Positions 1 to 64,000 of a DNA stretch of 64,000 bases are shown here, piece by piece. The stretch covers positions 5,111,487 to 5,175,486 of the forward strand of contig OZ199838.1 in the NCBI GenBank assembly GCA_964304625.1, in the 5' to 3' direction. Made by a program: the position numbers and the translations under genes. Origin of the DNA: Kudoa neothunni (taxonomy: Eukaryota > Animalia > Cnidaria). The notes under the pieces are model-generated. The model searched no databases, had not been told where the DNA came from, and saw nothing but the letters and a program-made list of their open reading frames with translations. Numbering within the stretch: position 1 is the stretch's first letter; each line of letters starts with the position of its first letter.

Positions 1-1086
1 GGTCAATTCAATGTTTGTTGAAAAAAAGATGGAGATTACAAATGTATCCGACTGCGTTCGGATGAAAAATTCTCAAAATTTTAAAGTTATTATTTTGAGC
101 TGAATTTTTGCTCTCCATATTCTTATATTTTATTACCAATAATTGCGGAAAAAGAACTGTGAAAGAAGACGTTTTTTAGGTGCCGCATACTTCACCATTA
201 CCTGATATTTTATTTACAGGTCTAATGAATATTGCAAACCTAATATGTTCTTATACTATTAAATGGTGAAACGCGTAAAGATTTATAAAAATAAAAGAAT
301 GATTTTAAAGAGCCAATTTAAAAATATCATGATACATTTTAATGCGATTTGACACACTATTCTTCATTATATACTGGGTTTAAAAAACGAAATTTTATTG
401 GTATCGGGGAAACCCTAGTTGAGATCCTACAGGGTCAGTGATAATAGTTTTTGACCTTTTTCGCATGCGTTAAAATAGCCCTCCTGCATATTAGGGTATG
501 CGTGATCTAATTTGTGAACTAGCGCTTTTTTTCAATTGTTATATTTCTATGTTAAGCACCCCCTAAAATTTTTATAAGTGGTATCTTGTGCAAAATGATT
601 ATAAGGATATGGATATATTTTTGAATGATATTTTCAAATTGTTAAACAAATTTTTCTCAATTTTCGTGATGACGTGTAATATATCTCAATAATAATTTGA
701 TGGACGTTTACATTATTTAATAATTTCTAATATTTGAAGTAATTACACTGTAAGGTGTAATAATAATTTGGGCGTAAATTTTTAATCTTATAAATGAGTA
801 AACTAATGAGAAATTTTGATTGTAACTAATCTTATACTTTGCTATACAATATTTAAGTTAAAATAAAATAATATTTTTCTTAATGAATAAATATTCAAAT
901 ACATTAAATTTATTTTTAAGTAAAAAATATACTAACACCAATTACGAGATTGACTTAAGCAGAGAGATTTTAAAAATAAAATTAAGCTGTGGTGATAACG
1001 AATCACCAGTACAATCAATTCAATGATTACGTGTACTAAAAACGTATCGCCCATGTTCACACAAACTCGGAAGCGAATTCATTAAG

Positions 1087-3625
1087 ATGAAACTAAAATT
1101 TCTAATTTGCTTATTATTTTATCGATTGATGATAATAGCAACGTAAAAAATTATTATTTGTTTTTTTGCATGATAATTTGTCACAGAGAGAACGATTTGG
1201 GACCAACCACCATCTCAATTCAGCCCCTATTAGATTTTGTTCGAATTATTTATTGAAATTACGTTTATTTGAATACATTTAGATCAATCGAGATATAACC
1301 TTGGATCAGTTATTGGTTGAAATATCGGCCGAGGCGGAAAAGGGTAGCTGGATTGGTCATGTTGTATATTTTTTGTTTTGTTCTTGATAATCACTTACTA
1401 ATTTAGTTAAAATCATGTTTAAGTTACTCAGGTGTTGGTGAATCGGAAAATATATTTGTGGCATTGATACATCAATCGTTGTCACAGGATTTAATTTCCA
1501 TGATAGCTCTCGTAAGGATTTTTCAGTAATATCCAATTAAACGTAATCGTTACTTTTTTTCTAGAATTATAGACACATGATGGGGTTTAATACACCACAT
1601 TCTAAGGTGATAGCCACCAATGGTTTCTATGAAATATATCAATCACGTAATTTTCTATTTTTACAATCATGTGAGATGCGTATTGATTTAATAAACACCA
1701 ATCCACGTATAGTGAAACAAAATCTCAGTATGTTTGAGTATGTCGACATGGGCAACATGATTTTTCATGAGAAAAAAGATTTAAAAAATGTCAAATCTAT
1801 CCTGTTTCCTAGTGGCAGTTTGGCAACATTAATAGTTGAATTGGAAGAGAATTTTGAAAAAGACAAAGCTGTATATTTCTTCTCTTAAAACTAATTCATT
1901 TATGTGTTTTTTACTTATAGATAAAAATATTTAATGATATATTATTTTCTGACAATAACGGATTCTATAAACAGGTAAAAAGAATTTTATTATTGGTGAT
2001 GATGATTTCGTTATAGTATTTGTATTCGATAATTGACACACTTTATTTCAGAGGTTATTCCAAACAAGCTCAACTATTTTCGAATTTAGTATGTGATTTT
2101 TTATTGGTTTCAATGTTAATGGGGGAGGGCTGATTTTCAATTCGATTTTTATTGATTTGATTCGATAGATGGATCTAAAGTATAAGTCAATCGAATATTG
2201 GTTACAAAACAAAGACACATTAGCCAGATATCGTGATTTTGCTCATAGTTTAGCCGTTGATGTAATTTTTTATATTACCTTATACACCAAAACTTATTGA
2301 AACTAATTTATTTGTAGGGAGATGTAACCGCCTCCACTATCTACGCTGTTACTTGTTACTATTTGGAAGATAGAAATTCAACTGTTATGGATAAAGCTTT
2401 TGAGTACCTTTTATATGCCTACAATTCCAAATATAGATTTTCTTATTTTTATATGGGCTTGTTTTATATTGGTAAATTTTATATGCCGATTAATCATCTG
2501 ATTAACTGATTCACTATTATTCTAGAAGGAATTGGCTTTTTGAATTCCGACAACCAAAAAGGTTTGCATAGCTTAAGAGAAGCGGCTGGTTTCGGTATTA
2601 TGTACCCAAAACTCCCAACATTTATTAATTGGTATTATGTAGGATGTCTTAATGCGTTAGCTTATCTTGCTGAAATGAATAATGCTGGTATCGGAATTTT
2701 CTCCGATTCGGAAAGTGCTGCTGAAGTAACATTTTTAAATATGCACCTTTTCATTTGTGCAATTATCATATTGATGTATGACTGTTAATTTGATTGATTA
2801 ATTTTTATATTAGTTGTATCATATAACCTTGTTGCATCTTGCTGGCAAACCATTTAAAATGAAATCTTTTGAGGCTATCCACAACAAAAAATACACTCAA
2901 GCACTGTTGAATATGCTCGTTTTGTTGTATATGGGCGACGAGAAACAAGGATATAACGCAGCTACTCTTCTACGCTCTGGTTCTATCCAATATATCCCAC
3001 CAGAGAAACAAAAACGAATCAATTTCCGACTTTTGAAACGTTCTTCTAATATCGGTAATTTTTCTCGATTGTTAGATATGACATATACGTTGTTGGATTG
3101 GGTTGCTGATTTTGATCTGTCTAGGCTTCAAAGATTCGTGGGTCAAACTTGCTGATTGTTATTTCTATGGGAATGGAGTGAAACAAAACTACTCCGACGC
3201 CTTGCTTGCTTATACCAAAGCGTTCTCTAATAAGGACTACATTGGAGCATACAGCTTGGGTTACATGTACCAATATGGCCTTGGAGTAGATAAAAACAAT
3301 GAAATGGCCAAGTATTATTATCAACAAAGTGTTTCGTATGAACCAGGTGCGGAAATCCCCATTTATTTTCTCTCATGGCGAACTCGCCTCGATACTACCA
3401 TTTTTTCGCTCTCAAAAGTAGTATTGATATTATTTTTTAAAGTGTTATATTTATTTATAATTGTAGAAATATGAAGAGTTTTCCACATTGTCCATAATCA
3501 AAAAAATTCATTTTATACAAAAAAATTTGCGCGATGTTTCACTGATTAATTCGGTCGCACTATTGTACACAATGTTTACACTTGTTACCATTTGTGTGGT
3601 ATGGAAACGACGTATCAAATTCTAA
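1087..3625 (+). CDS. SEL1L: SEL1L/Hrd3-like ERAD adaptor (Sel1 repeats, signal peptide, C-terminal TM); multi-exon
   Basis: ATG at 1087 gives hydrophobic MKLKFLICLLFYRLMIIA. GT-AG introns 1143-1186, 1239-1282, 1361-1406 and 1512-1564 join to MIAL|NYRHMMGF (cf. SEL1L MALGYRY). Sel1 repeats include VKLADCYFYGNGVKQNYSDA and AYSLGYMYQYGLGVDKNNEMAKYYYQ. The last exon encodes TM VALLYTMFTLVTICVVW followed by KRR, stop 3623-3625. Internal exon boundaries were not all resolved. Confidence 0.8.
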
Positions 3626-3756
3626 ACTGCCTAATTTTATACCGAGATGTATAACAACTTTGTTTGAAATGCATTTTATTTGCAGCTGTACTAAAATAAA
3701 AACAAATTAAATCACACTTTACACAACAATAACTCGTTTATAGTTGTTTTTAAAGA

Positions 3757-4342
3757 CTACGTGGCTCGTGAATTGTCCTTGACAACTTTTTTCAACTTCT
3801 TGAACCGACATTTCCTGTGTTCTGGAATGTATTTCACGTCTCGCACTGACGAGAACCTAACATGACGCTCGTCATCGTTTTGTTCCTCGTCGTCAGTGTT
3901 TTTCGTGTTATAGTCGTTTTTTTTTTCTGGCTTTTTTAATATTGACCTATAAGAATACGTATTATAAAATATAAACATTGATAAATTATATTTAGTTGCT
4001 TAATTAGGGTTCTATCAAAAAGATTGAGTAACAAGTGCATAGTTACTTTAGGACGGCATCGTTTGGTGATATGGAGCCTTGTTTTTGCAGGTTGCTGGTG
4101 TTATCGCCCTGTTGATAGTTAGATGAGTTGTTCGAACTTGACCCAATATCAAGCTTAATCTTCAAATCGTGTTGTGTTCGTTTGTTAGATTCATCTGATG
4201 TATTCGGCTGGTTTTCCTCATCCATCATACATTCTTCAACTTCATGCTCTATCACTATTGTGGTAGGTGGTGGTTCGTTGTCGGGGTAAGTTTTTGGTTG
4301 GTTTTTTCGGCTGAACCATTTGAAAAACTTACCTTTCACCAT
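3757..4342 (-). CDS. Small disordered protein with PP1-docking SILK and RVxF motifs; 2+ exons, start uncertain
   Basis: ORFs 4043-4405 and 3757-3978 join through GT-AG intron 4046-3947 to give VLKSILKK...ERHVRFSSVRDVKYI. First in-frame ATG is at 4342; the frame stays open to about 4410. Confidence 0.55.
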
Positions 4343-6515
4343 ATCAATGTATAATTGATTCGCTCGAGTTGCCAACCTTTGATAGTACCATTCAGGCGCG
4401 CTCAAATCTGACTGTTACCAACCTAATTGATTATTCTTTTCATGCGAAAAACCTATTCACATTGAACTACACTACGTCACACTCTTCCGTGCCTTTGTGT
4501 AAAAATATATTACATTTTCACACCAGCAATAAATTGGTTATTATATTTATTAAATTGTTTGCTATATGATAATCAGTTGTCAAAAATAGAATGAACCAAG
4601 CTCTTGCTATTCATTAAATTTTAATCTCGTTCAATAATTAGCTTATTCGTGGTTTCAACACATATTTTTCTACAGCTGTATATTTGAATATTATTCTTTA
4701 TTAATGAAGCAAAGTAACCATTAAAATAAAATGATAAGTATCATTTTTTAGACTCTAAGTTTCTAGGTAACTGCGGCTTCCGAACATATTCGCTAAAGTC
4801 AAACAAATCTTCAAAAAATTTAGCGTAGTTAAAGCGTTGTTATTTTAAATCATCAGTTTATTCAACTAAAGTCAAAGATTAATTTTTTTATTAATTAAAG
4901 AGAATAAATATGTTTTGAAAGGAAAATTTAAATAAATTATTAAAAAAGTAAGACATTACTAAATGAATCCTCATTCGGCTGAAAAAATTATGAGAAGAAT
5001 AATACAAATTTAATAATTTTATAAAATTAATTGAAATACAAAGCTTTTACTATTTGACAATCGTGTCAGACCTATGAGTGTAAGAATCTATCATGGCTCA
5101 ATGCGGAGTGATTATCGAAATTAATTGGACGATTTTTCTCATATAAACGATTGATAACAATGAATTTCAATATTTTAATAAAATTACCCTTATGTAAATA
5201 TGGATAATTATCACTTACAAAATTTAGTCATGTGTTTTATTTTGAAATATTCTTTTTTCAATAATCTGAGAGAGGGCAATAAAATCGTTTAGTTATCAAT
5301 TAATTGTAGAAAACTTCTTTCTGCGCTAAATTATTAATAAAAAATTGAAAGTAAAATTTAGTATAAATGAATAATCATATATACAAAATTTGTCTTTAGT
5401 TAAAAAAGAATTATTTATATAAAAATTTGCCTAATAGAAATGAGTCATCTTTTGTGAATTTTTAAATTATTTTCAGTTTTACTTCTCTTATAAGTGAACT
5501 ATTCAATTTGATCATTGATAAATTATTCTACTCAGATTTGAATTGAAACATTTGGTACGAGATCCTAAATCACTTTGTATATTATGAGTTTTGGAACGTT
5601 TACATTGAATTAAATGTATAATCTAATAAATTTAAAATGAATAAGCTTTTAGTCTATAATTTTTTTAATATGATTAAGGTTTAAGATAATTTTATTAAAT
5701 ATTAAATTTTAGGTAAAGAATTTTTTATTTAGAATCGCTTTTTCTTGGAATTAGAATTTATAGTTGGATGGTTAACCATGGCTCCTAAACGAAAGAAATC
5801 TTTTTATTTGTTTACGTGAGATCGACGAAAACCACATTTTTAAGCATTTTCTATTCTATTCAGTTGCATATATTTATAGTCATTAATTTCTACACGGTAT
5901 TATTTTTGATTAACAAACGAATATATAAATTTTCAAACATTTTTGGAGCTATTACAAGTAAACTTACGTGATTCAAACGATTATTGTATACACTTTTTGG
6001 AATTTCTAATTTTTGGTGAAATAGTGATTTCAATCAAATTATTATGCAAGTCTAATAGCTAAAGTGTTTCAAAAATAAAATAATTATAAAAAAAATTGTA
6101 TACCATCTAAATTGAAATTGATTTGTTTGTAATTAAACTTGCTTAAATGAGAAAAATAACACAAAGATAAAAATTTTTCCACAATTTACGTCGAAATTGA
6201 TCCATTGGTAATTAAATTTATTCAAGTAAGAAAAATAAATCCATTAGTCCACGTTTTCTAACTAATATTTTGATTTTCATATTCATTTGTTATAAAAACT
6301 GAAATATTTAATCATTGTGATATAAACACACAAATTAATATACAAAAGTTTAAAATCATGCATATAATTTTTTTGATAAATTCCTTAATATTCCTTGATT
6401 CTAAATTTTTTCATTAATTGTTCTTAATTAACTTATATTAACTATTTTACCTTTTGTAATCTCAATTACCCAATTTATGAATTTGAGGCGAGACTAATAG
6501 ATAGCCGCTTTATTT

Positions 6516-6987
6516 ATGAAATACTTTCCAACTTTACTATTGAGAGTTAAGCGTATGATCCTGTAAATGCTAATATATCTTTGATGTTTTTCTCCTTCAG
6601 GGGTTTCCGCTTCCACCGTTGAACAACGCAACATCCAAATCAAAACGGTATATTTAAGGCTACACGCCTGAGATTAACATGGCATAAGCCAATAGGTACT
6701 TCTTTGTGCAAAACTAATGTATGCTGATCACAACTTAGTCAACAAATTAATTCAAATAAAAACCAGCGATTTCCGTATGTAATAAATAAAAATTGATTAA
6801 TATACATTGAACGGAGTGGGGTCCATAAATCAATTAGAACTGCACATTGGCGATATAGTATAAATACTGCACAGAAAATTCGAATCTGAAACTAATTTAA
6901 TCTTTTTCAATTATATTCAAATGTAATAATTTAATTTAACGACATTTTAATCAATCTCCAAGGATTGAATGTACAAAATACCAATAG
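6516..6987 (+). CDS. Putative small spliced gene, unknown function
   Basis: ATG 6516. Two 48-nt GT-AG introns (6553-6600, 6648-6695) keep the frame: MKYFPTLLLRVKRVSASTVEQRNIQIKTVLLCAKLMYADHNLVNKLIQIKTSDF. The 3' exons are ambiguous. Confidence 0.35.
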
Positions 6988-7554
6988 CTTTTGGTCACAG
7001 ATAGAATACACCAACTTCTTAGGCTCTTTATAATGTGTAACGAATTCTTATGATATAAATTAATTTATTCACATTATCTAACTTATTTGTTAATTAACGG
7101 ATAATAACTCACCAAAATCATGAAAAATGCATAAAAAATTTCTTTTAACTAAAACAAAGAAATATTTTAATCTTAACCTTATTCAACTTAACGAAGATAT
7201 ACTGTATTTAATCTTCTGTGACTTCAAAAAAATGTTTGCCACGTGATACCACTTAAAGCTCTAATTAGGTGAACGTATTTTCAAATTATTGAAAGACATT
7301 ATCAAAAATTAATAAACCCCTATGTACGTAACATCTAATGAATTGTCTCGACTAAAATTAAATTTTACTACAAAGTAAAGAGTAGTAAAGGATATGTCAT
7401 GCATATTTCAAAACTTGGTTTGGCCGGTTCATTTAAAACCATAAGAACAAACCATAAAAAAATAGATTATTGACACCTGCTCTTATATGCGACGTCTTTA
7501 GCGGTCGACGTAATACCTACTTAACATCGCTATAATAAAACTGTAAGTATTTAA

Positions 7555-7927
7555 CCCATTCGGGTTTTATGTATCGAAAATGATACAGCAGTATTTCGAG
7601 CGTACATCTGTGTATAAATAATGTATCTATTTCTTTTCCATTTTTATTTAACTAACAAACGAAAATTATTTATAATATAACGATATAAATGTAAAATTAT
7701 TTGTTCGGAAGTTTTATCGACTCTTTTTCGCGGTTCGCTTAAGTGTAGGTATAAGAACGAAAAAATGTTTCTATTGCGCTAGAAGAAACTACAGCAACAA
7801 AAATATATTATCACTGGAATTATTTTTACATTATATTCAATTTAAACATCATTACTAAACTGATTGCGGAAATAATATACTTTAAAAGGTGAATCATTTT
7901 CGACACATAAAACTCACGTGTTTTCGG
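7555..7927. mobile_element. TTAA-flanked piggyBac-type MITE or subterminal segment
   Basis: TTAA at 7551-7554 and 7928-7931. Imperfect inverted repeat 7562-7589 (GGGTTTTATGTATCGAAAATGATACAGC) versus 7888-7915. Confidence 0.55.
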
Positions 7928-8055
7928 TTAACCCTCAAAATGAACATCAGTGAGTATTTAAAATTACCTGTAGCAATCGAAAATTTAGATAAAATTTGCG
8001 ATAACACATGCTGATATTGTTGCATTTCCGCCTGACAATTTTGGTATAGTTACTG

Positions 8056-9340
8056 ATGAAGAGGACAGTTATATTCCCATCGGCGATAACATCATCAGAG
8101 ATAATAATATCCATGATATTTCGGGCCATGTTGAAATATTTATTATTTCAGGAGACCCAGAAGAAACAGAATTTAATGAAAAGGTTTTATGGAGAAAATG
8201 TACCAATTCAATATGATTTATATACAGGTTTTTTTTAAATTAAATGATATTTTAATAAAATTTAGATTCTTATGAAATATATAAACAATTATTTGATGAC
8301 AATCTTTTATTAGAATAGTTAAGCTGACAAATATTTACTCTCGCCAGAGAAATGATTATGACTTTCATGTATCTGTCGATGAAATGAAAAATTGTATAAC
8401 ATACTTATATTATCAGGTTATCATAACTTACCAAGACAGAAAATGTACTTGGAAATTGCTGAAGACTCTGGCGTCCAATTGGTCAAAAGAGGCCATGACT
8501 TTAAAACGTTTCACAGAAATCAAACGTTATGTACACTTAGCTGATAACAATTCAATCGACGTACGCGATAAAATGGTTCAACTAAGGCTGTTATTCGATA
8601 GATTTAATGTCAATTTTAAAAATTTCGGGTTTTTTGATAAAATATTATCAATTGATGAACAAATGGTGCCTTATTTTGGTATGCAGTCGGACAAAATTTT
8701 TATAAACGGCAAACCAATAATGTTCAGATTCAAGTTATGGATTATGGCCAGAAAATCTGGTTATATATACAGTTTCAAAATTTATTGCGGTAAAGAAAAA
8801 GTAAATAACCAACTTTGTCTCGGTGAGAATGTGGTTTTAAATTTTCTAAAGGATATTGATGATTTAAGTGAAGTGGATCTTAATATCGAAAATTTCTTTA
8901 CATCCGACAAATTACTGAAGTTGTTAACAGAAATGAGTGTCGCTGCCACTGGTACAGTAAGGCCGAATCGAACTGGGGAATGTCCTCTCCTATGCTCTAA
9001 TATTTTTTCCGAAAATAAAAGAGGAAATTTTGAACAATATTAAGATTCGCATCAAGTTTATTGCTCCCAATGGAATGACATGAAACCGGTTATTATAATG
9101 AGACATCACTAAACATATTAATCATTAGTATCCATTAAAAGCTACTCCAAAAATGATAACAAAAATATAATTATTGGCCAGCCTCAAATGATACGTAAAT
9201 ACAACAAAAGCATGGATGGTGTTGATTTGGCCAATAATGTTATTGCCAATTATAGAATTATCATAAGAGGAAAAAAATGGTATTGGTAAACTTTCATTAA
9301 TCTGATATCCATGTGTGTTGTTAACTCTTGGAAAATTTAT
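8056..9340 (+). pseudogene. Decayed piggyBac (PGBD2/3-like) transposase
   Basis: Motifs AMTLKRFTEIKRYVHLADN, LSIDEQMVPYFG, KPIMFRFKLW and ATGTVRPNR. After a stop it continues QWND, YNKSMDGVDLAN and KKWYW*...VNSWKIY. There are in-frame stops, and the DNFF catalytic motif reads ENFF. Confidence 0.9.
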
Positions 9341-9983
9341 AATTCTCTAGCATACTGACTTATTGATCTTTTAGAGCACACCAGCTCAATCGTGTCAAAT
9401 TTGATAAAACCATCAAATGATATACCCAACAAGAGAAAATAAAAATTATCTCAAGTTATCAAATCTTACATGTGCCCAGAACCCCTAAAAAACTGATAAA
9501 TGCGGGAAAAGAGTGGGATGCTCCACCGGACTCCATACATTATGCTTCGCCCTATTTCACAGCTGACGAATATTTTTCAATATTGTCGTACTAATATAAT
9601 AAAAACATTTATTCTTATATAATAAAATTAATTGATTTTTATTTTTTGTGCATGCACTTACATTTTCGATTCATTCATAAAATAGCAATACTTTTTTTAA
9701 CCTATTATCTCAGTTTAATTTTATATTCAAATATTTTTCTGTTAAAAGATATAAATTTAATTCCTTCATTTTTCATTGTAGAAAATCAGAATAGTACATT
9801 AACAACCGCCACCTACAGCAACGCCATGACAAAAATAAGCAAACACTCATCATAAACAATGAGAATGAAAGCCGCGCGCAAATAAAAACAAATACACAAA
9901 CAAGTGAACAACTAACACTAGTGAAATCTATTAGAGAGTCATTACAAAGTTGGAATAATTAATAGGTGACCCCCAAATGAACT

Positions 9984-11951
9984 TTAATCGACTTCCTCAA
10001 TAGTAGGGCCATCACCACCGCTTGGGGGAGCTCCGGATTGAGCACCACCAGGGAAACCTCCAGGCATTCCGCCGGGCATTCCACCGGGCATACCTCCAGG
10101 CATACCACCAGCAGCTCCACCACCGACTTTGGCCATGATTGGATTCCACACTTTCTCAATCTCCGATTTTTTGTGATCGAACTCATCCTTCTCGGCGAGT
10201 TGATTGCTGTTAAGCCAGTCGAGAGTTTCGTTGCACATGCTAATAACCTTTTCACGTTCGGCCGCATCAATTTTGGATTTCAGAGACTCATCATCAGCAC
10301 TAGTTTTCACATTAAAAACGTATGACTCGAGTTGATTTTTGGCTTCAACACGGACACGTTGTTTATCATCCTCATCTTTGTATTTCTCAGCCTCGGAAAC
10401 CATTCTCTCAATTTCCTCCTTGGACAAGCGACCTTTGTCATTGGTGATGGTGATTTTGTTCTGTTTGTTGGTGGATTTATCGACTGCAGACACATTGAGG
10501 ATACCATTTGCATCAACATCGAAAGTGACTTCAATTTGAGGCACACCACGAGGAGCTGGAGGGATACCAGTGAGTTCGAACTTTCCAAGAAGATGGTTAT
10601 CTTTGGTCATTGTACGTTCGCCTTCGAACACTTGAATCAAAACACCTGGTTGATTGTCAGCATAGGTGGTGAATGTTTGAGTTTGTTTGGTTGGAATAGT
10701 GGTGTTTCTTTTGATAAGGTTGGTCATAACTCCACCGGCAGTTTCAATACCCAATGACAGAGGAGCAACATCAAGAAGCAAAACATCTTGAATGGTCTCG
10801 TGAGTATCACCCTTCAAAATGGCAGCTTGCACAGCGGCACCATAAGCAACAGCTTCATCAGGATTGATCGATTTGCAAAGCTCCTTTCCATTGAAAAAGC
10901 TTTGAAGAAGAGACTGAATCTTGGGGATACGAGTGGATCCACCAACCAACACAACTTGGTCAATTTGACCCTTGCTGAGTTGAGCATCTTGAAGACACTT
11001 CTCTACTGGAGAGACAGTGCTTCTAAAGAGATCAGCACAAAGATCTTCAAAGCGAGCTCTGGAGATCTTAGAGTTGAGATCGATACCCTCGTACAATGAA
11101 TCCACTTCGACAGAAGCTTCGCTGCTTGAAGAGAGTGTTCTCTTGGCTTTTTCGCAGGCAGTTCTCAATCTTCTCAAGGCACGCTTGTTGCCACTAATAT
11201 CCTTGTTGTACTTTCTTTTGAACTCAGCCATGAAGTGATTGACCATTCTGCTGTCAAAGTCTTCACCACCCAAGTGAGTGTCACCACCAGTGGATTTTAC
11301 TTCGAAAACACCATTGTCAATGCTGAGAATTGACACATCAAACGTACCACCACCAAGATCGTAAATAAGGATATGTTGTTCCTTTTCGGTTTTTTTGTCA
11401 AGACCATAAGCGATAGCAGCAGCAGTTGGCTCGTTGATGATTCTAAGAACCTTGAGACCAGCAATCTGGCCAGCATCTTTGGTTGCTTGACGTTGACTGT
11501 CATTGAAGTAGGCTGGGCAGGTGATGACAGCGTCCTCCACTTTACCACCCAAGTAAGCCTCGGCAGTCTCCTTCATTTTCACAAGAACCATAGCAGATAT
11601 TTCCTCAGGAGAAAATATTTTGGTTTCGTTCTTAAATGTGACCTTTATCTTTGGTTTTCCATTGTCACTGATGACAGTGAATGGCCAATGTTTGATGTCA
11701 TGTTGAACAGCTTCATCATTAAAGTTTCTGCCAATCAAACGTTTCGCATCGAACACTGTATTCGATGGATTTTGAGCAGCTTGATTTTGTGCAGCATTAC
11801 CAATCAATCGTTCAACGTCTGTGAAAGCGACATAACTGGGGGTTGTTCTGTTGCCTTGATCATTAGAAATGATTTCAACTTTGCCGTGTTGAAATACTCC
11901 AACGCAGGAATATGTAGTTCCAAGATCGATACCAACGGCCTTACCACTCAT
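9984..11951 (-). CDS. HSP70: Cytosolic HSP70 (655 aa, intronless)
   Basis: Signatures [23 protein letters not shown] and [18 protein letters not shown] repeats, and C-terminal GPTIEEVD. The true start is MSGKAVG at 11951, not the TTG at 11987. Confidence 0.98.
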
Positions 11952-11988
11952 TTTACGACGTAAACTAGCGTGACAACGCGAACCCAAA

Positions 11989-12030
11989 TATATATAGTGT
12001 GCGGCGTTCTAGAAGATTCTACGGGTTTCT
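11989..12030 (-). promoter_or_regulatory. HSP70 promoter: TATA box plus heat-shock element
   Basis: TATATATA at 11989-11996. Perfect three-unit nTTCn-nGAAn-nTTCn (GTTCTAGAAGATTCT) at 12006-12020, plus an in-phase tTTCt at 12026-12030. Confidence 0.88.
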
Positions 12031-12921
12031 AGGGTGTAGCCGATCATTATCGATTAATCTACAGAAACAGCCGTGGTATATTTTAATTGTTTATAATGGT
12101 TAACTTAGCACTCATCAACTACTATGAATGCATGCATGCTTCAAAACATATTGCTAGTGGTAAATTATGTGCTTGCGCACTTGTTTCCTGGTAATGTTAT
12201 CAATTAAGTGACACGAGAGGATTGTCGTGATCAGTCGGTTGGATTAAACAAGTTCATACAACGATCCATTCCTAATATTTTAACGACTTCCAACTATTCT
12301 AACATCATTTCTTATTATTTAATTTATAATGATCTAAATTAAAACGGTTTATTACATTCAATAAAAACCACCCTAATTCCTTGGTAACAATATCGATCAC
12401 CCCGTGTAGTGTTCATTCATAAGTGGGTCTGTTTCCGCCCTATTTAGTCAGTACGAAATCTATTGAATTATAAAACCATGCAATCTTCATTATTATTATT
12501 ATTATAATTTTGATTGAAAGCAAATAATAGCTTTAGTTAGTTATTGATTGTCAAATTCTTTGGTGGAGTTTTTTCATCTGAATGTTTAGTCTGTTTATTT
12601 TTTTACGTTACCACAGTTTTACCCAGGAGCTTCCATATTACCTTGGACTTAAACACTTAGTTAGGGATTAGTTGACTGTAGGAAACCTACGACTTTATTT
12701 TGCTGTTATTTTTAGGTAGAATTTTCTGATTCGGTTAATTTTTAATGTTTAATAAATTAAGAATGAGGGAGGAACCATCATAGCACGGATAATCACGTTC
12801 AAAATGAGTATTGTTATCATCGGGCTAGAACCGAGTGACAAAATTGTACATATCGTCGTGGCACTAGAACAGGAGGTTTTAAGGGCATTAGCTATTGACA
12901 TGTAAGTTATTAATCCCAAAT

Positions 12922-13525
12922 CAGGGCTGCCAGCGGGGCTTTAAAGAACCAAAGGATAGACGGTCAAAAACCTCAAGTTTAAGTAAAAAACCCAAGGTCG
13001 AGAAAAACATTAGTTTATTGTACAACGAAATTCTAGAATCGTATCTATTAAAGTTTTTAGCCTTCTTCCGATTCTATAATTATGTCATAAGATATTAATA
13101 TAAATTTATCGTCTTATTATTGCAATTTTTTGGCGCGAGCACTCGCTCGTACTTAACGTCTAGTATTGATCAATATATTCACAATTAAATACTTCATAGT
13201 TCAAGATATATTTTGAAATAACGTTTAAATTTTCCAATACTGTGCAACAATGTTTACCGAATAATTATGTAATCGTGCCACGTTAAGCAATCGGAAGTGC
13301 TGACGTTCAATACCGTAAATGTTTAAACCTTGCATGATATAATCTGAATAGAATACGTTATTAAAAATATAAATATTAATGCCGGACATAAACAAATGTG
13401 TGTTGTTATTCAATGTTTACAGGGTTTCAATATAAAACCAAGATTTTGTAAAAAATGAAAAAAACCCAAAGTGACCTTAAAAATCCCAAGAACTTGGGGT
13501 AAAACCCCAAGCCCTCGCAGTCCTG
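12922..13525. mobile_element. Non-autonomous hAT element (MITE)
   Basis: Termini CAGGGCTGC...GCAGTCCTG, 8-bp TSD TCCCAAAT/TCCCAAAA (7/8), and subterminal AACCC(C)AA repeats. Confidence 0.8.
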
Positions 13526-13667
13526 TCCCAAAAGGCAACTACGCTTGCGCGATATCCATTTTTAATCACGTTAACTCCTATTATAGTTGATCCATAAAGT
13601 TTATTTATTAGAATCTGCTGTATTTCATTATTTTTGACCCATCGCTATCTCTCCTAGGGATCAAAAA

Positions 13668-13749
13668 TAATTAAATACAGTCAAAGCTATACCTACCAGG
13701 AATTATGATCCGTGTCAATAGCCATTTTCTTTTTGGTGTGACCGTTGTG
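13668..13749 (+). repeat. Dispersed repeat copy 1 (TA-CAGTCAAA pogo-like terminus); copy 2 at 40571-40653
   Basis: TAATTAAATACAGTCAAAGCTATACCTACCAGGAATTATGATCCGTGTCAATAGCCA aligns closely with 40571 onward. Confidence 0.7.
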
Positions 13750-14153
13750 CATTTAGAATTGTGCATTTGATTTTTATCGCCATCTTTTGAAACTTTCGTA
13801 ATGCCACGCACAAAGTTGCATTAAAATGCTTTAATCATTTTCATAAACAATTACGTTATTAGAACTATCTTGAATGGTCCAGGATATGCCAGAACATTAG
13901 ATGGAATATATAATCTCACTGGGAGCTAATAATGTCTCGTGAACATTATTAAAAAGTCTTTGCTTTGAGCGGATTGAGTAGTAGTAACACGTTTCTGTAA
14001 CGGAGGTAGAAAACCTGAGATCATAAAGCATTTGGTATACATAAAGGAAGTGTTTATTGGCATGTTACATAATATTCGCGTATCATTAGTTTTGATTATA
14101 TTTAATTATTTCAGGTCCCCAAAAGCAAAAGAATGAACCAGAAATAATTAAAA

Positions 14154-15645
14154 CAATGTTTCCCTAAAAATTTTACACCCGTACCCCCATCCTAATTTCC
14201 GCTTTCACTTCGCACCCCTCCTCCATGTGAATGTCGAGCCTCAATTATATTTTTATTTAAATGCAACAAAAATAATACCAATGAAAAATGTCTTAAAATT
14301 AAAATTTTTATTATTTTAGTTTATATTTTAACTTCAAATTTTCCCGTTTACTTCTAAAATAAATGAAAACCAAAATGTTTTGGTTAACTCAATTTGCTAC
14401 GTATAATTGAAAAAGGATGAACATTATTTTTTCATTCCTCATAACTTAACACTCATTGATGAGAGTTATTATTCATTCCTGCTTTTATATACCATTTTTA
14501 TGTAGAGTAATGAATAATTCTAATAAATCATGTTATAATAATTATTCCAAAATATTAAACGTAAAAAATGAATATAAAGGTAATACTAAACTATAAAAAG
14601 TATGGTCATTTAAGTAGTTCTGTACTTAAAGGTGAGAGTTAAATGAGACAAATAAAAATAGCCAATTCGTATAGTTCACAACAAACATTATTTCAAAATC
14701 AATTGTAAGTTAGTATTTATTTGATCTGGCGGTTCTCGTGCTCTCGCTGGGTATTCATAAGTAATTCAAAACAGGACATTTTGTTGGACTATGAAACATG
14801 AAAATCGTTTCCGGTGCTTAATGAATTCCAATACTTATTATTTGTATATAATGAAGTCGATAAGCTTGTTTCATATGCTATCTTGTGTTGAATAAATCTA
14901 GCGACTTCCTTATTCTGGATTGAGTCATATGTTAGCTTAAATGTTGAGGCAGCGGGTTAATAAAAATATGCCTTCTAAATATACTTGAATAAAATAACTA
15001 ATACATATTGTTAAAATTGTCATTCATTTATTTATGTGTATAAATGAAGGTTTTGATCCTTGTTTTATATATACTTTAAAGAACAATTTAACTTATATTT
15101 ATATCAGAGGCAAGGTAAAAATTTGAAAGTAAAATTTGAAATGTAACGTAATAAAAACTATGGAATTAAATGATGGATGTCAAATTTTGACAGAAGACAA
15201 AGTGAAAACTACATCGTGGTTTTATTTTTATGGATATAGATTATTTCCAAGCAGATAAAAATGTTGACAACCTAATTACAGCTTAAGCATATAAATATGT
15301 TATTTTGAAAGATAACAAAGTTACAATTTTACAGGAAAATAGCGATAGTTAGATTTTTTGAGCTGAACAAGCTTAATATAAACCATTACCTTACTGCGTT
15401 ATTTCGTAGAATCAAACAGAATAAATCATAAATTAAATAAATTATCAAATTCCATTTTTGAATCGAAACTGATTGATATCAAAACAACCAGAAATATTAT
15501 TGTACGTATTACGTCCTTACATGATTTAAAGGGGGACTAACGAAAATTACAAAGTGAATAAATTAAGATTAATTTTTTAATTTATTCTTGAATGACTCCC
15601 ACACCCCTAATGATGGCTCTTCACACCCCCTGTAGGGAAACCATG
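14154..15645 (+). mobile_element. Decayed hAT (Buster-like) element
   Basis: TIRs CAATGTTTCCCTA / TAGGGAAACCATG (11/13), 8-bp TSD AATTAAAA/AATTAAAT with central TA, and subterminal CACCCC motifs. Confidence 0.7.
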
Positions 15646-16220
15646 AATTAAATGTAGCATCCTCTGAAAAATTAAATTTTCAAAGAGCTTATGAGTTAGA
15701 GTTCCTGGGATTAAAAAATCCCATCGCGCGTGCGTATATGTAATTTAAGATTAGAACTTACCATGTCAATAACCTCAATCTATTTTATTTTTTGTCGGTT
15801 ATTTAATAGAATTACATAACTAGACTAGCCTTGGAAGATAATATGACTTAAAAATTCTTCTTCTTTTAATATAAATCCAAAAATTTTAATAAAATTGATG
15901 GCGCAAGAATAATAATGACGATTCGTTATCGGACACTCACTAATTTTTCGTTTATCTTTCAAGACCTTAATCAAAAAGTTAATTTTTTGAGTAAAAGTTA
16001 GAGATTACCAGGTATACACATCACTTAAGTTTGAATCCATACTAGCCAAAAGACGGTATTTTGTTTATTATCCAATGACGAAAAAGACTTTCTTTGTATA
16101 TGTGAGGTTTATGACCTATTATAACATTGCAGAAGAGTAATTTTGAGAATTAATAACACAAGAGAATTTATACAAATTTATTAAATAAAACTTCGTATAA
16201 TCAATAAATACAGTAAGTGA

Positions 16221-16607
16221 TCACTCGTCATAACCCCCACAAGGATTGAAAATGTGCGAACAACTGGTCAGGGCAAATTTTTCGCACTTTGGCGCGTGCC
16301 CCTGTATAATATTTTATCATAAAATCAATATGACAACTCACTTGATTGATACAACTTTCATTATTTTGGTTTGAATAGTTAATAATTTCTTATTTTTTCT
16401 ATTTTTCAAATACAGTTCAATCTCGAATAAAATAATTATTTCGTTTTTTCTAATTAGGATACCGTGCAAATTTGAAATAATGGATAACTTAAAGTGGAGA
16501 ACAGTAGTAGTTGTGGCATCCCTCTATGTCAAAGGATCAAAATACATGATTATTTAATGTTTTTCTTATATATTTCTGTAACTATACAATTTTTTTCATT
16601 GCTCATT
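16221..16607 (-). CDS. Putative tiny spliced gene (reading frame ambiguous)
   Basis: Textbook 40-nt intron GTGAGT...TATACAG at 16341-16302, a 47-nt exon, and further GT-AG introns upstream. One frame ends ...SCINQGHAPKCEKFALTSCSHIFNPCGGYDE*. Confidence 0.35.
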
Positions 16608-16898
16608 TTTCGGTAATTACGAAAAACACGTACAAAATAGTTAAAATTAATTAATATTAAAAAAATTTTAATTCATTTGATGAATTCTATTATAAAATAA
16701 TATTATGTATCTTTTTAGCAAAATTAATGAAGCATAAATATTCTTTTTGTTAAAAGTACGAACGAGTCGTCACTACGAAAAACTAGTCACCCATTGTATA
16801 ATGGTTTTTTCCTTTGCGCGGATGTTACAAAAACAACTACATTATTTCATTTGTGGATATTATTATAATCTAAGTTTATATATTCGGATAAGTAATTT

Positions 16899-19800
16899 TT
16901 AAATGTATTCTATATCATATTGATCTTCCTTTTTTCGATAAATACAGTAGAATACAACTCCACCGAGACCAAGGACAATAGCTGCCGCCATGGACACGGC
17001 TCTAATAAAAAAACTTAGAACACTTAAAAACATTGATATACATTATAATTATTTTTTTCCTAAAAAATATTAAAACACTAGACAACATTCATACTACTTT
17101 CCATGCAGGATGTGTCCGACTAACAAAATTTAGATAATTTACAATAAAAAGTTAATGTACCATTTTTGACGTTGAGGGCTTTTTTAGTTTCTTTATCCCC
17201 TACGACGTTAACAATCAATCTATAATCATTATTCCGTTCAACATCTCGAATAACGAATTCCGAGCATAAAGGTAGAGATTGGCAATCAGCCGCATGTTGT
17301 AACGTGCATTCCTTTATGACCCTAGTTGGTGTATTTGTATCTTTCAATATCCATTCACATTTCTTATTTTCGATATCTTCTCCCTCTAGATAGGATGTAA
17401 CTTTGATACGTTTATCGCTCCACTTTGCATTCACATTAACGATTTTTGTTGTACTCGCTCTTAGCAACATTTACTAAATAATCAAATGAATTCATATTAC
17501 TCAGGCAGTAAAACGTCTCTGGTAATCGTGAGTTTATAAGCCGTAGTTAAATCTTTATCTAAGTATACGGTAAGCGAATAATGATTGGTTCTATCGACGC
17601 TTTCGATGACAAAACTAGAGCAAAGGGATTGACAATCATCATCGGCTGTTATACATTCACTTGATACATTGATTGACAAATCATTATTTTCCAATATCCA
17701 TGAGCATCGCTGGTCAATGATTTTTTCCGTATTTGGTGTGGGTTCCATTATTACTTGGACTTGGATGCCAGACGGAACCCACGCTGCAGCCACATCAGAT
17801 ATTCTCAACTCTTGAGAGCTTAAGGTCATTTAATTTAAAATCATACAAACTAATATTACACTGGCGGAAGTTCAACTAAAAATATTTAGTAAATTTTTTA
17901 CAGCATCCTCATACCTCGATCAATCTTAGCGATGCCATAGTACAATGTATCGATATTACGGTAAAGTATAACTTGGTAGTCGTAATTGTTTGGCACGTTT
18001 GGAATAGAGAATTTTGAGCATGTGGGGAGATGTACACATTCGATGTGCCCCCCGAACAAACATTCTCTTTTGGAAACGACCAAAGTTTGTTGTATGCGCT
18101 GAAGTTCCCACTTACATAATTCCTTTTCATCCATGTCGTTCGGGAGTGAAGAGACAGCGTTCAAAGATGTTTTATCACGTTTCAATGTGATGTTAATTTT
18201 GTTTAGTCGGTTAAAATCATCGATAGTACCCAATTCTAATTAAAATCCGAATTAATTAATAGTAGAGAAGACGAAAGAATAGTATATTTTATAAATTATC
18301 ATTATGTTAAATCAACATCAATAAAATTAACTCCACAACTCGAAATTCATAACATCATTACGTATAATAATGAATACTTGTTTGAACAATAATTTTTTTA
18401 GAACCATAATTCTCATGTGTTACAACTATAATATTATAACGAGTACCAGGGATAAGGTTAGAAATTTGTTTTTCATCGTTACAAAACCCTAAGCAAGGCG
18501 AGGTATCCAAGCATATTGCAGCAGAGTATATATCTTTTTCATATCGACTTATGAGGAAGGAACAAGTAACAGATTCTACAGTATCTGCTTTCAATGATAT
18601 GCTTGTTAATTTTGAACTGATGGTAAACTGTGGGAACGCGTAACCATCTTTTTTCCCTTAAGATATTTTGCTGATAAAAATTTCATTGAAATAGTACCTG
18701 TTCTAATGAATATGGATTCAAAATGATTTTCACTCTCTATAACCACTTGGATGAATAGTGTAATTGGTCTACCAGCTGGAAGATTGCCTATATTCCATGA
18801 ACTCGTGCATTTAGGCTCACACGGGTCCTGTTGGCATTCGCAATCAAATAATGTCAATGGTTTTGGTTTATCTGCCAGATAATATTGACATTTACAGTTG
18901 ATGTCAACACCAAGAGGCACATTTTGTGGTTTGAATAGCTTGGTATTAATACTCAGCCTCGAATTATCGACAATTTGTAAAAGTTCCTCGTTTGAGGAGT
19001 ATTCCTCATTGAACACTAACAAATGTTCATAAAACGCACCTAAAAATGTTACTTTTACCAAACTTTTTCTGTCTGTATCCCTCCAGTAAATTTGGATTTG
19101 GGACAGTCACACTGTGTTGTCTTGTTTGAATAAGGATTTCAGCATATGTATAGCTTTCATTGTCAATCAACTCAACATACTTACAAGGAGCATAACAGTC
19201 GAGGGACGGCGCACCACATTGTGATCTAAATGGATGGTTATTTCCATAAGTCCCAGGTTTAACGTATTTTCTAATGCTAAAACGACAAATTTCTGATGGG
19301 AATTTATTAGTGAATTTGAGCATATATTTGTTTTGTTCACTGGTGTATTTATAGGATATGTAATATTGTAGTTGATAAGCATCTATCTTGTTTTGTTTCT
19401 TATTTTTGGTTGGCATGTGAAAAAAGAAATCAGGTCTGTATGCACACTTAATTATATAATATGGAATCATTTTAATGTATTCAAAAGTAAATCGTGCCAC
19501 ATCTTGAATACAGTTGCTTGCAGCAGGAATAACTTTGTATCTGATGTCGTTATAATAATGGACAAAGCATTGTCTTTGGTCACAGGTAGATACTTCGATT
19601 AAATAGCCTTCTATATTTGCACTCATATTTATATCTGGACGAATTAATGGTTCTAAAGGAATTAAAAACAAAAAAGTATCTAGTATATAAAAATACGAAT
19701 GGGGAATCCGTAAATATTTGTTTCAGCTACAGGGTATACCTCTTGACTTTCCAAGTTATTTAACACCTTAACAGTAACGTATTTTGTTTCAGAAGGTAGT

Positions 19801-20133
19801 TTTCTCAAAGTATATTTAAACTGGCCACTATTACATGGCTTGGCACAAGCACTTCCTTCACAGCCATGTATGTTTTTAAATACATCTTTGTTGCGGCCCA
19901 ATTTTTTCACGATGCATTTGGTACCAGGTTTGTAGCTGAGGCCAGTTAAATTCAAGTAAATTTTTCGGAATTGATCAAGCTTTAAAGTCTGGTATGTGAG
20001 AATATTTACGGAATTATTACTCTCATTTTGGTTGTAAACACATTCCACTAAAAATGCCAGATAGAAAAAAGACTAAAAATAAGTTACCAATAAAGTAAAT
20101 CCCCACGATCTTCAGCCAATTGATTTTAGGCAT
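16899..20133 (-). CDS. Orphan type I membrane protein, ~894 aa, eight Cys-rich FN3-like repeats; 12 exons
   Basis: Seven ORF-track fragments join in one frame through GT-AG introns 20087-20048, 19696-19653, 19058-19016, 18697-18657, 18377-18236, 17914-17876, 17859-17819, 17500-17460, 17160-17120, 17097-17060 and 17041-17002. Signal-like N-terminus MPKINWLKIVGIYFIVEC, TM IIIIAVSMAAAIVLGLGGVVFYCIY, tail RKKEDQYDIEYI*. Confidence 0.82.
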
Positions 20134-22208
20134 TTTTACCGGCGAAACTAGCTTTTCTAAATAATATACTTTTAAATGTAATCAAATAAAGATGTTATAA
20201 TTGATATTCTTAATCGGATATACCGTAATCTGAATTTTGCTCTTAATTATCTTACATTTTAATTCTGTTTGACAGTTTCTATACAAACAAATAAATAAAA
20301 AATTCTGTCAAATTAACATCTTGTTCATTATAGTTACTGTTAAATGAATAGAATCGTTTTAAAAACTATTTCCCAAGGTAATTTATATTATGGGCTCTAA
20401 ACATCTATCGTATGTAATTATTATAACAAGGAATATTTCACATATTATGATAGAATTTGAATTTTTTCAATAGTATTTATTAAAAAGGAATATATAATTT
20501 CCTCTCAATAATTAAATATAGCCGATGATAATATTTATTCGTATATTATTTTAAAATTCACAGATTTAAAAATTATATCTAAAATCGGAACTGTAATTTT
20601 TAAAGATTTTAAATGTTGGATCCATCTGAAAATAAATATTGTCATGTATTCAAAAATCACCCTAAAATGATGTTTAGCATCAGACATATTAATCACAAAA
20701 TGATCTATTATTATCTATCCGCTCTCTTTGTGGAATCGCCTACCGCGATTATTATTATCTAATCATTGGGTTATATCTTATAACTCGCATTCATATAATT
20801 TCCGTAGGATAATACGTATCTGCTAGAAATAAGTTCTTGGAGTGTATTTTAATGGACATGCTTATTGATATTTTTAATGGAGACTAAAAATATAATGTTG
20901 GAAAGCTGAAAATTAAGTCAATAAGACTTTAAATAGAACGATTAAAAAAATGTTTAATATTAGAGGTTATTAATTTTTTCCGATCTTAGGAATCTTCACG
21001 AATATTTAAATGAATGATAACGACAGTAATACCCTGAGCTAGACGTCAAAGTTTAAAGTCATGCTTGAAAACGATCCTACACCTTAGAATATTTAATAAT
21101 ACCAAACAAATATTTATATTACAGTAAAATAACAAAATCGGCGCTTTTTATTTTTAAATCTAAGGCAGAGTTAATTTTATATGAAGATCAACACTAAAAT
21201 TGTCGATCTGATAGGTTGTTTCGACAATTAGATCGAAAAACAAACAAACAAACTTTAAAGAAGAATTAATAGATACATAGATAAGCTACTAGAATTTTTC
21301 ACCACGTGCAAGCATAATAGATTTCTCTCGGATAGGAGGATAGAGACTAATTGCATGGTAAATTTTAAGTCAGTTACACCTTATCGTATGCAAAGGGGTG
21401 CGAGTCAAATTTTAGTTGGGAAGCGCTGCCCTAAAAAGCACTTACGCATGCGCAATATAATTTTCTATTTCGCAACTTTTGCTCACAAAGCTGCCGATAG
21501 ATTTAATTTTTTATAATTCTCTATGCTTAATTACTTCTGGCCCCCAAGAGCGAATCGGTGGATCAGAATTTAATATAGTCTAAATCAGGGGTGGGCAAAT
21601 GACAACCTGCGAATTCTTTCATTTCGAGTATCAGCAAAATTTTACCTTACTCAATATTCATTATGTATTTTATTCCCATTGCGTAAAAACATTCTCTCAG
21701 ATGATGCCATCTATTCGACTTGAAATGAATCTATTAATCACTTCATATCCATGTAATCCAGTTACTAAATTCTTTAATTTTAAAAATATGAATATTTTGA
21801 AATCAGTTAGTTATTCAGATTAAAAATAAACAGTAACTATAAGCGTAGAAATCCGAAAATCTTATGAAATTCTTCGTTCAAAAATTTCATAGTCAAGTTG
21901 GGTGGCGAAAGGTTGTTACAGTCAACAAGAGTCATTAGTGGTGCTCCGACGCGACACTAATTACCTTACGTGTATTCCTAGAAACTGTAATTAACCTTCT
22001 TTGTATTGCGCGGAAAAAGATCAGGCGTGTTCCGATGGGGTCCGTGCAGACCCCAGAAGAAAATTATCTTAATGGCCTTTAGTTTATTTGTGCCATGGTT
22101 TAAATAATTTGTAAGATGTTCTGCATAGGAAATTAAATTAGTTATGAAGTTTTAGTAGGCTACAAAACAGGGGCCCATAATGTACCAATACCAGCTATTT
22201 AAAAATAA

Positions 22209-23332
22209 CCCTCTATTGGTATATCTTTTTATACAGTAAACCAATACTTAATAGATTCCAGTTACTTTTCTAATAAAATTTTGTCTTTGGTTTGACGAAA
22301 AAATTTTTTTCGAAAAATTATTGTATAAGTTTTAATTTTTATTTTATCTTGTAGTAGTCTTTGGGGTAAAATTTACCCCATGTTTTTTTCGATTAAAAAT
22401 ATTTCGAAAAATTAATACTACTCCGAACTTAAATATAATAAAATTATTATGAGTAGTTTTTGTAGAAAGTAGGGAAATGTTAGATAAATTAATTAAATCG
22501 CACGCGCAGATTATATGAAGATGTGTGATTCTAATAATTTCATTGATGAATTTTGTTTATCAGAGAATGAGTATCATATTGTTGACGAAAATGTCTTCTT
22601 ATTGATGTTTCTTGCTTAAAAATTGTTGGAAAAATTGACCATAGAGACTACGTTAGAAATTAGAGATACCACCATGCCTCTAATCATCACCAAATAGAGC
22701 CCGTTTTGGCAGCATTTTGGTATTCCGTGAAAAGTAAATGTTGGTATCTTATGTTCCCAATAAATCAAAATGCGTGATTGTCTTAAAGAAATCGTTGAAC
22801 AATTATACAAAACATTGTTGGCAACAAATTCCACAAACAAAGCAAAAAGGAAGGTCTAATCATTATTTATGTACCCCTAAAGGAACCTTTTCTTAATGCA
22901 AAGCGAGAAACGTATGGATACAGTGAGAGGAAAATGATAACAAATTTAAATGGTGTGAAAATTGTTATAAGTTTTATTGTCAAATTCACGCATTTAAAAA
23001 CTGTTTTAACTTCGCATAAAATTCAAGAATTTTTTTAAATTTTGTTTAATATTTCAACTGGCGCAACACGTTTAATTCCGCTGAATTAACGCAATTACTT
23101 TATTAATGTACATCGATGTGTATCGACATATGACGGATCGTAAACGAAGCCGATTATCTCGTGGATTACGTCAAATTTAATATATATTTGCCAGTGTTTC
23201 ATCTATAATAATTAAAACTTACTGTACAATATTGATAATTAGATTTTTTAAAGTGTTATAATTCAAAAAATGTAGGGTAAAATTTACCCCAAAGTCCATT
23301 ACGCGTTCATCGTTTTTGGGATCATTAGAGGG
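22209..23332. mobile_element. piggyBac-type MITE
   Basis: TIRs CCCTCTATTGGT / ATCATTAGAGGG, flanked by ATAA and TTAA. Inverted GGGGTAAAATTTACCCC palindromes at about 22363 and 23275. Confidence 0.72.
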
Positions 23333-23419
23333 TTAAGAAAGAATTTAATGGTGTAAAAATTAAAACTCAATATATTTCATCCGAAAATAAAGTAGTTTGG
23401 AAAATGAAAACCATTTCAA

Positions 23420-24351
23420 CCCTTACGGGACGGAAGGGGTATTTTGGGAACCCCCAATTATTTTATTTTTCGAAATTTATATTTTCACCTTTTTATCTTC
23501 TCTATATTTTTTCATTTAATCTTTGAATGTCAAATAACCTTTAAATTAAACTAACAACAAAATTTTTCCTTAAGGCTATAAAATAATAGACTATTTTTTC
23601 AAAACCGAACCAATAATATTTGGTGTTTAAAAACCTTTGAATCTCATATTTATTATTTACTTAATTTCAGTTAAAATTTGATTTTTTAATGAATAAAAGG
23701 AATAAGAGTACGACTAAGTTTTCACTTTATTTTCTACCGGAAGAATCCGGTATGCTTGGAGATTATCCTGAGATTATTGTAAGACACGAGCGCTCTAAGA
23801 AGTATATTAATTTTGAAAGTATAGGTCGATTAATATTTAATTTTGTTCCAACTATGGTTTTCTTTTTACATCATCTATTATTTTTATCATAGAATAAAAA
23901 TTATAACAGAAAAGATAGTTGTTTAAAAGGAAGGAAATATTCCTACCTTTTAATACCACTATCGCAAAATGAGATTAACGAAAACTTTCGGAAATCTTTG
24001 CTGTGGCGGTTTTGTCGGTTGTTCCTTTCAGATGCCAAATTCACTTGAAAATCAACCTTGAATTTTCCAATAATTCGTTATATCTTTATACAAGCATAAC
24101 CTATATTTTTGAAGAATTGCTTCTTTATCTCGCTTTTTTCCTTAAAAGTGATTGCTACGAATTGCTTGTATTTTTTCCTAAACGGTTGAATATCTCTACG
24201 TTCTGGGCGGTTACTTTTATTTTAAATTAAGTAACAACCACATAAAACAAATTTTTATCCCTGCGTGCGAATTAAGTTGAAAAACCTTTGGGGTACCTTA
24301 GGTCCCCCCTTCGGCAAGTGCGTAAGTTTTTCAAGTTCCGTCCTCGGAGGG
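23420..24351. mobile_element. piggyBac-type MITE, same family as 39138-39939
   Basis: TIRs CCCTTACGGGACGGAA / TTCCGTCCTCGGAGGG, flanked by TCAA and TTAA. Contains GGGGT..CCCC palindromes and the shared internal GATTATCCWGAGATTAT. Confidence 0.78.
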
Positions 24352-24939
24352 TTAAAAGAGGAAATCGCGAGTCAAATTGATCCGAGTGGACAGCAACAGC
24401 GGCAGCATTATCGCATAAGATCAGAAACAACAATTTAACAATGAGAGGATTAAATTGAATAAAGGTGTCTTCGATCTGATGAGTAATTTAACGTAATTTT
24501 TAAAGTGCAGTAGGCAATCGATTTTTCGTACTTTTTAATTTTTTGTTTCTCGTTTACTCGGAAAGTTTCTGTAAAAGTAAAGATTCAGTATTAAAATATC
24601 ATTAAAATTAAATTAAAAAAAGTTAACAACAAAATAAAAATGATGAAAATACGAAAAATCCATCGTTGCAAATTTTACGTATTTTTTTGAATTTTTCGAG
24701 GGAACTTGAAGGTTTTTCGTAGATTTCAGATGGCACAAAAAAATAAAAAAAGCATACAAATTAAGGAAGAATTTGAATTAAACGAATTTTGGAACACTTG
24801 CCTAATAAGGGAGCGGGGGATGATACTGTTCGATATTTTAAACTTCCTACAATTTCAACATTGGATGGCATTCTTAATAAGGGAGGAGAAATAGTGAAAT
24901 CCCATGAAGGTGGGCTAGCTTCAGTGAAAAAAAATTGAA

Positions 24940-25560
24940 ATATAGTACCGAAAAAAAGCGTGATTCTGAGAAGTTTGAGTGGATTAATTTGATGCGCTCA
25001 AATGATTCTTGTGTGTGAATTCATCAATAACCGACGGTTTAAAGGGTTTTAATGAATATTCAATCTAAAATGGCAAAATTGTCATGTTGATTTTTGTATC
25101 GTTGACAGCGAAACAATTAAAAATGGATTCGAATGTTATTAGATGTAATAAAGGAATGCTCACCCGACTGTGCTTTTAAAATCGACGAAACTGCGCAATA
25201 CTATCAGCAAAACGAGCCAAAATTTTTGTTTGTATATGTTCGCATAGTTTTAGGAAAGAGTTATGTCACAACTAAGGAGAATGCCTATAACCGAATAAAA
25301 AAAGGGAAAAAAAGAATAATAGTCCACTTTGTTGCTTTCATATCTGGTAAGAAACTCAATCCTTTGATTATTTGGCAGATTGCCAAATCGAGATGCTCCA
25401 AAAATGTAAAAAAACCTTTAACTAAAGTGTGAGTGCCGCAAAAAAGCTTGAATGACTGATTATATAGTTATAATATATATAACTTGTCTATATAAATTTT
25501 TCGAATAAATTCCAATAAAATTATTTTATTTTCGGCAATGCAATTTCTAATTTTTACAAC
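24940..25560 (+). pseudogene. Tigger/pogo transposase remnant
   Basis: LLDVIKECSPDCAFKIDETAQYY (cf. Y.P.DIFN.DETGLFY), KKRIIVHF..SGKKLNPLIIWQIAKSRCSKN, and KKA*MT. Frameshifted. Confidence 0.75.
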
Positions 25561-28500
25561 GATTTAAGCCATATAAAAGAGACATTATAAAAAATTCTTC
25601 ACATTCACAGAAGCTGACTCTCTCCCAACTTCCCCAGGTTGTCTGGAATTTATATTTTTAACTAAAGAAGCATGAGGTTCTGTTAGCAATAAGACTATAT
25701 TAAATTATTTTAAAGCTAGATTTTCTTCAACTAACGATCAAGATATAAATAATGAAATTATGATCCATGAACTAACGGAAATTGACTAGATGATTCTAGA
25801 GGAGCACGATAATTTTCTATGGATAGGGAAGATTCAGTTAACTTACAGCATAATGTAGAAAAGGTAAAAGAACCACGATGATGACGATATATCCTAAGAT
25901 TTACCAATCGAAGATATTTTTTCGAAGAAAGTTGTAGAATCAATTCAAAAACTTTAAAGTTTCTTAAAACGTAATGCAATTGATGAGTAAAACTTGGTCA
26001 TAAAGCTGGAAAGTACGCTGTCAAACGTATTATTCAAAAAAATTGAGCCCAACTAAGATAACTGATTATTTCCACAAAAGCGATTCTTAAAGTCTTTTCT
26101 CAACTATTTTTTGATTTATAATAGCAGTTTTTCATTTTCATTATTGATTATAAAAATTGATGAGACAAGATAAAAAACCATTACTATCGTTTCTTGTCGC
26201 TGCAATAATTTAATTCGAAATCACTTAGCTCGAAATTTACAAAAGAATAATTTTTTATTTGATCATGAAGAAAATTTATACATAAAATAAGCAAGATTTT
26301 GAAATAAATGTTAAACGTCAAGTAAAATATAAAAAAATTAAATTTACTCATACCAGTATTAGCATCCATCAAACGGGGTTCCTTATTTTTTAAATTATTT
26401 ATATTAAATAAAACATAAAATGAGATGAATTTTAATGAAAACCCAGTTTAATCACTCCCTCAACTATCTCGATTCTTACGACGCGCTTGCTTCGGAAAAT
26501 AAGAAAAATCCGCAATTATGGATTTTTCGTACTTTTTTGTCAGGCATAATTTTTTATTTGAAAACTCTAGTTATATCGCGTTATTTCTGTAACTCGATCA
26601 TTAATTTTCTCTGTATTTCTTTGTTTTAAAAAATTTTATCTTATAAAGTTAATAATATCAGAAGTAGGTTCTCATAATTATAAAGCCAAGTGAAACGACC
26701 TAAAATCCCACGATTTTTAGATTATATTATTGATTCTTTTTAAAAATCATTAAAATTAAAAGTTTCACAGAGGAGCTACTGACATCCTTCTAGTGGCAAG
26801 CTTATAATAACGAATAGTAAATCCGAAAATAAGTTATTTTGGGATTAAGACTCGGTAATTCGCAGTGAAATTCTATGATATGCTAAGAATTATCATTTAC
26901 TCAATTGAATATTACATCTTAAATTTTTAATCTTCAAATATAAGAAAAAAAATTCTCGGTATATATGTGTTTTCTTTAGAATCGAAACAAACTTGTCTGT
27001 AAAAGCGCAAAAATCATCAATATTAGCCGATGTTAATTTATGTAAATATAATATTTTTATATCGGTCCAAGTGCTTTAAATTTTTAGAGGAATGCCGAAA
27101 TTTATGGATGCTTTGGTTTCATCTATCCAAAACTAGGTTCAAATTGGTCGGATTTGGGGTCCACGCGGACCCCACTTCGGACAGGGAGGGCTAATGGCGA
27201 ATACGCTGAAAAGTATTTTTTCGGTGTTGGTGGGAAAGTTGTATGCCTGATTTGCCGCATAACAATTGTTGCGTTCAACGAGTATAATTCGAAATGTCAT
27301 TTTCGTACAAAACATACTAATTTTTTGAATGAAAATTAGCACAACTAGAAATGCAAAGGAAGGCCAATGATCTGGTTCAAAATTTGAAAAGGCAACAAAA
27401 TATTTTTGGGAAAACGTCATCAATACAAAACAATGCAACGTCGGTTAGCTCTATGCTAGCTTATAAAGTGACAAATCAAAATAATTCGTTTACGGAGGGC
27501 AAGCTTATTAAAGATTGTATTGTCGATGCTATCAATATTGTGTGTCCTGAAGCCAAATCAATAATAGAGATCTTATCAGTTTCACGATGGACAATTGTTT
27601 GTTGTATAGGCACAATTGTATCTAATGTCAAAGGAATCCTTCCAGAAAAATTAAAAATTTTGAACTGTATTCTATTGCAGTAGATGAAAGTACAGACTCG
27701 GCGATATTGTTTAGTTAGTCATTTTCATCAAAGAAATTGATGAATACTTTGAAATTATAGAGGAATTGTTATCTTTAGAGTCACTTAAAAATACAACAAC
27801 TGAAAAAGACTTGCTGAGCCAGCTAATTAGCATTTTATTTAGTGTTGGATTAAATTTGAACAAATTTGCCAGCAAAACATACGATGCTTGCGCTTCCTCG
27901 CTCAGAATAACACTCTCGAGTTATGAAATTACGTAATGGTAAAATCAAAAAAAACATCTAATGCATAATGCAATATCATTTCATAGTATTATACACCAAA
28001 AAAGCCTCTGCAACTCAAAAGCTTCTTCTTGGGTGCATATATATATACTCTAATTTTTTAAATAACGTAATTAAGGAAACTTTTATTCAAAACGAATGAA
28101 TTTAAAATAAAAAATTATTGTCCTATTTGCATTTTAATGTTAGTAAAAAGGCTATTTTTGAATATTGCGGCCTCCTGTCTTAAAATATTATGTCTATGCA
28201 ACCCGCGGATAAAAGTTTTACCACCCCTGATTTACAGAATAGGGAATAATTTTTAGCGATTCGACAGGATACGAATAGGGACGACTATTTCCCTGACCAT
28301 CCAACCTTACTCCCCCTTTTGTTTGAGATTTGCGGATATTTCAAACGTTAACTTTGGGATTTTTAGGATAATATTTCCAACGAAAATTATAACTATAAAA
28401 CTGCGAAAGCGACAAATTCTAATGCTCAAAATCACAGTTAATGTTACATATACCATCTTTTGCCGTGGCATCGCATTTAGGAATAATAATTTGCAAAATT

Positions 28501-28687
28501 CTCATTTCTAATTCTTAGCAAGTCTTAGGAAAACTATAAATTTTCTACCATTGACGAGTAACGAACTCAAAGAGTAAAATAAACATTAAAGTTTTGCGCT
28601 AGAAATTGTAACGCAAGTGATTCATATAAAATGTAATTAATATCGACATAAAATAACACTGTCTATTAGACAAATAGTAACAACCAC

Positions 28688-29076
28688 TCAAACAGATTTG
28701 AAATATTCTTGTAAAAGAGCTTCAATCTCGTCTGTGAGTTTTTTATAATCGTTGGTAAGACCTACAATAAAATCCAACGTGTGAGAGACGACTCAATGGT
28801 ATGAAGACAGTGAGTGACTTACAGTAGACTTTATTGCGAGCCTCTCTGATGGTGTACATATCAAAATGTGGATGGGGGAACTGTTGATCATCAGTCAGCG
28901 GTTTCTTCATCCCAACTCCTAACTATGCATACAATCAAGAAAAATTAGATTGGACGCCAACAGCATACGTCATCAAGCAGTTTAGTGTTTCGTTGAATCT
29001 CCTGGTGTATTTTTTCACGCTCATCCATCTTTTTCAATGCATCATCCCTTATTTCCATTTTATCCCGCATAACCAT
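28688..29076 (-). CDS. PSMD9: 26S proteasome assembly chaperone p27/Nas2, N-terminal domain only (93 aa, 3 exons)
   Basis: Exons 29076-28969, 28922-28823 and 28761-28688 encode MVMRDKMEIRDDALKKMDEREKIHQEIQRNTKLLDDLGVGMKKPLTDDQQFPHPHFDMYTIREARNKVYCLTNDYKKLTDEIEALLQEYFKSV. This matches the Nas2_N pattern GIGMNEPLVD.EGYPR.D.D.YQVR.AR..I.CL.ND. Confidence 0.88.
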
Positions 29077-29971
29077 TGTACAATAATAAGGTAATTGGGA
29101 AGGCACGGTTTTTGTCGATGTTTTACTTATTGTTATGGCGTACGCAGAAGTCCCTTTTTAACAACCTCCCAATTTGAGAAGTATAAAAATTGTCATGGTA
29201 GTTAGAATTACATTTTTAACAAACAGGTGCATTTATCATGCATTACCTCATTATTTGGACTACAAATTCAACCCATATCAATCCAGATTTCACCACATGG
29301 TTAATGTTAGTTCATCCTCAGCATTGATCTGATTGTGAAAATATTTAAACGTATATCGATAGGAAGATATTCATAATTGGATTATGTTGAGTAACCATTG
29401 AGTTGAATAAAAGCAAAACAATTGATTTGAGAATTTTTAAAATTCCGCATGGCGTAATTTTTATTATTTATTCATAAAAAAACATATTTCCCAATGAGTT
29501 TTTTCATAAAAACTATGCATGAATGAAATTTTTTAATCACTCATAGTTTTCGCATCGAAGATGTTGACGGTCGCGCCCAGTAATTTCCAGTCCCGTAAAT
29601 AATCGAGGTAAATTACGAAAATAAACGGCATAAACTACATATAAGATCATTTAAAAATGTGGAGACGCTTATTATAATTTTTTAACACTTTCTATCGTTC
29701 AAAAAAATAACGATTCTACATTTTTCCTGTTTAATTTTTAAAAACTGATTCCTGTTTCAAACTTTAGAAGAAGTTTTGACAGTTAATTTTTCCCCAAGGA
29801 AAAAATAAGTTAATTTAATTGCTTTCCGAACATACAAAACCACTCTTGTTGCTTGAAATATTGTTTATTATTAATATACTAAATGTATAATTGATAGATG
29901 CATACACAATCTCAAATAATAACCACACTGTATTTTTGTTTTGGACTATAATAATCTATCAATATCTACTA

Positions 29972-31529
29972 TCTATACACATAATAAAGTTCTTATGTCT
30001 GTTCGTGTGTGTGTGTGAGTTTGTAGTAGTACGCATGTGCCACGGAGAAATTTTCTTTAAATATAGTTGTAAGTTTGTATTTGAATAGATAAAACCATTA
30101 ACGAACATCAATCATTCATTTGGAAGTATAAATATAGTCAATAACACAGTCCGAAGTCAGGAATTTTCTGGTTGTCTTCACAAATAGAAGATTAAAAACA
30201 CCTGAATAATATTGATATTTGTTTACTTCTGATTGATAGCCAATTAATATGAACTTTTACTCATTATATAGAAAAAGAGTCTCTTAATTATAGTATAGAA
30301 TGTTCTAAACATTTTACATACGCCTGTTCGGAGCACTTTTGAGACAAATAAACCTATTAACGTCACATTTACAAGAGTTGTCATATTTCCCTTAAAATTT
30401 GAAGCATAAACAAGTTATTTGGTATGTATTTTCTCATTTTGAGCGTTATGGATATAGTTAAGCAAAAAAGATTATGATCATTTTAAATAAAACACATAAT
30501 TTGAGATAACAAGTTGTTACCACGTTGAAATAATTCGAGTCTCCATATGTATCCTAATTATTCCTTACCCCAGACCTTGAGGTTAATATTCAAATTAATA
30601 TACTGTTTTCTTTATGCTCGCATTAATTTATTATGATATAAAAGCTGCATAAAAATACAGTCCCTTTTCAATGCGTGCCATGTAAGTTAATAAGAAATTA
30701 TTGGTCCATTCGATCTAACCGATATTTTCACAAAGTTTTCATTAATCTAAGAATAGTTCAGTACGAAGAGATTTTATTAGGGCAGTTAAACAGTACGTTA
30801 ATTTTTAAAAAGGTGCATCCCTCAAGAAAACTAGTTGATGTTTAAGCATTACTGTAATTTTTCAAACCAAAAACACCTTTACATTTTTGATTTAATCGGA
30901 TTTTGTTGATTAAATGTGTATATTTTTGAACCAGTAAGTATTCTTGATAAAAAGCAAGGTTGGCATCATCATAAAATTGCGATAAAAGGAGTAACAATTA
31001 CTATTTATATTTTGGAGGCATCTTAAGTTGATTTTATTTTTTTTATCGTTTGTAGACTAATAATAAATTTTATAATTAGAAGGATTAATTTTTATCGCAA
31101 AATTTTGAAAAAAACTGAAAGTCCTATTTAAGTCTCTTAATGATTTTGTTTCATAAATAGCTGAACTTTAATCGCTAATTACATTTCTCTTAAAATTAAG
31201 GTCACCATAGTTTTGGTCAATAATTTGTAAAATACAGCTAAAATTACCCATTAATTTTTCTCCATACCTCTATCTATATTTGAATGGAAAGTGTGCGCAT
31301 AACTTCGTTTATCTAAATCATCACATTGTAAAAATAATGACAAGCTTTATAATACATAAATTAAAATAGAAAAATAGAATTAAAAGTTAAAATTTTCCAT
31401 CACACTGTACCACGCAAAACTGAGTATTAGCGCTATTTACTTAAAAATCATAAGGGCTTTAGTCTGCGCCAGGTTATAGCCTACTTGGCTGGGCAAGGAA
31501 GTCTTTGCGAAGCGGAGCTTTTGCGCTAG
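29972..31529 (+). mobile_element. Non-autonomous Helitron-like element
   Basis: 5' A|TCTATACACATAATAAAG followed by a (GT)n tract. 3' imperfect hairpin GCGAAGCGGAGCTTTTGC, then CTAG|T. No TSD. Confidence 0.62.
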
Positions 31530-31973
31530 TTGTCAATATAAGTCAAAGTAATCTAATAGAACTTGTTGACAAAAAAAACTTAATTTTAATCTTACTGTGA
31601 ATTTAAAATTTTTTAATGCATAATCACAGGGACCGTAGCAGCCATTCTTCATGAAAAATTAAAAACTCCGTTACTAAATAATATTATTCTCAAAACAAAG
31701 TTATAGAAGTCGACTAAATTATTTTACTGATCATATAGGTCAGAATATTTAAGAATTGCCATAACAACCCTGTTCGTTTCTTTTAACCAGACTTAATTTA
31801 GATCTACATAAAATGAATCCCTACAAATTTTTATGTACACTCAACTGTTATTATCAAACTCAAGAACCCACATTTATGATAACATCAAAATGTTTGTTAC
31901 TAAACTTTGATATGTTTAAAACAATTCTGCGTGTCTCTTATGTTTTCAAATGACAAAGGGGATCCATATACAG

Positions 31974-32903
31974 CAGTGGTGCACAAACTTTTGGAGCCTT
32001 GGGCCAAATTTTAATCTTCGAAAACTTACAGGGGCCAAGAAGTTTAAAACGCAATATTCAATATAATTCATAAATAATAAGTTTACTAAATGTTTTCAAT
32101 GGAATAACGAATGACATAGCAAACAAATAATATCCGTTCCCTGTTGAATAAAAAAATATTTTTCTGTCTAGGCGTCATTAAATTTTCTATTCTCATTATA
32201 AGCATTTTTTTCAAATTTCACTCATCTTAACCTGGAATAAAATAAAAATAAGTTGAATTAAGTATTAGATATATTTTGGGTGAGAAAAATGGTTGTGTGC
32301 ATATATGTGAAGTGCAGACAAATTGCTTCTTAATATGTGCTCATTGTCAGCTCTAACGGATGTTTATCCTTTGCGTCAAAGTTTCTTTTACATTTTATTT
32401 ATTTTTCTTATAGAAATTTTGCTTTTTACGCACAACATAAATCGTACTTTAATTATTAATCTTATTTTAACTGAACTAAAACTTCGGGTCAGCATTGTCA
32501 AACGAGTTTTGAAATCACAAATCCGCCTAGTATCTGTATGACTTTTTCCTCCAAACACATTCAAGAAGATATAATTAAAATTGGTACATGAACTTCGATT
32601 AAAAAACGTTTTTCCTATATCACATGTTGAAGTGGCTAATAGCAATAAATCTTATTGCCTATTTGGAGAGTTTTTCGATGTTTCATTTTTAATGGTTCGC
32701 ATATAATAAAAAACTCGGCTAAATTTGTTTAGTAGCTTCATTAGGCGCTCTCGATATATTCAATCACTACATAAACCAATTGAAAGTTAAATAATCGAAT
32801 GCTTTTTTTATTTCATTTAAAAGTACACCATTAATTTGAATTTAATTAGGGTTCATCTCGGACCACAAAAAAGCTCATTGAGGGCCGGAGTTTGTGCACC
32901 CTG
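31974..32903. mobile_element. Non-autonomous hAT element
   Basis: TIRs CAGTGGTGCACAAACT / AGTTTGTGCACCCTG with GGGCC subterminal motifs. The TSD is degenerate (ATATACAG/TCATACAT). Confidence 0.72.
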
Positions 32904-33081
32904 TCATACATTGATCAACGGTATAATCGTGTTATTGCAAATTTTTATCCCATGAACATATCTTTGACATTCATTTCTTAATTATTTTCAAAATTTTAAA
33001 ACTAACTTGGAATTTCAATTCTAACAAAATCCATACCCTTTGAGGGGGGTAAATCAGCTGGCGCGCGCAACAATAGTTTCG

Positions 33082-33898
33082 ATGTCCTCGAGAAAACTTA
33101 GGTATTCTCCTCTTACCATGCATACACATGCCATTAAATTCATGTAGTACAGTTTATTTTATATCTGCTTCAAATGATAACGATATCAATACAACGTTGG
33201 AATTAATGTTTCAAAAATTGAATTCATTAGTATGCAGTCGAATATCAGAATTTAAAATTGAAATCAATTATTACGATGAAAAATCAGCAGTCTCAGAAAA
33301 TAATGAAAGATACACTCAATCACTAAATTTTATTCATCTTGATGATGTTCTACAATTGAAATGTTGCATATACGACAATAAAATCATTTATTACGATGGT
33401 GATTTGGATGCAATAGTTGGCGATATGGTCACCAAATTTCAGCCCCAAAAGACCATTATCGTATGTAGTTGGACGGATTATTTAAATTTGAAATTGAAAT
33501 TGTTTGCAGGTGCATGGAAACACATATTTTATAGAGAATCGAGACGTTAAAATTGGCCAATTTACAAGCCGCAACGAAAATAAATTGATCTATTTAGAAG
33601 TAAGTTTTGTGAGCACATGTTGCTGAATGACTCACAAATACTCCCATTGTAATCGCCAAATGAAATTCATAGAACTTCGATATAATCCAGCTAATATATT
33701 GGGTCTAATTTGTCTAAATTCTAGGTGAACCAAGATCCTAAAGTAATGTCACAAAATTCTAGGTTCAAAGTTCAAATTGTAGACGAATACATTGAACAAT
33801 TATCGATAAAATTCTCTCTCAACAGGGCCAAACACTATTTTAACTCATACGATCAATATTTTACTCAGCTTGTCAAAGTCATGCATAATGGCAGCTGA
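33082..33898 (+). CDS. 198-aa protein, possible degenerate small-GTPase fold; 4 exons
   Basis: Introns 33102-33147, 33461-33509 and 33600-33724 give a continuous frame MSSRKLSTVYFIS...KTIIVHGNT...LIYLEVNQ...MHNGS*. Confidence 0.65.
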
Positions 33899-34091
33899 AA
33901 AATACATAATTTTTAACTCGAAAAATCCAAAAATATGTTTATAATCATACTAACATTAGAATCAATGTCTTTTAGATTTGTTTTGTGTCTGTGTCGTTTT
34001 TTCAATATAGCGTGGTTTCAAGGGGTTTCGTGCAAAGCAGTGGAATTTAATTCTTAAAATAAGCAGTTATTTTTAGATATTTGAGAAGAAA

Positions 34092-35045
34092 TTACTCGTC
34101 GGCGTTATTGTAGTGTTCTGAATAGTTCATACTCGCACCAAATTTAAACAATACGTTACCAACTAATTTCGAGTAAAATGGTAAACGCAGTTTGGTGGTT
34201 GCTGTTAAGGTATCATTGATAGCCATTATCCATTCTTTTTTATGACTATGATTCATTTGAATTAACTCATCCATTATCTCTATTAACAATGGAATATTCA
34301 GCAATCGGAATTGGAAACAAGGCCACTTTAGTGACAGTGCTGAAAGTTTATTGTTGCCACCATCAATCAAAGCGTTGATACGTCCAAGATGTTCCACTGA
34401 GGTATCAATAGCTGTAACAACAGTCTCAGTCCATGTGGCTATCAAGATTACAAGGCATTTGGCTAGTAACTTTTGTGTTGAATAGGGTTGTTCGTCCAAT
34501 ATGAAATCGAATAGGTTGTTTAGTGTTGTGACTACCAATTCTTTAAGATTATTAAATAGCGTAGTTTGAACGTCAGGTTGTTGCTGATGAACAAACTTGT
34601 TGATAATTTTGAGCGCGTACATTAAAGCATGAGCCCAGCTCTTATCTTCAACTTTTGTTAAACTGAAGCAATTGATCAAAGAGTTGATAGAAGCGAAAAT
34701 TTCAAATAACCAATTCTTTTTCACTCCCAACTCTTCAATTTCCCACCTAGTAAATATCATCCGGTTGCAACAAACGTAAAGATTCGAATAAATTTTCGAT
34801 GGAGATAATGACGAACTGGAATCAGTGTCCTTGCATTCTTCAGGATCTGAGATTATTCTCATGAGGGCTAGTTGATTTTCAATAAGCTCACATTCTTCTA
34901 AGTTATCTGCGTATATCTTATCCATATCTGCTATATAGCTTTTAATAGATTGATCTTTTTGTTTAAATGTGTAAACATTTGCGGCAAGTGATTTTAAATG
35001 AGTGCAACCACACTTTAAATTATCACGTTTATTCATTAATAGCAT
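34092..35045 (-). CDS. Hypothetical helical protein (~317 aa, intronless)
   Basis: Stop-free ORF of about 1 kb in AT-rich DNA. First ATG at 35045. No family recognised. Confidence 0.6.
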   Translation of the reverse strand: MLLMNKRDNLKCGCTHLKSLAANVYTFKQKDQSIKSYIADMDKIYADNLEECELIENQLALMRIISDPEECKDTDSSSSLSPSKIYSNLYVCCNRMIFTRWEIEELGVKKNWLFEIFASINSLINCFSLTKVEDKSWAHALMYALKIINKFVHQQQPDVQTTLFNNLKELVVTTLNNLFDFILDEQPYSTQKLLAKCLVILIATWTETVVTAIDTSVEHLGRINALIDGGNNKLSALSLKWPCFQFRLLNIPLLIEIMDELIQMNHSHKKEWIMAINDTLTATTKLRLPFYSKLVGNVLFKFGASMNYSEHYNNADE

Positions 35046-35275
35046 TCGCGCGCAAAAACCACTCCACCAATATAAAATCACACAACGAGTTATAAAAAAA
35101 TAGATAACAATATTGCATTGTTTATAATTACATTTTATTGTTAATAATACATCTGTGAGTGAATAAAAACAAATAGTTCTCAATTACTCCTATGTGGATA
35201 TTTGTTGTAATTGGATTTTTCTCCATCAATATCTACAGTTTTATAGTTCCTAAATGTATAAATAAGATAAAAATA

Positions 35276-37094
35276 TTATGTGAAGATTATGATGGCTACA
35301 TTTTTAACGCCATATTTTTCAGAGTCATTAGTGATATTTTCAACAGCAATACTATAGTTGCCAGTAGCAACGCTAGAAATAGTTTTACCATCATTGTAAC
35401 GATGGTTCAGAGTAGGTTTTTGGAACCCATTTTTTGGAACTTTGACACTACATTTTGAATACTCATTGGATGTACAATTAAATAATGGTCCTAAATAGAG
35501 CTTTAGACCGATATAAAAAAAACAATGAAATATTACTTATTCGTGTAAAAAAGGATTTCATAGGAGCATCTTTAACAGGAGAGATTTTCGAATTCTTCAA
35601 ATAAAAACTTAACTAACAAGAAGCTTAGGAGTCTTAATTTACATTGTTTCTGGCAGAATAAAGTGTTTCACCATTGACGAGAGTGGTCTTGGATTTATTC
35701 TGGTTTTTAGGGATAACCTCCAAATTCTTATTATTGTTGTTCTTGTTATTTAAATTATTATTATTGTTATTTATAAACGGAGCGCCAAATTGATTTTTGG
35801 ATACTTCCTCGACTGTAAGACAACAACAAGATGGCTCGTCAGCGTTGTCTGTTTTATCCAAATTAGTATTATCACTTTTAGTACCAATAAAAGGATGGTT
35901 CTTGGCAAGCAAGGGATGAATTCTCTTTTTAGGGTCAATAGTTAGCATTTTCTCGAGAAAATCGTAAAAAATTTCGTATTTTTTGGGAGTGCGGTCCAGC
36001 GATTCCAATCGTCTTTGGCAACATTTTTCAAATATATTTTCAAAGCTGCAACTTCTAGGGATACATTTTGTCATCTAATCACAAAAAAATATGCTTGTCA
36101 ATCAATCAACCAACACAAACCAACTAAAAATCAATTTTTCTACCTTGGTTGATATAAGAACAAAGCTGGATTTGTCGAATGAAGCCTCAAAATAACGAAA
36201 AATCATTGGCGAATTCCATATCATTTCTAATGGAGGCATTCCCAATAGATTTACGATATGTACAAGTTGGTCATGCTATTCGGTAAACAGTTATATTAAT
36301 TCTGTGTTGAAGAAAAGTTACCTCATTTTCACCCTCAAATAATGGCACCCCACAATGCAATTCAGCGAGTATGGCAGCCAAGCTCCACATATCAATGCTG
36401 CATTTGTAATTGAGTTGTAGAAGAATCTCTGGAGCTCGGTAGAATCGACTTTGAATGTAGGTGTAGGTGACTTTGCTGTAAACAGACGTAGCACTTCCAA
36501 AATCAATAATTTTCACTTGACAGCTAGTGTCATTGACTAGCATGATATTCTCAGGTTTAAGATCACAATGTATTATTCCAATTTCTCTCAGCTTACTCAA
36601 TCCTTCCAACAATTGTTCTGCTATACTACGCACTATCCGTAACGAGACTCCCTTCGGTGCGGAGCCAGCTATCAACTCATACAAATTAATGTTCATCAAT
36701 GGAAACACCATAAAAATGTAATTTCTGTGACTGAAGTATGTTAACAAACTGACAAACGGACATTTATTATCCGCATTGATTTTGGTCAATTTTTTCAACA
36801 CAATTAACTCATCTTTAGCCATTCGACTGACCCCTTCACTGTTATGCAACACCTTTAGGGCTACATCTTTCTTTTTTACAATATCATATGATCTTATCAC
36901 CTGAATTAGATTTTTCGTCAAATAACAAAATTCAACATTTTCAGACCTACCTTTCCGAACGATCCGGTACCCAGCAGAGATTTCACCTCAAATCGATTCT
37001 GAATTAACTCTCCATTTATTACTGGATATTCTGTCGCAACATCTCCTAACGGTTGTGATTCGTTGAGGAAATTATCATTTTCTGTTTCCTTCAT
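35276..37094 (-). CDS. DYRK-family dual-specificity kinase; multi-exon
   Basis: Motifs LGTGSFGK|V, VALKV, IIHCDLKPENI, DFGSA and YTYIQSRFYRAPE. Introns 36950-36901, about 36320-36275 and others. C-terminal exons extend past the ORF-track stop to 35276. The ATG at 37094 is tentative. Confidence 0.92.
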
Positions 37095-38762
37095 GCTTCT
37101 ACTATCGTCAAATTCACCAAACAAATAACCACCCGAAAAAATTCATACAGCGATACGGAAGATTAGAAGAGTAGACGTTCCCAACGGAGCAATCAAAATA
37201 TCCGCCGTTTAATGGGCTCTATTTAATTGTAATTTACTTCATCCGATGAATCATTAAACATAATCACCCGCAATGAATGTTTTCTCGTTCACTAAAAATA
37301 TATTTTGTTATAGATCCTATTCGTCGCCTAATATCGTTTATTCTAGTTATTGTATTTCTCAGTTTCAACTCTCTCAAGCTCCTCAACAAACCAACAACTC
37401 AGCTAATATTTAATATAATTAATTTGCTGCTTAGATAAATAATTTTAAGAGATTTTAAAACTTTACCGATGATATTTGTCATAGCAACTAAACTTAATCT
37501 GTCTATAACAAAAACTAATACATATATAATCCCAAACATGGCGGTCCTAATCCAAAGGTTGTTTGGACATTCATGTTGGCCTTCAATGAAAAGCATTCAA
37601 CTTCATTCATTCGTTCAACAACAATAACAATCCTTTCAATATAATAATTAGTGTTATAATTTTTATAATAAGTGATATTACAAAAACATATTTTGGCTTA
37701 TCATTTATTGGAAAACATTGGATTGATAGTTTGTTTTGTTCTGCTTCGGTTTGTTTGAGGAGAGTTTCTTAGTAGCTCAATATTAAAAATAAAACTATTC
37801 CCTATATTTCTGTAATTTCATGAAACTTAAATGACCAACATTGCTTCGTATTAATCTTTATGTAGTATACCTCTAGGTGTATAACTTCTTACATTATTAG
37901 GTTTAGGAAATCTCTTAGGAGACAGAGCTTATTAATTATTGATAAAAACATCGTGTTAAGCTTGCTCCAGTAGTCGACTGATTTTCTCACTTCCGGATAT
38001 CTTGCTGTAAAAGGATTTCAAACGTTCTATTTCTCAAAATGTCATTGAATGCTTGTGTGTATTCCAATATTTAAATAGTTTTGTGATTCAAAGTATTATT
38101 ATAGTAATGATGCTCACAAAATATGCGTAAATGGAATTTCGGCATTTCGTCTCCACCAAATAATATGAATTTGTGTGGTTGTATTTTCTTTATTTTAAAA
38201 TTATCGAATTTTAAAAATTATAATAAAAATTCGTGTTTCAAATATATCAATATCATGTCAAAATAATTTAAGATTAATAATATGGGAAATTTTGTTTATG
38301 CTCTACTAGCAAAACGTATATCGAGACAGAATTATTTATAACATGCCGGGTACCAATATGATAATATTTCTTCGTGATTGAATTCAGAAGGAAAGGGAAT
38401 CCGTCAGTTGTCAACATTTTAGGTTAGAAAATTACGATTGCAGTGAATGATTACTTTCTAATAGTTCCTGTTCATTCCCTAAAGTTCCGTCTGTTCTAGG
38501 TATAGCATTATATTATAGAAGTCAATTCAAATTCGCTTTCAATTTTTTAGCTCACTTAAGCTAGTGATGTTCAGTAATCGCGATTTATTGCATAATAAGG
38601 CGATTAATTAATGGATAAATAAAAATGGATTTAACAATTAATAAATCTAACGTGAAACTTCCTCCTTTACAGAAGATATGCAATTATAATGTTTAAATTT
38701 TATCTTTTTTAATGAAGATTTTTCTCATTAAAATATATTTCGTAATTGCAATTTTTTTATAA

Positions 38763-38978
38763 GGTCAAACCCCTGGCATTTATGAGCGCCCGAGTTCTAC
38801 CCTCCTGCCAGACTCTCCTCTCAGCTGCAACTAAGACCACGAAAAATCGTAGATCATTGTGATTGCTACGGCCTTCCTATTTAATTTTGGATTAGGAGTA
38901 CAGGAACGCCCCGACTAGGCTTCGAACTTACAACATCACGGTATGCGATCTCGACCTAATACCACTATGCCATATTGT
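38763..38978 (-). mobile_element. tRNA-derived SINE-like element
   Basis: Minus-strand Pol III A box TGGCATAGTGGT (38972-38961) and B box GTTCGAAGCC (38927-38918), followed by a GC-rich body. There is no acceptor-stem pairing, so this is not a tRNA. Confidence 0.65.
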
Positions 38979-39137
38979 CCAGGCTACTTCGTAATAGAAG
39001 TAACAATGGCGCAATGACAGTTTCACTCAATAATTCGGACATGAAAGATTATTTTATTGATAAAAAAATTGATCCTTTCAGAGATGGCCTTATTTTATTT
39101 GGAAGATCTTGGCAACCATTTAAACATCGTGGCTTAA

Positions 39138-39939
39138 CCCTCGCGGGACTAAATGGGGTCCTTTGTGATCCCAATTTCGATAGTTTGACTTTTTCCGCAT
39201 ATCGAATTAAATGAGAGGGCTCGAAAATCCTGGATACCCGAATTATAACCTATAATTGATAATTATAAAGTTATGGAGAAAGCAGTGTATTTACTGATTT
39301 AAATATTTTATTTTTAACAAGAGATGTGCCCGCTACTTCACTTAAATGTAGTTGTTATGAATTAATATCGAAATAATCTATATTATAAAGAAAGTTATTG
39401 ACATTAATTTTGATTAAAAAGTGTTAGAGCATTGTTAGAAGCGAATAAATGTATTTTTCGGTTCAGCGACGGTAAACTCCGTTCGGATATGGTGATTATC
39501 CAGAGATTATCCTTTAGACGAGATTTCAACAAGCAATGTAATGAAGGAAGGCATACATCGAATTTTTACTTTAAATCAAAAAAGAGAGTCAACAAAATTC
39601 ATCATTAGCTTTAAAATATTATTTTTTTACTAAAAATATGTTTTTCAGTCTCCATATCTGAATAACTATAAGTTAGTTGAGAAGGGCGCTCCTTTTTAAT
39701 AAAAAAAAGATCAAATTATAATCTACAGTTGCATACACGTATTATCGAGCCGCACCGAGATTGTAATCATCGAATGCTTAGGGTCTCATGCAGCTAATTT
39801 TTATTAAATACATACAATAAGTATAACAGCTAGATGGACTAAAAAAATTTAACTGCTTAAAAAAATGAAAAAGTCCTGGGGTCATTTATGACTCCAGTTG
39901 GCTACTCGCGTAAGTTTTTTTAAGTCGTTCCTCCGAGGG
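39138..39939. mobile_element. piggyBac-type MITE with intact TTAA TSDs
   Basis: TTAA-CCCTCGCGGGAC...GTTCCTCCGAGGG-TTAA, with GGGGTC...GATCCC/GACTCC palindromes. Homologous to 23420-24351. Confidence 0.82.
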
Positions 39940-40570
39940 TTAAAGAATGAAAGTTAATATCTGATTCTATTTCGGATATCTAATCAATTTAGATCGTATT
40001 TTAAACAAAATAAGAACCGTTTTTAAGTAATGTTTAAGTTATAGCTAGTTTTGTGTTTTAAATTTTGCACATGCGCGAAAGTGCCTACTTCCGGCTGGGA
40101 CGGGTAGTACGTACGACCGATCCATTATTGTATATGTATATATTCTATTTCATCTGATAAACAGTGAAACTATGTTCATCATTATTTTTCAAAATGGAGC
40201 TAATTATGAAATAACTTTTTTTGAACATTTCCATTGAAACTTGATTAATAAGACAAATAATGAAGACAAAAATTGTATTCAAAAATTAAATTTTTAAAAG
40301 TCAAGAGAAAATAAACATATAAGTTTAATTAATTGATGGAGGAAAGAATATATACCATTAATAAAATAATATAATGTTAATTAAAAAAGTAGCAATAATT
40401 TATTTTTTATAATTGACCATACACAACTGAGTTCCTTATTCCGAAAAATTTCTAAAAATCATTGATAAATTAGGTAACAATTCAATAAATGATAAATATT
40501 TGTATTTAAAAAAATACTTAATAAATTATAATAAGGCCACTCTTGCAATTGTTAACATAGAATCCTTTTA

Positions 40571-40653
40571 TAATTAAATACAGTCAAAACTATACCTACC
40601 TGGATATTATTGATCCGTGCCAATAGCCACTTCCTTTATTATGTAAACGTTAT
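40571..40653 (+). repeat. Dispersed repeat copy 2 (see 13668-13749)
   Basis: TAATTAAATACAGTCAAAACTATACCTACCTGGATATTATTGATCCGTGCCAATAGCCA. Confidence 0.7.
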
Positions 40654-41589
40654 GAGCATGTTAATAACTTTTCAAATCTAAATTTAGATAATAAACATGT
40701 CCGCAAATTAATTCAGAAATTTCGAGTTTTTAGTTATAGATTGAACTCCAAATTATACATTTTATTGAAACTACATAACCTCAATACGAAAAATGCACAG
40801 ATATATTGGATGTGCGTGCGCACAGGTGTCAATATATGTCTTATGTTTGATTCTCCTTAAATAGACAACCAATTAAACAAATTGGCTTTAAATTAAATTT
40901 TAAACAATAATAACTTCATATAGGCATGAGTGCTTACTTTTTGGAATGTTATTCACTTCAAAATAAAAAACACTAGAATTGGTTTTATTGAACATTTTAT
41001 TTCTAATTAAAGTGAATAAAATTTCTTTACCTAACTTTTAATGCCAATAAAAAGTTTTATTACTTAAGTTTCGGTTTATTGACATATGTAATGAAAAAAT
41101 ATTTGTGTTAAAATTGTATAATGCCCCATTACACAAAATTCAACATCACAATTGATAAAAACATCCTAACAATAACTTATAAATTTTAACTTAAAATTTA
41201 TTTCGGTTTTATCATCCAAAATATCATAATATTTTTTAAATTAATTTATTTCCAAACTTTTATACATATATAAGTTATATACCCTAATAAAAAATTATGC
41301 AACCCAAGTTTTTTATATAAGGCTCAATTAATATATCCAAATAATATACATGACAGATGAAGGGGTTTGCGTATACGATGAGATAAAACTGTCAAATATT
41401 TTATTTCCGTATGTATCGTGTTGTTTTATATTTAATTTAGATTAAACATTGTTGCTAAATTATAGAAAGAATTTATAAATAATACATGTATTGTATGGTA
41501 TTTCGTTCGCACATCCTCTACGCGTCAGGAAACACAATAATATTATTAAAGTAACAAAATTTTCATTTTAAATGCGTTTTCCAATTATT

Positions 41590-42315
41590 ATCGTCAATTG
41601 AATCGTCTTCATTATCTTCACAACCCTCAGTTAAAAAGTCTTATTTATTTTTCAAGCGTTCAAGATATTGTTGGCTCACAGCACCACTGCTCATTTCAAG
41701 TAGTAGTTTATTTGTTGGATGCGACGCCAAACATATATTATTAGTTCATCTGATCAACTGCTTCGCAAGAAGTTTACATTTTAGAGTTCAACCTTTAATG
41801 AGTTAGTCTGTTTAGTTACTACTGCGTTCATTAATGAAAAAATTCGTTCAACGTTTGCAGTATCTGGAATTGCTGTCATTACCATATTGATCAAGTAAAA
41901 CTTTAAAATCTTCTACTTTAAACAAATCTTGATTGAAACATTATATCAAGCCTTTTTTGGAGCTCCCTTTGAATTTTTATTCATGCTTTAAAGTATGCGT
42001 CTATAACTTCAAAATACGTTTAAATATCCAAATACAATCAGAATAATAATTACAACTGAACAAATAATAATTATTCAAGAATCGGAAAACAGCGTGTTGA
42101 CGACGATCGTAATATCTTTTTAAAATTTAGAATAATTTTAATTCTTTCCATTAATAACACGATAAATATGGTTATTTTACCTAATTCTAAAATTTACTAT
42201 TTATAAACTGATATCAAAGGACTCAATAACCTACAAGTTTTTTAAATAAATAAAAAACCCCAGATTTAGCTTAGAGTGAAAACAACTCCAAAGAACCTAA
42301 GGTTTTCACGCCCTG
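41590..42315 (-). mobile_element. hAT element remnant with dimerisation-domain fragment
   Basis: The minus strand encodes AIPDTANVERIFSLM (about 41873-41829). Terminus ...CACGCCCTG at 42315. Confidence 0.7.
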
Positions 42316-43179
42316 CTGTATATGTTTTTGTCGTTCGTGTGTGGTTTGATATCATTGCTTCATTTCACTTCTATTTTCCTTTTCAATCACTATCTTAATA
42401 CTCAACATTTTTAATGGATAATTATTATATGCTAGGTAAGTAATGAGTTCAGTTTTCTTTTAGATCTTCTAAATAAACTCGCTTAAACCTTACTGATCTT
42501 TTTATTTAAATTCAATTCAAACGTATAAATACAAAAATATTTGTTTCAAAAATTTTGTTGATATTTACTGTGGACAATAGACGCATAACATTTTTTTCGA
42601 TGATTTCCAGGCATTTATAAGATTATATACATCCTTTAAGATTTTAATACAATAATACTATTTAAAAAATTGCCCCCTACATGAAAATTGAAAATATCTT
42701 AAAAATAGGGATATCCATTTGATTCACGCCATGCCCTTTTGCGTGAAAGAGAGATTAAACTATCTAGAAAAGCATGCAAACTTCAAAATCAGCCAATTTA
42801 CGGTATACATTATTCTATGAATCATATAAATATCAAAAATACATATCATTCATTTTAAATAAAGACAAATTTAGTTTTGCACGTAAAACCAATATTTATT
42901 GCGTAAATATTTCACTCTGAATTGAGAAAATTGAACAAATTAAGTAACTTAAAGATTCAATATTTTTTTACATAAATTTGGGTGAAAAACGAATAGAGTA
43001 TATAACATACAATATATTTTACAAGTATGTATTTAATTCATATGCCATATTTTGTCATTGTTAAACTTGTATAATATAGTTATGTACTAAAATCTCATAA
43101 TACAAAGGTAAAAATTGACAATTTGAGCAGGTTATAAAATAGCTAAATGCACTTTAACGCTGATGCAAAATAGGTAATA

Positions 43180-44998
43180 CATTCGAGATTTGATACTGCG
43201 TGACTGGATATTGCGTAATTCCAAAATTTCGACGTTATTCTTTTTAGAGAGAAACCTAGTTTTGTTGCAGTGTTATTACTTTATCATGTTGGAAACATCG
43301 TTAACGTTAAAACATAAAAATAGGAATATTTTCTTCATTATTCCCCATTAAAAAACGTAATAATTAAGACAAAAGAGAAATCATTGATTATTTTATTCGA
43401 TAAAAATATTAAAAGTTGTCGAAAAAAATCACAATTTCTAATTTTAAATTGAATGATATGGTTCTCTATGTTGAATATTAATACATTGTCACGTTTAAGG
43501 TTATTTAAAAATTGATAGAATTCGTTCACACGAATATAAATTCAAAAATATGGATATTGAAACTAAAAAGAGGACACATTTTTGTGGAAAATTAAAAATA
43601 TAGATGGTGAGCTGTATGATTGGCTCGTTAAACAATGGTCGAATGATAATGTTTTGTTGAGATATGGTATTATCGAAATTGCTTTATATATTGAAAATAA
43701 AAAGGAAATTTCCAATTTAAAGTCTATTTAAGAGTGGTTTTCGGATCCCACGTCAAAATATGGGGTAGCTTTCAAAATGTTTCATGGTGAGGCTGCGAAT
43801 ACAGGTATTTCATCAATTGACTCATGGACTGTTGAAAACATTAATTTGGTTAAGGCGTATAGTCCTAAAATGACGTTATAAACATTGATGAAATTGCCCC
43901 TCTTTTGTGAGCAGTTACAAAACATTAGTTGTTTTTTAAGGATGAAGTCGTAATGTAAGGGACAAAATATCCAAAAAAGGGTGAATTTTTTACTGTCACA
44001 ATTTTTTAAATTGAGGTAAACTCCCATCTGTTTTAATTGGTAAATTTAAAAATCCTAGACGTTACAATTGAGTTAAACATCTACCGCATGAATATTATTC
44101 AAAAAAACACACGGATGATGTATCGTAGATTTATGAACATAGTTAGAAAGTTGAACCAAAGAAACAACTAATATTTCACAAACCTTAATTTATACATTAT
44201 CAAATGCATTAAAAGCAGGTCAAGAATACATTGTCCAAGCACACGGTTTTATGTGAAAATTTTTTCATCGAAAAATAAACATTACCAAACTCAATCATGC
44301 CATTGATTAAACTTTAGGAGAGTATTACGCCAGAAATTATATTTACTCGTTTTAAAAAGCAAAAATTCTTGGTAGTAATATATAAAACTGTAATAAAAGG
44401 GGTTGAATCAGTTTATAGAACAAGAAGATTTAAGAAAGATATCCCGAGCCAGAAACATTTCACATAGTAATATTTTATGTACACATAATTAATCTTATTA
44501 AATGAATTCGAAATTTACGAAAATATATTTGACGATGATAATGTTGCAACATGTGAGAATCAAAATCATGCGGACTTATTGCCCATAATGGTTAATCTGA
44601 TGATATCGAACCAATTATTAAAGAAGTCAAAAGTTTAATCAAATAAATAAAAAATATGGTTAACATTTTAATGAAAGTTTTAGTTCAAGAGGATCCATCA
44701 ATATTGTTTTGATTAATATTCCATACTGAGCAGAATTTAAAAAATATCAATAGAAAGATTTCGATATACAAAAATCACAAGAATTTTTAACAAAATTTAA
44801 TAACTTTTCCTTAATTGAATTCTATGTTATCTGTGTTTTAACAATGTTTGTTTGTAGGAATAATCATCGAACGTAAGCACAAGAAAATCGTATTTTACAG
44901 TATCGTGCGCACGCACGATACTGGATATTACGTAAAAACTTTTGATTGCGTAGTTTTTTGCCGGTCCCCAAAACCCACGCAATATCCAATCTCGACTG
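43180..44998 (+). mobile_element. Near full-length decayed Tigger/pogo transposon
   Basis: TA TSDs, TIRs CATTCGAGATTTGATACTGCG / CGCAATATCCAATCTCGACTG (18/21), and coding remnants DGELYDWLVKQ, KMFHGEAAN and KAYSP..YNIDE. Confidence 0.88.
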
Positions 44999-45325
44999 TA
45001 CTCCGAATTTGATGCGACAATAATAATTGCAGGGGACAACCATTCCTGTATAAATGCCAACGTTGGTGTTTTGTCCTCCTTGCAAGGAAGGAATTTTTTA
45101 GATGGAAATTTTCGGTAAAAAAATTATCTTAACGACATTAATTTTTTAATTATTATCACTTAAACAAAATTCTATAAATTAAGATGCAAGAGAATCCTAT
45201 ATTTTTTAATTTATGGAAATGGCGAAATGATAAACTTAATCGATTACTGCGCGATAATCAACCACTGAAACCAAAAAATCGATCAGAAAAAACATAATAA
45301 AGTCAATTGTAAGCGAGCATTGGTG

Positions 45326-48300
45326 TTAAACGAAACCAAAGGTTCGGCATTTTATGGCGGAAAGTAGTTGGGTTTTAAGGATCTTTTTAGTAGAATACAA
45401 GGGAACAAAAAGCTTGGTGGAACAGGTGTTGGCAGTGGGTAATCTAAAATCATCCAAATATTTGATGACCACTGTGGGATTGCTATGCTTGGCGGAAAGG
45501 TAGTCGGCTGAGAGATTTGGTGAGGAAGTCCAAAATGTGAGTAGCTCACTTCGTTGTGATTGTGACAATTCATTACACACGGACCAAAACCATGCTTTGA
45601 ATTGATCTATTCTAGCTTGAGGAACGTTGCTGGCTTCAACCACAAAATTGGTGACTTTCTTCAGCATATCTACAGTAACAAACGTGCAACCATTGACTAA
45701 CAATTTAAAATCTTCTGCGGTCAGGGTGGAGAACAGTTCTAAAGGAATAACTTGGTTTAAGCCTCTTTTCATGGCCTAAAAATGAAACAATATCAAGTTG
45801 TTCTATTAAAAAACAAGAGTTAATAGGTACCTCCAATTCAAGCTTGACTGAGTCTACCATTTGGAATAAACAGAATTTTTCCACGTAAAAGAGAACGTTT
45901 TTCGGTGTGACGAGAATATCACGGCCACCTGGTACAAGATCGAAGAGTCGCAATCTACCAGAGACCACTTTTTCGGTCGCAAAGTACAATCCATATAAAT
46001 GCTCATCTCTGTCTTCAAATGCAGCCGCATCAATGATCATTTTTCGCATTGATTCATAGAAACAACCATCATAGAAAGCGAAATCATGCCACGACAACTC
46101 TCTACCTAGCAGATATTTGACAACTGGTCGAACAAGTACCAAAGGACACGGCACATCCAACACAATACACTGACCAATAAGACGACCAACGTTGATAAAT
46201 GCATTGGTTCGTTCACGAGAACGTTTGCCTGACATTGGTATATATTGTCCTTTGATGGCTGCTTCATCGAAGAGAGCCTCAGTGTCATCGAATTTAATCT
46301 CTTCATTCATATATAGTTGTTGCTTGGTAACGCGCTGTTTAAGAGGAACCTCCAGATCAACTTGAATCTCCCTAACGTAATTGAACAATACGTGGTGGTT
46401 GGTTATGCATCGTATAAGCGCATCATGTGGAAATGAGACGATAATTCCAGTGACCAATTCTGCCATACACACATTCTTTCGCTGTAAAAAGTTCACAATA
46501 CACCTTCCAGCACTCCTTTGAGCGCTGGTGAGTGAAGGATTTGAGTCTTTAAAAGCTTGGGAGGTGGGTACTGAATAGTTGGGCAATCGGCTGGTTGTAG
46601 AGGCGCGTAGAACACAAGTGTCTAAAAATGATTCGATATCATCCATCAATGAAAAATCTAAATAGGAGCGTGTGTTTAGAAAAACGTTTTTGAGATCGGG
46701 CAATTTTTGTAGGGAGATTATAGCCAAAAATACGTCATTGACAAAGTTTCTAGTGACACCTTGGCCCTCACCAGGTTCATTTTTAAAGGTGGCAATGATG
46801 CGAGGAATTTTTTCACTGCCATTTGGTTTGGAAAGGCGGAAAATGGTGTTAAGTTTCTCAAAGGTGATCGGAAGGATCTCTTCAAATTCGCGAGGCATAC
46901 CTTTAATTGTGTACTCCTTGAACGACTTGTACATGGAACGATTGAGTAGACGTTTGAAGCTGCGTACTTTGGTATCATAGTGGCCAATCTCTAACAATGA
47001 CGATCCGGGCTCAGCTCCAACATCTTTGAGGAACAACTTGGCAAACGACGTCACACAACAATTCCAACGCGCATACAAATCAACCAAATCCCAATCAAGC
47101 ATGTTGCCTGTTATATTATTTTGATTGTATTGAAAGAGATTGGTAGAGTAGGGATTTCTGGATGACGGGTGACTGCCAGGTTGATTGTGTCCATACGTTG
47201 ACCTATTCGGATTGGAAGCAAACCCAAACAAGTCTTGTTTGGTTGAGGTGGGCATGAGTAGACTGGGATTTAGGGCGAATGGTAAAGCTTTTTCTAGAGG
47301 AGTAGTTAACTCGTCCGGTACCAATGATGCCAACATTAGTGTGGAATCAGTCCTTTTGAAAAATCTTACTGTTTTTCTAACAGCATTACTATCACTGGTA
47401 AATTGAGGATCGCTTGTGGAGGAACAATCTGGCAACATTACCACCTGATCAAAACTGCTGTTGTTGTTACTGCTATTGCTATTGTTAAGATAATTAGTAG
47501 CACTAAATTTTTCCTCTTTCATGTAATAGACAAAGGCGTCAAAGATGTAAGCAACATAACGCATTGAGCTTATATCCACTTTAGGCATCATATAGAGATG
47601 TTCATCATTCGATGACCGAACTAGTGATAAAATGCCGGACAAAAAGTTGACACGTAGATTGCTATTATATTCGTCCTCATCTTGGCTTTCACCTAACGCA
47701 ATAGCAGAGTTGCGACGGAAATAATTCCAGCTGAAGTTAGTTGTGTCGTGGAGTTGTTGGTAGTTTTGCACCAGAAAACCCATCTCATTCCTGATCAACT
47801 TTGGGAGACGATAGTCAGTGGTGACGCCGTGTCGAAGCAATGCTTCAGTATAGTCCATAATACGGAACAGCCAGGTGGTTACATACTCAAGACTAGTTCT
47901 TAGGGATTGTATCACATGTGAAAAACTAGCATCATTGTGCATGTTGGACCGTTTAATGATGATAGTCACCGTACGTAGAATACTCGCAAACGCTCTTGCC
48001 GAAGCTTCATTCGAAGAAAGTACTGTAGGATAGGAACTGTTGGCAACCAATAGAGAGCTGGTAGTACCTGCACCACCTGCATTACGAGAGGTACCAAAAG
48101 CTATACTGGGACGAGTTTGTTGAGTTTCGTTGAATATGGTGGAGATTACACGGGGATGGCCTTCTGCAATTTGTGTATGGCGTCCCAGAAAATCTCTACC
48201 CGGAGCACCAAACACGCGGTTAGCACTATTGTTGATTGACCAATCGAGAGAAGCCACAAGTCTATTATTGTTGCTGCTACCAAGGAATTGGTCATGTGAT

Positions 48301-51300
48301 AGAGGCTGTTCAGTTGCGAGTTCATTAGGGTTATTGTGTGGATCAACATTATCAACGGCAGGAAGTTGATCGTTGTTAAGAAAAATGGGATTATCAGGCA
48401 TATTGCTAAGGGGATTTGATGGGTGAAATAGACCATTTGGATCGGTAGAAGTTGTGGCTATGTTGGTATTGTTTGCCAATGGATCAATAAACGATCCGTT
48501 TCCTCCAGCTCCTCGATTGAAAATCACACTCACAGATCGATTAATGTTTCCGTTTCTGTTGTTACCAGCACCACCAAATTGGGAAAATCGAGGGAGTGCA
48601 TCGAAAAATTCGCCCCCAAGTGAGACTGGATCTTCAAGTCCAAACAAATGAGATACATCGCTGTTCTCTGAAATATCATCAAGGCCACCACCACCAGCCT
48701 CATCGGAGGAAGTTGTCGACGGCGAGTACTCGTCTTCCTCTTCGTCGATAGTCAGATCTGAAGTTTCTTCATCTGAATAGGAGCTGTAATCATCCACACC
48801 ATCAACATCATGACTGATAACAAAGGGACCACCAACTCCCCCTCTATAAGAGTTGGCGCCACGATCATCATAATTTAGGAGTGTTCTGTTGACCGAATCA
48901 CCAAACTCGGTGCCCACATTATCAAGATCTCCAACACTATCGCCATCTTCATCATCTTCGGAAGTCAAACCTTCAGTATCTTCATCATTTGAGGTGGTTT
49001 CATCGGCCGAATCCACTTCATTATCAGAGGAAACTGATGGAGGCTCAATGCTAACTTCAACCAAGTTACCACGATTGATCAATGCTTCACTGTGGGAAAT
49101 GTTTTTGCTGATTTTTGGATGTAGAATGAACATTTTGACAGTTTTTTCAATACAGTCAGCCTCATTATCAGCCAGATTGACGTTATGAAGGAAACTGGTG
49201 ATATTCATAATAACCGGTGTTATAACGGCATTTGCCATGGTAACCAAAGTTGTGACAGATAATGTGGGATCGATAGAAAACAGATCGTAGAATATATTTA
49301 AATATTTACTAATGCCGGCACTCTTATAGAGTCCGGGTGACATACCGGATATAAACACATTGAAAACACGACACACCGAACGGATAAAAACATCAACAAT
49401 AGCGGAAGGAGTAGATGGGATAAGTGATGAGGTGTGAAACTGATCCCGTTTCAATGAGGCGATTAATCGATTTAATGGATCGCTTTTACATTTGAAGATG
49501 AGATAACACACTGTGGAATCCACATAACGAACATCCCGTTGTCTGTGGCTGGTTCCAATTTCTTCTTCGATGGACTGAAAGGCAGAGTGTTGGGAGTATT
49601 CGTTTGCAAGATGAGCGCTTCCATAGTTTGGATTGTCGTCGGCGAGATCACGTGGAGTTACAATCTTTTTCACTAGGGACACATTCGAGAATATAATCTC
49701 TAACGCAGCGATAATAAAATCGAATTTTGGCACAACTGATTGGATTTTGAAACCATGCACAAGTCCACGCTGAAATATTCTGTCTAGGTCATTTGAGGTG
49801 ACATTGTCCGAAGAGAGAGGATCTTTCCGAGCAAGTACAGGCATTGGGGGGAAAATAAACCCAAACGATCTATTATTGTTATTACCACCACTGGCGGCAG
49901 CAGTGGAATTGATATTCGCTTCAGGAGTGTTTACGTTAATGGTGGTTGTTGTAGGATTATTGGTTGTTTGTGGAACACCCAATGATACTGTGTTATTGTT
50001 GTTGTTGTTGTTGATTTTGACAGATGAGAGATCGGTTTTATGAATGTAGTCTGGTCTGGATTCAGTGTATAACAAAAAGGCTACCAATATATCCCACCGT
50101 TCATTACAAACCGATCCAAAAATATCCACGCTATCGACCAGCAATTTGAATAAATTCAAACGCATGTCTTGATCACCGCCGATCAAACTCTTGCAGTGGG
50201 ATATCTCCCAGCAGTCACAGTATGCTGTGGGTGAGGCACCCATGAGAAGACAATTGTGTCCATAGTGACAGACGCTTGCACATTGAGAACAGCAACAAAG
50301 TTTCCCTGACAATGAGCATGTATAGCATTGGTATATATCTTGTTTGATGTGTTTGGGTCCGGACCATGTGAATGAGCACACGTCGTTAGCACACAACATA
50401 TAATATACAGAGTTGTTAGGAGAATAGGTTTTATGAGGGAAAATCGTGCGTAAAAGAACGGCCTTAAGTTGGTTGATATCGGTTTTGTTGAAGTGTTGCT
50501 GGTCTAGTATTAGGTTGGAGTTGTCCGTTTGGTTAGGGTCTAGTGAGGATTGCTGTTGTTGTTGCTCATATGTTGGCACAACAATGTCCACTCTATCCAT
50601 CAATAAATCCAGCACAAACCCCACGTACACAAATGCCACATGATAACTTCTAATAGAGATAGCATAGATGATAGGAGTGAAACCATTTATATCACACGAT
50701 AACAGATAATTGATAATAGTAGGTTGGTATTGATGGTGACGAACAAATTTACGAGTGTGTTGTGCAATAGCCAATTCTTTTTCAGGATTGGCACCATTGT
50801 GCTTGTAACCATAATAGAGAGCTTCATAAGCCAATACATGTAGAATATTTTGTCGCTGGTAGAACAGTGACTGTTGTAGGAGTTTTTCGGGTGTGTATTT
50901 ATTCTCTAAGATATCTCTGAAAATTGAGCTGTGTCTAGGAAGAAGTACACATAGATTGAAGTGTTTGTTTAATTTGGTGCTTGATTTGTGATGGCTGAAC
51001 ATTCGAATAGCGGAGATAAGAGGGAAGGCCGGTGCATCTAAAACTCTTGATTTGTTTGTACATCTTCGGAAAATTGTTTCGCCGCCATCGTTAGTGGTCA
51101 ATACAATCAGATCACCAAAGTGTTTCATAGCGGTGATGGTAAAGTTTCCATTCATGAGACCCAATCGTATGGAATCAGGCACATTGAATTCTATTTCTCT
51201 AAAATTTTTGCCTTTGAACTCAAACACAGCGCCAGTGACTTCACCATTGCTTCGTTCAACGATAGAAAGAATGTTGTATTGGTTGGCGGAGATGGCTAAA

Positions 51301-53621
51301 ATTTTGTGTCCGGTAACGGCGCTGTTAACCTTTATAGGTTCACTGGGAATTTTGTATTTGATGTAGGTGGTAATTTCGTTCGCATTTTTCTCATTGAAAA
51401 TGTGCGTATCGGATATTTTCCATACCGACAGCAAAGAAACATTAGCTTTGACAATGACTTCTTTGAATGGTTTATCGATCAGCTCGGGGTCGGTACAAAC
51501 AATCAAATTGTTTTTCTCCACTTTGATCACAACTCCCAATTCGTGACGGTAGCAATTGTCCAGCATGTCGTCCAGGAAAATCACGTTATCAATACGCCAA
51601 GTTTCAGTGTTGCGAAGAGGTTCCGAGGGGCCGCCACCCCCACTAGCATCACTTGCAACAATGCCGGCGGATCCGTAAATAATAGGCCCACTTGTGGTGG
51701 TACTAGTGCAACCAACGCTAGAGGTGACGTTATTATGGCTATGATTAACGTCTGCTGGGATGACAGGGTTGATAGAGGAATGAGGTGTGGAAGAGCGAGC
51801 GCGTTTAGTAGGTTTACCAAATTTTGAGGTCATACCAAAAGTGCCTGGATCACGATAATCCTTCACCACTTCAACGACAATATTGTGTGGAAGCTCGGTG
51901 ATATCACTGGTGATTCTACCAAAACGTAATGTGTCACTGGATACATCTACAACAAGTGATCCTTCGCGATGAAGAGGACAACGAAAGTTGTACACTTTGG
52001 AGCCGACTGAAAAGTTGTTTGATTTGTTTCGATCTTTGATTTTCAATTCGTTCATGTATGAGAATTGTAACGGCATCAACATTGGCATTGATTTCAATCC
52101 CCAAAAGAAAGCCTGGCCATTCTCCATCAATATAACCGCGTACGAACTGCAAACACTGATTCTCTTTACGGCACTGTTGTTGGGCATTGGAATCTTGTGA
52201 TTGAGTTCGGGCAGAAATGGGACACATCTATCCAAAAATGTGTACACTTTATTGGTGTCAGTGGAGAAACACAATCTCAAAGGAGATGCATCCACATGAA
52301 CAACTCGTTCTTCAGTCACTCCCAGTTCTAATAACCGTGTGTGGCTGTGAAAACCCCAAGATGTGGGTTGTTTGTTTTTGGTGTTGATTAACGGCTTCAA
52401 TTTGCGCCAATTCCATTGATGTAATCCACCCAACTCATCCAACATCACCAAATCTGATCTCATTGCAAATATACGTTTGATTTTGGCATTGCCATCCATA
52501 CTCCACCATATGGGGGAAGGCACCTCCACACACACATCAGTTTCACAGTCCAATCTATTTGGAGATGTGCGTGGTTGGTTGAGTGAAGTGTCTTGGCGGG
52601 TTCTAGGTGGAAACAAATTTTGTTGAAAACGCATGGATAGCGGACGTGTATTATTTCCAATATGTGTCACATCACCAGGATGATTAAGTTGTGATGTGAT
52701 ATTTGGGACTACATTAAGTGCACCACTATCATCACCACCATTATTTCGATTGGAAATTTGTGGCTGTTGTTGTTGTTGCTGCTGTTGCAATTGAGCGGAG
52801 GGAAAAAAAGGCCTTAGGGGGTTATAACTGGCGGGGTTTGTCGAAAGTGGATTGTCAACAGTCCGCTGCGTGTTGGGATCAATATAAAACCTTGTATTGG
52901 AAGGGACTTGGGAGGTCACACGCCTAGTCAACGCAAGAAGTGTGTCATCAATGGTAAGATTATTCTGTGCTAGCGCAATTGCAATCATGTCTCTTGGAAC
53001 TTGGGGGAAATCATGTTGAACTCTATCGATCAAATTATCGGGTATAATATTGCGCGAAATTCCACGTAAACGTCTCAACTGATGAGGAATAGTGGAATTA
53101 GCCAATGAGTTGCGTAACTCAAGAGCTTCGTCTGGATTAATATCGTTTGCTAATAGAGTTTGACGTTGTATCGCTAACGTATTTCTATCATTGGATTGTG
53201 TTGCCGTACTGTCGCCAGCTAAATTGAAACAAAGTACCGTCAAATAAAGGAGGTAGGCGAATCAAAAAATCCCTACCATCCAATGAAAGTCTAGGTCTTT
53301 TACGATCTTTGTTCTTCTCATTCGCCCTAGGACTGTTGTCGTGTTTGGATTTCTTTTGACTCACTTTATACACCAAACGACAAACTCGTCCATCCTTAAA
53401 AATACCATCTAGCTAAATTACAAATATAATAAATATGTTACTTTAGTCAATAGCGCTATATGCTTGTCAGAAATAGCACAATCTATAAACTCTTCGTTGT
53501 CACACTTGAAGAAATCGTCAGCTCTAAATTTTGTTTCATTGATTAATCAAACTATGAATATCAACTGCTACAATATTACCCCTTATCATTTCGAAACGTA
53601 TTTTCAAATATTTTCTTCCAA
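45326..53621 (-). CDS. UBR5: E3 ubiquitin ligase UBR5/EDD/hyd (UBA, UBR box, degenerate MLLE, HECT)
   Basis: 5' exons give HIALLTK|DGRVCR (cf. HAAFLLEDGRVCR). UBA reads IIPDNLIDRVQ. UBR box reads CSFTWSG..HIKQDIYQCYTC...CCCSQCASVCHYGHNC. The 55-nt intron 45830-45776 joins to the HECT C-lobe LPTANTC...FGFV*. The start codon was not resolved. Confidence 0.96.
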
Positions 53622-53849
53622 CTACAAACAAAACAAATTAATCATCATATTTAAATATATACATCTTAACAAATTAATACAAAGGGCGGTGAAAATAATT
53701 AATAACTAGGCAACCCTTATTATGTGAGACTATTAACACATTTGATTATTAATTGTGACATATCGTTAGAAATATCACCCAATATTTTATGATATAACAA
53801 AAATTAGTGAGATATGTTAAAAACTGCTTTAAATGTCATGATTACAAGC

Positions 53850-54854
53850 AAATAAACTCATAAAATCATACTAATATCAATAGATCCACTAAAAATTTAT
53901 CAAACAAATTACCAGTCAAACTGTTGGTTGTAAGTAGCTCCTTTAGCATAGATAAAGTATTTAGGGTCGCTCATCAGAACAATTCAACAAATGGTCTACC
54001 CAGCAAACTCTACAATACCGGGATTTATGGACGATAAATACCGACAATTTCTACGACGTTCCATCGTGCGCCGGATTATTTGCGCATTTTTAATCCTAAT
54101 TTAAATCGATTGTTTTGTTTCTCTTTTATTTGTTTTTGATAATTATCATTTTTTATGTAATATCCAAGTGAACAACCAAACCAATGTTCACAACAATTTT
54201 TTATGAATATAGCGTGTGTTACAACTGATAAGATAAGCTATTGTAATATTCGTCAATACTTTGTTTCTGTTATTTGTTGGAACGAATAACAAGTTTTTGG
54301 TGATTCATTTATGAAATATTATTTGACGTTATTTGATTCAACATCGATAGATGATGAATCAAAACAAATTTATTCCATTTTTAAAATCTGCTGGATTAAA
54401 TGTATTATGTGATCTTTCATTGGACTTAATAATGATATCCAACTTATTAGAGACTATTTCTAATCTATATCTCATGTATTATTCCCCTACTGATTCAGCG
54501 AAATGGTGTTCTTGTTGAAAAATTCCTATCAATACTGTCACATGCCCTCGCATCAGTAAGTCCGCCCGTTTAAATAAGATAAGGAGAGTTGATAAGGAAA
54601 TGTAAGGTCGTTAGACAATGTACTGGTTGATAGAAGTCAAATTTGTTAGTGAATTCGACACAAAAAGGATACTCTGAGAGTATCTAAATATATTTAATTA
54701 AGTGTGAATCGAAGGACAACCCAATAATAAATTTGTTAGTTTATCTATTAGCATTTAAATGTACAATATTTTTAAGTCATTAGATTTATTCGAAGTCCGC
54801 ATCATCGCAGCCTATATAGCTGTCCAATACATAGAGGAATCTGCGTATGGCTGA
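53850..54854 (+). CDS. Possible multi-exon gene divergent from UBR5
   Basis: Several short open segments are bounded by GT/AG (SLIRTIQQMVYPANSTIPGFMDDKYRQFLRRS; AIVIFVNTLFLLFVG; MMNQNKFIPFLKSAGLN; RNGVLVEKFLSILSHALAS). A full model could not be closed. Confidence 0.35.
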
Positions 54855-55859
54855 CGTTTAAGACTTTAAAATGATATAACTGATTATATTTACTAGATGT
54901 AAACAATACATACGAAATTAGCTTACTAAAATTAATACGATACTATAAAGGTAGGATGAAAACGTTAATTGGCTTAGAATTATGACGTATTCGCTCTATT
55001 CCCAATGTTGGTTATTTTGATAGTATGTTGGTAAAATACGTCTTATAGACTAAGTTTTAGTAGGTTAGTGTAAGTCAAACAATAAAAACTTAGGTTTGTA
55101 TTAATTTAATTATAGCTGAAGTATTTAGTGGTCTGTTGATAGTTTTTTATTCTCATATTAAGTTAAAGAAAAATATTAACTCAAATTTTAATTGTTATTT
55201 CGAAAATTATCTATATACATATATATATATATATATTTATTATCGCTATATTAAGTATAATGTATCGAAGATTTGAAATGATTAAATTTAAAACTACAAT
55301 ATTTACAATCATATGATGTTGTTGTGAAATGAAGTCAATATTGCACGTTCGGCTCCTGCTTTCCCTGCATATAATAGTGTAATTATATTTTTATTTAAGT
55401 AAGAATCATGTATTTATCCATATATACTATGTAGTTAACATTAATTTCATATATGGATATTAATTGCATTATGGATATTAAATTCATGTATAGATATTAA
55501 GAGCATACAGGATCATTATGTTTTACAGTAGTAGATTGTGACGCTTTATTAGTGTTTCGACATGAAATACTTTTTCTTAGTTTTCAAAAATTAAAAGAAA
55601 TTGGGGTTGTTCGAAAATTGTAATTTAGTCAGCAAAATATTATTCGGGTCATTATATGTACATATTTTTTGTGTGCTGTAAATTAGAAAATAGTAATCGT
55701 GTGCGACCTTTCAGATTAGTTTGCTGATTGTATCATTCGAATTTCTCTAGGAATTTACAACTGTAAACTAAATCTTTTATTGAAGATAGGTTAATGTTAC
55801 TTATCCAACAGATATCTATTTTAGAATGGCAAAAGATTTATTAAATAAGCAGAATATCC

Positions 55860-56460
55860 AAAGCTTGGGTTTTTTGCGTCAACCTTGGGCTCTTGGGGGT
55901 TTTTTCATTTGTGTATAAAACTAAATTTATATTTGAATAGTTAGGATATTTATGGATGAAAATAAAATTTAAAATTAAGAGATGTTCAAAATGTTCCTAT
56001 TTTGATTGTTACGCTAAATTAAAAATTGTATAATACTTCAAATGAGCCCCATATTGGAGGAGGTAGCACGTTTCTGCATGAGTGTTGCCTCAGTATTACA
56101 TTCTTAAGCGTTAGTTATTGATTTTACTTGATTGTATGCGGTATTATATCGAATTTCATGATTAACTTCATCATTTGGTCGCATTATTAATCCTTGCCGA
56201 ATGAATTTTCCCTTGATAAATTCCTAATGATAAAGCAAGTTAACTTATTGTAAGCGTAAGCAGTAAAATGCACACAATTTGCAAAAAAATTAATTAGGCA
56301 AAATAGTAATACGTGCTTGGCATTATACCCCACAAAAAATTATTATAAGAAATGAGCAATGATGCTGTTAATCATAAGTATCTTTTTATCTTGAAATTTC
56401 CAAGACAATCTTTGAAACAAAGGTCAGAACTAGGGAACAATGATTAACCGGCGCTGTAGA
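55860..56460 (+). mobile_element. hAT remnant related to 41590-42315
   Basis: Subterminal TTGGGTT/TTGGGG repeats. AATGAGCAATGATGCTGT...TATC at 56351 resembles the reverse complement of about 41666-41698. Confidence 0.45.
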
Positions 56461-57951
56461 CCAGAAACCAGAATTAAATAATAATTTTTTAAATATTCGA
56501 ATATTTTTTAATATTTGTGTTTTATTAAAAATTTATTTTGACATCCTGGTATTTCCAAATTAAATCTCAGGCCTTAGTTTACTTCAAAATATCGTTATCT
56601 TATTTTTGTAGCCGTTGAGTTGTACCTTTTTTTCAATATTGGTCATTAAAGTTACATATGTTCTCAATTGTAAAAATAAGTGAAAGAATTTTGTTGATAG
56701 ATATGGCTGAGTTATAGCAGATTATATATGCCAGAATGTCTGCTAATATAAATAATGAAAAATTTTTGTTTACCTATAAGTTTAGTCGATAAATTTTAAG
56801 CGTATATTTAAATGAGAAAGCATATTTACACATCTTATGATAACGAATTAATGTTTCTTAATTGTTTATTCATCATATATGCGCCTGAAGATATCTTCTC
56901 GTTACATCATCTAAAAATAAACCCTTTTATATGACAATTGGCACATTCACATGGTACCCATGTGTATGAATGGGTGTGAATGACGCCAGAAAAATCCATA
57001 ACGTATTCTAAGGAAATCAAACAATTACTGGAGTATATAGTATCTTAACGTTTAAATCTATTTATGAATTTAAATAAATTTCTGTAATTTTCGATGATAA
57101 TTGATCAAATTAATTTTCCAATAGATACGGATTGTTTTAAGATATGATATCGCCATTAAGAGTTTGCGTGAGTAGACGTTCCATTCTTAATTATTATAAA
57201 AATTCTAAATTACAGCATTACTAATCTATGCAAATGGTAAATGTAGAATGTAATGAACATAAACATGGATTGAATGTTGTATTACTTTATCACAATAATA
57301 AAAGTTTTGAGGTATTTTTCAACATAAGAAGTCTATAGTTATTGTTAAAGTTTTAAATGAAATAATTCGAATGGAGGATGGCTTCATGTTAAAAAGTAGT
57401 AATATGTGAATAAAAGTAATAAAGTTTAGTAAAAAATGGCGAGTCTAATAATGAGAAAGATTCGGGTAATAAAAATAAAAACCGATTAAATAGTAGAGCT
57501 CTCGCTTTAATTAAGCAAGTCAAAATATCCTGATTTATTGAACGAATGGTTTTATCCAATAATTGGTGAATCTTTTAAATTACGGATTTGTGCCTCCTAT
57601 TTTAATAAGCTCTTTTGACGTATAAATGAAACAAAATGATATAGGTGGTTATTGTATGAAGAAAATTGAAACCCAAAAGTAAATAGGAATGAATAATACT
57701 GATCAGAGTTGAGGCAAGAGATAAAAAATTATCTGAATTATAACAGAGTAAGAAATTATGAAATCACACATGATACGTTGTTGATAAAAAAAGGTTAAAA
57801 TCTTTCAAAACCAAACTCGTACTCGTTTTCTGGAATTCATCGAATTTGTTAAAATATCACCAACACGCTCTAACGTTTTTACTAACAGGTATAACAGATA
57901 TCAAAAAAAGTTTATGATTTTTAAAACAGATTTGCAGCCTTAACAAATGAA

Positions 57952-58560
57952 ATGAATGACGCGCGCAACGAGTCTCCGATTTTAGCGCAAACGGACCTGA
58001 GAAAAATGAAAGTGAGCTCATATCTGTTTAAAGAACAACGCAAAGGTACTTTTCAGAATTGGCCTATATCATCCCCTAGAGCTAAGTGTACCGTTGAAAA
58101 TGTGATGTTCTCCCCTTGATTCATTAGTTGAAGTTTAAATAGTTAATACAATGCGGTTTCATTCATCATCCTACAGTGGACAGTCTTGATAACACTATGT
58201 GCGTGTTTTGTATGTGCGAAATTGCTGACTGGAATGAAAACGATGATCCAAAGTAATAGGTTTTTAATGTGTGGTTGATGAGAGTGGCTTTTATGCTGTA
58301 CAGATTAGAACATTATCGAACTTCGCCATTATGTCCTCTTCTCAATATGCCAAAAGATGAGATTGATTGGACTTTAGAGGATGTCATCACCATGCTTTAT
58401 AAACAGAGTTCTAATAAGCTGGTAATTTAAGCTATTTTCATAATTTTCTATGCCATCGTAGAGAGCTAGATATGAGGAAATCGAAGCAACGATAGATGGT
58501 GAAATTGAAGCAACTAGAAAAACTTTTTTAGCCTACACTAACAAAACTACCCTAAAATAA
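57952..58560 (+). CDS. BIRC5: Survivin (single BIR plus C-terminal helix), 158 aa, 4 exons
   Basis: Exons 57952-58101, 58143-58252, 58304-58421 and 58462-58560 encode ...FKEQRKGTFQNWP...CTVENLIQCGFIHHPT...CVFC.....W....DP..EH......C. Zinc ligands C/C/H/C are intact. Internal exons are 110 and 118 nt, as in human BIRC5. Confidence 0.95.
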
Positions 58561-59186
58561 CACTCAAAAATCGTTCGCCATTACGTCCATCAATGAATAT
58601 ATATTATATTTTTTTTAATAATAAATGTTGTGTTTATTTGCGTTTTTAGTTTCTTTCAATTTAGGAATTTAAGATCAAACTTTGAAAATGTTTATTCGTT
58701 AACAAAAATTTAATCCTCCCCGCCTAGTTTTACCTAGAGTTAATAATTTCTAATTCTTATCTACTCGCTTAATAGTCAGATAAAATTACGTTCAGTTTGT
58801 TCTAAAAAATAAACTGTGTTTGGAATACGCATATGGGAGCCTTTATAGTTAAAAATTCAAGTGCATGCGTAAGCGCGTTCTTTTATCTGATTTGAGTGGG
58901 CCAATAAAAGTAGGTCTAAATATCACTAATAGGGACACATTTTTATTTAAAATAAATAAACGTTGAATTTTGGGTTACTTCATCAAGAGGATATTGTCAC
59001 AGCCTTCTTCGTTGTCGATGCACATCCATAAATGGCATTAATTGCATCTAATGTATTCGAATGTTTGTGCCATACAACGATAGTGACTGATTTTTGCAAT
59101 TCTGTTCGGGTAGTGTTTGATTTGGGATACGTAAAGTATATGATAACGTCTTATAATTTACAGCTCATAATTATAAAAACAATATA

Positions 59187-60195
59187 GAGTCGAACCCCGT
59201 TTACCCGAAAATGTTAGGACCTGGCATTTTCCTTTCAAATACTGAAATTTCGGGTAAACGAAGTTTGCAGGCGCGCATGCGTGGCAGGGGATTTGCAGGT
59301 TGGTTACATACTTTATTTTACATTATTCAATGTTTGTTTTATATTTTTAAAGAAAATTCTACTACATATAAGTTATACTAGTGAATACAATATGAAAACA
59401 TTAGTTTAAGGCACAATAGTTCTAGATCCAATGTATCCGGCGCACGCGCACTGTGGATATGCGCGACCTTACCACCGCTGCGCCATATTAAAATGATGCA
59501 TTCTAGATTCTAAAAAATGGACTATTATTATTGTTAATTTTTTTATAATTTCTTTTCTATTTGGATATTGTGAGTTGTATTAATAATGATGGTAAGAATA
59601 ATAAAGTAACAATGAGGAGTATTTTCCCAGAATTCTCCATAACGATATTTAGAATTTCCTCATTAATTAAAATATGTCATATTCCAACAATTTATTATTG
59701 ATTAATGATTGTTAAGACTCAATAAGACTTAAAAGTGGAGGTGTTATGAGTAAAAACTGATGTGTGAACATTGTTGAATTGAGTCGATTCGGTGGATAAA
59801 TTGATTTTGTGAAGTCAATGCTAGTTTGTGATTAAACATTCCAATAAATTCAATTCTTATGTTTTATTACTAATGAAAAGAAAAGATATAGGGGAGTTCG
59901 TCTTTACCCGACATTTATTCGTTCATCATGAGCATGGTTGCATTTTGAACATAAAATAATATATTATCTACGTTACGCCATTTCTATTAATGAAACATAA
60001 ACTTAAATTGAATAAATAACGAGCATATGTATCAAAAATACAAATGCAGATGCCATTTTTACCTGCAAATTCTAGCAAAAAGTTGTTTTGGATTGCGGTT
60101 GCTGGAATTTCGGTTTAACGAAATTTTTTTATTTAGAATCTACATCATTTTCAAATAAATATTAAAAAATCATTCGGATAAACGGGGTTCGACTG
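59187..60195. mobile_element. pogo/Tigger-type MITE
   Basis: TA TSDs and TIRs GAGTCGAACCCCGTTTACCCGAA / TTCGGATAAACGGGGTTCGACTG. Internal TTCGGGTAAACGAA repeats. Confidence 0.88.
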
Positions 60196-61383
60196 TAAAA
60201 TAATCAATGTTTTTCGGGTTCTTAAATTATGTATTTATTTAACAAACTATTTGGAAACATTTAATTAAATTTATCAACCTTCAAGGAAAGGTTGAGGGGT
60301 ATTCGTAACTCCGTTTCAGATAATCTCTCATTTGCATTAGTAATCCTAATTGATTTTTAATTAATAGCCCTTGAAAATTTTGCAGGAAGATTAAAGTCTT
60401 TATTTTTGAACTTAGATAACAGCTTTCGTTCCCAAATTGTTTAAAGTTTTAGTGTTCTCTACACACAATGATAATTTCTTCTTAAACATCCGTGATATTT
60501 TTGTAATTTTACCGTAAAATAATAATTAAAAATTTGTTTATCGAATTATATTTATATTTTGAAATTATAGAAAAGAGTATGTGTGGATCAGAAAAATTTC
60601 GATAGTTCTAATTGGGCCTGCCTCATTTTTCATATATTTTTACCTTCCAAAGATTATTCGATATAACTAAGTAATTTTTAAGTTATTAGTTATGCGATTA
60701 ATGAACCGTTTAAATTTTATAATTTAACTCCTTTTAATAGGTTTTCGTAAAATCAAATAAAATATTTTCTACTAATCTAATACTATTGACTATAAATATA
60801 AAAATTCCCTTAAAGTTTATAATTTATCCATTAATGGCTAACTAAAATTAAACAATATATCTTGATTATCTCATAATATATATAAAATAAAAAATTGTCA
60901 TCATTCTAAATACCTCATATAATTATTAATTTCCTCCCTTCGGATCTAGATTCACATGCCGACCTCAATTCGCAAAATTGTGCACATAAAACATTAAAAA
61001 TAGCCCGACTATTGGCATGATAACATTTATTCCAACAACGACACGAACACATGCGCACTGGAAATTTTTATTTCAGCAACTCTTACTTACAGGCTGTTTA
61101 CAGATTTAATTTTATTGAATCTACTATAGTTAATTATTTCCGATCCACTGCTCCTCTCTTAGAGGCCATAAATGATTAAATGTTGTCAAAACTAGTGCTG
61201 CCCGAAATTTAGTTACCATGACAACAATCGCTTCCTTATTTGTTTATAACATCAGTTATGATAGACACATGCATGCAAATAAATAGGAATTAAAATTCAT
61301 TGTGACAAGTTAGGTATATTAGATAAGAGGCGGTTTGCAAAAAAGTAGGATATATCTATATTCACAAAATCTATAGATCTATA

Positions 61384-63401
61384 CTAAAGGTTTGGATTTT
61401 TATGATTTTTGTAGTTTTTCCGATTGTAGAGATTTGATGAGTTATTACTAAGGTTGATAAGTGACTTTGCTTTAGATTCGTCCGGCATTTCTTCAGCCAA
61501 TTTGGGGAGTATTTTATTAAATTCGTCAATACCAACAATATCTACTGCTTTTACACGGAATTCAGCCGCTGGTAATTGCCCCCTGGCAAAATTGGCACAA
61601 ATTTGCATAAAATTAGCCAAGGTCAGATCGTTATTTTTGCAGGCAGATTGCACCATTTGGTAGAGATTAGAACGGCTTATATTAGTGGGTTGTTCAACTG
61701 TATTTCCATCTGAGTTCTGACCTTGTGAGTTGGATGTAGAAACAGAACCAAACGATTGATTATTGGGAGATGGGGATTCATTTAACTCAATCTCAGGTGA
61801 AGTTGCAGCGACATATGTATGTGTGTAGGATGACTTAGATTTCTTTTTCTTTTTACTACGATTTTTATTATTTTCGGTAGTTACATCTAGATTTTTAATT
61901 CCAAGCGAATAAGCAAGCGCATTTTTTGGAGGTGTATTAATCGAGAGAGGTTGATATTGAGGTTTCTTTTTATGTGATAATTTGGGAGCTCTATCCCATA
62001 TAATAGACTCTCCCGGAAATTTCTGACCATTCGAAATTGGGAATGATGGAAAATCTTCCTGCATCCTTTCTGTTTGATGAGGCCGATCACCATTTATCAA
62101 TGGACTATTGACGATAGAGGGCACATTATCTATACAACCAATCAACTTAAAACACATTTACAATGTTTGAATTACTTCTCATTACCGCAGTTACGTTTGA
62201 TACATTATTTTGAGCTGTGCTAGAAGGTGGGAGGACAGGAAACTCAGTATTAGTAGAAGGTTCAATAGTTGGGTAAACAGATCTTGAATGGGCAGTGTTA
62301 TTTGGGATTCTGGCAAATCGTGCCGCAGGCAAATCAGCTTCAATTCGCCTTGACAAAGGATTCAAATGCGGAAAATTATCATCATTCAAAATAAGTGAAC
62401 GTTGATGTGACGCTTCATCTTCAGCTATTCTCATCTCGTTCACAATATCAATAATATTTCTGCGGTTATCCCGAGTGGCGTTAGGAGAATTGGTTGTCCG
62501 ATTGCGGCGAGATTGGGTCGTTGACTCATCGCCATCGACGGCGTTTGGTTGAGAGAATTGCATGAGATCTTCGCTCGAAAAGTCCAACAATCTCTTACGT
62601 TGTTCTTTACTAAACAAAGACGTGTGCTGTTGAACTAGATGACGATGGTATTCGATTTTACTGGCAAAAACTGTCAGACCGAACCTTGCACATTCCCCAT
62701 ACTCACAAAGAAAATGGTAATTTTTAAAGTGTTCTGAAAGATCATTGTGTGTATTGAATACGCTGACCTTGTTGGTCCGGTCACAAACATCGCATTGAAA
62801 ATGACAGGTTTTACGATGAGAACGTAACACAGTTTCATTAAGTACATATTTATCACATAGTACACATTTAGGATGAATTTTAAGGTGCACCAATAGATCA
62901 CATGCTTTATACAGCTCATAATCTTTGGGAAGTTTTTTCAAATACTCCACACACACATAACAAAATCGTAGCTTGTGAACATCTTGATGATGCTTGCTCA
63001 TCGTATGAACACTGTCAAATATGACTTTGCATTGTGTGCATTGAGGAGCTCGTATAGCGGTTGCCGCATCAATATTTTGTCGATTACCATACATATTTAT
63101 ATCTGTAATTCTAAAAAATGCATTGCTTGAGGGTTTAAACATATTCTCTTTCAGTGCATCTTCGCTTTCATACTCAGGAAACGGATGTCTGCTCAATACG
63201 ACCTTGAAAAACTCTCGTTAGAACAATCCAATCATAAAAATCTACCCAGGGAAGTTCATCTCGACAAATAGGACATTTGAAATCACCCACTATACCTCGT
63301 AACGTCCAACAGCACGACACACACATGAAATGACTACAACTAGAGTAAGCAACAAGATCAAAATCTTCTAGACAAATGCTGCATGTTTGCTTTAAAATCA
63401 T
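61384..63401 (-). CDS. ZNF598: Ribosome-collision E3 ligase ZNF598/Hel2; 3 coding exons
   Basis: RING CSIC...CSHFMCVSC...CPICR. Intron 63245-63203 gives ELPW|VVLS. C2H2 array (HPKCVLC, HFQCDVC, HFLCEYGEC). Intron 62175-62130. C-terminal PAH-like FARGQLPAAEF...LPKLAEEMPD. Confidence 0.92.
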
Positions 63402-63482
63402 GGCGTTTTCTGTTCAGGATTATAGAGCTTGCACCTGTAACAAAAACGAACACAAATATAACTACTTGAATTCATACGAAAA

Positions 63483-64000
63483 ATGGCGTCTTCGTACGAA
63501 TTACCCCTCAAAAGTAATGAATAGCGTATATATTGCTTGGATTTATTTGAAATAATCCATGGTTATCTGAAATTTAAATCATTTATTTATTTTACCATTC
63601 TCTTCCAGCTACATTAATATTTTGTGCCGTTTGCATGCATATAAGCTTCAGTTAATAAACGTCCTCTTAGCCGGAGCAAATTTAATCCCATGTGTGATAG
63701 TTTTTATCATAGTTACCTGTATATTGTCCATTGTTACTACAGTAATGATTTTGAATGATTGATTTTGTCAGAATCTAAAATATAAACTACTTGTATCACT
63801 TATTAAAGGAGAGTTGTTAGGAATATAGGTAAATATCATGTGTGAACATGATATTTAGGACAGCATTTCACTCAGTTGAGGATGCGATAATCCGCCACGA
63901 TGAATACAGAGACAATTTGTACCCTAACCCTCCAAGCATTTTTGGGATCTAAATGGGCCCTAGGCCGACTTTAATCGCAATTCACTGCTCACTGGAAACG
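63483..64000 (+). CDS. Possible 5' part of a gene head-to-head with ZNF598
   Basis: AAAATGGCG start followed by a GTAATG donor, a TTCCAG acceptor at about 63608, and an open hydrophobic stretch LIPCVIVFIIVTCILSIV. Exon phases were not reconciled. Confidence 0.25.

Follow-up and report, generated by a model that had tools for sequence, protein, structure and literature searches.

What kind of protein is encoded by a 12-exon gene of Kudoa neothunni whose product consists largely of cysteine-rich repeats? K. neothunni is a myxozoan cnidarian and a parasite of tuna muscle. The myxozoans, parasitic cnidarians, are highly reduced, and to our knowledge the molecules at their host interface are almost unknown. 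A preliminary description, made from the letters alone, called the gene product an orphan surface receptor built of eight FN3-like repeats. Our computational analysis of the window, the whole 64-kb stretch of DNA that holds the gene, leads to a different answer. The gene probably encodes an intact type I membrane rod of FN3-like modules, a solitary member of a large family, that serves passively at the surface, in adhesion or as a coat.

The gene occupies the minus strand from 20133 to 16899 (positions of the 64-kb window), where 12 exons separated by GT-AG introns join into a predicted protein of 894 aa. The splice model was built in silico as the least-cost GT..AG chain and was then refined by hand. 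It gives a coding sequence of 2,685 nt with an uninterrupted frame across all 12 exons. Ten of the 11 introns are 38–44 nt long, and the remaining one, intron 5, measures 142 nt. Exons 7, 10, and 11 are tiny (16, 22, and 18 nt, respectively), and these three micro-exons, like the 142-nt intron, depend on the chosen splice model. In the order of transcription, the parts are as follows.

20088..20133, minus strand: exon 1, with the start codon and a signal-like N-terminus, MPKINWLKIVGIYFI; the next intron is 40 nt long and in phase 1
19697..20047, minus strand: exon 2, module R1, cysteines at 44, 62, 67, and 71 plus one extra N-terminal cysteine
19059..19652, minus strand: exon 3, modules R2 (divergent cysteine pattern) and R3 (four-cysteine); its 3′ end at 19059 rather than 19113 is a choice of the model
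18698..19015, minus strand: exon 4, module R4, six cysteines including the four-cysteine core
18378..18656, minus strand: exon 5, module R5, by sequence the most FN3-like, ISNLIPGTRYNIIVVTH
18236..18377, minus strand: intron 5, 142 nt, at the site where paralogs hold an extra Pro/Ser/Thr-rich module, X
17915..18235, minus strand: exon 6, module R6, of the membrane-proximal type (CKWELQ...; A1 HMM, E 3.4e-35)
17860..17875, minus strand: exon 7, 16-nt micro-exon, the R6–R7 linker
17501..17818, minus strand: exon 8, module R7 (RCSWILE...), the module whose structure was modelled
17161..17459, minus strand: exon 9, module R8 (KCEWILK...), 36% identical to R7
17098..17119, minus strand: exon 10, 22-nt juxtamembrane micro-exon of the hand model; the least-cost chain reads through instead
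17042..17059, minus strand: exon 11, predicted 18-nt micro-exon (KKKIIII) that begins the hydrophobic stretch
16899..17001, minus strand: exon 12, transmembrane helix, 12-aa tail RKKEDQYDIEYI, and stop codon

The open coding sequence and its chain of GT..AG introns bear out in silico the architecture first proposed for these 12 exons, a signal peptide, eight repeats, a transmembrane helix, and a 12-aa tail. The four peptides quoted at that time (KCEWILK..., RCSWILE..., LCKWELQ..., and ISNLIPGTRYNIIV) are all found in exon ORFs. Exon 7 was included because the reading frame needs 16 nt there, with flanking introns of 39 and 41 nt. The signal-like N-terminus is short and has a lysine within its hydrophobic core; the transmembrane helix reads AVSMAAAIVLGLGGVVFYCIY. 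As had been noticed, introns fall near the repeat borders: seven of the eight module borders have one, and the first six are in phase 1. In animals, extracellular modules that have been shuffled typically show phase-1 introns at their borders, and the proposed origin of the protein by duplication of modules and exons is supported. The genome paper found very few RNA reads mapping to the parasite, annotated 5,316 genes from protein hints only, and reports strong collinearity among Kudoa assemblies (PMC12239612). A single chromosome end made of (TAAACC)n agrees with that paper. A nematode origin, which three chromosomes, 40 Mb, and short introns had suggested, was rejected: no SL1 turned up within 3 mismatches, nor did a cuticle-collagen N domain, although the latter search gave no match in any control genome and is therefore weak. 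Our searches, fold predictions, and database comparisons were run exon by exon, and the joined 894-aa product was used for frame, phases, and cysteine counts.

The cysteines give the protein its regularity. Modules R1 and R3–R8, seven of the eight, share the spacing C1-(17..23)-C2-(5..8)-C3-(4..6)-C4, and R2 follows a different pattern, with cysteines at 24, 29, 48, and 70; the positions agree with the earlier claim of a four-cysteine pattern from which the second repeat diverges. To judge from the sequence, such a regularity across seven separate segments is not chance. Each module has one CxxxC, and there is no CxxC series. Across 23 aligned paralogous copies, the four cysteines, a tryptophan, and a tyrosine are invariant, and R6–R8 of the window gene retain every one of them. 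The four invariant cysteines presumably form two disulfides per module. By the R7 model and the alignment, all four lie between the third strand and the start of the fifth, and the Y-x-L-x-V strand (F) carries none.

Significant pairwise likeness within the protein is limited to the three membrane-proximal modules (R7 versus R8, E 3e-14; R6 versus R8, E 1.7e-10; R6 versus R7, E 2.7e-4), every other repeat pair giving E >0.07. The distal repeats had been described as far more diverged than the proximal three. The proximal ones are indeed more alike, but the distal ones are not simply older, decayed copies, as each has a position-specific counterpart in the paralogs.

Which fold do these modules adopt? 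The AlphaFold model of R7 has seven strands, as in the A-B-E / C′-C-F-G sandwich of FN3 (pLDDT 76, pTM 0.71). When it was compared with 48,161 PDB chains, a check of the kind that the preliminary description had proposed, the best 50 matches were nearly all FN3 domains (Z 8.3–9.6), with rmsd 2.4–3.5 Å over 83–97 of 105 residues; Foldseek gave TM 0.5–0.64, but E of only about 7e-3. For R5 the signal comes from sequence. The R5-type (A2) profile matched titin (7.4e-7), fibronectin (1.1e-4), and contactin in the PDB, and these matches run through the E–F motif LxPGTxYxxxV, the tyrosine corner already recognized in this repeat. Pfam fn3 matched 18 of 21 R5-type paralog copies below threshold. No module of the window gene reached the fn3 gathering threshold (PF00041, 25 bits), the best being R5 at 14.2 bits (E 0.053), and the other exons gave no fn3 match at E 1 or better. 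The R4 type was drawn in by the R5 type in an iterated search. Comparisons between module types by hhalign were nonsignificant (A1–A2, E 0.034, with the expected motifs aligned; A1–A3, 0.023; A2–A3, 0.24), values that do not prove homology among the types. Taken together, an FN3 fold is supported for the R5 type by sequence signal and for the R6–R8 type by the predicted model of R7. To this extent the FN3-like reading stands; this support does not reach R2 and R3, whose joint AlphaFold model is poor (pLDDT 52.6) and whose R2 part matched only generic Ig-like sandwiches (Z 6.2–7.3). A beta-trefoil lectin fold for R2 and R3 was also considered and rejected, since its ESM-feature score of 1602 is below the useful range and the R2 fold search gives it no support.

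It is useful to contrast these modules with known ones. They resemble those of FN3 (PF00041) proteins, such as fibronectin, PTPR/LAR, DCC/neogenin, Dscam, and ROS1/Sevenless, in the predicted seven-strand sandwich of R7, in the tyrosine corner of R5, in having one module per exon with phase-1 introns, and in forming a tandem rod followed by a single transmembrane helix. Canonical FN3 domains, however, lack the four invariant cysteines (C-x-[WFY]...C-x5-8-C-x4-6-C). In addition, the aromatic residue beside C1 falls in the third strand of the R7 model, by our own strand assignment, whereas the FN3 tryptophan lies on the second. Two other assignments were rejected: the immunoglobulin superfamily, with its B–F disulfide and strand-C tryptophan, because strand F has no cysteine, and the Giardia-type VSPs, with frequent CxxC and a CRGKA tail, because a series of CxxC motifs is missing and the tail reads RKKEDQYDIEYI.

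A disulfide-bearing FN3-type domain with C-x-W also recalls the class I cytokine-receptor homology domain, and cytokine- and growth-hormone-receptor FN3 domains (EpoR, GHR, gp130, and IL-receptor) are among the fold matches of R7. Paired cysteines beside a C-x-W motif are reminiscent of cytokine-receptor D1. The product might then bind a ligand as one subunit of a signalling receptor, much as the alpha chain of a class I cytokine receptor does, and pair with a signalling partner through its transmembrane or juxtamembrane region. We consider this highly improbable. Class I receptors have two disulfides in D1 and WSxWS in D2, whereas here there are eight modules rather than a D1–D2 pair, the cysteine spacing differs from that of D1, and no WSxWS is seen by eye in the 894-aa model. 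Moreover, Pfam gives no cytokine-receptor match, the structural matches are generic FN3, and the 12-aa tail has no box1/box2 motifs. Compared with animal FN3 receptors in general, the protein has almost no cytoplasmic domain. Tails of ~4–10 aa follow the same transmembrane helix in the four paralogs examined, and because the tails are so short, the term "receptor" is not favored.

The word "orphan" proved wrong. When the R2+R3 exon was compared with the K. neothunni genome, the best 150 scored of 362 candidates all had E 1.6e-26 or better; this exon of the window gene thus matches at least 149 other genomic places at that level. The R5 exon gave 150 scored matches of 370 candidates. By these matches the family would number at least 150 genes, possibly about 360. 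The gene is not an orphan because it belongs to this family, which also has relatives in other sequenced samples, and a genome search for paralog expansions, as had been suggested, found a large one. The signature exon of the family is present in the window gene (A4 HMM versus its R2+R3 exon, E 1.3e-71). Family alignments of this exon (A3 and A4) have 67% mean column identity, and the most conserved motifs, KFTNKFP.E.C.F, CYAPC..VEL, and EILIQTR, lie in R3. The paralogs share with the window gene the module order, the signal exon, the membrane anchor, and a short basic tail. Their first exon has ~15 hydrophobic codons, after which a short interruption beginning with GT lies at the equivalent place (40 nt, a length read in one paralog only). 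R1, R2, R3, R4, and R5 each have a position-specific counterpart in the paralogs, in the same order (R1 type, E 1.5e-9 to 1e-3), which implies that the heterogeneous architecture is older than the family expansion.

Beyond this genome, a search of 1.84 billion proteins returned 16 matches, all of them unnamed fragments from other very AT-rich samples, in which the module order is that of the window family. On this evidence the family seems to be confined to a handful of very AT-rich organisms, presumably relatives of Kudoa. A word search with a 325-aa paralog ORF, by a method that sees only proteins of ~180–570 aa, found no match. With no Pfam model, no named relative among the database matches, and no mention in the genome paper (PMC12239612), the family is undescribed. 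We define it here as the Kudoa four-Cys FN3-like type I membrane proteins.

The fixed module order and the strong conservation of R3 and R5 across paralogs and species point to a conserved partner, not to diversification alone. Rods of FN3 domains that end in short tails are, in addition, typical homophilic or heterophilic adhesion scaffolds. Both points would suit a protein that makes no contact with the host and instead holds parasite cells together, joining the valve, capsulogenic, and sporoplasm cells of the spore or the enveloping primary and secondary cells. A structural role of this kind leaves the need for at least 150 copies unexplained, and we judge it unlikely.

Within its family, the window gene is an outlier. 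It is at most 42% identical to any paralog among the matches listed, and in the tree its branch is deep and long and lies apart from the main clades of the expansion. It has three copies of the membrane-proximal module (R6–R8) and no module X, and an HMM search found no further family member in the 64-kb window. By sequence it is a solitary, early-branching, long-branch member. Could it be a decaying or unexpressed relic of the family, its frames open by chance or because of recent origin? The long branch, the aberrant 142-nt intron, and the loss of module X would fit. However, none of the 12 exons has an interrupted frame, each of the 11 introns is GT..AG, with 10 of them in the 38–44-nt range of this genome, and R6–R8 keep the full set of invariant family residues. 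A long branch combined with an intact 2.7-kb coding sequence argues for selection, and decay has very little probability.

In a few regions, many family matches follow one another on a single strand at spacings of 5–12 kb, a layout suggestive of tandem arrays. Such clusters, in a family of at least 150 genes, are what one might see if the genes formed a repertoire that serves antigenic variation or immune evasion where fish and parasite meet, with the window gene as an expression unit or donor. By analogy, the short tails resemble those of other parasite coat families, and variable surface proteins have been proposed for another myxozoan, Sphaerospora molnari. Yet a cassette that has exchanged recently should look quite the reverse of this solitary, divergent gene with its long, old branch. 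Kudoa plasmodia, moreover, live inside muscle fibres, largely shielded from antibody, which also counts against this explanation. We give it a small chance.

Other parasites have comparable families. The Plasmodium 6-Cys/s48/45, Toxoplasma SRS, and cestode EG95/45W proteins likewise form large, lineage-specific families of disulfide-bearing sandwiches at the surface, an organizational analogy for which we claim no homology. Plasmodium 6-Cys, Toxoplasma SRS, and EG95-type proteins are mostly GPI-anchored, with 1–14 modules and a different fold subtype. We found no Pfam or sequence relationship to any of them; EG95 is described as an FN3-containing family (PMC8894454). Closer in descent, the Alr allorecognition family of Hydractinia offers cnidarian arrays of type I membrane proteins with sandwich domains that evade sequence-based detection. 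The Alr genes of this free-living cnidarian are reportedly unusual members of the IgSF, and their proteins have signalling motifs in longer tails. Alr is Ig-like and the Kudoa family FN3-like, a difference that sets the two apart by description.

We infer a passive surface adhesion or coat molecule as the most likely product, with surface location and disulfides as parts of that reading. It would be a type I membrane glycoprotein of K. neothunni whose ectodomain forms a rod of eight beta-sandwich modules, each about 100 aa long and most of them carrying the four-cysteine brace in and around strands C, C′, and E. A single helix would anchor it in the parasite plasma membrane, with almost nothing on the cytoplasmic side. 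The founder of the family would already have had the fixed order R1-R2-R3-R4-R5-(X)-proximal, from which the window gene would differ by triplication of the proximal module and absence of X. The distal modules may bind a ligand, whether carried by the host or by another cell of the parasite, and signalling, if any, would need a partner protein.

Finally, with between 150 and about 360 type I surface proteins, this family would rank among the largest components of the K. neothunni gene set; should most of the approximately 360 candidate places prove to be genes, they would amount to roughly 3–7% of the 5,316 annotated. In this parasite the FN3 fold, used for adhesion in animals, would have acquired a fixed brace of four cysteines before a massive expansion. 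Because the window gene is single-copy, old, and structurally distinct, with three proximal modules and no X, it is, of all members, the strongest candidate for a conserved function and a useful outgroup for dating the expansion. More tentatively, and at a low probability, the family may be the main surface repertoire of Kudoa and the window gene its conserved founder, with a nonredundant role, for instance in attachment to host cells or in adhesion of spore cells. If so, a family absent from protein databases would be the cnidarian-parasite counterpart of the SRS, 6-Cys, and VSG-type coats, and the window gene would offer a defined target to diagnose or block a commercially important parasite of fish muscle.

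On the minus strand from 20133 to 16899, within AT-rich eukaryotic DNA (window GC ~30%), open frames follow one another, each parted from the next by a very short GT..AG interval. Least-cost chaining across GT..AG introns, with two junctions then refined by hand and re-checked, found one uninterrupted path from an ATG at 20133 to a stop at 16899; that this window gene is a relic seems very improbable. The in silico model has 12 exons (2,685 nt, 894 aa), ten introns of 38–44 nt and one of 142 nt, with introns 1–6 and 9 in phase 1. Its layout is exactly the signal peptide, eight repeats, transmembrane (TM) segment and 12-aa tail of the preliminary description:

Minus strand, N-terminus: short, hydrophobic, signal-like, MPKINWLKIVGIYFIV (in silico model)
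Between the N-terminus and the juxtamembrane stretch: eight modules, R1–R8 toward the membrane, 92–116 aa each (in silico model)
Juxtamembrane stretch: encoded by two predicted micro-exons (in silico model)
TM helix: AVSMAAAIVLGLGGVVFYCIY (in silico model)
C-terminal tail: 12 aa, RKKEDQYDIEYI (in silico model)

The ectodomain carries seven N-x-S/T sites. Three predicted micro-exons (17860–17875, 16 nt; 17098–17119, 22 nt; 17042–17059, 18 nt; minus strand) enter the model because the frame must hold with introns of ruler length. AAG acceptors occur at 3 of the 11 introns (18657–18697, 17819–17859 and 17460–17500, minus strand; TCTTAAG, CCTTAAG and TGCTAAG), all three without a pyrimidine tract.

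The gene had been described as an orphan, a claim that fails: in the same genome (40,260,978 bases searched, in pieces of 17.15, 12.04 and 11.05 Mb plus ~18 kb), the exon encoding R2 and R3 matches at least 149 other places. The best 150 of its 362 candidates each reached E 1.6e-26 or better, and the best 150 of 370 candidates for the R5 exon extended down to E 4e-18. The R7 exon, with at least 150 matches (the best 150 of 213 candidates), likewise bears out the paralog expansion that the earlier reading proposed to search for. The R2+R3 exon occurs once per gene and can be used as a gene count. By that count, the FN3-like four-Cys family includes at least 149 genes besides the window gene, a lower bound because scores cover the best 150 candidates, and perhaps about 360 in total. 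Other putative variable surface proteins have been published from another myxozoan, the four-Cys family not among them; we consider it unlikely that the window gene product is a variant antigen.

Around four paralogs (10-kb stretches), the module order is R1-R2-R3-R4-R5, an extra module X, and then one module of the membrane-proximal (R6–R8) type. Paralogs examined begin with a hydrophobic first exon of ~15 codons followed by a short GT-initiated interruption, and end in a TM helix and a tail of ~4–10 aa. Their TM helix ("RIIA...") is in one piece; in the window gene an intron falls between II and AVS. By this shared order, every distal repeat in the window gene corresponds, position for position, to its namesake in the paralogs, and the heterogeneous architecture predates the expansion. 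Between the second and the third Cys of module X (e.g., L039:6002-6847, in a paralog stretch) lies a mucin-like insert of 40–60 aa, rich in Pro/Ser/Thr and probably an O-glycosylated loop. The window gene lacks X, although the X profile weakly touches R8 (E 1.9e-5). Intron 5 (18236–18377, minus strand), the 142-nt intron, lies exactly at the site of X; it may be a lost-exon remnant or a nested (twin) intron.

Within its family the window gene is an outlier. Its three proximal-type modules match the proximal-type HMM (alignment A1) at E 3e-35, 2e-26 and 2e-33, and its closest paralog among the best 150 of 362 candidates is 41–42% identical. Aligned paralogs are far more alike mutually, with 67% mean column identity in the R2+R3 alignment A4, whose copies were chosen among the best matches. 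A maximum-likelihood tree built on R2+R3 gives the window gene a branch as long as 1.9 changes per site and places it outside both a 31-member clade (SH-aLRT 98) and an 8-member group; it falls in an unresolved base among other-sample sequences, an exact place that long-branch effects make unsafe. It is the sole family member in the 64-kb window, which also holds:

8384–9040, plus strand: piggyBac-type transposase fragment (DDE_Tnp_1_7, E 6e-32)
9987–11987, minus strand: HSP70, apparently intronless (E 1e-259)
45708–53243, minus strand: single ORF of 2,512 aa with a HECT domain match at its end

The cysteine signature is C1-(17..23)-C2-(5..8)-C3-(4..6)-C4 in R1 and R3–R8, with C-x-[W/F/Y/V] at C1 and a Y-x-[LIV]-x-[VI] strand 10–15 residues beyond C4. 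R2 has four Cys in an arrangement unlike the others, so that the reported pattern, with R2 divergent, is confirmed. Pairwise, R7 and R8 share 36% identity (E 3e-14), R6 and R8 match at E 1.7e-10, and R6 and R7 at E 2.7e-4; all other pairs had E > 0.07. These three proximal repeats are thus the most alike, as had been noticed. The R4 type was recruited by an iterated search starting at R5. Profile–profile comparison of A1 with the R5-type profile A2 was not significant (E 0.034), although the expected motifs align; nor were A1 (E 0.023) or A2 (E 0.24) against A3, an alignment from the R2+R3 exon. Because these tests are mostly not significant, the reading as "eight repeats of one module" is based on a shared Cys signature and fold, without demonstrable sequence homology for all eight.

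Evidence for that fold comes from R7 and the R5 type. A Pfam search of the window gene exons gave nothing above threshold; the sole suggestive match was R5 to fn3 (E 0.053, 14.2 bits; cut-off 25). Among 21 R5-type paralogous copies, 18 match fn3 (best E 0.0035) and 18 match FN3_DSCAM-DSCAML_C (best E 5.6e-4), all below threshold. Against PDB sequences, the R5-type profile matched titin (7.4e-7), fibronectin (1.1e-4) and contactin (4.3e-4), always through the E-F "LxPGTEYxxxVxA" motif. R7, modelled from 23 aligned proximal-type copies in which C38, W40, L42, C55, C62, C66, F69, I71 and Y80 are invariant, gave a seven-strand sandwich (pLDDT 76, pTM 0.71). Foldseek against the PDB returned FN3 domains and the Ig-like domain of GH2 enzymes (E ~7e-3, TM 0.45–0.64), and an ESM-Atlas shape search returned fn3, interferon-receptor, tissue-factor and GH2 sandwiches (TM 0.62–0.70). 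Exhaustive VIA-align comparison with 48,161 chains placed FN3 domains in nearly all of the top 50, those of ROS1/Sevenless, fibronectin, LAR/PTPRD, Dscam, DCC/neogenin and cytokine receptors (Z 8.3–9.6, rmsd 2.4–3.5 Å, 83–97 residues).

In the R7 model, the third strand carries C38 and W40, C55 closes the fourth, and C62 and C66 sit in the turn ahead of the fifth. These places put the predicted cysteine brace in the C/C'/E region, whereas the disulfide of an Ig domain joins B and F. The R2+R3 exon modelled poorly (pLDDT 52.6); only generic Ig-like sandwiches resemble the R2 half of that model (Z 6.2–7.3), and a language-model lead to beta-trefoil lectins had recognition below the useful level. 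Thus, the FN3-like assignment and the proposed structural check hold for R7, and the assignment for the R5 type by sequence profile; for R2 and R3 an FN3 fold is no more than a candidate reading.

Relatives also occur outside this genome. Word matching with a paralog ORF of 325 aa as query, a method blind to proteins longer than ~570 aa, found no match. Exhaustive HMMER with the R2+R3 profile against 1.84 billion representatives returned 16 matches (13 with E ≤ 1e-10, 6 with E ≤ 1e-30), none a named or curated family representative. Eight that were looked up are unnamed single-member clusters from ENA or Logan assemblies. Five were located (SRR31175926, SRR33849685, ERZ795007), on contigs of 17–35% GC that keep the order R2R3, R5, proximal as in K. 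neothunni. The one contig tested against the genome, L045, gave only matches of ~57–106 nt at 74–82% identity and hence is not DNA of K. neothunni. L045 (logan:SRR31175926, 4,611 nt) has a GC content of only 16.6% and carries R2R3, R5 and proximal modules in order. Since it keeps that order, the family persists in a relative even richer in AT. Such matches place it in other organisms of very high AT content, which are presumably further Kudoa species or multivalvulid myxozoans.

The published assembly (Weber, Paulini and Blaxter 2025; PMC12239612) spans 40.2 Mb (scaffold N50 12.0 Mb) in three chromosome scaffolds and a circular mitochondrion, with 30.4% GC, a median intron of 49 bp and a (TAAACC)n telomere on a single chromosome end. 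In agreement, the sole occurrence of (TAAACC)n that we found closes the 12.04-Mb piece (G000:C2:12039536-12040069), and the start of C3 carries no telomere repeat. The published annotation used protein hints only and lists 5,316 proteins, 45.6% of the assembly is repetitive, and the paper does not mention gene families, fibronectin or transmembrane (PMC12239612). A family of this size (150–360 copies) that lacks database relatives may in part have gone unannotated or been masked as repeat.

We hold the structural and family statement on the window gene with high confidence. The protein would stand on the parasite surface as a stiff rod, each module stabilised in the extracellular milieu by its four-Cys brace, with the membrane-distal modules binding a partner that may be fish muscle, a second cell of the parasite or part of the spore. 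Lacking a cytoplasmic domain, it should work in adhesion, as a coat, or as the subunit that does the binding within a complex. Taken by itself, a role in adhesion or as a coat is tentative, a little short of an even chance; a spore or cell–cell adhesion protein is an unlikely alternative reading of the same rod, and a receptor subunit a highly doubtful one. The fold and general plan of an FN3 rod with a type I anchor are already known. What the literature and databases searched do not describe is the four-Cys signature, the constant order of unlike modules and how far the family has expanded in a myxozoan. Overall, we favor, with moderate confidence, an FN3-like membrane protein of the four-Cys family that would serve K. 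neothunni in adhesion or as a coat.
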